The position numbers and the translations under genes were made by a program. Positions 1-64,000 of a DNA stretch of 64,000 nt are shown in pieces. The stretch covers positions 6,176,001-6,240,000 of the forward strand of contig JBKAGP010000001.1 of NCBI GenBank assembly GCA_046290465.1. The letters run 5' to 3'. The notes under the pieces are model-generated. The model searched no databases and had not been told where the DNA came from. It saw only the letters and a program-made list of their open reading frames with translations. Numbering within the stretch: the stretch's first letter is position 1; every line of letters starts with the position of its first letter. The stretch comes from Planctomycetota bacterium (GTDB taxonomy: Bacteria > Planctomycetota > UBA1135 > UBA2386).

Positions 1-1236
1 CAGTACTACGTCGTCAGCAACAGCCGCGGCTACCTCACGGAGGTCGCCAAGGTGCAGGCCGGCACGCAGGTCAGCCTGGCTGCGTCGACGCGCGTCGGCC
101 AGCTGCGCCAGCAGCTGCCGGCACCGCCGCTGATGTCGATGATGATCAACGCATCGTCGGTCATGGACGCGCTCGCGCCGCACCTGCCGTACGAGGCGGC
201 CGACCTGTCGGACGCGCTCGGCCTTGGCCGCCTCGACGTCATCTACTCTGCGATGACCGCCAGCGAACGCGGCGGCACCGACCTGCTGCACGTCGGCATC
301 GGCGGCAGCGAGCGCGGCCTCGCCAAGGCGCTGGTCGCCACGCCGGCCGACCTGTCGTTCGCCAAGGTCTGCTCGGCCAACACGATCGTGTTCGGCGCCG
401 GCAGCTTCGACATGCCGGCGGTGATCGAGGCGTTCCAGCGGTTCGTCAAGCTGCTGCCGGCCGAGGCACAGCAGGAGATCCGCCGCGAGATGGGGCGTGA
501 GATGGCGCGCGAGATGCGCCACATGGGCACCTCGCCGGCCGAGGTGCACGGCATGCTGCGTGCGTTCGGCAACCAGGTCGGCTTCGCCGTCAGCCTCGAG
601 AAGGGCGCGGTCCCGAAGCCGGAGATGCTGCTGCGCCTGTCGGTCGACGACCACGCGCCGATCTCGTCGCTGATGCAGCGCGTCGAAGCGCTGAGCACGC
701 GTGAGGCCCACGTCGAGTGGCGCAGCCGCAAGGCCGGTGCGCACGAGGTGCGCTTCTGCAACGTGCAGGTCGAGGACCAGCTGCAGCTGTCGCCGTGCTA
801 CGTGCTGACCGACGACAACCTGTGGATCGGCTCGGACGTCGCCGGCCTGGTGCGCGCGCTGCGCCGCGCCGACAAGCCGGAGAAGAGCCTCGCCGCGACC
901 GAGGACTTCGCGCGCATGGCGCGCGAGGCCACCGGCGCCAGCGGCGTGGTGCACATCCGTTCGTTCCGCGGCGTCGAGATCGGCTGGCGCTCGGTCGAGA
1001 CGATGCTCTACCCGATGCTCGACGCCAACGCCGACGAGATCGGCTTCGACAGCGACTCGCTGCCGGACAGCGAGCAGCTCGCCGCGGCGCTCGGCACGAC
1101 CACGTTCGTCTACCGCGTCGACGACTACGGCGTCACGGTCAAGACCGAGGGCCCGATGGCGATGGGCGCGTTGCTGGCTGCGTTCGGCATGCTCGGCGAC
1201 GAGGTGCTGAGCCGCGCCACCGGCAAGGTCTTCTAG
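1..1236 (+). CDS. Hypothetical protein, 5'-partial, DUF3352-like architecture
   Basis: Frame open from base 1 (QYYVVSNSRGY...) to TAG at 1234-1236 with strong GC3 bias; beta-rich segments such as LSPCYVLTDDNLWIGSD and LAATEDFARM resemble DUF3352-like proteins. Confidence 0.75.
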   Translation, partial: QYYVVSNSRGYLTEVAKVQAGTQVSLAASTRVGQLRQQLPAPPLMSMMINASSVMDALAPHLPYEAADLSDALGLGRLDVIYSAMTASERGGTDLLHVGIGGSERGLAKALVATPADLSFAKVCSANTIVFGAGSFDMPAVIEAFQRFVKLLPAEAQQEIRREMGREMAREMRHMGTSPAEVHGMLRAFGNQVGFAVSLEKGAVPKPEMLLRLSVDDHAPISSLMQRVEALSTREAHVEWRSRKAGAHEVRFCNVQVEDQLQLSPCYVLTDDNLWIGSDVAGLVRALRRADKPEKSLAATEDFARMAREATGASGVVHIRSFRGVEIGWRSVETMLYPMLDANADEIGFDSDSLPDSEQLAAALGTTTFVYRVDDYGVTVKTEGPMAMGALLAAFGMLGDEVLSRATGKVF

Positions 1237-1288
1237 GGACCGGCTGCTCCGAGCTTGCACCGGTCCCTCGACCGGGCAAGCTTCGGGC

Positions 1289-1516
1289 ATGAACAAGCAG
1301 GACGACGCCCGCCGCAAGCGGCTCCGGCGGATGTGCAAGGAGGGGGCCGACGAGCTCACCGTCGCCACCGAAGACCTCCGCTGGCTGCTCGACGAGGCCT
1401 CGCGCCTGCAGCAGGCCAACGACCGCCTGCGCCGCCAGAACCGCCGGCTGCGGTTGCGCCACGAACGCGACGGCGCGCCGTCCGACGACGGCGGCGGGGG
1501 CGAGAGCGAGCAGTGA
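1289..1516 (+). CDS. Small coiled-coil hypothetical protein (75 aa)
   Basis: Heptad-like LLDEASRLQQANDRLRRQNRRLR; stop overlaps next GTG start (GTGA). Confidence 0.7.
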   Translation: MNKQDDARRKRLRRMCKEGADELTVATEDLRWLLDEASRLQQANDRLRRQNRRLRLRHERDGAPSDDGGGGESEQ

Positions 1517-2304
1517 GCTACATCGTGCTGGTGCACTGGAACGAGGTCGAGTGCCTCGAGCGCCAGCAGAAGCTCGAGAACTACGGCCATCGGGTGTTCG
1601 CGCACTGGCGGCAGGATCGCGGCAGCGAGCTGACCCGCGGCGTCGCCGCCGAGCGACCGGACGCGGTCGTCATCGACCTCTCGCGGCTGCCCTCGCACGG
1701 CCGTTCGGTCGCGACCTGGCTGCGGGAGAAGAAGGCGCTGCGGCGCGTGCCGATCGTCTGCGTGCCGGGCGATCCCGAGAAGACGAAGCGCATGCAGGAC
1801 GCCTTCCCCGACGCGGTCTACGCGCCGTGGACGCGGCTGAAGGGCGCGCTCGCGAAGGCGATCACGAACCCGCCCGCAGATCCGGTCGTGCCCAAGGCGG
1901 TTGACTACTCGGGCACGCCGCTGCCGAAGAAGCTCGGCATGAAGGCCGGCTCCGTGCTTGCGGTGCAGCGGCCGCCCGCCGGCTGGGCCGAGACGCTCGG
2001 CGAACTGCCCGAGGGCGCGACGCAGAAGCGCGGCCTGCGCGGCGAGCGCGACGTGGTCGTGCTGTTCTGCCGGGCCTCGAGCGAGCTGCGCGCGGACTGG
2101 AAGGCCGCCGCCGGCTGCCTCGCCGAGGGCGGCGGGCTGTGGGTCGCCTGGCCGAAGAAGACGTCGGGGGTGACCACCGACCTGACCGACGCGGTGGTGC
2201 GCGCGTTCGGCCTCGACCAGGGTCTGGTCGACACCAAGGTCTGCGCGATCGACGCGACCTGGTCGGGGTTGCGATTCTCCCGGCGACGGGCGGCGCGGCG
2301 CTGA
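1513..2304 (+). CDS. Atypical receiver-like domain fused to DUF3052-like domain
   Basis: GTG at 1513; N-terminal RPDAVVIDL...VPIV is receiver-like; C-terminal YSGTPLPKKLG...LWVAWPKK...GLVDTKVCAIDATWSGLRF matches the DUF3052 pattern. Confidence 0.75.
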   Translation: MSYIVLVHWNEVECLERQQKLENYGHRVFAHWRQDRGSELTRGVAAERPDAVVIDLSRLPSHGRSVATWLREKKALRRVPIVCVPGDPEKTKRMQDAFPDAVYAPWTRLKGALAKAITNPPADPVVPKAVDYSGTPLPKKLGMKAGSVLAVQRPPAGWAETLGELPEGATQKRGLRGERDVVVLFCRASSELRADWKAAAGCLAEGGGLWVAWPKKTSGVTTDLTDAVVRAFGLDQGLVDTKVCAIDATWSGLRFSRRRAARR

Positions 2305-2353
2305 GCGCGTTGCCGGCGGCGCGGCAGGCGCGTATCGTCGCAGGCACCTGGAG

Positions 2354-3235
2354 ATGTCGATGCACCCGATCAAGACCTGCCTAGTACTGTTTGCACTGTT
2401 GTTCGCCGCCAGCGCGGCCGTGACCGCCCAGGGCGCGCGCTACCTGATCCCCGAGCGCATCGAGCGCAAGACCGAGGCCGGCGACGACGGCCAGCAGGTG
2501 TGGGCCAAGTGGGAGGCGCCGGACTGCACCAGCTGCAAGGGCACCGGCAAGTCGGTCTGCGCCACCTGTGCGCGCTTCCCGAAGGACGCCGACAAGTGCC
2601 CCGAGTGTGAGCGGAAGGACAAGGCCAAGTTCCTGACGACGTGCCGCGTCTGCGCCGGCAAGGGCAAGCTCGCCGACCCGCTCGACGAACTACCGTGCGC
2701 CGGTTGCATGGGCTCGGGCATGTTCCTCTGCACGGTCTGCGGTGGCGGCGGCCAGCTCAAGGTCGGATCCGCGAAGCGTTGGAGCGCGTGCCCCGCCTGT
2801 CGCGGCAAGGGTCGCTTCGACTGCGGCGGCTGCAAGGGCAAGCGCGTGATGAGTTCGCTGGTGGTCAAGCCGTCCCTGCGCGAGGCCCCGCTCGACAAGC
2901 TGCAGAAGGCGCAGGAAGCGGTCGACGCGGCGTTGCAGCGCTTCGCGTCGTTCCTCCCGGCCGGCGGCACCAAGGCCCGCAAGGAGGTCAAGGAACTCGG
3001 CAAGGCCTACGACGAGCTGAAGAAGCTGCACCCGTCGTGGAAGGGCATGGCCAAGGCCACCAAGAGCTACATGGGCAAGATCTTCGCCGGCGCGCAGTTC
3101 CAGGGGCACGAGCAGAACGAGGCGGCCACGATGAACCAGCTCAAGTCCAACGCCGAGTACTACCTGAAGCACCAGAAGCGCATGCTCGAGCTGGCGATCA
3201 AGCGGGCCGAGCTGAACGCCAACGCGGGCAAGTGA
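2354..3235 (+). CDS. Exported protein with DnaJ-type CxxCxGxG zinc-finger repeats
   Basis: Signal peptide (CLVLFALLFAASAAVTAQ); eight CxxC motifs, most followed by xGxG. Confidence 0.8.
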   Translation: MSMHPIKTCLVLFALLFAASAAVTAQGARYLIPERIERKTEAGDDGQQVWAKWEAPDCTSCKGTGKSVCATCARFPKDADKCPECERKDKAKFLTTCRVCAGKGKLADPLDELPCAGCMGSGMFLCTVCGGGGQLKVGSAKRWSACPACRGKGRFDCGGCKGKRVMSSLVVKPSLREAPLDKLQKAQEAVDAALQRFASFLPAGGTKARKEVKELGKAYDELKKLHPSWKGMAKATKSYMGKIFAGAQFQGHEQNEAATMNQLKSNAEYYLKHQKRMLELAIKRAELNANAGK

Positions 3236-3277
3236 CCCTGCCCGTCGGAGCGTCTGCGCGGTAGTCTCCGCGGACCT

Positions 3278-6136
3278 ATGCGTCCGCTTTCCCGTCTGCT
3301 TTCCGCCCTGCTCGCTGCGGCTCCCGCCGTCGCGCAGGGCGTCGTCAACGAGTCGCTGCTGCGCGCCCCGAGCGGCGGTGCTGCCGAGACCTGGTCGTCC
3401 CGCGTGTTCGAGCAGGTCCAGGGCTCGGTCGTCTACGTCGCCGTCGAGGTCGACGGCGACCGCGGCGCGTTCGTCGTCGAACGCGCCAGCTCCGGCATCG
3501 TCGTCGACGGCAGGGGCTACGTGGTGACGTTCCACCGGCTGGTCCAGGAGGCGATCGGTGCCGACGACAAGCGGATCAAGGTGCGCCTCAACGACGCGTC
3601 GAACACCGAGCTGGCGGCGAAGCTGGTGCGCAGCGACGCGGCGACCGGGCTGGCGCTGCTCCGCATCGAGCCGCCGCAGGACGGGCTGACGGTCGCGCCC
3701 GGTGTGGCCGGCATGCCGCACTACGGCGAGCCGGTGCTGGTGGTCGCGCGCCCGGCCGGCGAGGAGATGCTGGCGTTCGCCGGCGTGGCCAGCCGCGCGC
3801 TGTCGGCCGTCGAGTTCGACGGGCATCGCTTCGCCCGCGGCGCGTCGTTCCTGACCGATGCTCGCGTCGACCTGCGCTGCGATGGCGCTGGCGTGTTCGG
3901 CGCCGACGGCGCGCTGCTCGGCATCTACTCGAGCGAGCACGTCGCGCGCGAGGTGCGCGAACCCAAGCTCGAGGACCTGAAGCGGCCGAGCTTCGGCGCG
4001 GTGATCCCCGCCGAGCGGATCCGCGGCGCCTTTGCGGCCGAACTCGGCGCTTCCGAGGCGCGCGCGCGGGCGCCGCATGCATGGGCGCGCGCGGTCGCGG
4101 CCGTCGCGCCGTCGGTGGTGGGGGTGTACAGCGGTGATGGTGAATGGCCGATGCCGGGCCCGAACGACCCCGGCTGCGAGCAGCGCAACGAGCAACTCGG
4201 CTCGGGCGTGGTCGCGACCGCCGACGGGTTGGTGCTGTGCAACGCGCACGTCTGCCGCGGCGACGTGCGCGTAAAGGTCGGTGCAGCCGTCTATCCGGCC
4301 GAGGTGGTCAAGAGGCGCAGCGGCTCGAACCTGGCGCTGCTGCGGGTCGCGTTGCCGACCGGCGTGCGGCTGACGCCGGCGACCTTCGGCGTCGACGACG
4401 ACGTGCGCCTCGGCGAGGCGGTGCTGGCGGTCGGCAACCCGACCGGTGACGGTGCGGTCGTGACCGGCGGCGTGATCTCGGCGATGCGCGCCCGTGAGGG
4501 CGGCCGGATCCAGGCCGATGCCAACCTCGGCAACCAGAACGGTGGCGGTGCGATGATCGACGCGTCCGGCCGGGTCGTCGGCATCGGGGACGCCGGCCGC
4601 GTCGACCCGGTCGAGATGGCCTACATGATGCGCCGCGACCGCGCGACCAAGGAGACCAACCTGTCGACGTTCGTCGGCGTGCGCCAGGTGCGCAAGGTGT
4701 TCGGGGACGCGCTCGACGAGGCTTCGGCCGAAGGCTCGCTGGTGGCGCCGATGCCGGCGAGCGAGCAGCAGCGGCAGCTGCGGCGTGCGGCGCTGGCGAC
4801 GATGGTCGAGCAGGCCAGCGGCGCGATGCTGAACATCTACGTGGCCCGCAACATCGCCGAGATCGATCCGGAGGACCCGTTCCCGCCCGATCCGGTCTGG
4901 CAGCCGATGAGCCTCGGCTCGGGCGTGATCATCGACCGTTCGGGCCTGGCGGTCAGCAACTGGCACGTCGTCGACGACGGCACGTTCCCCGACGGCGCGA
5001 CCAACGACGAGTTCCGGATCACCGCGCGGGGCTTCGGCGGCAAGGAATACGAGGTGCGGGTGCTGAGCATCTCGCGCGAGGACGACCTGTCGCTGCTGCA
5101 GCTGGTGCTCGACGACGGCGAGTCGGTGCAGGCGGTCGAGCTCGGCAACTCCGAGCAGCTCGGCATCGGCGAGGCCGTCGCCGCGATCGGCAACCCGCAC
5201 GGGCGCTCCAACACGATCACCTACGGAGTCGTCTCGGCGAAGGGGCAGGGCATCCGCGTCAAGGGGCGCTGGGCCAAGCTCAACCACCTGATCGAGACCG
5301 ACGCCGCGATCAACGGCGGCAACAGCGGCGGCGCGCTGCTCGACATGAACGGTCGGCTGGTCGGCATCAACAGCGCCGGTGGCGGCTCGCTGAACAACGT
5401 TGGCTACGCGATCGCCGTCGACCACGTGCGGCGGCAGCTGACCGGCCTGTTGATGCAGCCCTACAAGCTGCGCAGCCCCGAACTCGGCATGCGCGTGCTG
5501 GACGACGAGGGCGAGGTCGTGGTGATGGACGTCGACGAACGCGGCCCCGCGGCGCGCGCCGGCGTGCGTTCGGGCGACCGGGTGCGGGCGCTCGGCGGTA
5601 CCAAGATCACCTGGACGCCGGGCTTCGCGCGCACCCTGCTGCTGCAGCAGGCGGGCGTGCCGGTTGCCGTCGAGGTCGAACGGCAGGGCGAAGCGAAGTC
5701 GTTCGAGGTGACGCCGCTGCGCCCGGAGGTCTGGTCGGTGATCCGCCAGGCCGGCCTCGAGGTCCGCGACTTCGGCTTCGGCGAGGCGCCTGAGCGGGTG
5801 CAGCGGGTGGTCGTCGCGATGCACCGCAAGTTCAGCGGCGACGCGACGGCGGTGCCGCAGGTGATCCCGTCGCAGGTGGTGCGGGTCGAGCGTGTGTTCG
5901 CTGCGCAGCAGCCGGAGGCCGACCTGAAGGCCGGGGACCTCGTGCTCGGCATCGAGCTGCGCACCCGCGCCGACAACCGGGCGGTGCTGCAGCCGATCGA
6001 CGGCGTGCGCGCGCTGCGCGACTGGTTCAACAATCGCGAGATCGGCAGCTACGACGGCGCCCGGTGGCGTTGCTGGGTGGCGCGCGGCGACGACGTGCGC
6101 GCCGTCGAGCTGGTCGCCCGACGGCTGCTCTGGTGA
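3278..6136 (+). CDS. Exported HtrA/DegP-family serine protease with three trypsin-like domains plus PDZ
   Basis: Signal peptide; third domain has SNWHVV, EDDLSLL, TDAAINGGNSGGAL; PDZ-like GPAARAGVRSGDRV; two upstream degenerate protease domains. Confidence 0.9.
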   Translation: MRPLSRLLSALLAAAPAVAQGVVNESLLRAPSGGAAETWSSRVFEQVQGSVVYVAVEVDGDRGAFVVERASSGIVVDGRGYVVTFHRLVQEAIGADDKRIKVRLNDASNTELAAKLVRSDAATGLALLRIEPPQDGLTVAPGVAGMPHYGEPVLVVARPAGEEMLAFAGVASRALSAVEFDGHRFARGASFLTDARVDLRCDGAGVFGADGALLGIYSSEHVAREVREPKLEDLKRPSFGAVIPAERIRGAFAAELGASEARARAPHAWARAVAAVAPSVVGVYSGDGEWPMPGPNDPGCEQRNEQLGSGVVATADGLVLCNAHVCRGDVRVKVGAAVYPAEVVKRRSGSNLALLRVALPTGVRLTPATFGVDDDVRLGEAVLAVGNPTGDGAVVTGGVISAMRAREGGRIQADANLGNQNGGGAMIDASGRVVGIGDAGRVDPVEMAYMMRRDRATKETNLSTFVGVRQVRKVFGDALDEASAEGSLVAPMPASEQQRQLRRAALATMVEQASGAMLNIYVARNIAEIDPEDPFPPDPVWQPMSLGSGVIIDRSGLAVSNWHVVDDGTFPDGATNDEFRITARGFGGKEYEVRVLSISREDDLSLLQLVLDDGESVQAVELGNSEQLGIGEAVAAIGNPHGRSNTITYGVVSAKGQGIRVKGRWAKLNHLIETDAAINGGNSGGALLDMNGRLVGINSAGGGSLNNVGYAIAVDHVRRQLTGLLMQPYKLRSPELGMRVLDDEGEVVVMDVDERGPAARAGVRSGDRVRALGGTKITWTPGFARTLLLQQAGVPVAVEVERQGEAKSFEVTPLRPEVWSVIRQAGLEVRDFGFGEAPERVQRVVVAMHRKFSGDATAVPQVIPSQVVRVERVFAAQQPEADLKAGDLVLGIELRTRADNRAVLQPIDGVRALRDWFNNREIGSYDGARWRCWVARGDDVRAVELVARRLLW

Positions 6137-6151
6137 GCGGCGCGGTCGGCG

Positions 6152-8422
6152 CTACTTGGCCGTGAAGGCGCCGCGGGCGTTGCCGGACTGGCCCTTCCGC
6201 GACCAGCTCCACGTGAAGTGGATCTTGCCCTTCGGCAGCGGGTCGAGCGGCCAGAACGTCGCCATGCCGGGCGCCGAGGTGGTGCGGACCTCGCCGTCGT
6301 CGAAGACGGTGACGCCCTCGACGGCGTTGCCCTCCTTGTCGGTCACGGTGCACTGCAGGGTGCTGCGCAGGTCGATGCCGCCGCTGCTGCCGAAGTGCAT
6401 CGTCAACGGGAAGCCGATCTGCTTGTTGCCCTCGCGGCCGTGCTTCTTCAGCAGTTCTTCGGCCTCCGGGCCGAGGATCGACACGTCGACCTCGCGTTCG
6501 AAGATCAGGTTGGTGTCGTTGCGGGGCGGGTAGCAGTCGAAGCCGGCCTGCGGATCCTTCGGGTCGCCGATGCCGCTGGTCGCGTTGATGACCAGGATGT
6601 TGCCCTCGGCATACATGCCGATCGACAGCAGCGTGTGGTTGATGAACAGGTCGCGGTAGCCCGGCTTGTAGATCCACTCGTCGAACACCTTGTCGGCCTT
6701 GCTCGCCTTGACGCCGGTCTCGACGACCGCCATCTGCGCGAACAGGCGACCGGAGTAGCTGCCGCCCAGTTCGACCTTCTGCACGTGTTCGGCGCCGGGG
6801 CCGCGCTCCCCCTTGTTGGCCGCCAGGTAGTCCGCGTGGTCCTTGCAGCGGGCCGAGAACGTCGCCGACCACGTCACCGGCGCGCGCCTGTGCTCCTTGC
6901 GGCGTTCGTTGAAGGCGGCGAGCCACTTGTCGACGTCCTTGCTGATCGCGCTGACCGGCGGCGTGTTGTCGCGGATCGACTTCAGCACCGGTGAGGCCTC
7001 GGTCCAGAAGTCCTCCCACTCCTTGTCGAGCTGCGGGATCGTGACCCCGTCGGCGACCTCGGCGAACTTCGCCTCGAACTCGCCCGGCTGCTTGGCGCCG
7101 CGCTTCTTCATCTCCTGCGCGATCTGGTCCATCTTGCGCAGCAGTTCGGGGTCGCGACGCATCATGTAGTCGGTGAACGACCACGACTTGATGCGCTGCT
7201 CGTTGGTGAAGTTCGACGCCTCGCAGAACGGCAGGGTGTTGGCCGGCACGCCGCCGGTGCTCTTCCACGCCATCTCGAGGCTGAGGTTCTTCCAGACGTC
7301 GAAGTCCGGCGACTGGAACTCGCGGTCCTCTTCGCTCGCGGTGGTGCCCTGCTGCTTCTTCAGGTCGACCGCGAACAGGCGGTTGTTGTTGAACATCATG
7401 CCGACGAACGTGTGGCCGATGCCCTCGTTGTAGGCGGTCGCCCCGAAGCCCGAGTAGATGCCGGCGACGTTGCGCACGCACGCGTCGAGCAGCACCTGCC
7501 GGCCGGACGTCGAGCCTACGCGGACGCCGGCGATCGTGCTGGCCGACGAGTTCTCGAGCTTCCACTCGAGGTCCGGAACCTGGTTGGCCCTGAGGATCTG
7601 CTGGTAGCTCTCCTTGGCGGTGAAGAACGCCCAGTCGAGCGGCCACTTGCCGTCCGCATACTGCCACGGGAACGCGACCTTGCAGACCCGCAGCGCCCGC
7701 TCGGCCCACTGCAGCGCGTCGTGCAGGTTGGCTTCTTCCTCCTCGTCACCGTGCAGCGTGAAGTGTTCGCTGCGCACGGTGATGTAGGGCACCTGCGCCT
7801 GCTGCACCGGCTTGCAGTCGACACCTTCGACGCGCTCGGTCTCGTATTCGACGCCGGCCTGCTCCTCGACCGCCTTCTCGATCATCTTGCTGCGCTCGTA
7901 GAGCGTCTTCTCCAGGTCGGTGCCGCTGAGCCCGCCGACCTCCTGGTGCGACAGCGCCTTCGACGCGTCCCCGTCTTCCTTGAGGAACCGCAGCACCATC
8001 TTCCAGTGGTGCATCGCGCGGTCGCGGCGGCCGGCCTTCTCGTACTTCTTGGCCATCGACTTGTGCTGGCCGGCGAGCTTCTTCTCGAGCGAACGGTACT
8101 GCGACTGCAGCGGCTTGCCGTCGCTGCCCTTGCCGGTGTCCTTGGTCGGGTACGGCCGCCGCGTGTCGAGCACCCAGGAGCTGCCGTTCTTGACGTAGCC
8201 GAGCGCCGTCCAGGCATCCTCGTTGTCCGGGTCGTACAGCTTGATGGTCTTCAGCCAGACAACCTTGGCGATGCGCGGGAAGCCCTTGTCGAACGCCTTC
8301 TTGGCGTAGGCGTTCAGCGCCTTGGCCTGGCGCTGGTTGAACTGGGCTTCTTCGCTTTGCGCGGCGACCATCGCGGTCGTCGCCAGCGCGAACAGGGATA
8401 GCAGGAGTGCTCGTTGGATCAT
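6152..8422 (-). CDS. Exported protein with TPR-like N-terminus, degenerate peptidase-like middle and CAP/SCP-like domain
   Basis: Start reassigned to MIQRALLLSLFALA (signal peptide); AAFNERRKEH...CKDHADYL...EWIYKPGYR resembles CAP domain. Confidence 0.7.
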   Translation of the reverse strand: MIQRALLLSLFALATTAMVAAQSEEAQFNQRQAKALNAYAKKAFDKGFPRIAKVVWLKTIKLYDPDNEDAWTALGYVKNGSSWVLDTRRPYPTKDTGKGSDGKPLQSQYRSLEKKLAGQHKSMAKKYEKAGRRDRAMHHWKMVLRFLKEDGDASKALSHQEVGGLSGTDLEKTLYERSKMIEKAVEEQAGVEYETERVEGVDCKPVQQAQVPYITVRSEHFTLHGDEEEEANLHDALQWAERALRVCKVAFPWQYADGKWPLDWAFFTAKESYQQILRANQVPDLEWKLENSSASTIAGVRVGSTSGRQVLLDACVRNVAGIYSGFGATAYNEGIGHTFVGMMFNNNRLFAVDLKKQQGTTASEEDREFQSPDFDVWKNLSLEMAWKSTGGVPANTLPFCEASNFTNEQRIKSWSFTDYMMRRDPELLRKMDQIAQEMKKRGAKQPGEFEAKFAEVADGVTIPQLDKEWEDFWTEASPVLKSIRDNTPPVSAISKDVDKWLAAFNERRKEHRRAPVTWSATFSARCKDHADYLAANKGERGPGAEHVQKVELGGSYSGRLFAQMAVVETGVKASKADKVFDEWIYKPGYRDLFINHTLLSIGMYAEGNILVINATSGIGDPKDPQAGFDCYPPRNDTNLIFEREVDVSILGPEAEELLKKHGREGNKQIGFPLTMHFGSSGGIDLRSTLQCTVTDKEGNAVEGVTVFDDGEVRTTSAPGMATFWPLDPLPKGKIHFTWSWSRKGQSGNARGAFTAK

Positions 8423-8633
8423 GGAGTGCAGGTGGCTCGGTGGGGTCGATGCTTCGGACCCGTCCAGTCTAACGGCGTGGCGCGCCCGTCGCGATTCGGC
8501 TTTGCGCGCGCCGGGCGACTCGCCATACTGCTCGCCCTCGAAATCGCGAGCCGGGCCGCCGGATGCGGCCGGTTCGCAGCACAGGATCCCGCCCGGGGAT
8601 CCGCAGCAGAGCCCCCAACATGAGGACCACAAC

Positions 8634-9725
8634 ATGAGCACCGTCTACGACCTCGCGGTCCTGCGCGGCGACGGCATCGGCGCCGAAGTCGTCAACGAAG
8701 CCCTCAAGGTCCTCGACGCGATCGAGCAGGTCTACGGCTTCCGGACGAAGCGCGAGGACCTGCCGTACGGCGCCGAGCACTTCTTGAAGACCGGCGAGAC
8801 GATGCCCGACGCCGCGTTCGACCGCCTGCGCGACATGCACGCGGTGCTGTTCGGCGCGGTGGGCGACCCGCGCATCGAGGTCGGCAAGCTCGAGTTCGCG
8901 ATCATCGCCGGCCTGCGCCACAAGCTCGACCTGTTCGTCAACCTGCGCCCGATCAAGCTCTACCACGAGTCGCTGTGCCCGCTGAAGGGCAAGAAGCCGG
9001 AGCACATCGACATGATGTTCTGCCGCGAGAACACCGAGGACGCCTACGCCGGCATCCACGGCGCGACCAAGAAGGGCACGCCGGACGAGATCTCGATGCA
9101 GCAGATGCTCTACACCCGCAAGGGCACCGAGCGCATCATCCGCTACGCGTTCGAGCTGGCGAAGCAGCGCGGCCCGACCGGCGGCCGCAGCAAGCCGAAG
9201 GTCTCGCTGGTCGACAAGGCCAACGCGGTGCGCGCGCAGGAGCTGTGGACGCGCACCTTCCGGGAGGTCGCGGCCGAATACCCGGACATCGACACCGACC
9301 ACGCCTACATCGACGCGGCGTGCATGTTCATGGTCAAGGACCCCGAGCGCTTCGACGTCGGCGTCACCACCAACCTGTTCGGCGACATCATCACCGACCT
9401 CGGCGCGGAGCTGGTCGGCGGCATCGGCATCGCGGCGTCGGGCAACATCCACCCCGGCCAGGTCTCGATGTTCGAGGGCATCCACGGCTCGGCGCCGGAC
9501 ATCGCCGGCAAGGACGTCGCCAGCCCGATCGCCACGATCCTGGCGACCGCGCTGATGCTCGACCACGTCGGCCAGCACGATGCCAAGGCCGAGCTCGAGG
9601 CGACCGTCGCGCAACTGCTGCAGGACGGCCGGATCCGCAGCTTGCGCGACGGCGAACACAAGTGCAGCGAACTCGGTGACATGGTCCGTGACGCCGTGCT
9701 GGCGCGCGCCGGCGTGCGCAGCTGA
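8634..9725 (+). CDS. leuB: 3-isopropylmalate dehydrogenase (isocitrate/isopropylmalate/tartrate dehydrogenase family)
   Basis: GDGIGAEV, NLRP, RENTE, DKAN, NLFGDIITD, HGSAPDIAGK; GAGGA RBS before ATG 8634; substrate specificity not certain. Confidence 0.8.
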   Translation: MSTVYDLAVLRGDGIGAEVVNEALKVLDAIEQVYGFRTKREDLPYGAEHFLKTGETMPDAAFDRLRDMHAVLFGAVGDPRIEVGKLEFAIIAGLRHKLDLFVNLRPIKLYHESLCPLKGKKPEHIDMMFCRENTEDAYAGIHGATKKGTPDEISMQQMLYTRKGTERIIRYAFELAKQRGPTGGRSKPKVSLVDKANAVRAQELWTRTFREVAAEYPDIDTDHAYIDAACMFMVKDPERFDVGVTTNLFGDIITDLGAELVGGIGIAASGNIHPGQVSMFEGIHGSAPDIAGKDVASPIATILATALMLDHVGQHDAKAELEATVAQLLQDGRIRSLRDGEHKCSELGDMVRDAVLARAGVRS

Positions 9726-9823
9726 TCCAGAACCTCGAAGAAGGCGTGCCGATCGGTCACGCAGCTGCGTAGGGCGAAGCGTCGTCCGGCGGGTCGACTG
9801 GCCTGCCGCCACTCGCCTCGCCC

Positions 9824-11557
9824 ATGACCGCCCGCCTTCTCGTCCGCCTCGCCGTATGTCTGGGGTTCGCCGCCTCGGCGCTGGCCCAGGCTCCGCACCC
9901 CTCGCCGCGTCGCGCGCAGGCGCCGCCGCGCCTGCTCGATGCGCTTTCGGTGCGCAGTGGGGCAGTCGCGAAGCTCACGTTCGACCCGGCGGTCGACCGC
10001 TCGCTGGAGCTCGACCTCGGCGGGGTCCGGCGCCGGCTGGTGGTCGCACCGCACGACCTGCGCGGTCCCGACTACCAACTGCTCGAGCGCCGCGGCGGCG
10101 CGCTGGTGCCGGTCGAGGCCGGGCCGACGACGACCTTCCGCGGCGCGATCGACGGCCGTCCCGGCAGCCGGGTCGCCCTGCACGTCGACGCCGGCTCGAT
10201 CCGTGCGCTGGTCGTCGACGGCGACCGCAGCTGGGCGGTGCAGCCGCTGCGCGACGTCGACGATGCCGCCGATCCGTCGCTGCACGTCGTCTACCGCGGT
10301 GCCGACGTGCAGCAGGGCTTCGGCCACTGCGGCGTCGCGGCGCTTGCCGCCGGCGCCGGCACGACCGTGCAGCCCGACTCGGTCTACGAGTGCGAGCTGG
10401 CGCTCGAGGCCGACCACGCGCTGTTCCTTCTCAACACCAGCAACACGCTGGCGACCCAGAACGAGGTGCTCGGCGTGCTCAACGCCGTCGACGTGATCTT
10501 CCAGAACGACCTGACCGTCACGTTCCAGGTGCCGCAGCTGGTCGTCGACGTGACGCCGGATCCGTACACGACCAGCGTCGCGAGCCAGCTGCTCGGAGAG
10601 CTGCAGACCGCGTGGAACACGACCTACGCGGCGGTCCCGCGCGACGTCGTGCACCTGTTCAGCGGCCGCGCGATCGGCGCCGCGAGCGGTGGCACGGTCG
10701 GCTTCGCGTACGACGCGACGGTCTGCGATCCAGCCAACGCCTACGGCCTGTCCGAGACCCGCTGGAGTGCCAACTTCGCGCTGCGCGCCGGCCTCGTCGC
10801 GCACGAACTCGGCCACAACTTCGGCGCCAGCCACTGCGACCTGACGCCGGCCTGCAGCCTGATGTGTTCGGCCATCGGCCAGTGCTCCGGCGTGACCGCG
10901 TCGTTCGGCGCGACCGCGGTGGGGGAGATGCAGGCCTACCTGCAGTCGGTCGGCTGCCTGACGGTGGTGCCGACGGTGCCGCAGATCAGCAGCGCCAGTC
11001 CGGCGCTGGTCGCGACGGTGGCGCCGCCGATGGTGACGCTGGGCGGCAGCGGCTTCCTCGGCACGACGACGGTGACCATCGGCGGCCAGCCGCTGGTCGG
11101 CGGGTTCACGGTGCTGAGCGACACCCAGCTCTGCTTCACGCCGCCGGCGGGGCTGCCGCTCGGCGTGCAGATGGCGACCGTCAGCAATCCTGCCGGCACC
11201 AGCAACGCGACGTTCCTGGTCTACCAGGCGTCGGATCCGTGCCAGCTGGTGGTGCCCGACATCACGCAGGCGAACGCCCCGTTCACGTGGCGTCTGGGCG
11301 GCTGGCCCAACGGCACCGGCTACCTCGGGGTCAGCCTGGTCGATTCCAACGTGCCGCTGCAGGGCTTTCCGGTGCTGAGCCAGTTCTTGACGCTTTGGTC
11401 GGGCCCGCTCGACGCGCGCGGCATGGCCACGGTCACGGTGCCGCAGGTGCCGGCGCTGTTGAGCGGCTTTCCGTTCTACTCGCAGCTGATCGACGGGGTG
11501 ACCGGTACCGGCACGGTGCGCAGCGCGTCGCTGGTGTATCGCACGTTGGTTCTCTGA
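9824..11557 (+). CDS. Exported reprolysin-like (M12) zinc metallopeptidase with IPT/TIG domain
   Basis: Signal peptide; HELGHNFGASH metzincin motif followed by Met-turn LM; PQISSASP...VTLGGSGF IPT/TIG pattern. Confidence 0.85.
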   Translation: MTARLLVRLAVCLGFAASALAQAPHPSPRRAQAPPRLLDALSVRSGAVAKLTFDPAVDRSLELDLGGVRRRLVVAPHDLRGPDYQLLERRGGALVPVEAGPTTTFRGAIDGRPGSRVALHVDAGSIRALVVDGDRSWAVQPLRDVDDAADPSLHVVYRGADVQQGFGHCGVAALAAGAGTTVQPDSVYECELALEADHALFLLNTSNTLATQNEVLGVLNAVDVIFQNDLTVTFQVPQLVVDVTPDPYTTSVASQLLGELQTAWNTTYAAVPRDVVHLFSGRAIGAASGGTVGFAYDATVCDPANAYGLSETRWSANFALRAGLVAHELGHNFGASHCDLTPACSLMCSAIGQCSGVTASFGATAVGEMQAYLQSVGCLTVVPTVPQISSASPALVATVAPPMVTLGGSGFLGTTTVTIGGQPLVGGFTVLSDTQLCFTPPAGLPLGVQMATVSNPAGTSNATFLVYQASDPCQLVVPDITQANAPFTWRLGGWPNGTGYLGVSLVDSNVPLQGFPVLSQFLTLWSGPLDARGMATVTVPQVPALLSGFPFYSQLIDGVTGTGTVRSASLVYRTLVL

Positions 11558-11592
11558 GCTGGGGTTCTCTGAGCTGGGGTTCTCTGTGCTGG
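11548..11592. repeat. 15-bp tandem repeat x3 (GGTTCTCTGAGCTGG) spanning the stop codon
   Basis: Directly visible; third copy has one mismatch. Confidence 0.9.
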
Positions 11593-11986
11593 GGGCCTTT
11601 GCGTCGCGGCTTCGGAGCCGGGGCCTCCGATCGTGATTCCCCGATCGTGACCATCTGCGCCCCGGGTGTGCGACCGACGGTTCAGACCCGCGGCGGGGCG
11701 GTCCGGATCCGCCAGCGCGGCGGGGCGACCTCGGCTGCTTCGTCACGGCGCGGCAGCAACTCTGGGCGGGAGGCAGAACGGGAATCCAGCGGGACTTCTG
11801 CAGGTCGGCTCATGATGGTCGGGCCCCGGAAGCGAGGCGTTCCCCTTCCCGTGGCGCCGACGGGGGCAACCGAGACCATTCCGTTACGTGGGCAATCGGC
11901 GCGCTCTGCGTAACCGGCACCTATCGTGGGCCTCACGACGTTCGTGGCTGTCCCCCGATCGTCCGTAACGACAATCCTCAGGAGTC

Positions 11987-12823
11987 ATGATGAAGATCCG
12001 TATCGCTTCCACCCTGCTCGCGCTGGCGCTTCCCCTGGTCGCCCAAGAGCCCGCCTCGTCGCAGGTCGAGGCGGTCTTCTACAAGGCCTACTACCTCGAA
12101 AAGGGCCAGCGTGACTTCGCCGGCGCCATGGCGCTCTACCAGCAGTTCCTGGAGAAGGCCCCGAGCCACAAGCTGGCCAAGGAAGCCGCCAAGCAGCAGT
12201 TCCGCCTGCTGGACCGCACCGGCAAGTCCAAGGAGCGCGACGCGTTCCAGGCCAAGTACAAGGAACTGATCGGCAACATGACGGCCGGCTCGTCGCGTCC
12301 GGCGCGTCCCGATCGCGGCGAAGGCGGCGACCGCGCGGAGCGCGGCGGCCGTGAGCGCGGCGGCTTCGGTGGCCGTGGCGGCCGCGGTGGCGGCATGCGC
12401 GGCGTGATGCAGCTGATGCGCGGCGACGCCAAGGTGTCGGAGATGTCGAAGGAGCAGCTTGAGCAGCTCAAGGAAGGCGTCGCGGGCGCCGAAGGCATGA
12501 TCGACCGGATGCGTCAGTTCGTCGGCGAAGAGGCCGCGGCCAAGATGGAGAAGGCGACGGCCGACCTCAAGAAGGCGCTCGAAGCCGGCAAGATGGAGGA
12601 CGCCGACAAGGCCCTCAACGCGCTGAAGGAAGCGTTCCCGACGCGCGGTGGCCGTGGTCGCCGTGGCGACCAGGGTGGCCGTGGCCGAGGCCGCGGCGGT
12701 GAAGAAGGCGGCGCCGGTGGCCGTGGCCGTCAGGGTCGCGGCGGCGAAGGCCGCGGTCGCCAGGGTCGCGGTGGCGGCGCCGGTGGCGGCAGCAACAACG
12801 GTGGCGGCGGCGGCGGCAACTGA
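11987..12823 (+). CDS. Exported protein with TPR-like helix pair and Gly/Arg-rich low-complexity regions
   Basis: AGGAG RBS, signal peptide, DFAGAMALYQQFLEKAP, multiple RGGRG tracts. Confidence 0.8.
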   Translation: MMKIRIASTLLALALPLVAQEPASSQVEAVFYKAYYLEKGQRDFAGAMALYQQFLEKAPSHKLAKEAAKQQFRLLDRTGKSKERDAFQAKYKELIGNMTAGSSRPARPDRGEGGDRAERGGRERGGFGGRGGRGGGMRGVMQLMRGDAKVSEMSKEQLEQLKEGVAGAEGMIDRMRQFVGEEAAAKMEKATADLKKALEAGKMEDADKALNALKEAFPTRGGRGRRGDQGGRGRGRGGEEGGAGGRGRQGRGGEGRGRQGRGGGAGGGSNNGGGGGGN

Positions 12824-12942
12824 GCTCCGACGACCGTTCCGCTCGAACGGCCGCGCGCGGTGGGCATCGCCCCTGCGCGCGGCCGTTCTGCGTACCGCGG
12901 GTGCGGCTGGCGCCGGCGCGGTGGATCGGCGAGCATGACGAC

Positions 12943-14514
12943 GTGGCGCCAAAGACGATCGATCCGGTCCAGCTCGAGGTGTTCCATCACCTGCTCGGCG
13001 CCTACTGCGAGGAGGCCGGCGCGAGGCTGCGGCTGAGCGCGATCAGCCCCAACATCCGCGAACGCGCCGACTACTCGGTCGCGGTGTTCGACCGCGATGG
13101 TCGACTGGTCGCACAGGCCGCCCACATTCCGGTGCACCTCGGCAGCGCGGGCGACGCCGTGCGCGCGGTGCGCGAACAGCTCGACCTGGTCGACGGCGAC
13201 GTCGCGATCCTCAACGATCCCTACTGCGGCGGCACCCACCTGCCCGACGTGACGATGGTGCGCCCGGTGTTCGTTGGCGGCGCGCGCCGCGCCGAGTGGT
13301 TCGTCGTCAACCGCGCCCACCACGCCGACATCGGCGGCGCGACGCCCGGCTCGATGGGCATCGCGCGCGACCTGTTCGCCGAAGGCCTGGTGCTGCCGCC
13401 GGTCCACTTCCGCCGTCGCGGCGACCTGCAGCGGGACCTGCTGCGACTGTTGTCGCGCAACGTGCGCGGCGCCGAAGAACGGCTGGTCGACCTGCGTGCG
13501 CAGGAGGCGAGCCTGACGCAGCTCGGCCAGCGATTGCTCGCGCTCGTCGACCAGCACGGCCTCGGCACCGTGCGTCGCACGACCGCCGCGTTGATGGACT
13601 ACAGCGAACGGTCCGGCCGTGCGATGCTGCGGCAGCTGCCGCGCGGCACGTTCCGCGCGCAGGACGCGCTCGACGACGACGGCCTCGGCAACGGCCCGCT
13701 CGCGATCGACCTGCGGCTGACGATCGCGCGCGATCGCGCGACGTTCGACTGGACCGGCACCTGCGACCAGGCAGAGGGCGGGGTCAACGCCAACCGCGGC
13801 ATCGCGATGGCCGCCTGCGTCTACGCGATCCGCTGCCTGTGCCCCGGCCGCCTGCCGACGAACGAAGGGCTGTTCCGGCTGCTGCGGCTGGTCACGCGAC
13901 CGGGCAGCATGGTCGACCCGCGCTCGCCGGCGCCGGTCGCCGGCGGCAACGTCGAGACCAGCCAGCGGCTGGTCGACACCGCCTTCCAGGCGCTGGCGGC
14001 GGCAGCGCCCGAGCGCGTGCCGGCGGCGTCGGCCGGCACCATGAGCAACCTGACGTTCGGCGGCTTGACCCGCGACGGCCGCGAGTTCGCCAGCTACGAG
14101 ACGCTGCCCGGCGGCGCCGGCGCCAGCGGCATGGCCGGCGGCCAGTCGGCGATCCAGACCCACATGACCAACACCCGCAACACCCCGATCGAAGAACTCG
14201 AACAGCGCGCGCCGCTGCGGGTGCGGGCGCTGTCGGTGCGCCGCGGCAGCGGCGGCCGCGGCGCGCGCCGCGGCGGCGACGGCCTGGTCAAGGAGGTCGA
14301 GGTGCTCGAGCCGCTGCACGGCGCGTTCCTCGGCGAACGCCAGCTAAGCGGTCCGCCGGGCGCGGCCGGCGGGCGGCCCGGCAAGCCCGGACGGCTGCAC
14401 GTCGAGCGCGGCGGCCGGCGCACGCGGCTGCCGGCGAAGACCAGCTTCGATCTGGCGGCGGGGGACGTCGTCATCGTCGAGACTCCGGGAGGAGGAGGCC
14501 ATGGCAAGGACTAG
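12943..14514 (+). CDS. Hydantoinase B/oxoprolinase family protein
   Basis: IDPVQLEVF, SPNIRERADYS, HIPVHLGS, NDPYCGGTHLPD, HMTNTRNTPIE, ETPGGGG; GTG start at 12943 chosen. Confidence 0.9.
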   Translation: MAPKTIDPVQLEVFHHLLGAYCEEAGARLRLSAISPNIRERADYSVAVFDRDGRLVAQAAHIPVHLGSAGDAVRAVREQLDLVDGDVAILNDPYCGGTHLPDVTMVRPVFVGGARRAEWFVVNRAHHADIGGATPGSMGIARDLFAEGLVLPPVHFRRRGDLQRDLLRLLSRNVRGAEERLVDLRAQEASLTQLGQRLLALVDQHGLGTVRRTTAALMDYSERSGRAMLRQLPRGTFRAQDALDDDGLGNGPLAIDLRLTIARDRATFDWTGTCDQAEGGVNANRGIAMAACVYAIRCLCPGRLPTNEGLFRLLRLVTRPGSMVDPRSPAPVAGGNVETSQRLVDTAFQALAAAAPERVPAASAGTMSNLTFGGLTRDGREFASYETLPGGAGASGMAGGQSAIQTHMTNTRNTPIEELEQRAPLRVRALSVRRGSGGRGARRGGDGLVKEVEVLEPLHGAFLGERQLSGPPGAAGGRPGKPGRLHVERGGRRTRLPAKTSFDLAAGDVVIVETPGGGGHGKD

Positions 14515-14926
14515 GAGGATGTTCTCGCTGTCGGTGCTGCTCGCTGCGGCGTGCAGCTCACCGGGCTACAGTCCGTTCCCGCTCGACCTCGGTGACGAGC
14601 TGCCCGAGGACGCGTTCGCGCGCTGCCGCGAGGTGCTGCTGCGTCGCTACGAGACGCTGACCCGTTCGGACGCCGACGGCTTCCTGCTGCAGACCGACTG
14701 GGCGGCCAGCCAGGATCCGCCGGGCGAACGGCGCGCGTCGGTGTTCCGCGACCCCGTGGTCGACGGCAGCCTGTCGGTGGTCGTCGAGCTGCGCCGCGTC
14801 AAGCTGCCGATGTTCGGGTTGCCCGGGTGGACCGAGCCGCGCGGCGATCCCGCCGCCGAACGCGAACTGGCCGAGGTGCTGCGCGAGGCGCTGGCCGACC
14901 CGGAGCCGATCGGGTTCTCGAAGTAG
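14501..14926 (+). CDS. Putative lipoprotein
   Basis: Lipobox-like LLAAACSS; GGAGG upstream; overlaps hydantoinase B stop. Confidence 0.7.
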   Translation: MARTRRMFSLSVLLAAACSSPGYSPFPLDLGDELPEDAFARCREVLLRRYETLTRSDADGFLLQTDWAASQDPPGERRASVFRDPVVDGSLSVVVELRRVKLPMFGLPGWTEPRGDPAAERELAEVLREALADPEPIGFSK

Positions 14927-14949
14927 GCACGCGCGGTCGGTGCGACGCC

Positions 14950-16050
14950 TCAGGCGGGTGGCCCGGCCAGCGCCAGCGCGCGGGCCAGCTGGCCGTCCGG
15001 GTCGCGGCGGCGACGCGCGCGTTCGACCAGGCGCACGGCGGCCGGCTCGCGGCCGCGCAGCTCCAGCAGGCGGGCGCGCGCCAGCACCAGCGCCGCGCGG
15101 GGGACGTCGGCGCAGCGACGCGCGCGCCGCAGCGCCTCGGTCGCGGCGGGCGCGTCGCGCTCGACGCAGCAGCACTCGAACAACCACAGCCAGCCGGCGG
15201 CGCGATCGGGCTGCAGCTCGACGGCGGTGCGCAGCAGTTCCCGCGGCGTCGGCGGGCGCCGCGGCCGGCGCCGCAGCCACGGCTGCAGCGCGCGCCGCAC
15301 GGCCAGCGTCGACGGCTGCACCGGGAAGCGCTGCGCCAGCCGCCGCAGCCGGTCGAGCCGCGCCGGCAGGTCCAGTGTCGGTGGCGCGTCGAGTTCGTGC
15401 ACGGCGTGCCGCACCCGCAGCAGATCGGCGGCGAGGCCGACCATCGCTTCGGCGGTGCGCGCCTGCCAGAACCGTCGGCGGTCCTCGTCCCAGCCGAGCC
15501 GGGCGGCGAGTTCGTCGAGTTGCCGGCGCAGCCGGCGGCGGCCGAGCCCGGCCCGGCGGGCGGACTCGGCGACGTTGGCTCGGCCGTTGTGCAGCGGCAC
15601 CAGCGGCGGCAGCTCGACGCCCGGCAGGCAGGTCGGCTCGGTAGCTGCGGATGGCTCGGCGACTTCGGATGGCTCGGTGATCCCGGGTGGCTCGGCGATC
15701 CCCGACGGCTCTGCGATCCAGGTCGCCTCGGCGGTCCCCGACGGTTCGTCGAGCAGCGGCTGGCAGCGTCGCTGGTGCCGGCGCAGGCCGTACAGGGTGC
15801 GTTCGGTGACCTGCATCCAGCGGGCGTGGCGGTCGCGTTCGGGCATCGCGACGATCTCGCTCGCGTGCGTCAGGCAGTCGACGGACAGCTCCTGGACGAC
15901 GTCGTCGCGCAGCTGCGCCAGCTGCGCGGCAGGGATCGCCTTCCAGGCGCCGATGCGGCGCAGCACCCCGGGCAGCAGCCGGCTCTCGAAGCCGGCGAGC
16001 AGCGACAGGGCCCGGTTGCGGTCGGAATCGGTGGGGCGGGGCTCGCTCAT
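14950..16050 (-). CDS. Hypothetical protein, possible divergent ECF sigma-like protein with C-terminal TPR
   Basis: RDDVVQEL...RWMQVTERTLYGLRR (sigma2-like), NVAESARRAGLGRRRLRRQL (HTH), LRTAVELQPDRAAGWLWL (TPR-like). Confidence 0.55.
   Translation of the reverse strand: MSEPRPTDSDRNRALSLLAGFESRLLPGVLRRIGAWKAIPAAQLAQLRDDVVQELSVDCLTHASEIVAMPERDRHARWMQVTERTLYGLRRHQRRCQPLLDEPSGTAEATWIAEPSGIAEPPGITEPSEVAEPSAATEPTCLPGVELPPLVPLHNGRANVAESARRAGLGRRRLRRQLDELAARLGWDEDRRRFWQARTAEAMVGLAADLLRVRHAVHELDAPPTLDLPARLDRLRRLAQRFPVQPSTLAVRRALQPWLRRRPRRPPTPRELLRTAVELQPDRAAGWLWLFECCCVERDAPAATEALRRARRCADVPRAALVLARARLLELRGREPAAVRLVERARRRRDPDGQLARALALAGPPA
15632..15719. repeat. Imperfect 18-bp coding repeats (xAEPSx linker)
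   Basis: GGCTCGG core recurring every 18 bp; encodes IAEPSG/IAEPPG/ITEPSE/VAEPSA/ATEPT on the minus strand. Confidence 0.75.
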
Positions 16051-16116
16051 TCCAACCTTGGGTGGTGTTCCGGGGGCAACTCGTTATGCTCGCCGCCCTT
16101 TTCCGCTGCGCGAACC

Positions 16117-17403
16117 ATGCCCACAACCTGTGTCGTAGGCATCCTCTGGGGTGACGAAGGCAAGGGCAAAGTCATCGACTACCTGGCCGCCGAGACCGAC
16201 TACGTCGTCCGTTTCGGAGGTGGCCACAACGCTGGCCACACGCTCGTCCTGCCGCCGTCCGTCGCTGGTGACGGCAAGCTCGTCCTGCACCTGGTGCCGT
16301 CCGGCATCGTGCACCCGCACACCGTCAACGTGATCGGCAACGGCGTCGTCGTCGACCCGATCCACCTGTGCGAGGAGGTCGCGATGCTGCACCAGCGCGG
16401 CCTCGACGTCGAACTCGGGCGCAACCTGCTGATCAGCGAACGGGCACACGTGATCCTCGCGGCGCACCGCCGTCAGGACCAGTGGGCCGAGAAGGTCCGC
16501 GGCAGCGGCCGCATCGGCACGACCGGTCGCGGCATCGGTCCGGCCTACAGCGACCGCTGCGCGCGCGTCGGCCTGCGGGTCGGCGACCTGTGTCGCCCCG
16601 AAGCGCTGAAGAAGGCGCTGACCGGCCTCGCCGAGCAGAAGAACGCGCTGTTCGAGCCGGCCGGCATCGAGCCGCTCGACTGCGCGCAGATGTTCGACGA
16701 GCTGTGCGCGGCGGGCGAGAAGCTGAAGCCGGGCATCGTCGACGCCGGCAAGACGCTGCGCGACGCGCGGCTGGCCGGCAAGCGCATCCTGCTCGAGGGC
16801 GCGCAGGGCTGCCTGCTCGACGTCGAACACGGCACCTACCCGTTCGTGACCAGCTCGCACGCGAGCACCGGCGGCGCGTTCAGCGGCACCGGCATGCCGC
16901 CGCACGCGATGCGCACGATCGGCATCGTCAAGGCGTACGCGACCCGCGTCGGCGAGGGGCCGTTCCCGACCGAGCTGCACGACGCGACCGGCGATGCGCT
17001 GCGCAAGGCCGGCAACGAGTACGGGTCGACGACCGGCCGGCCGCGTCGCTGCGGCTGGTTCGACGCGGTGGCGGTGCGCTACTCGGGTGCGGTGTCGGGC
17101 GTCGACGAGCTGGTGCTGACCTGCTTCGACGTGATGCGCGGCTTCCCGCTGCGCATGGCGACGTCGTACCGGCTGCCCGACGGCAGCACCACGACCGACC
17201 TGCCGGCGTTCGACCTCGAGGGGGTCGAGCCGCAGTTCACCGAGCTGCCCGGGTTCGACGAGGACATCTGCGACGTGCGCGACTACGCCGCGCTGCCGCA
17301 GACGGCGCGCGACTACGTCGCCGCGATCGAGCAGCACACCGGCCTGCGGGTCGGCACCATCTCGGTCGGCCCTGGTCGCGACCAGGTCATCCGCCGGGAC
17401 TAG
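16117..17403 (+). CDS. purA: Adenylosuccinate synthetase
   Basis: WGDEGKGK, GGHNAGHT, IGTTGRGIGPAY, EGAQG, HGTYPFVTSS, EYGSTTGRPRRCGWFD. Confidence 0.97.
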   Translation: MPTTCVVGILWGDEGKGKVIDYLAAETDYVVRFGGGHNAGHTLVLPPSVAGDGKLVLHLVPSGIVHPHTVNVIGNGVVVDPIHLCEEVAMLHQRGLDVELGRNLLISERAHVILAAHRRQDQWAEKVRGSGRIGTTGRGIGPAYSDRCARVGLRVGDLCRPEALKKALTGLAEQKNALFEPAGIEPLDCAQMFDELCAAGEKLKPGIVDAGKTLRDARLAGKRILLEGAQGCLLDVEHGTYPFVTSSHASTGGAFSGTGMPPHAMRTIGIVKAYATRVGEGPFPTELHDATGDALRKAGNEYGSTTGRPRRCGWFDAVAVRYSGAVSGVDELVLTCFDVMRGFPLRMATSYRLPDGSTTTDLPAFDLEGVEPQFTELPGFDEDICDVRDYAALPQTARDYVAAIEQHTGLRVGTISVGPGRDQVIRRD

Positions 17404-17453
17404 ACGAGGTCCATCGACAGCGGCCATGGAGCAGCGGCCATGAAGAGGTGGCG

Positions 17454-18179
17454 ATGAAGAAGCACGAGGCGGACGAACTGGTCGTGCCGAAGAGCGTCGC
17501 CGTCATCATGGACGGCAACGGGCGCTGGGCGAAGCGCGCCGGCTTCGAGCGCATCCGCGGCCACGAGAAGGGCATCGACGCGGTGCGCACGACGGTCACC
17601 GAGTGCGCCCGGCTCGGCGTCGAGGCGCTGGTGCTCTACGCGTTCTCGGAGGAGAACTGGGCGCGGCCGAAGCGCGAGATCGACATGCTGTTCAAGCTGT
17701 TGAAGCGCTTCCTGGTCGACGAGCGCGACACGCTGATGGACAACGACGTGCAGCTCCTGCACAGCGGCCGTCGCGAACGGTTGGCCGACGACGTGCGCGA
17801 CCTGCTCGACGAGACCATCGAGCTGACCCGCGCCAACACCGGCATGAAGCTGTCGCTGGCGATCAGCTACGGCGCGCGCCAGGAGCTGGTCGACGGCATC
17901 CGCAAGATCGCCGCCCGCGTGCAGCGCGGTGAGCTGGCGCCGGAAGCGATCGACGAGCAGACGGTGCACGACGCGCTCTACCAGCCGTCGCTGCCCGACC
18001 CCGACATCCTGATCCGCACGGCGGGGGAGATGCGCGTCAGCAACTTCCTGCTGTGGCAGATCAGCTACGCCGAGATCCACGTCAGCGACGTCTGCTGGCC
18101 GGAGTTCGGCGCGGAGCAGCTGCAGCAGGCGTTCCGCGACTACGGCCGCCGCATCCGCAAGTTCGGGAAGGTGCTCTGA
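17454..18179 (+). CDS. uppS: Undecaprenyl diphosphate synthase
   Basis: IMDGNGRWA, YAFSEENWARP, PDILIRTAGEMRVSNFLLWQISYAE. Confidence 0.97.
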   Translation: MKKHEADELVVPKSVAVIMDGNGRWAKRAGFERIRGHEKGIDAVRTTVTECARLGVEALVLYAFSEENWARPKREIDMLFKLLKRFLVDERDTLMDNDVQLLHSGRRERLADDVRDLLDETIELTRANTGMKLSLAISYGARQELVDGIRKIAARVQRGELAPEAIDEQTVHDALYQPSLPDPDILIRTAGEMRVSNFLLWQISYAEIHVSDVCWPEFGAEQLQQAFRDYGRRIRKFGKVL

Positions 18180-19030
18180 TGGCCAGCGACCTCGGCACCC
18201 GCGCGGTGCTCGCGCCGACGATGCTGTTGATCATCGGCGGCATCTACTGGCTCGACCTCGCCGGCACGCTCGGCGTCAAGGAGGGCGCGCTGTCCGCCGG
18301 CCTGCTCGGCCTGCTCGGCATCGGCGGCGCCTGGGAGTTCGCGACCCTGCTGCGCAGCGCCGGCTTCGCGGTCGGCAAGCGCACGCTGCTGGTCGCGACC
18401 ACGCTGCTGCTGGTCAGCGCGTTCGCGTTCGGCTGGGCGGAGCTCGACCACGAGCTGTACCCGCTGGTCGCCGGAACGTTGCTGCTGCTGTTCCCGCTGG
18501 CGCTGCGCTCGCTCGGCCGCGACGACATGCACCACGGCCTCGAACGGCAGGGCGCCACGCTGCTCGGGTTCATCATGGTCGCGTGGCCGATGTACCTGGC
18601 GATGGGCACCTGCTTCCGCTGCCTGCCGTCGCTGCTCTACGTGGTGTTGATCTGCAAGGGCGGCGACATCGGCGGCTACTGCGTCGGCCGCCTGCTCGGC
18701 CGCCATAAGCTGATCCCGCACATCAGCCCCGGCAAGACCATCGAGGGCGCGCTCGGCAGCCTCGGCACGTCGGTGCTGCTGGCCTGGCTGCTCAACGAGC
18801 CGATGCTCGGCGAACGGCTCGACCTGCCCGTCTGGGGGGCGCTGCTGACCGGCGTCGTGCTGAACTTCACCACCCAGACCGGCGACCTGATCGAGTCGCT
18901 GCTGAAGCGCCGCTGCAACGCCAAGGACAGCTCGACCCTGCTGCCGGCCCACGGCGGCATCCTCGACCTCGTCGACAGCCTGCTGTTCTCGTTCTGCGCC
19001 TGGTTCCTGGTGCTGGTCCGGCTGACGTGA
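18179..19030 (+). CDS. cdsA: Phosphatidate cytidylyltransferase
   Basis: Multi-TM; ISPGKTIEG, GDLIESLLKR..NAKDSSTLLPAHGGILDLVDS; TGATG coupling to uppS. Confidence 0.95.
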   Translation: MASDLGTRAVLAPTMLLIIGGIYWLDLAGTLGVKEGALSAGLLGLLGIGGAWEFATLLRSAGFAVGKRTLLVATTLLLVSAFAFGWAELDHELYPLVAGTLLLLFPLALRSLGRDDMHHGLERQGATLLGFIMVAWPMYLAMGTCFRCLPSLLYVVLICKGGDIGGYCVGRLLGRHKLIPHISPGKTIEGALGSLGTSVLLAWLLNEPMLGERLDLPVWGALLTGVVLNFTTQTGDLIESLLKRRCNAKDSSTLLPAHGGILDLVDSLLFSFCAWFLVLVRLT

Positions 19031-19091
19031 GGCAGGTTTCCCCGCCGCCGGGATCGGCGCGGGGGCGACGGTCGCGCGCGGCGGGCCGGGT

Positions 19092-19122
19092 GGCGCAGGC
19101 TGAACCGGGTTCGGTATGCGGT
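19092..19122. repeat. Half copy of REP-like palindromic element
   Basis: GGCGCAGGCTGAACCGGGTTCGGTATGCGGT matches the right arm of the element at 44958-45032 with 2 mismatches. Confidence 0.75.
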
Positions 19123-19190
19123 GGTCGGTTCTCGGTTCTGGGGGGAGTTGGGGTTCCACCAGCGGCGGCCGCACTTAGACTCCGCGCCAG

Positions 19191-20201
19191 ATGAGTGACG
19201 CGGACATCAGCATCCCGGTGGAGTCGGTCGACGAGGCTCGGACCCTGCTCGGGCCGTTGGACAGCAACGCGCGGTTGATCCGCGAGCTGCACGGCGTCAG
19301 CGTGCTGGCCCGCGACGGCAGCGTGCGGCTGCTCGGGGACGAGGAGCACGTCGCGGTGGTGCGGGGGGTGCTCGAGGAGTGCCTGCGGCGGATGCGCAGC
19401 GGGCACCGGATCGGCACCCAGGAAGTGTCGTCGCAGCTGCGGCAGACCCTCGGCGTGGCGGCGGGCACCGATGCGCCATCGGAGCCGGTCGCGAAGGCGC
19501 GGCCGAAGGGCGGCGCGGTGGTGCGCGCCCGCACCGAGGGCCAGCAGCGCTACCTCGAATGCATCGACAAGCACGACGTCGTGTTCGGCGTCGGCCCGGC
19601 CGGCACCGGCAAGACCTACCTCGCCGTCGCCAAGGCGATCGAGGCGATGAAGCAGGGCGGCGTGCGCAAGCTGATCCTGGTGCGGCCGGCGGTCGAAGCG
19701 GGCGAGAAGCTCGGCTTCCTGCCGGGCGACTTCCAGGCCAAGATCGACCCGTACCTGCGGCCGATGCACGACGCGCTGTCCGACCTGCTCGATCCGCGCA
19801 CGCGGATTCGCTGGCTCGAGACCGAGGTCGTCGAGGTCTGCCCGCTCGCCTACATGCGCGGCCGCACGCTCAACCAGGCGTTCGTGATCCTCGACGAGGC
19901 GCAGAACACCACCGTGCAGCAGATGTTGATGTTCCTGACCCGCCTCGGCGAGGGCTCGCGCATGGTCGTCACCGGCGACCCGTCGCAGGTCGATCTGCCG
20001 GGCAACGTGCGTTCGGGGCTCGGCGACGCGCTGCGCCGCCTGGAGAACGTCGAGGGCATCGGCATCTCGCGCCTCGGCGCCGAGGACGTCGTGCGCCACA
20101 AGGTCGTCAGCCGCATCGTGACTGCCTACGACGAGTTCGATCGCAACCGCGACCACGCGCCGCGCGGCGGCCGGGACGAGCGCGCCGAGTCCCGGGACTA
20201 A
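19191..20201 (+). CDS. phoH: PhoH family ATPase
   Basis: GPAGTGKTYLA, RPAVEAGEKLGFLPG, PLAYMRGRTL, DEAQN, TGDPSQVDLP. Confidence 0.95.
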   Translation: MSDADISIPVESVDEARTLLGPLDSNARLIRELHGVSVLARDGSVRLLGDEEHVAVVRGVLEECLRRMRSGHRIGTQEVSSQLRQTLGVAAGTDAPSEPVAKARPKGGAVVRARTEGQQRYLECIDKHDVVFGVGPAGTGKTYLAVAKAIEAMKQGGVRKLILVRPAVEAGEKLGFLPGDFQAKIDPYLRPMHDALSDLLDPRTRIRWLETEVVEVCPLAYMRGRTLNQAFVILDEAQNTTVQQMLMFLTRLGEGSRMVVTGDPSQVDLPGNVRSGLGDALRRLENVEGIGISRLGAEDVVRHKVVSRIVTAYDEFDRNRDHAPRGGRDERAESRD

Positions 20202-20204
20202 GAC

Positions 20205-20624
20205 ATGCTCGAACTCGTCGACCGCTTCCGTCCGCGCACCGAACGCGCGTTCGTCGAACGGGTTGTGGCGGCGGTGCGCGAGCACGTCGGGCGTCCCGAT
20301 CTCGAGGTCTCGCTGCTGCTGACCGACGATTCCGAGATCGCGGACCTGCACGACCAGTACCTCGGTGACCCGACGCCGACCGACGTGATGTCGTTCGCGA
20401 TCGACGACGGTGCCGAGGTCGTCGTCAGCGTCGAGACCGCGCGTCGCGTCGCCGCGGACAACGGCACGCCGATCAACGCGGAAGTCGCGCTCTACATCGT
20501 GCACGGCATCCTGCACACGGTCGGCTTCGACGACAAGGACGCGCGCGAACGTCTCTGTATGCGCGAAGCGGAGCGCGCGATCCTGACCGGACTGCGACTG
20601 CGCGTGCGCGAAGTCGACGCGTAG
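20205..20624 (+). CDS. ybeY: rRNA maturation RNase YbeY
   Basis: PTDVMSF and HGILHTVGFDD; follows phoH. Confidence 0.9.
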   Translation: MLELVDRFRPRTERAFVERVVAAVREHVGRPDLEVSLLLTDDSEIADLHDQYLGDPTPTDVMSFAIDDGAEVVVSVETARRVAADNGTPINAEVALYIVHGILHTVGFDDKDARERLCMREAERAILTGLRLRVREVDA

Positions 20625-20996
20625 TGGTCGCGTCTTGAACGCATCACCAACGCATCACCGCCGCGCAGTCGACGCGTCGTCGTTCGTCATCGACGTCGAC
20701 AACACTCCACGAAGTGTGTGCACGACGTTGCGCCGCACGTGAGGTTCGTGCTACCGTTCGCGCGTTCGCTCCTTCGCAATCGACGTGATGGTCGCGGTTC
20801 GTTTCACGACGACGCGCACACGACAACGACGAACGGCATCCCGACGACCTCGCGGTGCACGTGTCCGAGTCGCTGGCGCCGAGCGAACGACGCCGCTCGG
20901 GTCGTCCTCGTTTCGACCCGCCGCCACTTCGACGACGTCGGCCGCGAGCCGGGTCCGTTCGACCTTCCGACGGATTCGTCTCTTGCCAGGTAATGC

Positions 20997-21782
20997 ATGG
21001 TAGGTAAACCCGCTGCCCGTGATGCCGCAGCCTCGCGCGAGCGAGCCAGCAACGGCCTCACCACCGAGCACCTGCTCGAACGCTACCGACTGCGTCGCTC
21101 CCGAAAGGTGCTCGACCAGGTCGTCGAACGCCACCGCGACCTCGTCGAGACGATGGCGCGCAACCTCGCTTCCCGGCTGCCTCGCAGCGTCGACGCGCAG
21201 GACCTCGTGCACGCCGGGATGTGGGGCATGATGCAGGCGATCGCGTCGTACGAACCCGATCGCTGCGACTCGTTCCTCGCGTTCATGCGGATCCGCGTGC
21301 GCGGCGCGATGCTCGACGAGCTGCGCCACATGGACTTCCTGCCGCGCCTGTTCCGCCGCCGCGTGCGCGAGCGCGACCAGGCGCGCGCGCGTCTGCGCAT
21401 GCAGCTCGAGCGCGAGCCGACCGACAGCGAACTGGCCGACGCGCTCGGCATCACCGAGCAGGCGCTGCTGCGCTGTCCGGCGAGCAAGGTGCTGCGTTCG
21501 GTGCACTTCCGCGAGGGCGACAGCGACGAGGACCAGTTCGACCACCTCGAGGACGACGCGATCGAGTCGCCGATCGAGGCGATCACCCGCCAGGAACTGC
21601 TCGAGCTGGTGCGCAAGCACCTCGACCCGGTCGAGTGGAAGGTGCTCAAGTTGCACTACCTCGACGGCCTGACCGGCCGCCAGGTCGCGCAGCGCATGCG
21701 CCTGTCGGCGTCGCGGATCTGCCAGATCCACGTGCAGGTGCTCGACCGACTCAAGCAGGAGCTGACGGCGCGCGCCGTCTGA
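20997..21782 (+). CDS. FliA/WhiG-family (sigma-28-like) RNA polymerase sigma factor
   Basis: LPRSVDAQDLVHAG, RVRGAMLDELRHMDFLPR, REPTDSELADALG, LSASRICQIH. Confidence 0.9.
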   Translation: MVGKPAARDAAASRERASNGLTTEHLLERYRLRRSRKVLDQVVERHRDLVETMARNLASRLPRSVDAQDLVHAGMWGMMQAIASYEPDRCDSFLAFMRIRVRGAMLDELRHMDFLPRLFRRRVRERDQARARLRMQLEREPTDSELADALGITEQALLRCPASKVLRSVHFREGDSDEDQFDHLEDDAIESPIEAITRQELLELVRKHLDPVEWKVLKLHYLDGLTGRQVAQRMRLSASRICQIHVQVLDRLKQELTARAV

Positions 21783-21789
21783 TCGACGC

Positions 21790-23073
21790 ATGGTGGACAA
21801 GACGCCGTGCCCGGGTGCCGGCGCCCCGGAGTTCCATCTCCGCGACGGCGCGCTGTGGTGTGAGGACGTCGCCGTCGCCGAGCTGGCCGAGCGGTTCGGC
21901 ACGCCGCTCTACGTGATGAGCGCCGCCGCGGTGCGCGCGCGGGTCGACCGCGTGCGCCAGGCGTTCGGCGACGACGCCAGGATCTGCTACGCGGTCAAGG
22001 CCAACTCCAACCTCAACCTGCTGCAGCTGCTGCACCGACTGGGCTGCGGCTTCGACCTGGTCAGCGGCGGCGAACTCGAACGGCTGCGCGCCGCCGGCCT
22101 GCCCTCGGACGAGGCGGTGTTCGCCGGGGTCGGCAAGCAGGGCTGGGAGATCGACGCGGCGGTCGCCGCGGGGCTGCTGTTCTTCAACGTCGAGTCGCCG
22201 CACGAGCTGCCGCTGCTGGCCGCCGCCGGCGCAGCGGCGGGCGCGCCGGTGCGCGTCGCGCTGCGTCTCAACCCGGACGTCGACGCCAACACGCACGCCT
22301 ACATCAGCACCGGCAAGGACGAGAACAAGTTCGGCGTCGCGCTCGACCGCGCCGGCGACCTGGTCGCCGCCATCCACGCCGATCCGTGGCTCGAGCTGGT
22401 CGGCTACCACGTGCACCTCGGCAGCCAGCTGCGCGGCACCAACCCGTATCTCGAGGCGCTCGATCGCGTGCTGCAGTTCGTCGACGACGACCCGCGTCGC
22501 GGCGACGGCGTGCGCTACTACGACCTCGGCGGCGGCTTCGGCATCGCGTACGGCGAAGGCGCCGAACTCGACGTGCGCGCGGTCGCCGACGCGCTGCTGC
22601 CGAAGCTGCGCGAGCGCGGCTGGACGCCGGTGGTCGAGCCGGGCCGCTACCTGGTCGGCGACGCCGGCGCGCTGGTCACGTCGGTGCTCGGCGAAAAGGC
22701 CCAGGGCCGCGCCAACTTCCTGCTGGTCGACGCGGCGATGAACGACCTGATGCGGCCGGCGCTCTACCAGGCCGAACACCCGATCGTGCCGGTGCGTCGC
22801 GGCGCCGGCGAGCCGACCCGGATGGTCGACGTGGTCGGTCCGGTCTGCGAGACCGGCGACTTCCTCGGCAAGCAGCGGCAGCTGCCGCGCTGCGAACGGG
22901 GCGACCTGCTGGCGGTGTTGGCGGCGGGCGCGTACGGTGCCAGCATGGCGTCCAACTACAACACGCGTCCGCGGCCGGCCGAAGTGCTGGTCGACGGGGC
23001 CTCCGCCCGGTTGATCCGGCGGCGCGAGTCGTATCGGCGCATGTTCGAGGACGAACTCGAGGCCAACCCATGA
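21790..23073 (+). CDS. lysA: Diaminopimelate decarboxylase
   Basis: FGTPLYV, YAVKANSN, VSGGEL, HLGSQ, DLGGGFG, EPGR, GPVCETGD, GAYGASMASNYN. Confidence 0.96.
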   Translation: MVDKTPCPGAGAPEFHLRDGALWCEDVAVAELAERFGTPLYVMSAAAVRARVDRVRQAFGDDARICYAVKANSNLNLLQLLHRLGCGFDLVSGGELERLRAAGLPSDEAVFAGVGKQGWEIDAAVAAGLLFFNVESPHELPLLAAAGAAAGAPVRVALRLNPDVDANTHAYISTGKDENKFGVALDRAGDLVAAIHADPWLELVGYHVHLGSQLRGTNPYLEALDRVLQFVDDDPRRGDGVRYYDLGGGFGIAYGEGAELDVRAVADALLPKLRERGWTPVVEPGRYLVGDAGALVTSVLGEKAQGRANFLLVDAAMNDLMRPALYQAEHPIVPVRRGAGEPTRMVDVVGPVCETGDFLGKQRQLPRCERGDLLAVLAAGAYGASMASNYNTRPRPAEVLVDGASARLIRRRESYRRMFEDELEANP

Positions 23074-23234
23074 TCCGACCCAGACGTTCGCTCGCGCGCC
23101 TGTCGGCGCTGCTGCTGGTGTTCGCCGCCGCGACGTCGTGCAGCTTCATCGCCGACGAGTTCGTCAAGCTCGACACGCCGGGGCCGGTCGCACAGCCGCC
23201 GGCCCCGCCGAGTGCGCTGCAAGACCGCCCCTGA
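23070..23234 (+). CDS. Small putative lipoprotein (54 aa)
   Basis: ATGA overlap with lysA stop; MIRPRRSLARLSALLLVFAAATSC signal; TGATG overlap with next gene. Confidence 0.65.
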   Translation: MIRPRRSLARLSALLLVFAAATSCSFIADEFVKLDTPGPVAQPPAPPSALQDRP

Positions 23235-23590
23235 TGGTCACAGACGGGCTGCGACACCTGCTCGAGCGCGGCGACGGCATGGGGGAGTACGACGACGGCC
23301 GCAGCGGGTACGCCGAGCATCCGGTCTGCGGCGATCGCATGGAGCTGAGCGTGCAGCGGGACGGCGAGACCGTGCGCGGCGTGCGCTGGCGCGCCAGCGG
23401 CTGCCCTGCGTCGATGGCGCTGGCGGCGCTGTGCAGCGAGGTGCTGGTCGACGTGCCGGTCGCCGAGGTCGCCCGCGTGCTGCGCGCCGGCATCGCGGCG
23501 CGCGGCGGGCTGAAGCGGCACGAGCAGCACGCCGAGAAGATGGCGCTGCGTGCCCTCGAGCAGGCGCTGGGCGAGGCCCCGGGCAGCTGA
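23234..23590 (+). CDS. IscU/SufU (NifU_N) family scaffold-like protein
   Basis: HPVCGDRM and ASGCPASMA motifs; third conserved Cys not seen. Confidence 0.8.
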
Positions 23591-23591
23591 G

Positions 23592-25178
23592 ATGGCGCGC
23601 TGGACCGACTTCCTGCAGCGGTTGCGCGGCGACGCGCACGACGGCGAACGGCAGCGCTGGCTGGCGATCCTCGGGTTGAACCGCCAGCTCGCGCTCGCCG
23701 ACGGCCGCTCGGCGGTGTTGACCGTGCTCGTCGACGAGGCGGTGCGCCTGTTCGGCGCCGAGCGCGGCTTCCTGATCGCGCGCCGCGGCGACGACGGCTT
23801 CACCGTCGAGGTCGCGCGCAGCCTCGACCGCGAGCCGGTCGCCAACCCCGAGCGCAAGGTCTCGTCGACGATCGTCGAGCGGGTGCTCGGCAACGGCGAG
23901 GGCCTGTTCAGCGAGGATGCCCAGGACGACGCCTTGACCGCATCTCAGAGCGTCGCCGACCTGCGGCTGCGGTCGGTGCTGTGCATGCCGTTGCGCGTCG
24001 GCGACCGCGTGCTCGGCGTGCTCTACCTCGACCACCGCTTCCAGTCGGGCGCGTTCGGTGAGAAGGACCTGCCGTGGCTGATGGCGTTCGCCGACCAGGG
24101 CGCGATCGTGCTGCACCTGCACGGCCTGCTGGCCGAGAACCGCGCCCAGGCGGCGCAGCTGGCCGAACAGAACGCCGGCCTGCGTGCGACCGTCGCCGCG
24201 CAGGCGCGCGCGCTCGCCGACGAGGCCCCGGTGCCCGGTCGTGACGAACTGCGCCACCCGATGCCCGGCATGGTTGGCGACTCGCCGGCGCTGCTGCGCG
24301 CGCTGCACGTGCTCGACCGCGTCGCCGATACCGACCTCGGCGTGCTGCTGACCGGCGAGAGCGGCACCGGCAAGGAGGTCGCGGCGCGCGCGCTGCACCA
24401 GGCCAGCGCGCGGCGGCAGGGGCAGTTCGTCGGCGTCAACGCGGCGGCGATCACCGGAGAGCTGCTGGCGAGCGAGCTGTTCGGCCACACCAAGGGGGCG
24501 TTCACCGGCGCCGACCGCGAACGGCCGGGGCTGATGCGGCGCGCGGCCGGCGGCACGCTGTTCCTCGACGAGGTGACCGAGATGGACCTCGAACTGCAGG
24601 CCAAGCTGCTGCGCGCGCTCGAGGAGCGGCGCGTGCGTCCGGTCGGCAGCGACCGCGAGCAGGCCATCGACGTGCGCGTGATCGCCGCCAGCAACCGCGA
24701 TCCGCGCGCCGCGATCGCCGACGGCCGGCTGCGCGAGGACCTCTACTTCCGCCTGGCGGTCGTCACCGTGCACCTGCCGCCGCTGCGCGAGCGCGGCGAG
24801 GACCTGGTGGCGCTGACCCGCAGCTTCGTCGACGGCTTCGCGCGCGAGCAGGGCGTGCCCGCGCCCGACCTGCACGACGACTTCCTCGCGGCGCTGCGCG
24901 CACGGTCGTGGCCGGGCAACGTGCGCCAGCTCCGCAACGAACTGCAGCGGGTCTGGGCGCTCGGCGACGGCGGGCCGCTGCGGCCCGAATGGCTGACCCC
25001 GGAGGAGGCCGGGCCCGGTCCGGCCGACGGCGTGCCGACCGACCTCGCCGGGCTCGAGCAGTGGGCGATCGACCGTGCGCTCGAGCAGGCCGGCGGCAAC
25101 AAGGCCGAGGCGGCGCGGCTGCTCGGCATCGGCCGCCGCACCCTCTACGACAAGCTCAAGGGGCGCGCGCAGCCCTGA
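23592..25178 (+). CDS. GAF-domain sigma54-dependent Fis-family enhancer-binding protein
   Basis: GAF ([17 protein letters not shown]), [35 protein letters not shown]-terminal [20 protein letters not shown]. Confidence 0.95.
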
Positions 25179-25181
25179 TCG

Positions 25182-25202
25182 GGTGTGCGGATCCTGCACA
25201 CC
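25182..25202. promoter_or_regulatory. Putative upstream activating sequence (palindrome)
   Basis: GGTGTGC-GGATCCT-GCACACC dyad about 85-100 bp upstream of the sigma54 promoter. Confidence 0.55.
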
Positions 25203-25283
25203 TGGGCGATCGCCGCACGCCGCGGTCGGTCGCCCGGATCTTGTAACCCATGGTATGAAGGGCTCTTGAAGAAATGTCTCAGG

Positions 25284-25300
25284 TTGGCACTGCGGTTGCT
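25284..25300 (+). promoter_or_regulatory. Sigma54 (-24/-12) promoter
   Basis: TTGGCAC-TGCGG-TTGCT matches the TGGCAC-N5-TTGCW consensus. Confidence 0.85.
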
Positions 25301-25315
25301 CTCCCCTCCGCCAGC

Positions 25316-27028
25316 ATGACGCGTCTCTCGCTCGCAATCCTGATGGCATCCGCTGGCCTGCTCGGTCAGACCGATGTCGACGGTGCGCCCGAGCTGAAGG
25401 ACTGCGTCGAACGGCCCTACGCCTACATCCGCCTCGACGCCTCGCCCCCTCGAAGCCGCAACGCCAACCGGCGCGACCACGCCGCGGTGCGCAAGCTGCT
25501 GTCGAACCCTTCGCTCGACCTGCTGTTCACCGGCGATCTGCAGGCGACCGGCACGGGCGAGGCGGCCGGCAGCAACACCGGCAGCGAAGCCGGCTCGAGC
25601 CGCGCGCTGTCGATGGTGCGCGGCATGCTGAGCAAGGGTGCCAGCCAGATCGAACTGGCGCTGACCGGCATCGTCGGCCGCGCCGGCAAGCCGCTGCTGG
25701 TGCTGCGGGCCCGGCTCGAGCACGACCAGGCGGATCGTCTGCGGCTGGTGCTCGAGCAGACCGCCGCGCTGGCGACCCCGAACCGCAAGCTCGGTGGCCA
25801 CCAGACGTTCACGTTGCGCGGCGGCCGCGGCCAGGGTGCCGGTGACGTCGTCGAGATGGCCATGGTCGGCGACGACTTCGTGGTCGGCAACGACACCTCG
25901 GCGATGCGCGAGGTGCTCGAGCCGCAGCCCGCGACGACGTCGGCGGGTGCGCAGCGCCAGGTGCTGTCGGCCAACAAGCAGTTCCAGCAGCTGCGCCAGC
26001 GCCTCGAGGTGCCGCCGGGCTCGCTGCTCGCCTTCGGCGACTGGAAGCGGCTCGGCCGGCGGCTGCAGTCGTCGATGACCGGCGCGCACGCCGAACTGCT
26101 CGCGTCCAGCGGGCTCGGCTCGGCGCGCTCGGTGATGATGACGATCGCCCCGGCATCCAAGGAACAGTCCAAGAAGGCGGACGAGGCGTTCGCCGCGACG
26201 CTGCTGCTCGACTTCGAGTTCGACGCGTCCGAGCGCGGCGGCGGCATCGACGGCTGGTTCGCCGCGACCCAGCCGGTGCCAGCCCGTCAGCTGATGAAGG
26301 AGCTGCCGCGCACCGGTCTCGGCGGCCTGGTGCTGTCGGTCGACCTGCGTGCGGTCGCGTCGCACTCGCGGCGCACGTCGCACCTCTACTGGGACCTGCG
26401 CGAGGCGTTCAGCAACTTCGGCCTCGACTTCCAGCGCAACGTGCTCGGTCGCTTGGTCTCACGCGGGACCGTGCAGCTGCACTTCGGCAAGCGGCACTTC
26501 GGCGCGTCCGGCGATGCGTTCGCCGCGGTGTCCCCGGTCTACGCCGTGCGGGCCAAGAACCGGCGCGCCGCGCAGGACCTGTTCAGCGACATGCGGCGCG
26601 TCGTCGAGGAGACCGAGATCGGCAAGCTGGTCGAGTTCACCGACGAGGCCGGCAAGCGCAAGGTCGAACTGCTGCGGCTGACCGGACGCGCCAACGCGTT
26701 CTCGGCGTTCTTGATGGTGCACGACGACACGCTGCTGCTCACCCGCGAGCAGGAGACGCTGGCGCAGCTGTTCGAAGAGCTGAAGCGTCCGCGCAGCCGC
26801 AACCGTCGCGACCAGCTGGCCAGCAACGCGATCAAGTCCATCGGCGGCGAGGACATCGCCGGCCTGTTCGACGTCGACCTCTCGCCGTTGTTCGAACGAA
26901 TCATGGCTGCGCTCGGAACCTCCGACGTAGACCTGTCGACGCTCCCCCGGCGTCATGTCGGTTACCTCGCGACCGATCGCTCCGAAGACGGTGCGGTCGT
27001 GCGCGTCCGGGTGTTGTCCTCGAGATGA
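25316..27028 (+). CDS. Exported hypothetical protein (DUF3352-like)
   Basis: ATG at 25316 downstream of the sigma54 promoter gives signal-like MTRLSLAILMASAGLLGQ; strong coding bias. Confidence 0.75.
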   Translation: MTRLSLAILMASAGLLGQTDVDGAPELKDCVERPYAYIRLDASPPRSRNANRRDHAAVRKLLSNPSLDLLFTGDLQATGTGEAAGSNTGSEAGSSRALSMVRGMLSKGASQIELALTGIVGRAGKPLLVLRARLEHDQADRLRLVLEQTAALATPNRKLGGHQTFTLRGGRGQGAGDVVEMAMVGDDFVVGNDTSAMREVLEPQPATTSAGAQRQVLSANKQFQQLRQRLEVPPGSLLAFGDWKRLGRRLQSSMTGAHAELLASSGLGSARSVMMTIAPASKEQSKKADEAFAATLLLDFEFDASERGGGIDGWFAATQPVPARQLMKELPRTGLGGLVLSVDLRAVASHSRRTSHLYWDLREAFSNFGLDFQRNVLGRLVSRGTVQLHFGKRHFGASGDAFAAVSPVYAVRAKNRRAAQDLFSDMRRVVEETEIGKLVEFTDEAGKRKVELLRLTGRANAFSAFLMVHDDTLLLTREQETLAQLFEELKRPRSRNRRDQLASNAIKSIGGEDIAGLFDVDLSPLFERIMAALGTSDVDLSTLPRRHVGYLATDRSEDGAVVRVRVLSSR

Positions 27029-27141
27029 TTGCACCTGCTGTGTAACGCAGCGCGATCCACTCGTAGCAACACCTGCTCTTTCCCAACTCCAAACAACAGC
27101 CTTCGGTGAGGACCGGCGCGCTCGCGCGCCGTCGCCTTGCC

Positions 27142-27355
27142 GCGGATGCATGGGTGTCGAAACAGCCTCCAGCCGGCCCGAAATACTTGGGGCAGGCAGG
27201 GTCGGACGGAGACTTCCGCGTGTGTTGCGCGGGACATGCATCCGCATCTTCTTCGGGCGCATGGGTCGTTTGTCCCGCGCCGTCATTCCGAATACTTGGG
27301 GCAGGCAGGAATGACGGGGCGGAATGCGTGGTGTCACGCGGCGATCCATGCGCCC
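27142..27355 (+). ncRNA. Candidate tandem structured RNA (two multi-stem units sharing a conserved loop)
   Basis: Closing stems 27142-27152/27235-27245 and 27255-27268/27342-27355; each holds a stem capped by GA(A)ATACTTGGGGCAGGCA and a 3' hairpin. Confidence 0.55.
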
Positions 27356-27395
27356 TCATTTTGTTTATGGGCATGCTTGGGTCTACAACCGGGGC

Positions 27396-30212
<2,817 letters not shown>

Positions 30213-30246
30213 CGCCCGGCACCACCGCGCCGGCAGGCCGGACCGA

Positions 30247-30296
30247 CCGCATCGCGCCGCGAAGCGGCGCAGGATGAACCCGGTTCGGATGCGGCG
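30247..30296. repeat. Partial REP-like palindrome between convergent lon and WYL genes (possible terminator)
   Basis: GCGCCGCGAAGCGGCGCAGGATGAACCCGGTTCGGATGCGG shares core and right arm with 44958-45032. Confidence 0.8.
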
Positions 30297-30315
30297 TCGA
30301 GGCCGTGGTCTCGGG

Positions 30316-31014
30316 TCAGCGGTCGCCGTACTGCTCGCGGAACTGGGCGCGCACGGCGACGAGGAAGGCCTCGAGCTGCTTGCCGGGTTCGTCGTCGAAC
30401 GGCTCGCGCAGTTCGAGGTCGCGCAGCCGGTCGACCCGGAAGGTGCGGAAGTCCTCGCGCAGCTCGCACCAGGCGCCGAGGGTCCAGACCGCGCCCCAGA
30501 ACGCCAGGCACAGCGGCCGCAGCACGCGTTCGGTGCCGGCTCCTGCCTTGTCCTCGTAGCGAACGCACAGCCGGCGCTTGGCGTCGATCGCCTCGCGCAC
30601 GGTGCGGATCGTGCCGCGCACCTCGGGGCACATCTCGGCCGGCACGGCCAGCTCCGGTCGGGCGAACCCCTGCAGCAGGTGATCCGGGACCACCTGCTCG
30701 ACCTTGGCGAGCACGCGCCGCGCCTGCGCGGCGAGCCGTTCGTCGCCGAACGCCTGCACCATGCGCGCGCCGAGCACCAGGGCATCGATCTCCTCGCGGT
30801 CGAACATCAGCGGCGGCAGGTCGAAGCCCTGCTGCAGGCAGTAGCCGACGCCGGCCTCACCGTCGATCGGCACGCCGCTCGCCAGCAGGTCGGCGACGTC
30901 CCGATAGACGGTGCGCAGCGAGACCTCGAGCGCGTCCGCCAGCTCGCGCGCGGTCACGACGCGCTGCGAGCGCAGCAGCAACACGATCTGGAACAGCCGG
31001 TCCGCGCGACGCAT
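30316..31014 (-). CDS. YafY-family HTH-WYL transcriptional regulator
   Basis: MRRADRLFQI, VSLRTVYRD, GEAGVGY, WTLGAWCELREDFRTFRVDR. Confidence 0.93.
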   Translation of the reverse strand: MRRADRLFQIVLLLRSQRVVTARELADALEVSLRTVYRDVADLLASGVPIDGEAGVGYCLQQGFDLPPLMFDREEIDALVLGARMVQAFGDERLAAQARRVLAKVEQVVPDHLLQGFARPELAVPAEMCPEVRGTIRTVREAIDAKRRLCVRYEDKAGAGTERVLRPLCLAFWGAVWTLGAWCELREDFRTFRVDRLRDLELREPFDDEPGKQLEAFLVAVRAQFREQYGDR

Positions 31015-31050
31015 GGCGGGCAGACGTTACCACCGAGGCAGCCGCAGGGC

Positions 31051-31554
31051 TCAGCTCCACTCCGGCACGTCGGCCGTCGGTCCGTAGGTCGGCGGCACCG
31101 CTGCGTCGCACAGGCGGAGGTAGACCTGCAGCTGGCCGCGGTGCTGGATCCAGTGGTGGATCAGCACGTCGCGAACGACCTGCTCGCGCGGCGCCTGCTG
31201 CAGCACCTTGTCGCCCATGCGCGCCGTCCACGTCCGCCGCATCGCGTCGTCGTCGAGTCGTTCGAGCGAGCTGCGGCACGTCGCCAGGTTGGTCTCGAGC
31301 GTCGCGAACAGCTCGGCCTTGTCCTTCGGCACGAACGGCTGGTAGTCGGCCAGCTGCGCGAAGTCCATCTCGTCCTCGAGGAAGCCGTGCGCCCACATCG
31401 GCGCCTCGGCGAGGTGCCCGGCGAGTGCTGCCATCGTCCACGACTTGTCGTGCGGGCGGTAGTCGAAGCGGTCCTCGGGAACGGCCTGCAGCACCTTCAC
31501 CGTCAGGGCGGCTTCGCGGGTCAGGTCGGAGAGCAGCGATTGCGTGATCGTCAT
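31051..31554 (-). CDS. DinB/YfiT family protein
   Basis: YRPHDKSWT..LAGHL and HWIQHRGQLQVYLR...PPTYGPTAD. Confidence 0.9.
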   Translation of the reverse strand: MTITQSLLSDLTREAALTVKVLQAVPEDRFDYRPHDKSWTMAALAGHLAEAPMWAHGFLEDEMDFAQLADYQPFVPKDKAELFATLETNLATCRSSLERLDDDAMRRTWTARMGDKVLQQAPREQVVRDVLIHHWIQHRGQLQVYLRLCDAAVPPTYGPTADVPEWS

Positions 31555-31575
31555 GCGGCGCATGATGACGAGCCC

Positions 31576-31599
31576 CTGCTGACAGCGTGGTGGCAGCAG
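31576..31599. promoter_or_regulatory. Putative WYL-regulator operator upstream of DinB gene
   Basis: CTGCTGACA-N6-TGGCAGCAG inverted repeat (1 mismatch) 22 bp upstream of the start. Confidence 0.65.
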
Positions 31600-31684
31600 C
31601 ATCGCGGTTCGTCGAGCAGCCGCCCATGCGAGGAGCCCAGGCGGCAGCGCCAACGCTGCTTCCAAGCCAACCGCGGAAGCGCGC

Positions 31685-33583
31685 TCAGCGCTTGCCGATC
31701 GCGTCCGCCGGCAGCTCCAGCACCAGCTCTCGTGGTTGGTCCCGCTTCGTCTCGAACGTGCCGAGCAACCAGCTGCGCGTCGCCTTGGGATGGGTGTGCA
31801 GATGCACCTCGACGCGGCCCGGCGGCAGGCCGGCGCACGTGAACCGTCCCGCCTGGTCGAGGATCACGTCCTCGACGATCCGCTGCTGCGCCGCTTCGCC
31901 GCAGACCAGCCGTACCCGCGGGGCCGAGCGGCTGTGGTAGGCGTAGATCGATGGGCTGCGCTCGGAATCGTGCTTCGGATCGAGGCGGAGCAGCGCGTCG
32001 AGGGGCTGGATCGTGGCGGACAGGGTCGCGCCGCGTCGGGCCTCGAGCGTGATCGGCTGGTCGGCGGTCAGGTCGGCTGCGTGCATGGCGCGCAGCACGC
32101 CGCCGCCCGAAAGGCGCAGGCTGCACGGGCCGACCGTGCTCAGCCGCAGCGTCGCGTTGCCGTCGGCATCGGTGCGCGACGCCGCGACCAGCGGCGTCAC
32201 GCTGCGCACCGTGCCTTGGGGTGGGTGGGTCGCGGTGGCGGGCCGGAAGAACCCGAACGGCTCCGCCGCTACGCCCACCAGCACCTCGACGAGCACGCCG
32301 GCGACCGGCGCGCCGCCCGCGTCGGTGACCGTGACCGTGCGCAGCACCGGAGCTGGCAGGTCGAGCCGGATGGTCTCGTCGTTGCCGACCTCGAGCAGCT
32401 GCCAGCCGCTGGATCCCGCTCGCCGGTCGTGCGGCGCGACCAGCACGTGCCATTCGCCGGCCGCGAGCCGCGCGCTGGCGCGGCCGTCGGGAAAGCGGCC
32501 GGACAGGCGCACCGGTGGCCGACCGGCCTCACTGTCGCGAGGGTGGCAGTAGAGGTTGAAGCGTTCGATCGCCACGCCGCCCGGCCCACGCACGACGAAC
32601 GTGCGCAGCCCGGTGGTCGGGACCTTGAGCTCGTGGTCGCTGCTGCCCCAGGTCGCGTTGCCGGCCTGGTGCCAACCGTCGAAGCGCCGGTTGTGCGCGA
32701 CCCACAGCTCGGTCGGCTGGCCGTTGCCGTGGTCGTCGTCGGCCATCAGCGTGAACTGACCGTCGCGCCGGCTGTAGCAGCTCTCGCCGCGGCCGGCGCG
32801 CAGCCGCACGCCGCCGACCGGCGCGCCCTGTTCATCGACGACGCGGCCGGTGATCACGCGTTGCTTCGGGATCGCGCGCACGACGGCCGTGTAGGCGTCC
32901 GGGTCCGGCAGCTCGAGGCGACCGAGGTCCGTCGGCACGTCGCGTTCGGGCAGCTCGACCTTGTAGGTGCCCGCAGCGAGCGGCGAACGCAGGTGCAGGT
33001 AGCCGTCGATGTCGGTGCGCTGGTAGCCGTAGTTGCTCAGCCAAGAGTGCGGGCCGTCGATCGGCGTGCGGGTCTGCCGCGTGCTGTGGTCGGTCGCCAG
33101 TAGCCGGACCAGCACCCCGGGCTGCAGCTGGCCGCGCTGGTCCTCGACGCGCAGCCGCGGATAGTGTCCGGTCGGCAGCTCGATGTCGCCGTAGTCGATG
33201 CCGCCCCGCCGCTGCGCGACCACGAACGCGCAGTTGCTGAACCACGCGACGCGGCGCGGGTGCGTGACATTGAGGTGGTAGCGGCCGCGGTCGAGCTGTT
33301 CGTCGGCGGCCGGCAGCCTCAGGTCGAAACGGAAGCGGCCGTCTTCGCCGGTCTGGACCGGCTCGGGGTCGGCCCAGTCGGTCCGGCTCCACGCCATCGC
33401 GTAGCCGGTCGACTGGTGCGCGCTCAGCCGGACCTCGCAGCGGGCCAGCGGCTGGCCGCGCTCGTCGACCAGGCGGCCCTGGACGACGAGGCGGCCGGTC
33501 GCGATCGGCGTCTCGCGGGTCTGCTGCGCCAGGGCACAGGTCGTCGCGAGCAGGGCGAACATCACGGGCAGCAGGTTCCTCAT
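31685..33583 (-). CDS. Exported protein with repeated carboxypeptidase-regulatory-like (transthyretin-fold) domains
   Basis: Signal MRNLLPVMFALLATTCALAQ; repeated GRxVDExGxPxxGxxV...TDxDGxF modules. Confidence 0.75.
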   Translation of the reverse strand: MRNLLPVMFALLATTCALAQQTRETPIATGRLVVQGRLVDERGQPLARCEVRLSAHQSTGYAMAWSRTDWADPEPVQTGEDGRFRFDLRLPAADEQLDRGRYHLNVTHPRRVAWFSNCAFVVAQRRGGIDYGDIELPTGHYPRLRVEDQRGQLQPGVLVRLLATDHSTRQTRTPIDGPHSWLSNYGYQRTDIDGYLHLRSPLAAGTYKVELPERDVPTDLGRLELPDPDAYTAVVRAIPKQRVITGRVVDEQGAPVGGVRLRAGRGESCYSRRDGQFTLMADDDHGNGQPTELWVAHNRRFDGWHQAGNATWGSSDHELKVPTTGLRTFVVRGPGGVAIERFNLYCHPRDSEAGRPPVRLSGRFPDGRASARLAAGEWHVLVAPHDRRAGSSGWQLLEVGNDETIRLDLPAPVLRTVTVTDAGGAPVAGVLVEVLVGVAAEPFGFFRPATATHPPQGTVRSVTPLVAASRTDADGNATLRLSTVGPCSLRLSGGGVLRAMHAADLTADQPITLEARRGATLSATIQPLDALLRLDPKHDSERSPSIYAYHSRSAPRVRLVCGEAAQQRIVEDVILDQAGRFTCAGLPPGRVEVHLHTHPKATRSWLLGTFETKRDQPRELVLELPADAIGKR

Positions 33584-33600
33584 TCCGCCCGCAGCATAGC

Positions 33601-34260
33601 TCAGCGCTTGCGCTTGCGCTGCTCTTCGGCCCGCCGCGCCTTGCTCATCGCCCACGAACAGATCGGGCACCGCTCGGGGTCGTGCCGCAGCGCGGTGCAG
33701 TCGGTGCGGCCGAACCAGATGATCTGCAGGTGCAGGTCGTTCCAGCGCGCTTCGGGAAACGCCTTCTTGCAGTCGCGCTCGGTGCGTTCGACCGAGCTGC
33801 CGTTGCTGAGGCCCCAGCGCCAGGCGCAGCGGTGGATGTGGGTGTCGACCGGGAACATCGGCTGGCCGAACGCCTGCGCCATCACCACGCTGGCCGTCTT
33901 GTGGCCGACACCCGGCAGCTGCTCGAGTTCGGCGAGCGTCTGCGGCACCTCGCCGCCGTGCTGGTCGAGCAGGATGCGCGACAGGCCCGAGATCGCCTTG
34001 CTCTTCTGCGGCGACAGGCCGCACGGCCGGATGATCGCGCGGATCTCGTCGACCGGGACGTCGACCATCGCGTGCGGGGTGCGGGCCCGGGCGAACAGGC
34101 GCGGCGTCACCTCGTTGACCCGGACGTCGGTGCACTGGGCCGACAGCAGCACCGCGACCAGCAGCGTGTACGGGTCGTCGTGGTCGAGCGGGATCGGCGG
34201 GGACGGGAACCGCTCGTCGAGCAGCTCCATGATGGCGACCGCCTTGTCCGACCGTTTCAT
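33601..34260 (-). CDS. nth: Endonuclease III
   Basis: LLVAVLLSAQCTD, HhH LPGVGHKTA, PVDTHIHR. Confidence 0.95.
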   Translation of the reverse strand: MKRSDKAVAIMELLDERFPSPPIPLDHDDPYTLLVAVLLSAQCTDVRVNEVTPRLFARARTPHAMVDVPVDEIRAIIRPCGLSPQKSKAISGLSRILLDQHGGEVPQTLAELEQLPGVGHKTASVVMAQAFGQPMFPVDTHIHRCAWRWGLSNGSSVERTERDCKKAFPEARWNDLHLQIIWFGRTDCTALRHDPERCPICSWAMSKARRAEEQRKRKR

Positions 34261-34322
34261 GACTCCTCACGGATAGCGCGTACGGGTCCGGGATCCAACT
34301 GTGGTAGCGTGCTGCACGCCCG

Positions 34323-34991
34323 ATGAGTGATGCGCCGTTCCGTGAGTGGTTCGAGAAGCTGTGGACCGACCGAGAGGATCGCGTCTACCGGTCGTTGTTC
34401 GGAGACCTCGGCAAGGGGGTCTGCACCGCCGGCGAGGCGGTGTTCCAGCGGTTCGGCAAGCAGCCGCACCCGGGCTGGCTGAACCACGGCGTGTTCGCGT
34501 GCCCGCCGCACGAGGAGCGCGACAGCTGGATCTACGTCAGTTCGGGCCTGAGCAACCCGTGGAACCTCGAGACGCCGGGCAAGGATCCGAGCGGCTTCGC
34601 CGGGCTCGGTTTCGAGCTGGTCGTGGAGTCCGCGGCGGAGGCCGACTGGGCGGTGCCGCTGCTGCACAACCTGATGGCCTACGAACTGCTGGTCGCGGTC
34701 GGCACCTACGAGGGCGCCGAGCTGTTCGAATACGGCAACCGCATCCCGCTCAACGACTCGATCACGCCGACGTTCGAGTCGGCGATCCGCTGGTTGCTGG
34801 TCGAGCAGCCCAAGCACTACCCGTCGTCGTTCGAGCTGTCGGCCGGCCGCGTCGACTTCTTCCACCTGGTCGGGGCGAGCGACGCCGAGGTCGAGTTCGC
34901 GCGCAAGAACAGCCAGGACAACCTGGTGCAGCTGCTCAAGGACAAGGGCGTGCACCCGTTGACCGACGCGGCCCGCGAGAGCGTGCTGTAG
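34323..34991 (+). CDS. Suppressor-of-fused (SUFU)-like domain protein
   Basis: WIYVSSGLSN, GLGFEL, FFHLVGASDAEVEFA pattern. Confidence 0.8.
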   Translation: MSDAPFREWFEKLWTDREDRVYRSLFGDLGKGVCTAGEAVFQRFGKQPHPGWLNHGVFACPPHEERDSWIYVSSGLSNPWNLETPGKDPSGFAGLGFELVVESAAEADWAVPLLHNLMAYELLVAVGTYEGAELFEYGNRIPLNDSITPTFESAIRWLLVEQPKHYPSSFELSAGRVDFFHLVGASDAEVEFARKNSQDNLVQLLKDKGVHPLTDAARESVL

Positions 34992-35007
34992 ACCGTCCGG
35001 CCACGCC

Positions 35008-35199
35008 ATGTTCCGCGATCGCCCGCGCCGCTACGAGAAGCCGCCGTCGACGCCGTGCGTCAAGGTGTGCAAGTTCACCGCCGGGGGCGACTACTGCCTC
35101 GGCTGCCGGCGCACGCGCGACGAAATCGCCAGGTGGTGGGACCTGTCCGAAGAAGAGCGCCAGCGGCTGCTGCGCGAGCTGCAGGAACGGCGCCGCTAG
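35008..35199 (+). CDS. DUF1289-family small Cys-rich protein
   Basis: TPCVKVC...YCLGCRRTRDEIARW. Confidence 0.85.
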   Translation: MFRDRPRRYEKPPSTPCVKVCKFTAGGDYCLGCRRTRDEIARWWDLSEEERQRLLRELQERRR

Positions 35200-35531
35200 G
35201 AGCGCGTCCATGTAGTGGACGCGCTGCCGACCGTGATCGCGGAAGCGGCGTGTACGCATACGGACGGGGCTTTGCCCGCTGGCGCCCGGCCGCGGGGTCA
35301 TGCGTCGCGGGGGCGTTCGTCGCGGCGCGCTTGTGTCGTCGTCGTATCCACCCGCCGTGCGGCGATCGCCGATGAGCCAAAAACCCGCCCGCATCGGTAA
35401 CCGGGTCGCGGTCCGTTCCTAGGCTCCCGTGAGTCGCGGGATTCGGCCTCGCTCCCGGAGCGCTCTCCCAAGGGGCCGGAAGAACCACCACATCGCCCGC
35501 GGCGACCCCTCTCACCCCAAGGAGAGTCTGC

Positions 35532-38500
35532 GTGGGCTGTGTTCCTCTGGCCTCGTTGCCTGCCGTGCGCCCTCTGTGCGCGTCCCTCGTCCTCGCCACC
35601 TCGATCGCCGCGCAATCGCTCGGCGATTGGCGGTCGGTGCCATCCCGCACGGTGCCGCCAGCGCGCACCGGCTTCGCGCTCGCCGAACTGCCCGGCGGCG
35701 ACCTGCTGCTGTTCGGCGGCGACGCCGCCAACCCGCAGGCCACCGAATGGCGGTGGAACGGCTTTGACTGGAGCGCGGAGACCACCCCGGTGCCGCGCCG
35801 CGACCAGCCGGCGATGGCCAGCCTGCCGACCTCGCTGATGGTGTTCGGCGGCGTCGCCAACGGCACCGTGCTGTCCGATACCTGGCTGCGCAGCCCGAAC
35901 GGCGTGTGGACCCAGGTGAGCTCCCAGGTCGGCGCGCTGACCGACGTCTCGATCGCCGGCGACGTCGCCGGGCAGCGCTACGTGCTGGTCGGCAAGGACT
36001 TCGCCGGTGACTACCAGACCTGGTTCTACGAACTGACCTGGACGCAGGGGCCGACGGTGCAGACCTTCGGGGCGCGCGTCGTCGCCGACGACCTGCGTCG
36101 GCGGGTGCTGCTGATCACCGACGACTTCGCGTCGACCGGCGTGTCGGTGCTCGACGGCACCAGCTGGTCGAGCTACGCGCAGGCGCCGTCGTCGGTCGCG
36201 CTCGGTGACGTGGCGTTCGACCGGCGTCGCGGCCACGCGGTGCTGCTGCAGCCGTTCGACGACCTGCAGGTGGTCGAATGGGACGGGCTGGCGCTGCAGT
36301 CGTCCGGCACTCCGACCGGCGGCATCCTGTCGGCCAACGCGACCGCGATGAGCTACCACCAGCGCCGCGACGAGGTCGTGCTGGTCGCCAACCGCGGCAA
36401 CGGCATGGAGACGCTGCGGCACGCGGTCGACTCCGAGCCGGCGGCGCTGGCGTTCGGCACGCCCTGCGGCCGCAGCCTCGAGCTGTCGCCGGGCTCGATC
36501 CCGTTGCCGGGTGCCACCCACGCGCTGCAGAGCGCGACGCCGGTGGGCGATCTGAGCTTCGGCGTGATCGGCTTCTCGCGCACGACCAGCAGCGGCCAGC
36601 CGCTGCCGCAGCCGCTGCCCGGCGGTTGCCTGCTCGAGGTCGAGCCGGCGATCGCGACGTTCCTCGGCAGCAGCGCCGATCCCAAGCTGTTCGTCTCGCT
36701 GCCGTCGAGCGCGCAGCTGCTCGGCGAACGCTACGTCTCGCAGTTCGTGTTCCTGGTGTCGGGCGGCGGCATCGCCTCGTCGAACGGCCTCGAGGTGCAG
36801 ATCGGCTCGCCGCAGTTCGAGTTCGAGCTCCGCGAGACCTTCGTCGACGACAGCAACCGCGACCCGATCGCGTCGGGGGACGTGTGGGGCAACGGCTCCG
36901 CCGTGCCGGCGCAGATCGGCGGCGACGGCGCCTTCGGCTCGTTCGACCTGTCGCTGGCCACGCAGGTGGCGGCCAACGTCTACGAACTGGACACCGACAT
37001 GACCGTGATCCCGGCCGATCGCACGCTGAGCGGTCTGCCCGCGCAGGTCACCGACGGCCGCTTCTACTTCACCGACTTCGTCGTGCCGGCCGGCGTCACG
37101 CTGCGCTTCGTCGGCACGTCGCCGGCGCGCCTGTTCGTGCGCGGCGTGGTCGACGTGCAGGGCACGGTCTCGGTCGACGCTCCCGACATGCCGTCGACGA
37201 TCCAGACCGCCGGGCCGGCGCTCGGCCTGCCGGTCAGCACGTTCAACGCGCGGATCGGCGGCGTCGGCTCGCCCGGCCAGCCGGGCGGAGCCGGTGGCCC
37301 CGGCGGCGGCCGCGGCGGCAACGGCGGCGTCGAGTGCGGCAACCTCGGCCCGATCCTCAGCAACGGCGTCGACGTGACCAGCGGCCAGGACGGCATCGAC
37401 GTGCAGGTCGGCGCCGGGCACGCCTACGAAGGCAGCGTCGGTGGGACCGGCGGCGCCGGCAGTCCGCTGATGCCGGCGACCGGCTCGTGGGCCGGCCCGC
37501 CGTTCCCGACGCTGAGCTTCGTCTACAGCCCGTACCACAGCCGCGGCGGCAACGGCGGCGGCTTCCGCCAGCCGGGTGGCGTCTCGCAGCAGCCGCAGCA
37601 TGCCAACCCGAACAACACGATCCTGTTCGATCCGGCGCCGGCGGCGAGTCCTTCGTTCCCGCTGTTCCCGCTGCCGGGCGGCACGTCGTCGCTCGAGCAC
37701 TTCGCGGTCGGCGGCTCCGGCGGCGGCGGTGGCGGCAGCCACGGCTACGGCCTGCTGGCGATCGGCTCTGCGCTCGAACGCTGGATGTCGGGCCACGGCG
37801 GTGCCGGTGGCGGCGGCGTGCTGGTCCTCCGCGCCGGCAGCGTCGCCACCGTTGCGGGTGCGCTGAGTTCGCGCGGCGGCAGCGGTCCGGTCATCGCCGG
37901 CGACGATCCGAACACCACCAGCACGACCGACATCTACGGCATCTCGTCACCGGGTGGCGGCGGCTCGGGTGGCTCCGTGCTGCTGCAGGCGCGGGTCGCG
38001 TCGGTGTCGGGTTCGGTCGACGTGCGCGGCGGCGCCGGTGGCGTCAACGACTACATGGCCAACTCCCTGCAGCGGATGACCGGTGGCGGCGGCGACGGCG
38101 CGCCGGGCTTCCTGCGCATCGAGACGCAGGGCGGCCTGACGTTCAGTGGCAGCTACAGCTCGCCGTTCGTCAACGGCGAGAACTCCGGCACGCTGCAGGA
38201 CGTCGACGCCCGCACCGGGTCGCGGTCGCGCTGGATGACGCCGTCGAGCACCGGTCTGCCGGTGTGGCTGCGCTACGAACTGCTGGTGCAGATCAACGGC
38301 CTGCCGGTGCTGTTCAGCGACGATCCGGAGGTGTCGCCGGTCGCGGCGACCGGCGCCAACTCGGCGGCGACGCTGCTGGTGCAGGGCGCGCGCCTCGACG
38401 CGCTCGGCCAGCCGCTCGCCGGCACGATCGGCCCGTGGCGGGGGCGCGTCGGCGGCCCTGGCTCGCTCAACACCGACTTCGCCCAGGCCGTGCGCTTCGA

Positions 38501-38564
38501 CGTGGTGCTCGACAAGTCGCTCGGCGCCGAGCGGGTGCTCGACCTGCGCATCGTCTGGCGCTGA
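35532..38564 (+). CDS. Large exported protein: Kelch-like propeller, beta-sandwich and Gly-rich repeat region
   Basis: AAGGAG RBS then GTG; LLLFGG...TEWRWNG, MVFGG...SDTW Kelch-like motifs; many GGGGG turns. Confidence 0.75.
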   Translation: MGCVPLASLPAVRPLCASLVLATSIAAQSLGDWRSVPSRTVPPARTGFALAELPGGDLLLFGGDAANPQATEWRWNGFDWSAETTPVPRRDQPAMASLPTSLMVFGGVANGTVLSDTWLRSPNGVWTQVSSQVGALTDVSIAGDVAGQRYVLVGKDFAGDYQTWFYELTWTQGPTVQTFGARVVADDLRRRVLLITDDFASTGVSVLDGTSWSSYAQAPSSVALGDVAFDRRRGHAVLLQPFDDLQVVEWDGLALQSSGTPTGGILSANATAMSYHQRRDEVVLVANRGNGMETLRHAVDSEPAALAFGTPCGRSLELSPGSIPLPGATHALQSATPVGDLSFGVIGFSRTTSSGQPLPQPLPGGCLLEVEPAIATFLGSSADPKLFVSLPSSAQLLGERYVSQFVFLVSGGGIASSNGLEVQIGSPQFEFELRETFVDDSNRDPIASGDVWGNGSAVPAQIGGDGAFGSFDLSLATQVAANVYELDTDMTVIPADRTLSGLPAQVTDGRFYFTDFVVPAGVTLRFVGTSPARLFVRGVVDVQGTVSVDAPDMPSTIQTAGPALGLPVSTFNARIGGVGSPGQPGGAGGPGGGRGGNGGVECGNLGPILSNGVDVTSGQDGIDVQVGAGHAYEGSVGGTGGAGSPLMPATGSWAGPPFPTLSFVYSPYHSRGGNGGGFRQPGGVSQQPQHANPNNTILFDPAPAASPSFPLFPLPGGTSSLEHFAVGGSGGGGGGSHGYGLLAIGSALERWMSGHGGAGGGGVLVLRAGSVATVAGALSSRGGSGPVIAGDDPNTTSTTDIYGISSPGGGGSGGSVLLQARVASVSGSVDVRGGAGGVNDYMANSLQRMTGGGGDGAPGFLRIETQGGLTFSGSYSSPFVNGENSGTLQDVDARTGSRSRWMTPSSTGLPVWLRYELLVQINGLPVLFSDDPEVSPVAATGANSAATLLVQGARLDALGQPLAGTIGPWRGRVGGPGSLNTDFAQAVRFDVVLDKSLGAERVLDLRIVWR

Positions 38565-38652
38565 TCGTCCGGGGCGGGATCCCGTGTGCCCGTTCGGGCA
38601 CACGGTACCTGGACCGGGCCCGGCGCGACCGGCACGATGGTCGCGCCGAACC

Positions 38653-39612
38653 ATGCCCGATCCGACCGACGACCCAGCCCCGCTGAACATCCGCCCGCTG
38701 CAAGAGCGCAGGAACCTCGTGCAGAAGGAGGACTTCGCCAAGGTCCTCCCGCCGGTCGACGGCTTCCTGCAGTGGTTCGATGCGCTGCCGGACATCTACG
38801 GCAGCAAGTCGCTCAAGCACGTCGTGTCCGAGGTGGTCACGGCGCGCGAGAACGGCAAGGAGGTCGGCGTGCAGCTCGGCGCGCACGTGCTCAAGGTCGG
38901 GCTGTCGCCGCTGGTCATCGACCTGATGCGTCGCGGCCTGATCACCCACGTCGCGACCAACGGCGCGTCGGCGATCCACGACTGGGAGACCGCCTACCAG
39001 GGTGCGACCAGCGAGGACGTCGGCGAGAACCTGCCCAACGGTTCGTTCGGGTTCTGGCGCGAGACGCTCGACGCGCTCAACGGTGCCGCGAAGCGCGCGC
39101 ACGACGAGGGCATCGGCTTCGGCGCCGCGGTCGGCAGGACGATCCTCGAACAGGACCTGCCATACCGCCATCTGTCGGTGTTCTCCGAGGCCGAACGGCT
39201 CGGCATCCCGGCCACCGTGCACGTCGCGTTCGGCTGCGACATCACGCACATGGATCCGGACCTCGACGGCGCGGCGCTCGGCGCGGCGACGCAGAAGGAC
39301 TTCTGGACGTTCGCCGACACGGTCGGTCGCCTGGAGCAGGGCGTCTGGCTCAACGTCGGCTCGGCCGTGATCATGCCCGAGGTGTTCTTGAAGGCGGTGT
39401 CGATCGCGCGCAACCGAGGCCAGCTGACCGACGACTTCCTGACCTGCAACTTCGACATGCTGCAGCAGTACCGCGCCGTCACCAACGTCGTGCAGCGGCC
39501 GCCCAGGCAGGGCCGTTCGATCCTGGCGATGCACGAGATCGTGCTGCCGCTGCTGCACCAGGCGCTGATCTGCACCGCGGCCAGGCGCGGCTGCCTGAAG
39601 GAGCCGCGCTGA
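38653..39612 (+). CDS. Deoxyhypusine-synthase-like (DHS-fold) protein
   Basis: LGAHVLKVGLSP, ATNGASAIHD, TSEDV, NVGSAVIMPEVFLKA, HEIVLPLL. Confidence 0.7.
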   Translation: MPDPTDDPAPLNIRPLQERRNLVQKEDFAKVLPPVDGFLQWFDALPDIYGSKSLKHVVSEVVTARENGKEVGVQLGAHVLKVGLSPLVIDLMRRGLITHVATNGASAIHDWETAYQGATSEDVGENLPNGSFGFWRETLDALNGAAKRAHDEGIGFGAAVGRTILEQDLPYRHLSVFSEAERLGIPATVHVAFGCDITHMDPDLDGAALGAATQKDFWTFADTVGRLEQGVWLNVGSAVIMPEVFLKAVSIARNRGQLTDDFLTCNFDMLQQYRAVTNVVQRPPRQGRSILAMHEIVLPLLHQALICTAARRGCLKEPR

Positions 39613-41099
39613 TGACGCCGTCCCTCGACAGCGAGAACCGCCGCCTCGCCGATGTGCTCAGCGGTCTGCCCGACACCCGCGTGCTGGTGGTCGGCGACCT
39701 GATCCTCGACCGCTACGCCGACGGCGACGCCAAGCGCGTGTCGCCCGAGGCGCCGGTGCTGGTGTTCGACTTCGAACGTGACCGCTACCTGCTCGGCGGT
39801 GCCTGCAACGTCGCCGCCAACCTGAGCGTGCTCGGCGCGTCGGCGTCGGTGCTCGGCGTGATCGGCGACGACGAGCCCGGCGAACGGCTGCGCGCGCTCC
39901 TGCAGGACGCCGACATCGACACCCAGGCGCTGGTCGTCGACACCACCCGGCCGACCACGCGCAAGACCCGCTACGTCGCCAAGACGCTGCAGGTGCTGCG
40001 CGTCGACCACGAATCGCGCGCGCCGGTCGGCGGCGACGCCGAACGGCGCATGCTCGACCTGCTGCGGCAGCGGCCGTTCCCGTGGAAGAGCGTGCTGCTC
40101 AGCGACTACGGCAAGGGCGTGTTGACGCGCACGGTGATCGAGGCGGCGGTCGAGGCGGCCAGGAGCGTCGGCGGCGTCACCGTCGTCGATCCGAAGGGCA
40201 AGGACTACTCGATCTACCGCGGCGTCGACCTGCTGACGCCCAACCGCGCCGAGGCCGAGGCCGCGACCGGCATACAGATCGAGAGCACGGCCGACATGCA
40301 CCGCGCGGCGCAGCGGCTGCGCGAATTGACCGGCATCCGCACCGCGGTGATCACGCTCGGCAAGGACGGCATCTTCTTCGAGACCGAGGACGGCTCGCAC
40401 AAGATCATCCCGACCGAGGCGCGCCAGGTGTTCGACGTCACCGGTGCCGGCGACACGGTCGTGTCGGTGCTGACCTACTGCCGCGCGGCGGGCGTATCGC
40501 TCGAGGATTCGCTGCGGCTGGCCAACCACGCCGCCGGCATCACCGTCGCCAAGCTCGGCACCTGGGCGCCGTCGCGCCGCGAGGTGCTGACGCGGCTCGG
40601 GGACTCGTCACCGACCAGCACCGGCAAGGTGCTGAGCCACGAGCAGGCGATCGAGGTCGGCTCGCGCATGCGCGCCGAGGGCCGCCGGCTGGTGTTCACC
40701 AACGGCTGCTTCGACATCCTGCACGCCGGCCACTGCGAATACCTGCAGAAGAGCCGCAGCTACGGCGACGCACTGATGGTCGCGGTCAACACCGACGAGT
40801 CGGTGCAGCGCCAGCAGAAGGGCAAGGGCCGCCCGTTCAACGCGCTCGAGGACCGCATGGCGGTGCTGTCGGCGCTCGAGGCGGTCGACTACGTGGTGCC
40901 GTTCGGCGACGACACGCCCAAGGCGGTGATCGAGGCGATCACGCCGCACGTGCTGGCCAAGGGCGAGGACTGGCGCGACAAGGGCGTGGTCGGGCGCGAG
41001 TGGGTCGAGGACCACGGCGGGCAGGTGGTGCTGGTGCCGCTGGTGGCGGGGCGTTCGACGACGAACGTGGTGAAGCGGATCCTCGAGAGCGGCGAGTAG
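39612..41099 (+). CDS. hldE: Bifunctional heptose-7-phosphate kinase / heptose-1-phosphate adenylyltransferase
   Basis: GDLILDRY, SPEAPV, SDYGKG, DVTGAGDT; second domain FTNGCFDILHAGH, STTNVVKRI. Confidence 0.95.
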   Translation: MTPSLDSENRRLADVLSGLPDTRVLVVGDLILDRYADGDAKRVSPEAPVLVFDFERDRYLLGGACNVAANLSVLGASASVLGVIGDDEPGERLRALLQDADIDTQALVVDTTRPTTRKTRYVAKTLQVLRVDHESRAPVGGDAERRMLDLLRQRPFPWKSVLLSDYGKGVLTRTVIEAAVEAARSVGGVTVVDPKGKDYSIYRGVDLLTPNRAEAEAATGIQIESTADMHRAAQRLRELTGIRTAVITLGKDGIFFETEDGSHKIIPTEARQVFDVTGAGDTVVSVLTYCRAAGVSLEDSLRLANHAAGITVAKLGTWAPSRREVLTRLGDSSPTSTGKVLSHEQAIEVGSRMRAEGRRLVFTNGCFDILHAGHCEYLQKSRSYGDALMVAVNTDESVQRQQKGKGRPFNALEDRMAVLSALEAVDYVVPFGDDTPKAVIEAITPHVLAKGEDWRDKGVVGREWVEDHGGQVVLVPLVAGRSTTNVVKRILESGE

Positions 41100-41136
41100 G
41101 GGAGGTCTGGGTGGGGCTGGCCCCACGAAGCCTCGA

Positions 41137-41991
41137 TCAGGGTTGGAAAAACGCTGCTGCGTTCGACAATAGCGTGCTGCGTTCGGCCTCGGACAAGGCC
41201 CCCATTGCTTTGAACCAAAGAGATATGCCGGCAACGATGTCCAGCTTCATGGCGTTCTCGATCGCAAGGATCTGACGAGTCTCCGGAAGCTCCCGTCGCC
41301 AGGCTCCCAAGACGACTCCATCGCGGATCGAGACCATGTCCGCACCCTTGCGCCTAGCTTCGGCAAAGTTGATCATCCCGTTTCGTGCCGAGATGTCGAG
41401 CACCTTGGCGCGGCCATCGGCGATCAGCTGCTCGAATTCCCTGTCACTCGTTTCGTTCCGTAGCTGCCGACATGGAATCGCCAACCTAGTCATTGTTTCG
41501 AGGATTATTCCGAGACGCCGACGATCTTCCGGGCCGATGTAGGTGTCACGTGGATTGAACGACTGGCTGCGTACCAGCAGATCTGGGCGGAACCCACGTT
41601 CGAAGCCAAATGCGACTTCCGATTCGGCGCGCTTGGAGCGGCGGGGGAGTTTCTGCCAGGAGACATCGTTCGCCGTCGGGTCATCGGCCTCGACCGCGGC
41701 GCTCGGGCTTAAAGCCCCGAGGTTCATGGAGTCGATCGCATCAGATAGTGTGCCGTATGCGTCCGTTGCAGCATCGAGGCTCTGGTTGCTCGATGCTGCG
41801 CGACTACTGATTGTCGCGTCTGCCGTTGTCTTCCTTGATGTTCTTGGTTGCCGATTCCAAGCTGAGCGTGTCGCGAGAGCGGCGAGTGTCGCCACGGCGA
41901 GAAAGAGTGCGATGCGGCGGCGAGTTGTTGTCACAGGCCTTGTTGGGGGGGGGGGCGACTGCTGTGTGTTGGGGTGGGTTCTACTCGTCAC
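41137..41991 (-). CDS. Hypothetical membrane-anchored protein in lower-GC islet
   Basis: 284-codon ORF with atypical codon usage; RRRIALFLAVATLAALA anchor; start could be GTG at 41934. Confidence 0.55.
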   Translation of the reverse strand: MTSRTHPNTQQSPPPPTRPVTTTRRRIALFLAVATLAALATRSAWNRQPRTSRKTTADATISSRAASSNQSLDAATDAYGTLSDAIDSMNLGALSPSAAVEADDPTANDVSWQKLPRRSKRAESEVAFGFERGFRPDLLVRSQSFNPRDTYIGPEDRRRLGIILETMTRLAIPCRQLRNETSDREFEQLIADGRAKVLDISARNGMINFAEARRKGADMVSIRDGVVLGAWRRELPETRQILAIENAMKLDIVAGISLWFKAMGALSEAERSTLLSNAAAFFQP

Positions 41992-42280
41992 TGCATAGTG
42001 TGCAGGCGATTTTCAAGTCCAGTACACACACGATCACGTTGTTCTGGTCTCGGAAGCTATACCTTTCAGTGTAGTCGAGTCCGCACCCGATCGTCTCGGG
42101 AGAGGCAACACCAATTTCGATTTTGCCATTTTGCACGGCAACCTGGTTGCCGCCGCCCCACTTAAATGCATGGTCGATCGCGGACCCCGGCGGTATTGTG
42201 AAGCTGAAGCCAAGAACTGGGTAGCACTGGTCAGGATTGACTGGCAAGCAGAATCGGGGCAGGAAGTGCGAGTTGGCCAA
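41981..42280 (-). CDS. Cys-rich hypothetical protein, true 5' end uncertain
   Basis: Six Cys in 99 aa; frame stays open upstream toward the IS remnant without a clear start. Confidence 0.4.
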   Translation of the reverse strand: MANSHFLPRFCLPVNPDQCYPVLGFSFTIPPGSAIDHAFKWGGGNQVAVQNGKIEIGVASPETIGCGLDYTERYSFRDQNNVIVCVLDLKIACTLCSDE

Positions 42281-42499
42281 GAAGTCGCTGGTACGTCGTA
42301 AGTGACTAACCCCGAAATCGTTGCACGCGGCGACGCGCCGTGCTCCTCGACCACCAACAGTGGGTAGTGCAGCATGCGTTCTGTAAACCGTCCGAGGCAG
42401 CTTGACGCAGTCGGCGTTGGTCGGCGCGGTTGGTCGCGAGACGGTGACCAGTGTCCTTGAGGTCCAGGGCGCGCCGGTGGCGCGGTCATGGTTAACGAC

Positions 42500-43640
42500 T
42501 AACGCCTCGCTGCCGAGGCACGCGCGAGTGCCGAGGGGCTGACCCCGTTCGGCAAGGTGCGAGTTCTTCGCCGCACGTACCGCGGCGATGGCGCCGGGGC
42601 GGCCAGCGCCGCTCGACGACGCGTGTGGAATGCGAGGTCGCTACATGGCCCCGGACGTCGAGGAGATGGTGGCGTTTGCGTCGGCGATGCTGACGGCGAG
42701 GGGGGCCGAGCAGCTCTTGGCGAAGGCTCTTCCCGAGGGGCCATCGGCGACAGCTATTCAGAATGCAGTGCGTCGTCTCGGCATCGAGATCGAGGAGCTG
42801 CGCGAGGCGATCGAGGACGCCGTGGCGGCCGAGACGCCGCTCTCGGACAAGGGCGATGTGCTGGTCGCGAGCTGGGACGGCGTGATGGCTCCAATGCGCG
42901 AAACGGCCGACGTGGCGTGGCGCGAGGCGGGCGTCGCCAGCATCTCGACCTACGGGCAAGATGAGGTCGGGCCAGAGAAGCTGCTGGACACGCGATACTT
43001 GGCCAGAATGTCAGAGAGCGGCATGACCACGATTCTCGAACAAATCGCCGATTAGGTGACGCGCGCCAAGGCCGGGTGCGAGTTTCGCGAGTTTGCGGTC
43101 ATCTGCGACGGCAAGGACACGATCTGAACCAGCGCGACGACGCAGCCCGTGCCGCACGGCGCAGTGTGGATCCTCGACTTCTACCACGCCTCCGAGAACC
43201 TGATGAAGGCCGCCAAGGCCATCTTCGGTGGCGGCGACGAGGCCACGCGGTGGCATGACAAGCACCGCGAGAAGCTGCGGCGCGACCCGTGCGGCTGCGC
43301 GAACCATCCGGTCGATGCGCCGCTACCGGAACACCCTGGCCAAGGACAGCACCGAGTGGAAGGTGATCACGAACACCATCGCCTACTTCCGCCGCCACCA
43401 GGATCGGATGCGCTACGCAGAGTTCATCGCTCGCGGCCTTCCGATCCGCAGCGATCCCGTCGAGTCCGCAGCCAAGACCATCGTCCAGGCACGACTCAAA
43501 GCGCAGCGGCATGCGGTGGTCTCGCGATGGCGGGCAGCATGTCCTCAACCTTCGAAGCCTGCTGAACTCAGAGCGATGGGCGCCGATGTGGAGCACGCTC
43601 AAGAAGGCCGCGTGACATGCCTCGATCCAAAGTCACACCC
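42500..43640 (+). mobile_element. Decayed ISKra4-family insertion sequence (transposase pseudogene)
   Basis: Fragments SWDGVMAPMR, WREAGV, RYLARMSE, ILDFYHASE, YFRRHQDRMRY..GLPIRSDPVESAAK in different frames with internal stops; terminal-like AAAGTCACACCC at 43629-43640; left boundary approximate. Confidence 0.8.
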
Positions 43641-43668
43641 CGTCATGGGGCAGGCTTGACTAGGCAGC

Positions 43669-44853
43669 GTGTACACCCTGCTCATGACTTTGGCGATCGC
43701 GATGGGCATCGCGGCGACAGCAGCTGCGTTCCTTTCATCGAGGTTGATGGCACAGGATCCAGTTGAGGTGCCCCGGGGCACCGTCGCCTGGAAGTTCGCG
43801 CCCGACCGCGCCTGGTTCGGGGGGCTCGAATACGGCGACGGCGTCGTCTACGCCCTCGAGCGCACGGGCTTCGTCTACGCGCTCGACGCGAAGACCGGTG
43901 AGCAGCTGTGGAAGAGCCGGACGCAGCGGCGCTGCGACCAGCAGTTCGGCATCGAACTGCCGCTGGGCGAGCAGCCGCCGGGGCTGTGCTTCAGCAGCGA
44001 CGACGGGCTGTGCCTGCTCGACCTGAAGACCGGCAAGGAGCTGTGGCACACCGACGTCGACGGCCTCGACGGGCCGGCGTGCACCGAGCAGGCGGTGATC
44101 GCCGGCAGCAGCGACGGCAAGATCTACGCGTTCTCGCTGCGGGATGGCAAGAGGCTGTGGGAGCACGACTACGTCGAGGACGCCGAGGAACTGCCGGGCT
44201 CGGACGGCCACGGCGCGCGTTTCGCCGGCAAGGCGGCGCGGCCCGGCCACGCGTCGACGGACGGCAGCCTGGTGGTGCTGCCGGTGTTCGACCAGGGGCG
44301 CGCGGTGGCGGTCGACGCCAGGACCGGCGAGCGGCGGTGGGCGTTCCAGACCAAGGGCTGGATGGGGGCGCGGCCGACGTTCGGGCCGCGCAACGTCATG
44401 CTCGGCAGCCAGGACAAGCACATCTACGCGGTCGACAAGACCACCGGCAAGCTCTCCTGGGAGCACCGGACCGGCGGCCGCATCAGCGGCAGTGCGCGTG
44501 CGACCGAGCGCTTTGCGTTCGTCGGTTCGTGCGATGCGCGGCTCTACTGCGTCGACCAGGTCGTCGGCCACGTGCCGTGGCGTTACGAGACCGAGCACGA
44601 CGAGGGCTACGGCGCGCCGATCTACAGCCGGCCGCTGCTGCTCGACGACGTCGTCTATCTGGCCGCGATGCGAGGCAAGCTCTACGCCGTCGATCGCAAG
44701 ACCGGCGCGGAGCGCTGGAAGATGACGCCGGTCGAGGACTCGGAGCCCAACAGCGACCTGTTCACCGACGGCCAGCGGCTGTTCCTGAGCACGCGCCGCG
44801 ACGGCGACAAGGGCCAGGGTGCGGTGGTCGCCATCGATCTGCCGAAGTCGTGA
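43669..44853 (+). CDS. PQQ-like repeat beta-propeller protein (BamB-like repeats)
   Basis: Repeated YAxDxxTGxxxW motifs; N-terminal hydrophobic segment. Confidence 0.88.
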   Translation: MYTLLMTLAIAMGIAATAAAFLSSRLMAQDPVEVPRGTVAWKFAPDRAWFGGLEYGDGVVYALERTGFVYALDAKTGEQLWKSRTQRRCDQQFGIELPLGEQPPGLCFSSDDGLCLLDLKTGKELWHTDVDGLDGPACTEQAVIAGSSDGKIYAFSLRDGKRLWEHDYVEDAEELPGSDGHGARFAGKAARPGHASTDGSLVVLPVFDQGRAVAVDARTGERRWAFQTKGWMGARPTFGPRNVMLGSQDKHIYAVDKTTGKLSWEHRTGGRISGSARATERFAFVGSCDARLYCVDQVVGHVPWRYETEHDEGYGAPIYSRPLLLDDVVYLAAMRGKLYAVDRKTGAERWKMTPVEDSEPNSDLFTDGQRLFLSTRRDGDKGQGAVVAIDLPKS

Positions 44854-44872
44854 TCGGGTGGGGGTGATGTGG

Positions 44873-44919
44873 GTGGGTTGGCCTGTGGGTTGACCGGTGG
44901 GCTGGCCCGTCGGCTGGCG
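44873..44919. repeat. Imperfect 12-bp G-rich tandem repeat x4
   Basis: GTGGGTTGGCCT / GTGGGTTGACCG / GTGGGCTGGCCC / GTCGGCTGGCG. Confidence 0.6.
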
Positions 44920-44957
44920 GTGGGAAGGCTGGTGCTGGCTGGTGGAAGGAACGCGCA

Positions 44958-45032
44958 AACACCGCATACCGAACCTGGTTCATCCTGCGCCGCGAAGCGG
45001 CGCAGGATGAACCAGGTTCGGTATGCGGTGTT
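44958..45032. repeat. Perfect 36-bp inverted repeat with GAA loop (REP-like, possible bidirectional terminator)
   Basis: Left arm 44958-44993 is the exact reverse complement of 44997-45032; lies between convergent genes. Confidence 0.9.
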
Positions 45033-45040
45033 GCGTCGGA

Positions 45041-46750
45041 TCAGCGCTGGCCGCCGGCGCCTTCGGCCGGTTCGGCCAGCACCTTGCAGGCTTGTTGGAC
45101 CAGCGCGATCAGTTCCTGGTTGCGGTCGGCGTCGAGGCCCTGGGCCAGTTCGGCGAGCAGGTCGGGCGTGATCGAGCCGCGGTGTTCGTCGTCGCGGAGC
45201 TGCATCGCGACGGCGGCGGCGGTGGCGGCGACGTGGCCGTTCTTCGACAGCGCCGGCGGCTTGCCGGCGGGCGCCGGCAGTTCGTGGGCGATCTCCTTGC
45301 TGGTGTCGCCCTCGGCCGGCTTGTAGCGAACGCGCAGGGTCGCGAGCGGGGCGTCGCCGGCTTCGGCGCCGGCGACGCGCTCGATCTCGTAGAGCGCGGT
45401 GACGTCGTGGCCGGCGCCCATCTCGCCGCCGTCCTTCTTGTCGTCGCGGAAGTCGCGCGCGGCCAGCGCGCGGTTCTCGTAGCCGAGCAGGCGGTAGCGC
45501 TTGACGAGGCCCTGATGGAACTCGGCCTGCAGCTTGACGTCCTTGGCCACCGTCATCATCTCGGCGCCGAACTCCTCGACGAGCACCCGGCGCGCCGTGT
45601 GCAGGTTGTCGACGTAGTGGTAGTTGCCGTTGCCGCGGTTGGCGAGACGCTCGAGGCGGTCGTCCTTGAGGTTGCCGGTGCCGAACCCGAGCACGGTCAG
45701 GAAGACGCCCTGCTCCTTGCGCGCCTTGATGAACTCCTCGAGCTCGTCGGCGTCGCGGATGCCGACGTTGAAGTCGCCGTCGGTCGCCAGCAGCACGCGG
45801 TTGACGCCCTGCACCTTGTTCTTGGTGGCCAGCTCGTAGGCCGCCTGGATGCCGCCCTGGCCGTTGGTGCCGCCGCTGGTGCGCAGCGCCTGGATCGCCT
45901 CGCGGATCTTGCCCGGCTCGCTGCCGGAGATCGAGTCGAGCGGCACCCGCACGCTGTTGGCGTAGGTGACGATCGACACCGTGTCCTGCGGGCGTAGCTG
46001 GTCGATCAGCAGGTCGCTCGCCTTCTGCAGCAGCGGCAGCTTGTCCGCGTTGCGCATCGATCCCGACACGTCGATCAAGAACACGAAGTTGCAGGGCGGC
46101 AGCTTGTCCTTGTCGATCGCGCGCGTGCTCAGCGAGAACCGCACCAGCTCTCGCTCGGCGTTCCACGGGCAGGCGGCGACCTCGGACTCGATCGCAAACG
46201 TGGTGCGCCCGGTCGGCGTCGGCAGGTCGTAGCGGCAGGCGTTGACGAACTCCTCGACGCGGATGGCGGTGGTCGGCGGCCGTTCGCCGTCGCGCAGGAT
46301 GCGGTGCGCGTTGGTGAACGACGCGGTGTCGACGTCGGCGGCGAACGTCGACAGCGGCGAGGCCTCCGGTGTCAGGTAGCCGCTGGCGTCGACCTCGGCG
46401 TAGCTCTCGGCATCGCCGCCGTCGAGCCGCATCGCCCGCCGGCGGCCGCTGCGGCCGCCGAACGAACCGCCGGCGCCGCCGCCCACCCCGACCGCCGAGT
46501 TCCACTGGTTCGAATCGAACGCGCTCTCCTTCTTGGCCTCGGGCGCCGCTTCGCTCTCGACGATCAGCACCTCCTCGACCACGTCCTCGGGCTGCTCCGT
46601 CGGCGGCGGCGGCGGCGGCGGCTCCTCGATCTCGTTCGCCACCGGTACGTCCTGCGCTGGCGTCGGTAGGGCCTTGGTCGGGGCGGGATGGTCGTCGCAG
46701 CTGGCGAGCAGCAGCGCGACCGGGAGCAACAGCGGGATTCGACGCACCAT
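45041..46750 (-). CDS. VWA-domain lipoprotein (YfbK-like, vWF_A plus DUF3520)
   Basis: Lipobox LLLASC; PLSTFAADVDTAS, IDVSGSM MIDAS, LATDGDFNVG, YRLLGYENR. Confidence 0.92.
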   Translation of the reverse strand: MVRRIPLLLPVALLLASCDDHPAPTKALPTPAQDVPVANEIEEPPPPPPPTEQPEDVVEEVLIVESEAAPEAKKESAFDSNQWNSAVGVGGGAGGSFGGRSGRRRAMRLDGGDAESYAEVDASGYLTPEASPLSTFAADVDTASFTNAHRILRDGERPPTTAIRVEEFVNACRYDLPTPTGRTTFAIESEVAACPWNAERELVRFSLSTRAIDKDKLPPCNFVFLIDVSGSMRNADKLPLLQKASDLLIDQLRPQDTVSIVTYANSVRVPLDSISGSEPGKIREAIQALRTSGGTNGQGGIQAAYELATKNKVQGVNRVLLATDGDFNVGIRDADELEEFIKARKEQGVFLTVLGFGTGNLKDDRLERLANRGNGNYHYVDNLHTARRVLVEEFGAEMMTVAKDVKLQAEFHQGLVKRYRLLGYENRALAARDFRDDKKDGGEMGAGHDVTALYEIERVAGAEAGDAPLATLRVRYKPAEGDTSKEIAHELPAPAGKPPALSKNGHVAATAAAVAMQLRDDEHRGSITPDLLAELAQGLDADRNQELIALVQQACKVLAEPAEGAGGQR

Positions 46751-46874
46751 GCGCGGGTCGAACGCCGTCGTCGGGATCCGGTTCGCTGGTTTTCCGAGAA
46801 CGCCCGCTCAGAACGTCCACGTCGCCCCGAGCAGCAGGCCCTGGGTCTCGACGTCGGCGCTGTCCGACGCGGCG

Positions 46875-48230
46875 CTACTTGGGCAGCGCGATGCGCGGCG
46901 CCTGCTTCATCCAGGCCTCGACCTCGTCGGGGTGCGACGGCACGTTGCGGCTCATCACCTCGCAGCCGTTCTCGGTGACCAGCACGCAGTCCTCGATCCG
47001 GCAGCCGTAGCCCTTCTTGGGCAGGTACGCGCCCGGCTCGACGGTGATGACCATGCCGGCCTCGAGCACGTCGACCGACGGATCGTGCACGGCGAGGCCG
47101 ACGTGGTGGCACGGACCGTGGTCGTTCTTGTAGCCGCGTTCGACGAGCATGCGCGCGCACAGGCCGCCGAGCTGGCTGAGCCGCGCGCCCGGCTTGACCT
47201 GCTCGAGCAGCGCCTGCTGCACCTCGTAGACGTCGGTGACCAGCTTGCGCTGCTCGGGGGTGAACGTGCCCGACGCCGGGAACGTGCGGGTCACGTCGCT
47301 GCAGTAGCCGTGCAGCGTCGACGCGTAGTCCATCACGATCAGGTCGTCGTCGAGCAGCTTCCGGGTGCAGGCGTTGTAGTGCAGGATGCAGCCGTTGGGG
47401 CCGCCGCCGACGATCGCCGCGTAGGCGTCGGGTCCGCAGCCGTGCAGCGCGAACACGCAGCGCGCGACCGCCGCCAGCTGGTACTCGTAGGCGCCCGGGC
47501 GCACGCTGCGCATCGCCTCGCCGATGCCCTCGGCGGCGATCTCGGTCGAACGGCGCAGCAGCGCCAGTTCGGTCGCGGACTTGTGCGGGCGCATGCGATG
47601 CACGTAGCGCTCGAGCGACTCGATCACGACGCCGGGCATCAGCTTGGCGAGCGCCTGCGAAAACGCCTTCTCGCGGCTGACGCGCCCGTCGAGCGGGTCC
47701 TTGCTGAGCGCCGACGCCGACTCGCGCGACTTGCTCGGGGTGCTGCCGAGCCGCGCGGCCGGCCGGGTCGCGGTGATGACCGTGCGCGGCTGGTGGTCGT
47801 GGAGCTCCGTCAGGCGGCGGTGCAGCGAGCGCACGTTGCCGACCTCGCCGAAGCCGGTCGCCTTGGCGCTGGCCTCGCCCGGCGCCAGGAAGCGGCCGTC
47901 CCACTTGGCCGAGAACGGCGAGTACGGCGGCACCAGCAGTTCGTCGTGCACCAGCTTGCCGTCGTCGACGATCAGCAGCATCGCGACGGTCGGCTCGGCC
48001 ACGCCGGTCAGGTAGAGGAAGTCCTGGTCCTGCGCGAACGTGCCCATGTCCGGCTGCCTGGCGCCGCCGCGCAGCACCACGATCACCTGCTCGCCTCGGT
48101 GCTTGTCCCCGATGGCGGCGGCGAGCGCGACCCGCCGCTGCCGGTGTTCGTCCGGTTGGATGGGGGAGACCGCGGCCTGCGCGATCAGCAGGGTCGGCAG
48201 CAACAGCGGCAACGCGAGCAGACGGATCAT
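46875..48230 (-). CDS. Exported Xaa-Pro aminopeptidase (M24B)
   Basis: Signal MIRLLALPLLL; QDQDFLYLTG, metal ligands D..SDVTRT, HHVGLAVHD, TVEPG, RIED. Confidence 0.9.
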   Translation of the reverse strand: MIRLLALPLLLPTLLIAQAAVSPIQPDEHRQRRVALAAAIGDKHRGEQVIVVLRGGARQPDMGTFAQDQDFLYLTGVAEPTVAMLLIVDDGKLVHDELLVPPYSPFSAKWDGRFLAPGEASAKATGFGEVGNVRSLHRRLTELHDHQPRTVITATRPAARLGSTPSKSRESASALSKDPLDGRVSREKAFSQALAKLMPGVVIESLERYVHRMRPHKSATELALLRRSTEIAAEGIGEAMRSVRPGAYEYQLAAVARCVFALHGCGPDAYAAIVGGGPNGCILHYNACTRKLLDDDLIVMDYASTLHGYCSDVTRTFPASGTFTPEQRKLVTDVYEVQQALLEQVKPGARLSQLGGLCARMLVERGYKNDHGPCHHVGLAVHDPSVDVLEAGMVITVEPGAYLPKKGYGCRIEDCVLVTENGCEVMSRNVPSHPDEVEAWMKQAPRIALPK

Positions 48231-48342
48231 GCCGGCAGCATACGGACGTCGCCCCGCTGCCGCGGGGACGTTCTGCGGGGCGACGTGCCGGTGGGGCAAC
48301 ATCGGTACGTGGGCCGTGGGCGGTCGCGTTACCATGTCGGCG

Positions 48343-50745
48343 ATGCGACACGCCCTCGTCGTCCCGTTTCTCGGTCTGGTCCTCTCTGCGCAGCAAGCGC
48401 CCGCCGAAGAGGCGCAGGAGACCTACGGCCACTCGCGCCACGGCAGCACGTTCGACGAAGGTCCGCGCTCGGCCGCCTACCTGATGCCCGGCATGGGCGA
48501 CGCGGTGCACTTCCCGGTCGACGGGATCAGCGAGCTGGCGCAGCAGTACTTCGACCAGGGCATCACCCAGCAGCACGGCTTCTGGCACTTCGAGGCCGAG
48601 CGCAGCTTCCGCCAGGTCGCCAGGCTGCACCCGGACTGCGCGATGGCCTACTGGGGCATGTGCCGCGCCAACGACGAGAACGCCGAGCGCGCCGCCGGCT
48701 TCATCGCCAACGCGGTCGCGCGCAGCAAGGACTGCAGCGAGCGCGAGCAGCTGTGGATCGACGCGTGGGCGCGCTACTACCGCGTCGACGCCGAGGACCG
48801 CAAGGAGCTGCAGTCGGGCGACGCCGCGCGCCGCGACGCAGCGGTCGAGAAGGTCGTCGAGAAGAACAAGAAGCGGGAGAAGAAGGACCTCGACAAGCTC
48901 GACAAGAAGCTGCTGAAGGACCTCGGCACGATCGTGTTCGAGTACCCGGACGACGTCGAGGCCAAGGCGTTCCTGGCGATCCAGAACTGGCTGGCGTACC
49001 GCTGGGGCGGCGGCGTGCCGATCGTCTCGCACACCGCGGTCGACGCGCTGCTCGACCAGGTCTTCGCCGCGAAGCCGCTGCACCCGGCACACCACTACCG
49101 CATCCACCTCTGGGACCGCGAGGACGCCCGCCGCGCGCTCGACTCGGCCGCCAAGAACGGCTCCAGCGCGCCGGCGATCGCGCACCAGTGGCACATGCCC
49201 GGCCACATCTACGCCAAGCTCAACCGGCACGCCGAGGCCGCCTGGCAGCAGGAGGCGTCGGGCCGCGCCGACCACGCGCACATGATGCGCGACGGCGTGA
49301 TGCCGTTCTTGATCCACAACTGCGCGCACAACCAGGAGTGGCTGGCGCGCAGCCTCGGCCACTGCGGCCGCGTCGAGGACGCGCTGCAGATCGCCAAGAA
49401 CCTGGTCGAGCTGCCGCGCCACCCCGAGCACAACCAGATCGCGAGCGGCGGTTCGGCGGCCGGCTACGGCCGCAAGCGCCTGATCCAGCTGTGCGAGGAC
49501 CACAACCTGTGGGCGCAGGCGCTCGAGCTGGTGCAGCAGGGCTACCTCGAGCAGAGCGACGACCTCGAGAGCGAGGTCGCGCGGCTGCGGCTGCTCGGCC
49601 GCGCCTGCTACCGCCTCGGCCGCAAGGACGACGGCGCGCGCGTGGTCGCCGACGTCGGCAACCTGCTGTCGAAGGCCCGCACCCAGCGCGCTTCGGCGAT
49701 CGACAAGGCCGAGGAGGACGCGCACGAGCGGCGCCTCAAGCGCGACAAGATGCTGGCCGCCGTCGCCGACGCCGGCAAGGAGCCGACCAGCGTCGTGCAG
49801 TCGGTGCTCGACCTGCAGCGTGAGCTCGAGGCCGAGCGGCTGCTCGCCGACGGCGACGCGGTCGCGGCCCTGAAGGAGCTCGAGGGCGTGCGCATCAGCC
49901 AGGCGCTGCGCACCGGCATCCAGATCGCGGCCGGCAAGGTCGACGACGCCGTCAAGGCGCTGGAGAAGGACGACCAGCGCAACCCGAACCGGATGGCGAC
50001 CATCGCGGCGCTGTTCCGCGCCCACGCGGCCCGGCTCGACGCCGCCACGGACGACGAGGCCAAGGCCGCCGCCGAGGACCAGCTGCGAGGCTACATGGTG
50101 CGCGTCATGGAGCTCGCGCCGCTCGCCTACGCCGAGCAGCACCTCGGCATCGGCGTCGACGTCAACCGCCACGGGATCCCGGCGTCGGCCTCGGCGTCGA
50201 CCGAGGGCTTCGGCAAGGACTTCGGCGCGCGCCCCGAGCTCGCGTCGATCGGCCCGCGGGTCTGGAGCCCGGTGCCGAACCCGGGCTTCGCCCTGCCGGC
50301 CATCGACGGCGCCGACGTCGAGCTGGCGGAGGCGGGCGACGGCCGCGCCAAGCTGGTCGTCTTCTACCTGGGCTTCGGCTGCCTGCACTGCGTCGAGCAG
50401 CTGCACGCGCTGCGGCCGATGCAAAAGCGCTTCGCCGACGCGGGCATCGACATCGTCGCGGTCGGCTCGGACACGGTCGCGAGCACCAAGCAGGCGTTCC
50501 TCGACCTGCCGGCCCAGGAGCGCATGCCGTTCCCGATGCTGTGCGACGAGCAGCTCGAGGCCTTCAAGCGCTGGCGCTGCTATGACGACTTCGAAGCGAT
50601 GACCCTGCACGGCACGTTCCTGGTGGACGGAACGGGCCGCGTGCGCTGGCAGGACATCAGCTACGAGCCGTTCATGGAGGTCGAGTGGCTGCTGCAGGAG
50701 AGCCGCCGCCTGCTGGCGCTGCCGGTCCCGGTGGGGGCCCGCTAG
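48343..50745 (+). CDS. Exported TPR-like helical protein with C-terminal AhpC/TSA redoxin domain
   Basis: AHHYRIHLWD, HQWHMPGHIY helical region; C-terminal FYLGFGCLHC and HGTFLVDGTGRVRW. Confidence 0.85.
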   Translation: MRHALVVPFLGLVLSAQQAPAEEAQETYGHSRHGSTFDEGPRSAAYLMPGMGDAVHFPVDGISELAQQYFDQGITQQHGFWHFEAERSFRQVARLHPDCAMAYWGMCRANDENAERAAGFIANAVARSKDCSEREQLWIDAWARYYRVDAEDRKELQSGDAARRDAAVEKVVEKNKKREKKDLDKLDKKLLKDLGTIVFEYPDDVEAKAFLAIQNWLAYRWGGGVPIVSHTAVDALLDQVFAAKPLHPAHHYRIHLWDREDARRALDSAAKNGSSAPAIAHQWHMPGHIYAKLNRHAEAAWQQEASGRADHAHMMRDGVMPFLIHNCAHNQEWLARSLGHCGRVEDALQIAKNLVELPRHPEHNQIASGGSAAGYGRKRLIQLCEDHNLWAQALELVQQGYLEQSDDLESEVARLRLLGRACYRLGRKDDGARVVADVGNLLSKARTQRASAIDKAEEDAHERRLKRDKMLAAVADAGKEPTSVVQSVLDLQRELEAERLLADGDAVAALKELEGVRISQALRTGIQIAAGKVDDAVKALEKDDQRNPNRMATIAALFRAHAARLDAATDDEAKAAAEDQLRGYMVRVMELAPLAYAEQHLGIGVDVNRHGIPASASASTEGFGKDFGARPELASIGPRVWSPVPNPGFALPAIDGADVELAEAGDGRAKLVVFYLGFGCLHCVEQLHALRPMQKRFADAGIDIVAVGSDTVASTKQAFLDLPAQERMPFPMLCDEQLEAFKRWRCYDDFEAMTLHGTFLVDGTGRVRWQDISYEPFMEVEWLLQESRRLLALPVPVGAR

Positions 50746-50882
50746 GCCCGCCGGCCGACCGGGATCTGCTCCCGGTGGGGTAGCCCGGCGCGACCGGACG
50801 ACTAGAACTCGTTGCCGCGGCCATGCCGCCGTGGCATCCTTCCGTCCTCACCTCGCACACAAGCAAACCAGGGAGGTCAGGC

Positions 50883-51398
50883 TTGGTAGTCGTCCCGCGC
50901 AAGCAGCGATCGAAGGACAAAGTAGTCAACGACAGGAAGTCCCTCGCCGCGATCCTGTCCGGTCTCCGCGCCAGCGGCAAGACCGTCGTCCTCACCAACG
51001 GCGTGTTCGATCTGCTGCACGTCGGCCACCTGCGCTGCCTGGAGGACGCCCGTTCGCGCGGCGACCTGCTGGTGGTCGCCGTCAACACCGACAAGTCGAC
51101 CGAACGTCTGAAGGGCAAGGGGCATCCGATCGTTCCGTGCGACGAGCGCATGGAGATGCTGTCGGGCCTGTCGTTCGTCGACTACGTGACCTCGTTCGAG
51201 GACGAGACGGCCGACGAACTGCTGCGTCAGCTGCACCCCTCGCTCTACGCCAAGGGAACCGACTACAATCTCAAGTCGTTGCCCGAGAAGGCGACGCTGA
51301 AGGAACTGGAGATCAAGGCGGTCTTCGTCGGCGACAAGAAGGGCCACTCGACGACCAAGCTGATCCAGAAGATCCACCGCTTGAAGACCAAGAAGTAG
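50883..51398 (+). CDS. Stand-alone RfaE domain II-type nucleotidyltransferase
   Basis: TNGVFDLLHVGH, AKGTDY, HSTTKLI; GGAGG precedes TTG at 50883. Confidence 0.88.
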   Translation: MVVVPRKQRSKDKVVNDRKSLAAILSGLRASGKTVVLTNGVFDLLHVGHLRCLEDARSRGDLLVVAVNTDKSTERLKGKGHPIVPCDERMEMLSGLSFVDYVTSFEDETADELLRQLHPSLYAKGTDYNLKSLPEKATLKELEIKAVFVGDKKGHSTTKLIQKIHRLKTKK

Positions 51399-51402
51399 CG
51401 CG

Positions 51403-52806
51403 ATGCCAAGACGGCACACGATCGCCGCTGCTGTCGTGTGCGTGTCCGTCGGGCTCGCCACGGCCGCCGCGCAGTCCGCGAACGACATCAACGTTCGCAA
51501 CTACGAGAAGAAGCGCAAGGAGGAGCTGATCGCGACCGGTCAGCGCCACGTCGACCTCGGCTGGGGTCTGCGCAACAAGGGGCTGATCCAGCAGACGACC
51601 TACCAGCTGGTGCTGGCCGTCGAACTGTCCGAGGGCCAGCACCGCGGCGCGTCGATGGTGCTCAACATCGTGCGCAACTACGGCGACGCGTTCTGGAAGA
51701 AGAAGCGCAAGAAGCCGCGCAAGGGCGCGCTCAAGGCCTACGAGAAGAAGGCCCAGAAGCTCGTCGAGGCCGACATGTCGGGCCAGATCAAGCTGGCTCG
51801 CTACGCGCACAAGGCCAAGCTCGACGAGCGCGTGCGCGAGCACCTGGTGCAGGCGATGCGGTTCGGTGCCGAGGTGACGATGCCCAAGGACCCGAGCCGG
51901 TCGGGGGCCAAGATCGAGGGCTTCGCGATCGACGACGAGCTGGCGAAGTGGCTGCTGGAGCAGACCGTGGCGGTCAACGGCGGCGAGCGCCGCTTCGAGC
52001 CCGCCGGCCGCAGTGCGCCGCGGCTCGAAGGGCTCCACGAGGTCGCCGACCAGCGGCTGGTGGTGCGCGCCGACCTGGACGCCAAGGTCTGCGAAGGCCT
52101 GCACGCGATGGGGCTGCAGCTGTTCGAAGCGCTGCTCGAGCGGCTCGACGGCGCGCCGACGCGGCCGCTGCAGCTGGTCGTGTTCGCCAAGCGCGCCGAC
52201 TACGACGCCTATCTGAAGGCGTGCGGCCGCACCGACGTGGCCAGCAAGGGCTACTGCGACTACGGCACCTTCCAGGCGCTGGTCTGTGCCGAGGGGCTCG
52301 ACAGCGGCAGCGTCAACGCGCTGGTCCTGCACGAGCTGACGCACCTGTACTTCTTCGGCGCGACCCCGGTCGCGATGCCCGACTGGTACATGGAAGGCCT
52401 CGCCGAGACGTTCGGCGGCCAGGGCACGTTCGCGTGGAACGGTCGGCAGCTGACCGTCGGCGGCCTGCTGCGCAGCGACCGCCTCGACGGCATCCAGAAC
52501 GACGCGATGACCCTCGAACAGGTGCTCGCCGGCAACGCGATCAACCTGATGCGTCAGGATCACGGCCGGGCGATGCGCTTCTATGCGATGTCGTGGGCGC
52601 TGCAGCGCTGGCTGACCAGCGGCGACCATTCGTGGCGGCAGCGGTTCGACGACTGGGAGGCCAAGACCCGCGGCACCCTCGACGGCAGCAGTTCGACGCG
52701 CAGCTTCGGGTCGCCGCAGCGAGCGCAGGAGAGCTTCCTGGCAGAGTTCCGTAAGGACCTTCCTGCAATGGACAAGGCCTTCCAGATATGGCTGATGCGT
52801 CTCTGA
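51403..52806 (+). CDS. Exported HExxH protein (DUF1570/gluzincin-like)
   Basis: Signal peptide; LHELTH...PDWYMEGLAE; YAMSWAL. Confidence 0.8.
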   Translation: MPRRHTIAAAVVCVSVGLATAAAQSANDINVRNYEKKRKEELIATGQRHVDLGWGLRNKGLIQQTTYQLVLAVELSEGQHRGASMVLNIVRNYGDAFWKKKRKKPRKGALKAYEKKAQKLVEADMSGQIKLARYAHKAKLDERVREHLVQAMRFGAEVTMPKDPSRSGAKIEGFAIDDELAKWLLEQTVAVNGGERRFEPAGRSAPRLEGLHEVADQRLVVRADLDAKVCEGLHAMGLQLFEALLERLDGAPTRPLQLVVFAKRADYDAYLKACGRTDVASKGYCDYGTFQALVCAEGLDSGSVNALVLHELTHLYFFGATPVAMPDWYMEGLAETFGGQGTFAWNGRQLTVGGLLRSDRLDGIQNDAMTLEQVLAGNAINLMRQDHGRAMRFYAMSWALQRWLTSGDHSWRQRFDDWEAKTRGTLDGSSSTRSFGSPQRAQESFLAEFRKDLPAMDKAFQIWLMRL

Positions 52807-52873
52807 GCGGCCTTGCCATCGGCGGTTCCGGCCCGCTGTCAAGCGCGCTGGCAGTGGGGCCGATGGCCATCCG

Positions 52874-53794
52874 GTGATGGGGGGAACCGCGACCCGCGAG
52901 CAGCAGACGACCTACACGGCCATCCCGATGGCCGGGTTGGTCGGCGCCGACGCCGTGCCGTTCCCGCTCTACCTGCGCACCGCGTCCAAGACCTGGGTGC
53001 TCTACCGGCCGGCGGACACCGTGCTGGACGAGTCGCACATCGGTCGCCTGCACGCCGAGGGCGTGCCGCACCTGTTCATCCAGGACGAGCACCGCGCGCA
53101 CTACTTCCAGCGGGTCGAGCGCGAGATCGACGCGGTGCTGCTCGACAAGGAGCTGCCGCTCGACAACCGCGCCGACGTGCTGCAGGGCGTCGCGATGATG
53201 GTCGCCGACGAACTGCTGCGGGCGCAGCCGGACGAGCGCACCGTGCGGCGCGCGCACAAGGTGATGATGGCCACCAGCGGCCTGATGCTGCGCGAAAGCC
53301 AGGGCTTCCACGCGCTGCGCCGCGTGCTGCAGGCCGGCCCCGGCCTCGCCCGCCACAGCCTGACGGTGGCGTTCATGAGCATGGGCCTGGCCAGGGTCGT
53401 GCTGACCCGCGACCCCGCGACGCTGGCGACGATCGGGCTCGCCGGCCTGCTGCACGACGTCGGCAAGGTCGGCCACGAAGACCTCGAACACGACCCCGAG
53501 CACACCACCCGCGGCGCGGACTACCTGCGTTCGCTGAACCTGCCCGCGATGGCCGTCGACGCGGCGCTGTTCCACCACGAGTGCCACGACGGCTCCGGCT
53601 TCCCGCGGGGGCTGCGCCACGAGGAGATCCCCGAGGGCGCGCGGATCGTCGGCCTGGTCAACCTGTTCGACAAGATCTACAGCGCGCAGGAGCCGCGCGT
53701 CGGGGTGTTCGACGCGCTGCGGATCCTGGCGCAGGCCTACCGGGGCTGCTTCGACGAGCGCATGGCGCAAGGCCTGGTCAAGCTGTTCCGGTGA
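52874..53794 (+). CDS. HD-GYP-like phosphohydrolase
   Basis: RHS, LLHDVGK, HHECHDGSGFPRGL, IPEGARIV. Confidence 0.85.
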   Translation: MMGGTATREQQTTYTAIPMAGLVGADAVPFPLYLRTASKTWVLYRPADTVLDESHIGRLHAEGVPHLFIQDEHRAHYFQRVEREIDAVLLDKELPLDNRADVLQGVAMMVADELLRAQPDERTVRRAHKVMMATSGLMLRESQGFHALRRVLQAGPGLARHSLTVAFMSMGLARVVLTRDPATLATIGLAGLLHDVGKVGHEDLEHDPEHTTRGADYLRSLNLPAMAVDAALFHHECHDGSGFPRGLRHEEIPEGARIVGLVNLFDKIYSAQEPRVGVFDALRILAQAYRGCFDERMAQGLVKLFR

Positions 53795-53840
53795 GCCAGG
53801 CCGTCGGCGGGTCGTGCATGCGGCCTTGCCGAACCGGTGG

Positions 53841-55784
53841 TCAGTTGGGCTGCGTGCGCGGCCAGTCCAGGTGGGCTGGGACCTGCAGCGCCTGCCGACA
53901 CAGCTGCTCCATCCGGTCGACGATCTTGCAGAGTTCGTCGGCCGGGGCCGCTGCGACGAAGTTCGGCAGTTCGGACAGCGCGACGCCGCAGTGCTCTTGG
54001 ATCCGTTCGCTCAACTGCTTGCGATCCTCGGGCACGACGCCGTGGCGGGCGAGCGCCAGCGTCGCCAGCACCCGGACGGCGACGGACAGGTCGTACGAGG
54101 TCCGGCGCCACTCGTGGCGCGGCGACGTGCGCCACTGTAGCGGGCCGCCGTGGTCGGCAAGCCGCTGCAGCGTCGGCTGCACGCCCTGCAGCCGGTCGGG
54201 GTGCTCGACCAGCAAGGCGGCCAGGGCGCGGGCGATCAGGCGGCTGTTCTGCTCGTCCAGCAGGTCCAGCAGGTCGCTCGACGGAACGCCGTGGGTGGTG
54301 ATCCAGGCGCCGGCTTCGAACGCCGTTCCCCGCGACGGGTAGGTGACCCAGTGGGCGGCGAGCCGGGTCCACTCGACCTGCAGGTCGGTGGCGCCGCGCG
54401 CCTCCGCCGCTTCGTCGGCGAACGACGCGTGCCGGGCCAGGAAGCTGAGCGCGGCGTCGGCGATGACCTGGTCGTCGCGCGTCAACCAGCCGTAGACGGC
54501 TCCGATCTGGTCTGCCGTGGGGCGGGTGCGGTCGACGAGGTCGAGCAGCCGCGCGACCCGCGGGGCGTGGCTCCATTGGCCGAGCAGCAGCAGCTCGGTC
54601 AGGGCCTGCTTGCCGCGCGGGCTCGGCGGCACCTGCGGGGGCCAGCCGTTCTGGTCGAGCAGCGTGTCGACGGCCGCTTCGAGCCAGGCGCGGTCGACGT
54701 CCTGCAGGCCCTGCAGGGCGTCGCGCACCTTGGCGACCGCCTCGCGGCACGCCTTGCGCACCGGCTCGGCTTCGTGGCGTTCGGCCATGAACGTCAGGGC
54801 CGGCACGCCGACCAGCCCGTTGCGGCCCCAGCGGCCGAGCGCCTCGGCGGCGCTGCGCGCGACGTCGGCGTTGCCGTCCCACAGCCGGCCGACCAGGTCG
54901 GCGCGCTCCTCGAGCGGCAGCGGTGCACCGTGGTCGGCGAGCCACAGCGTGGCGCGGTGGCGCTGATCGACCTTGGGATGGGTCAGCAGCGCGCGCGCGC
55001 ACTCGGCGTTGAGCGGTGCTGCGGTGATCGCGCGCCAGGCCGCGGCGACGTAGGGCTCGGTCCGGTCGGGCGTCCGGCTGAAGGTCACGCGCTTGCGCAC
55101 GAGGTCCTGCTCGAGGCGGGCCTGCAGCGCGGCGACGGTGCGTTCCTCGTCGGCGGCCAGCTCGCTTGCGTGCGCGGTCAGCCAGCGGCACATCGCGATG
55201 CAGGTCGCGCTGCCGCTGAAGGTGCTCTCGAGGTAGCTGCGGATCTGCGGCCAGCTCGGCGAACCGGGGATGTTGAGCTGCTGCATCAGCACGTCGACGT
55301 CGCGCAGCGGCGCGTTGCGCAGCGAGCGCCGCCAGTCGTCGCGCACCGCGGCGGCCTGGTCGTCCTCGAAGAACGGGGCCAGCTCGCCGAGCGTGTCGAC
55401 CAGCTGTTGGGCGACCTCGTGGTCGCCGTCGCGGACCCACGAGCGGATCGCGCCGAGCGCCGGCAGGCCGTCGCGGCCGAGCTTGCCGATCACGTAGAGC
55501 ATGTCGATCTGCTGCTGGCGCGAGAAGCCCTCGCGCCGCTGCTCGTCGATGCGAACGGCGAGGTGTGGCACCGCGAGCTTGCCGAGGTTCTGCAGGCGGC
55601 GGATCGCGTCGAGCCGCTTGTCGTCGTCGCGCAGCTCCTCGATCGACCGCGCCACCAGCCGTTCGATCCGGCCGTTCTTCCTGGCGGGCCGCTGCTGCCT
55701 CGGGTCCTGGTCCTGTGCGGGCAGAACGGTCGCCCCGATCGCGAGCGCGACGGAGGCCGACCACGAGGGGCGGGCGGAGGGCAT
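53841..55784 (-). CDS. Exported HEAT-repeat helical protein
   Basis: Signal-like N-terminus; LWDGNADVARSAAEALGRWG and similar HEAT-like repeats. Confidence 0.7.
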   Translation of the reverse strand: MPSARPSWSASVALAIGATVLPAQDQDPRQQRPARKNGRIERLVARSIEELRDDDKRLDAIRRLQNLGKLAVPHLAVRIDEQRREGFSRQQQIDMLYVIGKLGRDGLPALGAIRSWVRDGDHEVAQQLVDTLGELAPFFEDDQAAAVRDDWRRSLRNAPLRDVDVLMQQLNIPGSPSWPQIRSYLESTFSGSATCIAMCRWLTAHASELAADEERTVAALQARLEQDLVRKRVTFSRTPDRTEPYVAAAWRAITAAPLNAECARALLTHPKVDQRHRATLWLADHGAPLPLEERADLVGRLWDGNADVARSAAEALGRWGRNGLVGVPALTFMAERHEAEPVRKACREAVAKVRDALQGLQDVDRAWLEAAVDTLLDQNGWPPQVPPSPRGKQALTELLLLGQWSHAPRVARLLDLVDRTRPTADQIGAVYGWLTRDDQVIADAALSFLARHASFADEAAEARGATDLQVEWTRLAAHWVTYPSRGTAFEAGAWITTHGVPSSDLLDLLDEQNSRLIARALAALLVEHPDRLQGVQPTLQRLADHGGPLQWRTSPRHEWRRTSYDLSVAVRVLATLALARHGVVPEDRKQLSERIQEHCGVALSELPNFVAAAPADELCKIVDRMEQLCRQALQVPAHLDWPRTQPN

Positions 55785-55805
55785 GCAGGCTGCTAGTCCG
55801 CCGTC

Positions 55806-56450
55806 TCAGGCGGGTTTCGCGAACGCCCGCCAGAACTCGTCGGCACCTTCGCCCCGCAGGGCGGCCGGGTCGCCGTAACCGAACAGGCAAGCGATGGTTC
55901 GCGCGCCTAGCGCCTTGCCGGCGCGCAGATCCTGCAGGCCGTCGCCGACCATCGTGCAGCCCTCGAGCGGCGCGCCGAGGCGGTCGAGCGCCAGCTGCAG
56001 CATCGCCGGGTCCGGCTTCTTGGTCGGCAGCGTGTCGCCGCCGACGACGACGTCGGTGAACGCGTCGAGGCCGAGGAAGCGCACCACCGGGATCGCGAAC
56101 CGCTCGGGCTTGTTGGTGACCACCGCGATCGGGTGGCCCCGCTCGCGCAGCTCGACCAGATGGTCGTAGGCGCCGACGAACAGGCGGCTGTCCTGGGTGC
56201 ACTGCTGCTCGTGGTGTTCGACGTACAGCGCGAACGCCTGCTCGATCGCGGCCTCGTCCGGATCGCGTTCGGCCAGCGCGCGTCGCAGCAGCGTGCGCGC
56301 GCCGTCGCCGATGTAGCTGCGCACGGTCTCGTCGTCGACGGGCGGCAGGTCGTGCCGTTCGCGCACGTGGTTGGTGCTCGCGGCGAGGTCCGGCAGCGTG
56401 TCGGCGAGCGTGCCGTCGAGATCGAACAGGAATGCGGGCGCCGGATTCAC
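55806..56450 (-). CDS. gph: HAD-superfamily hydrolase, phosphoglycolate phosphatase-like
   Basis: LFDLDGTLADT, VVTNKP, KKPDP, MVGDGLQD; GTG start at 56450. Confidence 0.85.
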   Translation of the reverse strand: MNPAPAFLFDLDGTLADTLPDLAASTNHVRERHDLPPVDDETVRSYIGDGARTLLRRALAERDPDEAAIEQAFALYVEHHEQQCTQDSRLFVGAYDHLVELRERGHPIAVVTNKPERFAIPVVRFLGLDAFTDVVVGGDTLPTKKPDPAMLQLALDRLGAPLEGCTMVGDGLQDLRAGKALGARTIACLFGYGDPAALRGEGADEFWRAFAKPA

Positions 56451-56477
56451 GCCTCTCGATATACTCGCGCGCCGCTC

Positions 56478-56948
56478 ATGAAGCTCGCCTGGACGTTGCT
56501 GTTGTTCCCGCTCCTGGCCTCGTGCGGCTCCGTCCGCAACTGGCGCGAACTGAAGACCGAGCCGATGAGCCTCGGCGAGGCCTGGCAGGGATGGGTCGAC
56601 ATCGTCACGTCGCGGGACGGCTGGGTCGTCGACCACAGCCAGACCGACCGCGGCAACGGCGTCTGGCAGTCGCGCTGGAAGCAACGCGAGACCGAGCGCA
56701 ACTTTCCGATCCGCAACCGTCTGCGCATGGAGATCCTGATCGACGAGGGCTCCCGCGACGAGGGCTGGCTGGTCCGCTACGTGGTCGAGCAGGAGCTGTG
56801 CAAGGACCTGCGCCGCCACCAGGCTCCGCGCGAGGAAGACTGGTCGTCCAACGGCCAGAACTCGGAGGCGGAAGCGGTGCTCGGCGAACGGCTGGTGCGT
56901 CGCCTCGCCCCCGAATCCGTCGAGATCAAGAAGCCCGGTCAGGACTGA
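56478..56948 (+). CDS. Putative lipoprotein
   Basis: MKLAWTLLLFPLLASCGS lipobox. Confidence 0.8.
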   Translation: MKLAWTLLLFPLLASCGSVRNWRELKTEPMSLGEAWQGWVDIVTSRDGWVVDHSQTDRGNGVWQSRWKQRETERNFPIRNRLRMEILIDEGSRDEGWLVRYVVEQELCKDLRRHQAPREEDWSSNGQNSEAEAVLGERLVRRLAPESVEIKKPGQD

Positions 56949-57011
56949 GCCCGGTCAGGACGGAGCCCGGTCAGGACGGAGCCCGGTCAGGACGGAGCCC
57001 GGTCAGGACTG
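56932..57011. repeat. 16-bp tandem repeat x5 (AGCCCGGTCAGGACKG) spanning the stop codon
   Basis: Five contiguous copies, no spacers. Confidence 0.95.
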
Positions 57012-57204
57012 AGGGCTGGCTCACCCCAGCGGCGGCATGCGGCAGCGATCCGGCCGTCCGGGTGCTCGCGGTCGCCGACCGGCGCGGACCAGCAGGCTTC
57101 GGATCCGTTCGTTGCTACGGCAGGTTCGAGTGCGTTGGCAACGCGGTGGAGCTTGTGCTTTCCTTGGCGGGCGCCAAGCGTCGATCTGAGCTTGGATCGT
57201 TGCC

Positions 57205-58485
57205 ATGGCCGAGCTGTCCGTACTGATCGTCAACTACAACTCCTGGCGGGAGTGTGCGCAGGCGATCGAGTCGCTGCGGCAGAACGGGCCGACGCGGCCC
57301 GACGGGTCGCCGATGCCGTACGAGTGCATCGTGGTCGACAACGCCTCGCCGCGGCAGGCGCCCGAGCTGATCGAGATGGTCGAGCACCAGCTGCGGCTGC
57401 TGCGCGAGCAACTCGGTGACGAGCGCGCCGGGGTGCTGATCCGGCACGACGAGAACGGCGGCTACAGCAAGGGCATGAACCTGGCGTTCTCACACAGCCG
57501 CGGCCGCCAGATCCTGATCAGCAACCCCGACGTGATCTTCCTGGAGGGGCTGATCCCGCGGCTGCAGCGCGCGCTGGAGGGCGATCCGAACATCGGCATC
57601 GCGGTGCCCAAGGGCTACTGGGACCGCGAGCACCAGGGCCGGCTGCCGCCCAATACGCTGCCGACGCTCGGCGATGCGTGGGGCGAGGCGATCTCGTCGT
57701 ACTCGGCGTGGTGGACGCGGCGGCGCGCCAAGCGGCTGCTGAACCAGTGGCTGGCGGTGTGGCAGGCCGAGCAGCCGGTCGCGTTGCCGATGATGTCGGG
57801 CTGCCTGTTCCTGGTCGATCGCGACTACTTCGAGTCGATCGGCAAGTGGGACGAGCGCTACCCGCTCTACTACGAGGACGCCGACCTGTCGGTGACGATC
57901 CGCCGCAGCGGCCGAACGATCACGCAGGTGCCGGACGCGCGGCTGGTGCACTTCGTCAACCGGTCGGGCATGAGCGACCTCGAGACGATGTGGGAACGCA
58001 ACCGCGTCAGCAAGGGCCGCTACTACGAGAAGTGGTACGGCCTGCTCGGCCGGATCACGATGGCGGGATGCCGCTGGCTGGTCGGCAACCGGCTGTTCGA
58101 ACGGTTCCGTCGCGTGCCGCCGGAGCCGCCGTTCACCGATCTCGGCGAGTCCGCCGACAAGCCGGTGCTCGAGCTGCCGCGCAGCTGCGAACGGTTCGTC
58201 GTGCTGATGTCGCTCGACATGCGCTTCTTCCTCGCCGCCGGCATCTTCGGCAGCGGCGACCGGTGGACGCCGACCGACGTCGCGTACCAGAGCTTCGTCA
58301 ACGCCAACTTCTTCTTCCAGGTCTACGACCTCAGCGGCGGCGGCGAGCCCGAGCACCTCGGCACCTGGCGCTACTACTGCCTGTCGCACCTCGGCCAGCC
58401 GGTGCCCGGCGCGGCGGCCAACGAAGGGCCGGCCAACGAAGGGACGACCAACGAAGGGACGACCAACGAAGGAGCGCCGACGTGA
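57205..58485 (+). CDS. Glycosyltransferase family 2
   Basis: SVLIVNYN, VVDNAS, NPD, YYEDADL. Confidence 0.9.
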   Translation: MAELSVLIVNYNSWRECAQAIESLRQNGPTRPDGSPMPYECIVVDNASPRQAPELIEMVEHQLRLLREQLGDERAGVLIRHDENGGYSKGMNLAFSHSRGRQILISNPDVIFLEGLIPRLQRALEGDPNIGIAVPKGYWDREHQGRLPPNTLPTLGDAWGEAISSYSAWWTRRRAKRLLNQWLAVWQAEQPVALPMMSGCLFLVDRDYFESIGKWDERYPLYYEDADLSVTIRRSGRTITQVPDARLVHFVNRSGMSDLETMWERNRVSKGRYYEKWYGLLGRITMAGCRWLVGNRLFERFRRVPPEPPFTDLGESADKPVLELPRSCERFVVLMSLDMRFFLAAGIFGSGDRWTPTDVAYQSFVNANFFFQVYDLSGGGEPEHLGTWRYYCLSHLGQPVPGAAANEGPANEGTTNEGTTNEGAPT

Positions 58486-59408
58486 GCGCGGCGCCGGTGC
58501 TGTCGGTGGTGGTGCTCAGCTGGAACACCCAGCAGCTGACGCTCGCGTGCCTGCAGGCGCTGTTCGCCGAGCGGCCCAGGCACGCACGCGAGGTCATCGT
58601 GGTCGACAACGGCAGCGAGGACGGCTCGGCCGACGCGATCGCGCAGCGCTACCCGCAGGTGCGGCTGCTGCGCAACCAGGACAACCGGCTCTACGCCGAG
58701 GGCAACAACCAGGGCGCGGCGATGGCCGAGGGCGAGTTCGTCGTCACGCTCAACTCGGACACCGAGGTGCGCGAGGGCGCGCTCGACCAGCTGGTCGACT
58801 TCCTGCGCGAGCATCCTGGCTACGGCGCCTGCGCGCCGCGGCTCAGCGATCCGGACGGCTCGGTGCAGCACGCCTGCCAGCGCTTCCCGACGCTGCTGAC
58901 GGCGCTGTGCTTCGACTCGTGGTTCGGCACGTTCTGGCCGGGCAAGCGCATCGTGGCGCGCTACCTGATGAAGGACTTCGACCACCTGACGTCGCGCGAC
59001 GTCGACCAGCCGCCCGGCGCGGTCTGCATGCTGCGCACCGCCGAGTGGCGCGAGCTCGGCGGCTTCGACCAGGACCTGGCGCTGTTCTACAACGACGTCG
59101 ACCTGTGCCTGCGCGTGCACCAGCGCGGCCAGAAGATCCGCTACCTGGCGACCGCCGAGGTCATGCACCACCGCGGCGCCAGCACCCGCAACTTCGCCAA
59201 GATGCTGGTCATCTGGCACCGCAACCGGCTCGCCTACTACCGCAAGCACTACGGCTGGTTCGGCACCTTGTGGGTGCGCGTCTGCGTGCGGCTGCGGATC
59301 TGGGAGGAGTGGTGGCGCATCGGTCGCCGCAACCGCCGCGACCCGGGCCGCAAGAAGGCGGAGCGCGACCATCTGCGGCGTTCGCAGCAGGAGCTGTGGT
59401 CGTCGTGA
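58482..59408 (+). CDS. Glycosyltransferase family 2
   Basis: GTGA overlap; VVVLSWNT, VDNGSEDGS, LNSDT, GGFD..FYNDVDL. Confidence 0.92.
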   Translation: MSAAPVLSVVVLSWNTQQLTLACLQALFAERPRHAREVIVVDNGSEDGSADAIAQRYPQVRLLRNQDNRLYAEGNNQGAAMAEGEFVVTLNSDTEVREGALDQLVDFLREHPGYGACAPRLSDPDGSVQHACQRFPTLLTALCFDSWFGTFWPGKRIVARYLMKDFDHLTSRDVDQPPGAVCMLRTAEWRELGGFDQDLALFYNDVDLCLRVHQRGQKIRYLATAEVMHHRGASTRNFAKMLVIWHRNRLAYYRKHYGWFGTLWVRVCVRLRIWEEWWRIGRRNRRDPGRKKAERDHLRRSQQELWSS

Positions 59409-60613
59409 AGGTCTGCTTCGTCACCGCGAACTTCCCGCCGGAAGCGTGCGGCGGCACCGAACAGGTGGTGGCAGCACTGCTGCGCGAGCTGGCCGCGGCC
59501 GGGGTCGAGGCGTCGGTGCTCAGCGGCAGCGATCGCGCGCACGCCGGTGTCGATGCGATCGACGAACGCCACGACGGCATCGCCGTCACCCGGCTGCCGC
59601 GGCGCGACGACGAGCACGACCAGAACGGCTTCGTGCGGCCGCGGCTGCTGGCGCTGCTGCGCCAACGGCTCGCCGCGAGTCGCCCGGACGTCGTGCACGT
59701 GCATTCGTTCGCATCACTCGGCCTCGGCATCGGCGCGCTGTGCCGCGAGCTGTCGCTGCCGATGGTCTGCACGTTCCACGATCTGTGGACGACCTGCGCG
59801 CGCTACTTCCGCCTGCCGATGCCCGGCATCACCTGCCCCGACGGCACCGACCGCGCGGCCTGCGTGACCTGCGTGCAGCGCGCAGCAAACCGCGACGCGG
59901 CGTTCGTCGCGCAGGCGCTGGCCGAACGCGACCGACTGGTGCGTGAGGAGCTGCTGGCGGCGGCCGTGTGCACGGCGCCGTCGCGCACCGCGGCCGGGTT
60001 CGTGCAGCGATGCGTGCCGTATGCGGGCGACGTCGAGGTGATCCCGCACGGCCTGTTGCGCGCCGTGCCGCCCGAGCACCGCGCCACCGACCCCGATCCG
60101 ACGCTGCCGCTGCGGGTCGGCACGTTCGGCGGGCTGGTGCCGGAGAAGGGCGTGCGCGAGCTGGTCGAGGCGGTCTACACGCTGCCGTGCGACCTGCACC
60201 TCGCCGGCCCGTTCCACGACGACGACTTCGCCGCGCAGGTCCGCCAGCTGGCGCGCGGCCAGTGCACGTTCCTGCACGAACGCGGACGGTTCGGTCCCGA
60301 CGACCGCCACCCGGCGCGCGATCTCGACCTCGCCGTGTTCCCGTCGCGCTGCCAGGAGACCTACGGCCTGGTGGTCGACGAGGCGCTGGCCCACGGCGTG
60401 CCGGTGGTTTGCTCGGACCACGGCGCGCTCGCCGAACGGGCCGCGACGCCGGGCGTCGTGGTCACGCCGATCGAACGATTGGCGACGGTGCTGGACGACC
60501 TGATAGGGTCTCCCGAACGCCTCGCGGCGCTGCGGCGCGCGATCCCGGCCGAGCTGCCGACGATCGCGCGGTCCGCGGCCCGCCACCTCGAACTCTACCG
60601 CTCGCTCGCATGA
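59405..60613 (+). CDS. Glycosyltransferase family 4
   Basis: GTGA overlap; FPPEACGGTE, PDVVHVH, PSRCQETYGLVVDEALAHGVPV. Confidence 0.92.
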   Translation: MKVCFVTANFPPEACGGTEQVVAALLRELAAAGVEASVLSGSDRAHAGVDAIDERHDGIAVTRLPRRDDEHDQNGFVRPRLLALLRQRLAASRPDVVHVHSFASLGLGIGALCRELSLPMVCTFHDLWTTCARYFRLPMPGITCPDGTDRAACVTCVQRAANRDAAFVAQALAERDRLVREELLAAAVCTAPSRTAAGFVQRCVPYAGDVEVIPHGLLRAVPPEHRATDPDPTLPLRVGTFGGLVPEKGVRELVEAVYTLPCDLHLAGPFHDDDFAAQVRQLARGQCTFLHERGRFGPDDRHPARDLDLAVFPSRCQETYGLVVDEALAHGVPVVCSDHGALAERAATPGVVVTPIERLATVLDDLIGSPERLAALRRAIPAELPTIARSAARHLELYRSLA

Positions 60614-61344
60614 ACCATCTGTTCTCGCCGCTGCTTCCGAGGGACCCGTTGCAGGGCCCCGTGCTGGTGCTCGCCGCGCACCCCGACGACGAGGTGATCG
60701 GCGCCGGCGGCCTGATGACGCACCACGCCCAGATGGGCCACGAGATCGTCGTGGTGCACGCGACCGACGGGGCGCAGGGCGACCCCGGCAAGCGCGAGGC
60801 GGGCGACATCCGCGACGTGCGCCGCGCCGAGGGCATCGAGGCGCTGCGGCGGCTCGGCATCGCGCCGGCGCGCCACTGGGACCTGCCCGACGGCCAGCTG
60901 CCCGAGCACCTCGACGAGCTGACGCGGCGCGTCGCGGAGGTGATGCAAGAGGTGCAGCCGAAGACGCTCTACTCGTTCCATGCGGGCGAGGCGCACCGCG
61001 ACCACCGCGCCGTCGCCAAGGCGACCGCCGACGCGGCGCACGCGCTGCCTTTCGACTGCCGCTGCCTGCTCTACGGGGTCAACTTCGTGCCGGCGGGCGG
61101 CTCGCTGTTCGACATCACCGACGTCTACCCGAAGATGTACGAGTCGCTGAAGGCCTACGTCAGCCAGAACGCCTACATCGACCTGCCGGGCATGAGCGAA
61201 CACCGACGCCGCGCCGCGACCGTCAACCTCGACATCGGCGGGGTGCTCTACGGCGAACAGCTGCTCGACGTCCAGGCGGGCGAACTGGCCGAGCTCTACG
61301 AGCTGCACGATCGCTTCCACCGGTTCATCCAGCGGCAGGCATGA
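60610..61344 (+). CDS. PIG-L/LmbE family deacetylase
   Basis: AAHPDDEVIG, RRAE, HRDH. Confidence 0.92.
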   Translation: MNHLFSPLLPRDPLQGPVLVLAAHPDDEVIGAGGLMTHHAQMGHEIVVVHATDGAQGDPGKREAGDIRDVRRAEGIEALRRLGIAPARHWDLPDGQLPEHLDELTRRVAEVMQEVQPKTLYSFHAGEAHRDHRAVAKATADAAHALPFDCRCLLYGVNFVPAGGSLFDITDVYPKMYESLKAYVSQNAYIDLPGMSEHRRRAATVNLDIGGVLYGEQLLDVQAGELAELYELHDRFHRFIQRQA

Positions 61345-62306
61345 GCACGCCCTCCGACAAGCAGGCGGCGGACAAGCAGACGGCCGACAAGCAGACGGTC
61401 AGCCTGGTGATCTCGGTCTGGAACCGCAAGGACGACCTGCGCGAGAACCTCGCCGCGATCCGCAAGCAGACAGTGCCGGCCGACCAGGTGATCGTGGTCG
61501 ACAACGACTCGAGCGACGGCACGCCGGAGATGGTGATCGCCGAGTTCCCCGAGGTGCATCTGATCCGCATGCCGCACTCCGACTACGGCGCGTGCGAGAC
61601 GTTCAACGTCGGCTTCTCGTCGGCGAAGGGGGACTTCGTCGGCATCCTCGACGACGACGTGATCCTGCCCGAGACGTTCGTCGAACGCATGGTGCAGAAG
61701 TTCGCCGAGGAGCCGGAGACCACCGCGATCCTGTCGCCAAAGGTGATCGAGCCGGAGATGCCGGACTGGTACCTGCAGAGCGAGACGCTGCACCAGGAGC
61801 GCTACCTGGCGACCTTCCGCGGCTGCGGCTCGATGGCGCGCGCCGAGGCGATCCGCAAGGCGAACTGGTACGACATCCGCTTCTTCATCTTCGGCAACGA
61901 GCGCGACCTGACCACGCGGCTGCTCAACCTCGGCTACCGGGTCAAGATGTTCCCAAAGGTCGAGGTGTTCCACAAAGCGCCGTTCGGCATGCGCCACGGC
62001 AAGCGCAGCCTCTACTACCACGTCCGCAACTTCTGGCTCTACGCGTTCAAGTACCTGCCGTGGGGCCAGGTGCTGAGCTTCCCGTTCAAGTTCCTCGGCA
62101 AGGGCCTCGGCGGGAAGAAGAAGTCGGACGGCGGCGAGGTCGGCGACGCGGTCGGCACGATCGGCCTGTTCGACAACATCAAGGGCGTGAAGTGGGGCTA
62201 CTGGATCTGCCTGAAGGCGACCCTGAACGCGATCTGCAACCTGCCGTACTGCCTCAAGCACCGGCAGGTCTGCAAGCACCCGGACTTCGAGCCGCCGCTG
62301 AAGTAG
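61341..62306 (+). CDS. Glycosyltransferase family 2
   Basis: VISVWNR, VDNDSSDGT, LDDD, GNERDL. Confidence 0.92.
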   Translation: MSTPSDKQAADKQTADKQTVSLVISVWNRKDDLRENLAAIRKQTVPADQVIVVDNDSSDGTPEMVIAEFPEVHLIRMPHSDYGACETFNVGFSSAKGDFVGILDDDVILPETFVERMVQKFAEEPETTAILSPKVIEPEMPDWYLQSETLHQERYLATFRGCGSMARAEAIRKANWYDIRFFIFGNERDLTTRLLNLGYRVKMFPKVEVFHKAPFGMRHGKRSLYYHVRNFWLYAFKYLPWGQVLSFPFKFLGKGLGGKKKSDGGEVGDAVGTIGLFDNIKGVKWGYWICLKATLNAICNLPYCLKHRQVCKHPDFEPPLK

Positions 62307-62320
62307 CGGCGGCGGGCCGT

Positions 62321-63112
62321 TCAGTACGCCGGCACGACGACGTTCGTCAGGATCGGCCGCGCGCCGGTGATCAAGCTGGCGCGGAACGTCGCGCGGAACT
62401 GCAGGAACGGCAGGCCGTCGGCGATGTCGGGGCTCGGAGCCCACAGGGTCGCCTCCAGGCCGGTTGCGTCGACGGCGCCGCGCCACTCGATCTGGATGTC
62501 GGTGTCGAACGGCTGCACCTTGGCGACCAGCGGCGCGCCGTAGTCGGGGGTCGGCAGGAAGATGCTGCTGCCCTGCAGCCACGGCGAGGTCGCGTCGCTG
62601 AACGGGTTGCCGGCCACGGGCGCGGCGGCGATCAGCTGCTGGTAGCCCTGCACGAACGTGCCGGTGTAGTCGTCCTGCACCCGCATCGTGAAGTCGCAAC
62701 CAGCGAACGTATCGCTCAGCACGGTGCTGCCGCCGTTGCTGGCGCGCAGCAGGCCGTTCGGCGCGGTGGGGTCGAGCACGAACGCCTGCCCGTAGACGGT
62801 CAGCCCGTGGGGGAGGTTGCTCGGCAGCTGGGTGGCGTGGATCGCCGCGGCCGGGCCGATGACCCCGACGTGCGGTGCGTTCATCACCGGCGTGAACCCG
62901 AGCTGCACCTCGACGCCGAGCACGTGGACCGGACCGCTCGCGACGTCGAAGAAGATGGCGTAGGGTGCGCCGACCTGGGGGCTGGTCAGCAACGACGGGA
63001 CGATCGCCGGCGCGACGCTGGTCCGGGCCTGCATCCACAGCTTCGGTGCCTGGGCCGTGACGGTCGTGAGCAGGCCGCAGCCCGCGAGCAGAGTTCTCCA
63101 TGCCTTTTTCAT
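62321..63112 (-). CDS. Exported hypothetical protein
   Basis: Signal MKKAWRTLLAGCGLLTTVTAQ; GLTVYGQAFVLDP...RASN motif. Confidence 0.75.
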   Translation of the reverse strand: MKKAWRTLLAGCGLLTTVTAQAPKLWMQARTSVAPAIVPSLLTSPQVGAPYAIFFDVASGPVHVLGVEVQLGFTPVMNAPHVGVIGPAAAIHATQLPSNLPHGLTVYGQAFVLDPTAPNGLLRASNGGSTVLSDTFAGCDFTMRVQDDYTGTFVQGYQQLIAAAPVAGNPFSDATSPWLQGSSIFLPTPDYGAPLVAKVQPFDTDIQIEWRGAVDATGLEATLWAPSPDIADGLPFLQFRATFRASLITGARPILTNVVVPAY

Positions 63113-63408
63113 GCACGGAGATAGGTGTGCTGCTCGCCCGAGGTCACAGCCCGCTGCGCGAAATCGCTCAAGGTTTTTCGAGATCGATCCGGCCGTCCTC
63201 CGGATTTCGGCGCCTTGGCGCTATCGGGCTGTTTGCGAGTCAGCCCGGTGGTGGTTCACCCCGTTCCGATCGACCGACCAGGCCCCTCCGGAACGGGTGA
63301 GTCAGAAGTGATGAGCAAGGGTCAGGTGGCCGCGCCGCAGGGGTGCGGCCACCTGCTTTTTTGTACGGCCTACCGGGGGCGCGGCTAGCATGCTCGGGCC
63401 TCCAACCC

Positions 63409-64000
63409 GTGCTCTCCGCGATCGTCGTCAACTGGAACGGGCAGGATTACCTGCCTGAGTGTCTCGATGCCCTTCTGGCGCAAGACCCTGCGCCGTCGGA
63501 GGTAATCGTCGTCGACAACCACTCGGACGACCGTTCGCGCGAGGTCGTCGCCGAACACTACCCCCAGGTCACGCTGGTCGACACCGGCTTCAACGGAGGG
63601 CCGTGCCACGCCCGCAACGTCGGCGCGCAGCACGCCAGCCACGAGCGGGTGCTGTTCGTCGACAACGACGTCGTGCTGCACGACGGCGCGATCGCGGCGC
63701 TGCTCGGGTGCATGGACCAGGACGAGCGGATCGCGATGGTCCAGGCCCGCTCGGTCTGCGGCGACGATCCGGGCGTGGTGCACTACGACGGCGGCGACCT
63801 GCACTTCCTCGGCACGCTGGTGCTGCGCAACTGGTACCGCCCGATCGCCGAGGCTCAGGACCCCGAAGGCCCGGTCGGGGCCGGCATCGCGCTGTGCTTT
63901 CTGGCCAAGAAGTCCGCCTACGAGCAGGTCGGCGGCTTCGACGAGAACCTGTTCATCCTCTACGAGGACAACGAGTTCTCCTACAAGCTGCGCATGCGCG
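63409..64000 (+). CDS. Glycosyltransferase family 2, 3'-partial
   Basis: Not in ORF track; GTG at 63409 reads LSAIVVNWNGQDYLPECL...VDNHSDD...VDND...GGFDENLFILYED and runs off the window. Confidence 0.88.
   Translation, partial: MLSAIVVNWNGQDYLPECLDALLAQDPAPSEVIVVDNHSDDRSREVVAEHYPQVTLVDTGFNGGPCHARNVGAQHASHERVLFVDNDVVLHDGAIAALLGCMDQDERIAMVQARSVCGDDPGVVHYDGGDLHFLGTLVLRNWYRPIAEAQDPEGPVGAGIALCFLAKKSAYEQVGGFDENLFILYEDNEFSYKLRMR

Follow-up and report, generated by a model that had tools for sequence, protein, structure and literature searches.

This locus raises the question of whether two similar structured units lying directly ahead of lon form a regulatory leader of that gene or an RNA in its own right, and what the loop that they share might do. 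Direct inspection of the window, i.e. the whole analysed stretch of 64,000 nucleotides of planctomycete DNA, verified every stem and loop that a first-pass annotation had placed there, all on the + strand. Unit 1 (27142..27245) consists of a closing stem P1 (27142-27152/27235-27245), a long P2 hairpin whose core (27173-27179/27199-27205) is capped by a loop at 27180-27198, and a short P3 hairpin (27216-27232). Unit 2 (27255..27355) folds in the same way, with P1 at 27255-27268/27342-27355, the P2 core at 27280-27289/27308-27317, the loop at 27290-27307 and P3 at 27326-27339. Both loops carry the core GGGGCAGGC, delimited by position-wise conservation in aligned units at 27189..27197 (copy 1) and 27298..27306 (copy 2, also recovered by motif search). 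The array is preceded by a 5' hairpin P0 (27105..27141, +), seen in the minimum free energy fold and in the genus alignment and varying among homologues. The units are separated by a pyrimidine-rich single-stranded linker (27246..27254, +), a possible processing site judging by its sequence; comparable linkers flank the hairpins of homologues. A U-rich tail 3' of the last stem (27359..27366, +) probably marks the 3' end of the RNA, as most homologues have a run of T or pyrimidines after their last unit, and a terminator scan made no call at this tail.

Folding of the + strand gave z-scores of −4.8 for unit 1 and −5.8 for unit 2, with 0/200 shuffles as good, while the − strand folded about equally well (−4.1 and −6.1), so that folding energy alone does not give the strand. 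A pseudoknot between the large loop and the P3 loop found no support in the aligned units, where the P3 loop varies or is absent and the core is fixed. The initial impression that the element lies outside known families was borne out by searches of Rfam 15, which returned no match over 27142-27355 at E ≤ 5 and none at E ≤ 1 in eight homologous loci. The scattered copies that the same annotation had named as the mark of a mobile repeat are absent, with loop motif searches and covariance models locating just two copies, at a single site, in the 6.6-Mb genome from which the window derives.

With a 15-nt pattern, the element was located at the corresponding site in 11 of 14 genomes of the genus, and within one Planctomycetota family a two-unit covariance model gave matches in 60 of 91 genomes, our own included. 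When hairpin-only forms were added, in a count anchored on the loop core, at least one module was present in 76/91 genomes, always at one locus per genome in our motif and model searches, with one copy in 14 genomes, two in 47, three in 12 and four in 3. The other family genomes comprise ten with contig ends or missing lon and five in which inspection showed the block to be absent from the site and the NifU-like gene to abut lon or glpK directly, so that the RNA is dispensable. In three genomes of the same genus (G007, locus L058; G005, L059; G003, L063), unit 1 is still structured without the loop core and unit 2 is intact.

Covariation, the check that had been proposed for these homologues, was present in each alignment that we built. 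Two-sided changes were found at 17/39 pairs of unit 2 (11 distinct sequences) and at 11/36 pairs of unit 1 (10 sequences) after plain MAFFT alignment, values that 0/500 shuffles reached in either case. Among 107 model-aligned units (105 distinct), 36/39 pairs showed two-sided change and 93% of cells were paired; again 0/500 shuffles reached the observed value, and slid controls gave 29-52%. This larger alignment is fitted to the model, and the MAFFT-only alignments of units 1 and 2 agree with it. With the core nearly invariant at the same time, the claim that stems differing in sequence yet keeping their pairing reflect selection on structure holds. The assignment to the + strand, drawn originally from the G-U pairs of two units, is likewise supported by 431 G-U versus 75 A-C cells across the 105 distinct homologous units.

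Each position of the core GGGGCAGGC(A) is retained in 104-107 of the 107 aligned units, with free variation in the 5' half of the loop and in the P2 stem. More distant genera show GC-rich hairpin arrays with the core GGGGCAGGC and pyrimidine-rich linkers between the hairpins, without closing stem or P3, and at some loci a terminal variant hairpin retains GGGCAGGC or GGACAGGC in its loop. As read from these alignments, the conserved module is the P2 hairpin bearing the 9-nt core in one to four copies and not the whole three-way fold, P1 and P3 being confined to some genera. Of the near-identical 18-19-nt loop and common fold noted initially, the P2 hairpin with its 9-nt core is conserved; the 5' half of the loop, P1 and P3 are not general.

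Beyond the family, the model matched 0/108 genomes of other families (25 candidates scored per genome), and the tandem core pattern occurred in 4/248 genomes in the class (control pattern 8/339) and in 4/297 in the phylum (control pattern 9/301), none of it exceeding the controls; a homologue with a changed loop would escape these searches. In another family of the class (G335, L252:1480-1600), a G-rich loop resembling ours sits on a 5-bp hairpin that is repeated across an assembly gap; this single look-alike from outside the family is probably due to chance. A scan of a genome collection yielded seven model matches among 80 tested of at least 119 loci, all labelled Planctomycetota, and was otherwise mostly chance, while three true members (L311, L334, L344) were recovered from metagenomes among 80 of at least 116 loci, the rest being simple or REP-like repeats. 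Viral contigs contained 18 exact 16-mer matches, none of which had the flanking stems on inspection. Going by these searches, the RNA is so far confined to one Planctomycetota family.

The downstream gene (27396..30212, +) was confirmed as lon, encoding endopeptidase La, by a TIGR00763 match over cut-off and by Pfam Lon domains, and its ATG at 27396 follows the end of unit 2 by 40 nt, as annotated. The encoded protein is extended at its N-terminus by an acidic stretch of ~80-100 aa with many repeats, and its C-terminal tail, rich in Lys, Ala and Pro, weakly matches histone-H1-like protein models. A −10-like TACAAC (27384..27389, +) lies 6 nt before the ATG and is a probable leaderless promoter of lon itself. 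Boxes of this type were found 5-10 nt before an in-frame lon ATG in 40/54 homologous loci and were retained even where glpK intervenes and lon lies 1.7 kb away from the RNA. In our genome, a −10-like hexamer at distance 6 precedes 53/1704 likely starts (3.1%) versus 0.43% at internal ATGs, which suggests that leaderless promoters occur in the lineage; such a hexamer also precedes glpK in most homologues.

These data bear directly on the first proposal for the locus, namely that the tandem units are a riboswitch or a protein-controlled leader 5' of lon. It is true that 45 of the 76 loci have lon as the gene that follows and that two contigs from RNA libraries run from the element into lon, an arrangement that read-through or DNA carry-over could explain. 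However, a glpK-like gene comes after the RNA at 21 loci (19 recognised by pattern and 2 by inspection) and other genes at 8 (3 of them convergent), with 2 loci left unassigned, and no expression platform is conserved. The complementary 10-mers at 27227-27236 and 27271-27280, suggested to form a switch, do exist, but the helix is neither stable nor conserved: it costs 22.9 kcal/mol and has a pairing probability of ~0, and the corresponding duplex outdoes shuffled sequences in just 7/42 two-unit loci. Given the lack of a constant downstream gene and the −10-like box of lon itself, we concluded that the RNA is not a lon leader, a reading that we now consider highly improbable.

Upstream, the array is neighboured by a gene for a 570-aa protein (25316..27028, +; 584 aa if an earlier ATG at 25274 is used), which is probably exported and matched no Pfam or NCBIfam model. 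DUF3352 occurs in 20-23% of the members of its Atlas look-alikes, and its predicted fold is DUF3352-like. This gene is a usual but dispensable neighbour of the RNA; when 13 genomes lacking it were checked by tblastn, a NifU-like gene preceded the RNA in 11 and a sigma-54 regulator in one. Further upstream lies a syntenic block (window positions 20997-25178) encoding a FliA/WhiG-like sigma factor, a lysA-like pyridoxal-dependent decarboxylase, a NifU/SufU-like protein and a GAF sigma-54 activator; the latter gene and the DUF3352-like gene have been lost in several genomes.

Two features that the first-pass annotation did not describe lie between this gene and the array. A promoter-like bipartite motif, GTGTA-N17-CGTA (27040..27067, +), is conserved across homologous loci, the form GTGTR-N16/17-CGTW occurring just before boxA in 33/67 loci versus 0 and 0 in control windows, with the strict motif lacking in 34/67. 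It differs from the tRNA promoters of the same genome (TTG..N17..TAnnnT) and is possibly read by an alternative sigma factor; a search for its regulon in our genome gave no coherent gene set. As the end of the upstream coding sequence runs into the motif in many homologues, part of the conservation of the motif may be protein-level; the motif is nevertheless kept in loci without that gene. The second feature is a boxA-like antitermination element (27075..27087, +) that follows the pattern found before the 16S and 23S genes of this genome and fits the consensus for Escherichia coli and Bacillus subtilis boxA in the accessible part of the published account (PMC13753749). Of 67 homologous loci, 50 have such an element upstream of the first module, versus 3 and 2 in control windows (17/67 lack a strict match), and a domain search found NusB-domain genes in our genome. 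Further boxA-like matches away from rRNA genes (C1 4018199 (+), 4023907 (−), 3662846 (−) and 1641326 (−)) may, from their sequence, lead other non-coding or antiterminated transcripts.

RNA-library contigs (Logan) cover the element in three of four runs at depth 2-10, where DNA carry-over is possible, and leave it without cover in the fourth (X11); they are compatible with transcription, and no strand, start, end or level can be read from contigs. Taken together, the locus holds a structured RNA family that is apparently undescribed, with a fold, an invariant core, a variable copy number and independence from both neighbours. That it is an independent non-coding RNA gene and not a lon switch is, in our judgement, very probable. 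Such a gene would be transcribed from its own promoter as an RNA of ~280-300 nt, its boxA would recruit NusB-S10 and thereby shield the untranslated transcript from Rho, and the transcript would end at the U-rich tail; cutting at the pyrimidine linkers into ~105-nt units may follow. The repeated loops would then serve as multivalent sites for titrating or scaffolding a protein that recognises a specific sequence in single-stranded RNA, in the manner of CsrB/RsmZ and for another protein. A 9-mer that stays fixed and exposed while its stems are interchangeable suggests a site where a protein or an RNA binds, and one to four copies together with hairpin-only forms are as expected of modular binding sites.

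Provided that the RNA is an independent gene, we lean slightly towards a protein as the bound partner, since the loop complement is not enriched at gene starts and Hfq (PF17209) was not found in our genome, which favours protein binding over pairing with mRNAs. The joint reading, a stand-alone RNA whose loops titrate or scaffold a protein, comes to just under an even chance, and it is this part of the initial suggestions, the protein sponge with a repeated loop, that we prefer, the lon leader and the switch having fallen away. CsrA was not found either, with 0 matches to PF02599 in our genome (94% complete) and the control giving a signal in 3/14. The genome encodes five RRM-domain proteins, which are candidate partners. 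The loop sequence itself is not enriched in the 5' regions of genes (0 in upstream 50-nt windows of our genome); a CsrA-like regulon would predict such sites, and a broad one is therefore not evident.

The loops might instead act as base-pairing seeds, as in cuckoo/CcsR-like RNAs, with GGGGCAGGC pairing to a C-rich stretch, GCCUGCCCC, of one conserved target RNA or a few of them. A 9-mer that is invariant and exposed has the size of a seed, 70 exact complements occur in the genome, and the architecture resembles that of the cuckoo family, which the accessible part of PMC4615179 describes as carrying a single loop motif on two to four hairpins whose stems vary. Against seeds of this kind, the lack of enrichment at gene starts persisted after a Markov control; CCTGCCCC within the first 45 coding nucleotides, counted on crude gene calls, occurred 17 times versus 9.8-11.9 expected, an excess that was gone in a wider window. 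The apparent lack of Hfq also speaks against such pairing, and there is no perfect complement in the rRNA, tmRNA, SRP RNA, RNase P RNA or tRNAs of this genome. Within rRNA, the most favourable site is a 10-bp wobble match in 23S rRNA; it is altered opposite the A of the loop in two of four other family genomes in which the loop is unchanged. On balance, we regard seed pairing as rather unlikely. The same break in 2/4 genomes led us to reject a guide for this 23S helix, a site present in just 12/339 genomes, and pairing with tRNA, tmRNA, SRP RNA or RNase P RNA was dismissed for want of a convincing site. We also rejected a stand-in for a housekeeping RNA, as 5S, SRP RNA, RNase P RNA, tmRNA and tRNAs for all amino acids were located elsewhere in the genome. 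A 6S RNA was not found there; 6S RNA forms a long rod with a central bubble, a shape absent from the planctomycete RNA.

If the array were instead the 3' trailer of the upstream operon, it would be a set of hairpins with a stabilising or terminator-like role, which boxA would shield downstream of the stop codon and which would yield no independent product. The boxA does lie ~5-50 nt from the upstream stop codon in many homologues, and a pyrimidine run follows each hairpin; however, the RNA and the promoter-like motif outlast loss of the upstream gene, the genome has a single such locus, and an invariant loop is not required of terminators or of hairpins that stabilise, all of which leaves this explanation improbable. 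Very unlikely, in our estimate, is a mimic of the 23S rRNA P-loop, in which each apical G-GGG-C would capture tRNA CCA ends or act as a decoy for a P-loop-reading enzyme or factor. The loop shares UGGGGC with a 23S segment of this genome that we take to be the P-loop, most units are compatible with a YYUG-GGG-CAGG mini-stem capped by a GGG triloop (one column being C in 50 and U in 48 opposite an invariant G), and the RNA is led by an rRNA-type boxA. Yet only six letters are shared, the invariant AGGC is without rRNA counterpart, and the mini-stem is impossible in hairpin-only members with AA before the G run. The two 23S copies of the genome differ in the P-loop-like segment (C1:51432-51460 (+) and ~3300229 (−)), with GGGT versus the usual GGGG and differing bases just upstream, for which an assembly error is the likeliest cause. 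A palindrome acting at the DNA level, or a REP or mobile repeat, is extremely unlikely. A REP-like tandem repeat with the same letters occurs in unrelated genomes and metagenome contigs, but there the letters form a stem arm, here a loop, and our element combines two copies at one syntenic site with a one-strand G-U bias and diverged stems. In the unrelated bacteria (L310, L320, L321, L325, L326, L470), this repeat contains GGGGCAGGCA as one stem arm. A near-identical dispersed intergenic repeat of >50 nt, present in our genome at ~25 sites (e.g. C1:813384, 1401176, 2202622 and 4325005), is unrelated to the RNA.

Returning to the preferred reading of a stand-alone RNA with protein-binding loops, what we describe is a well-supported RNA family absent from Rfam, from a genome in which CsrA, Hfq and 6S RNA were not found and from a phylum whose RNA regulation is, to our knowledge, little studied. 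Its invariant 9-nt loop offers a ready bait for an RNA reader, with a loop mutant as the obvious control, and if boxA antitermination operates here, its range would come to include a small regulatory RNA. It is a tentative possibility that planctomycetes have a new protein-titration system that depends on neither CsrA nor Hfq. Very unlikely, too, is an RNA made like rRNA under boxA/Nus antitermination whose G-rich loops act on the translation apparatus as P-loop mimics; we know of no such riboregulator in any bacterium. The significance of the RNA is bounded by its range of one bacterial family. Outside subscription papers and bioRxiv supplements, which might list the motif, we found no description of this RNA in the literature.

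Among known systems, the accessible parts of two reports offer structural parallels. Tandem structured copies are described for the pan and glnA motifs, which are cis-regulatory leaders of related genes (PMC2864571); our element shares the tandem arrangement and, unlike these, has no constant downstream gene. That report, as far as its text and supplements were accessible, does not describe the RNA; the 9-mer occurs in it at least three times, with unrelated flanks at the two places inspected, and its Rhodopirellula-1 is a different motif. BoxA elements are reported ahead of non-coding transcripts such as rrn operons and CRISPR arrays, and of suhB (accessible part of PMC13753749), and our RNA, untranslated and structured, resembles these in that a boxA-like element immediately precedes it. 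In contrast to rrn operons and CRISPR arrays, boxA here leads a small hairpin array, and constant loops on varying stems are the reverse of a CRISPR array.

The closest match in build is the cuckoo family (RSs0680/CcsR, alpha-r14), for which the accessible part of PMC4615179 describes two to four adjacent hairpins with one invariant 9-nt loop motif and freely varying stems. A variable number of modules (here 1-4 in 76 genomes), a conserved genomic context and a probable alternative-sigma promoter are shared as well (PMC4615179, same part). According to that account, however, the cuckoo loop is the anti-Shine-Dalgarno CCUCCUCCC, whereas the planctomycete loop is the G-rich GGGGCAGGC, whose complement is not CCUCCUCCC either, and cuckoo RNAs are Hfq-bound and belong to Alphaproteobacteria, whereas our RNA belongs to Planctomycetota with no Hfq found. 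Further differences are the boxA leader, the single locus and, in some planctomycete genera, the setting of each hairpin in a three-way fold with a sequence-conserved closing stem.

CsrB, CsrC, RsmY and RsmZ are protein-titrating small RNAs encoded by stand-alone genes and built from repeated hairpins with one loop motif, and the planctomycete RNA shares the repeated hairpins, the single loop motif and the stand-alone gene. Unlike in CsrB, RsmY and RsmZ, its loop is without GGA, CsrA was not found, and its hairpins are fewer and much longer. That a cuckoo/CsrB-like build is here combined with a different loop and led by boxA suggests an RNA reader not yet described. The modular multi-hairpin build of small RNAs is already known; new here are the loop sequence and the boxA leader. 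The RNA is built like the cuckoo family and probably works like CsrB-type RNAs, but its loop and the partners not found in its genome set it apart from both groups.
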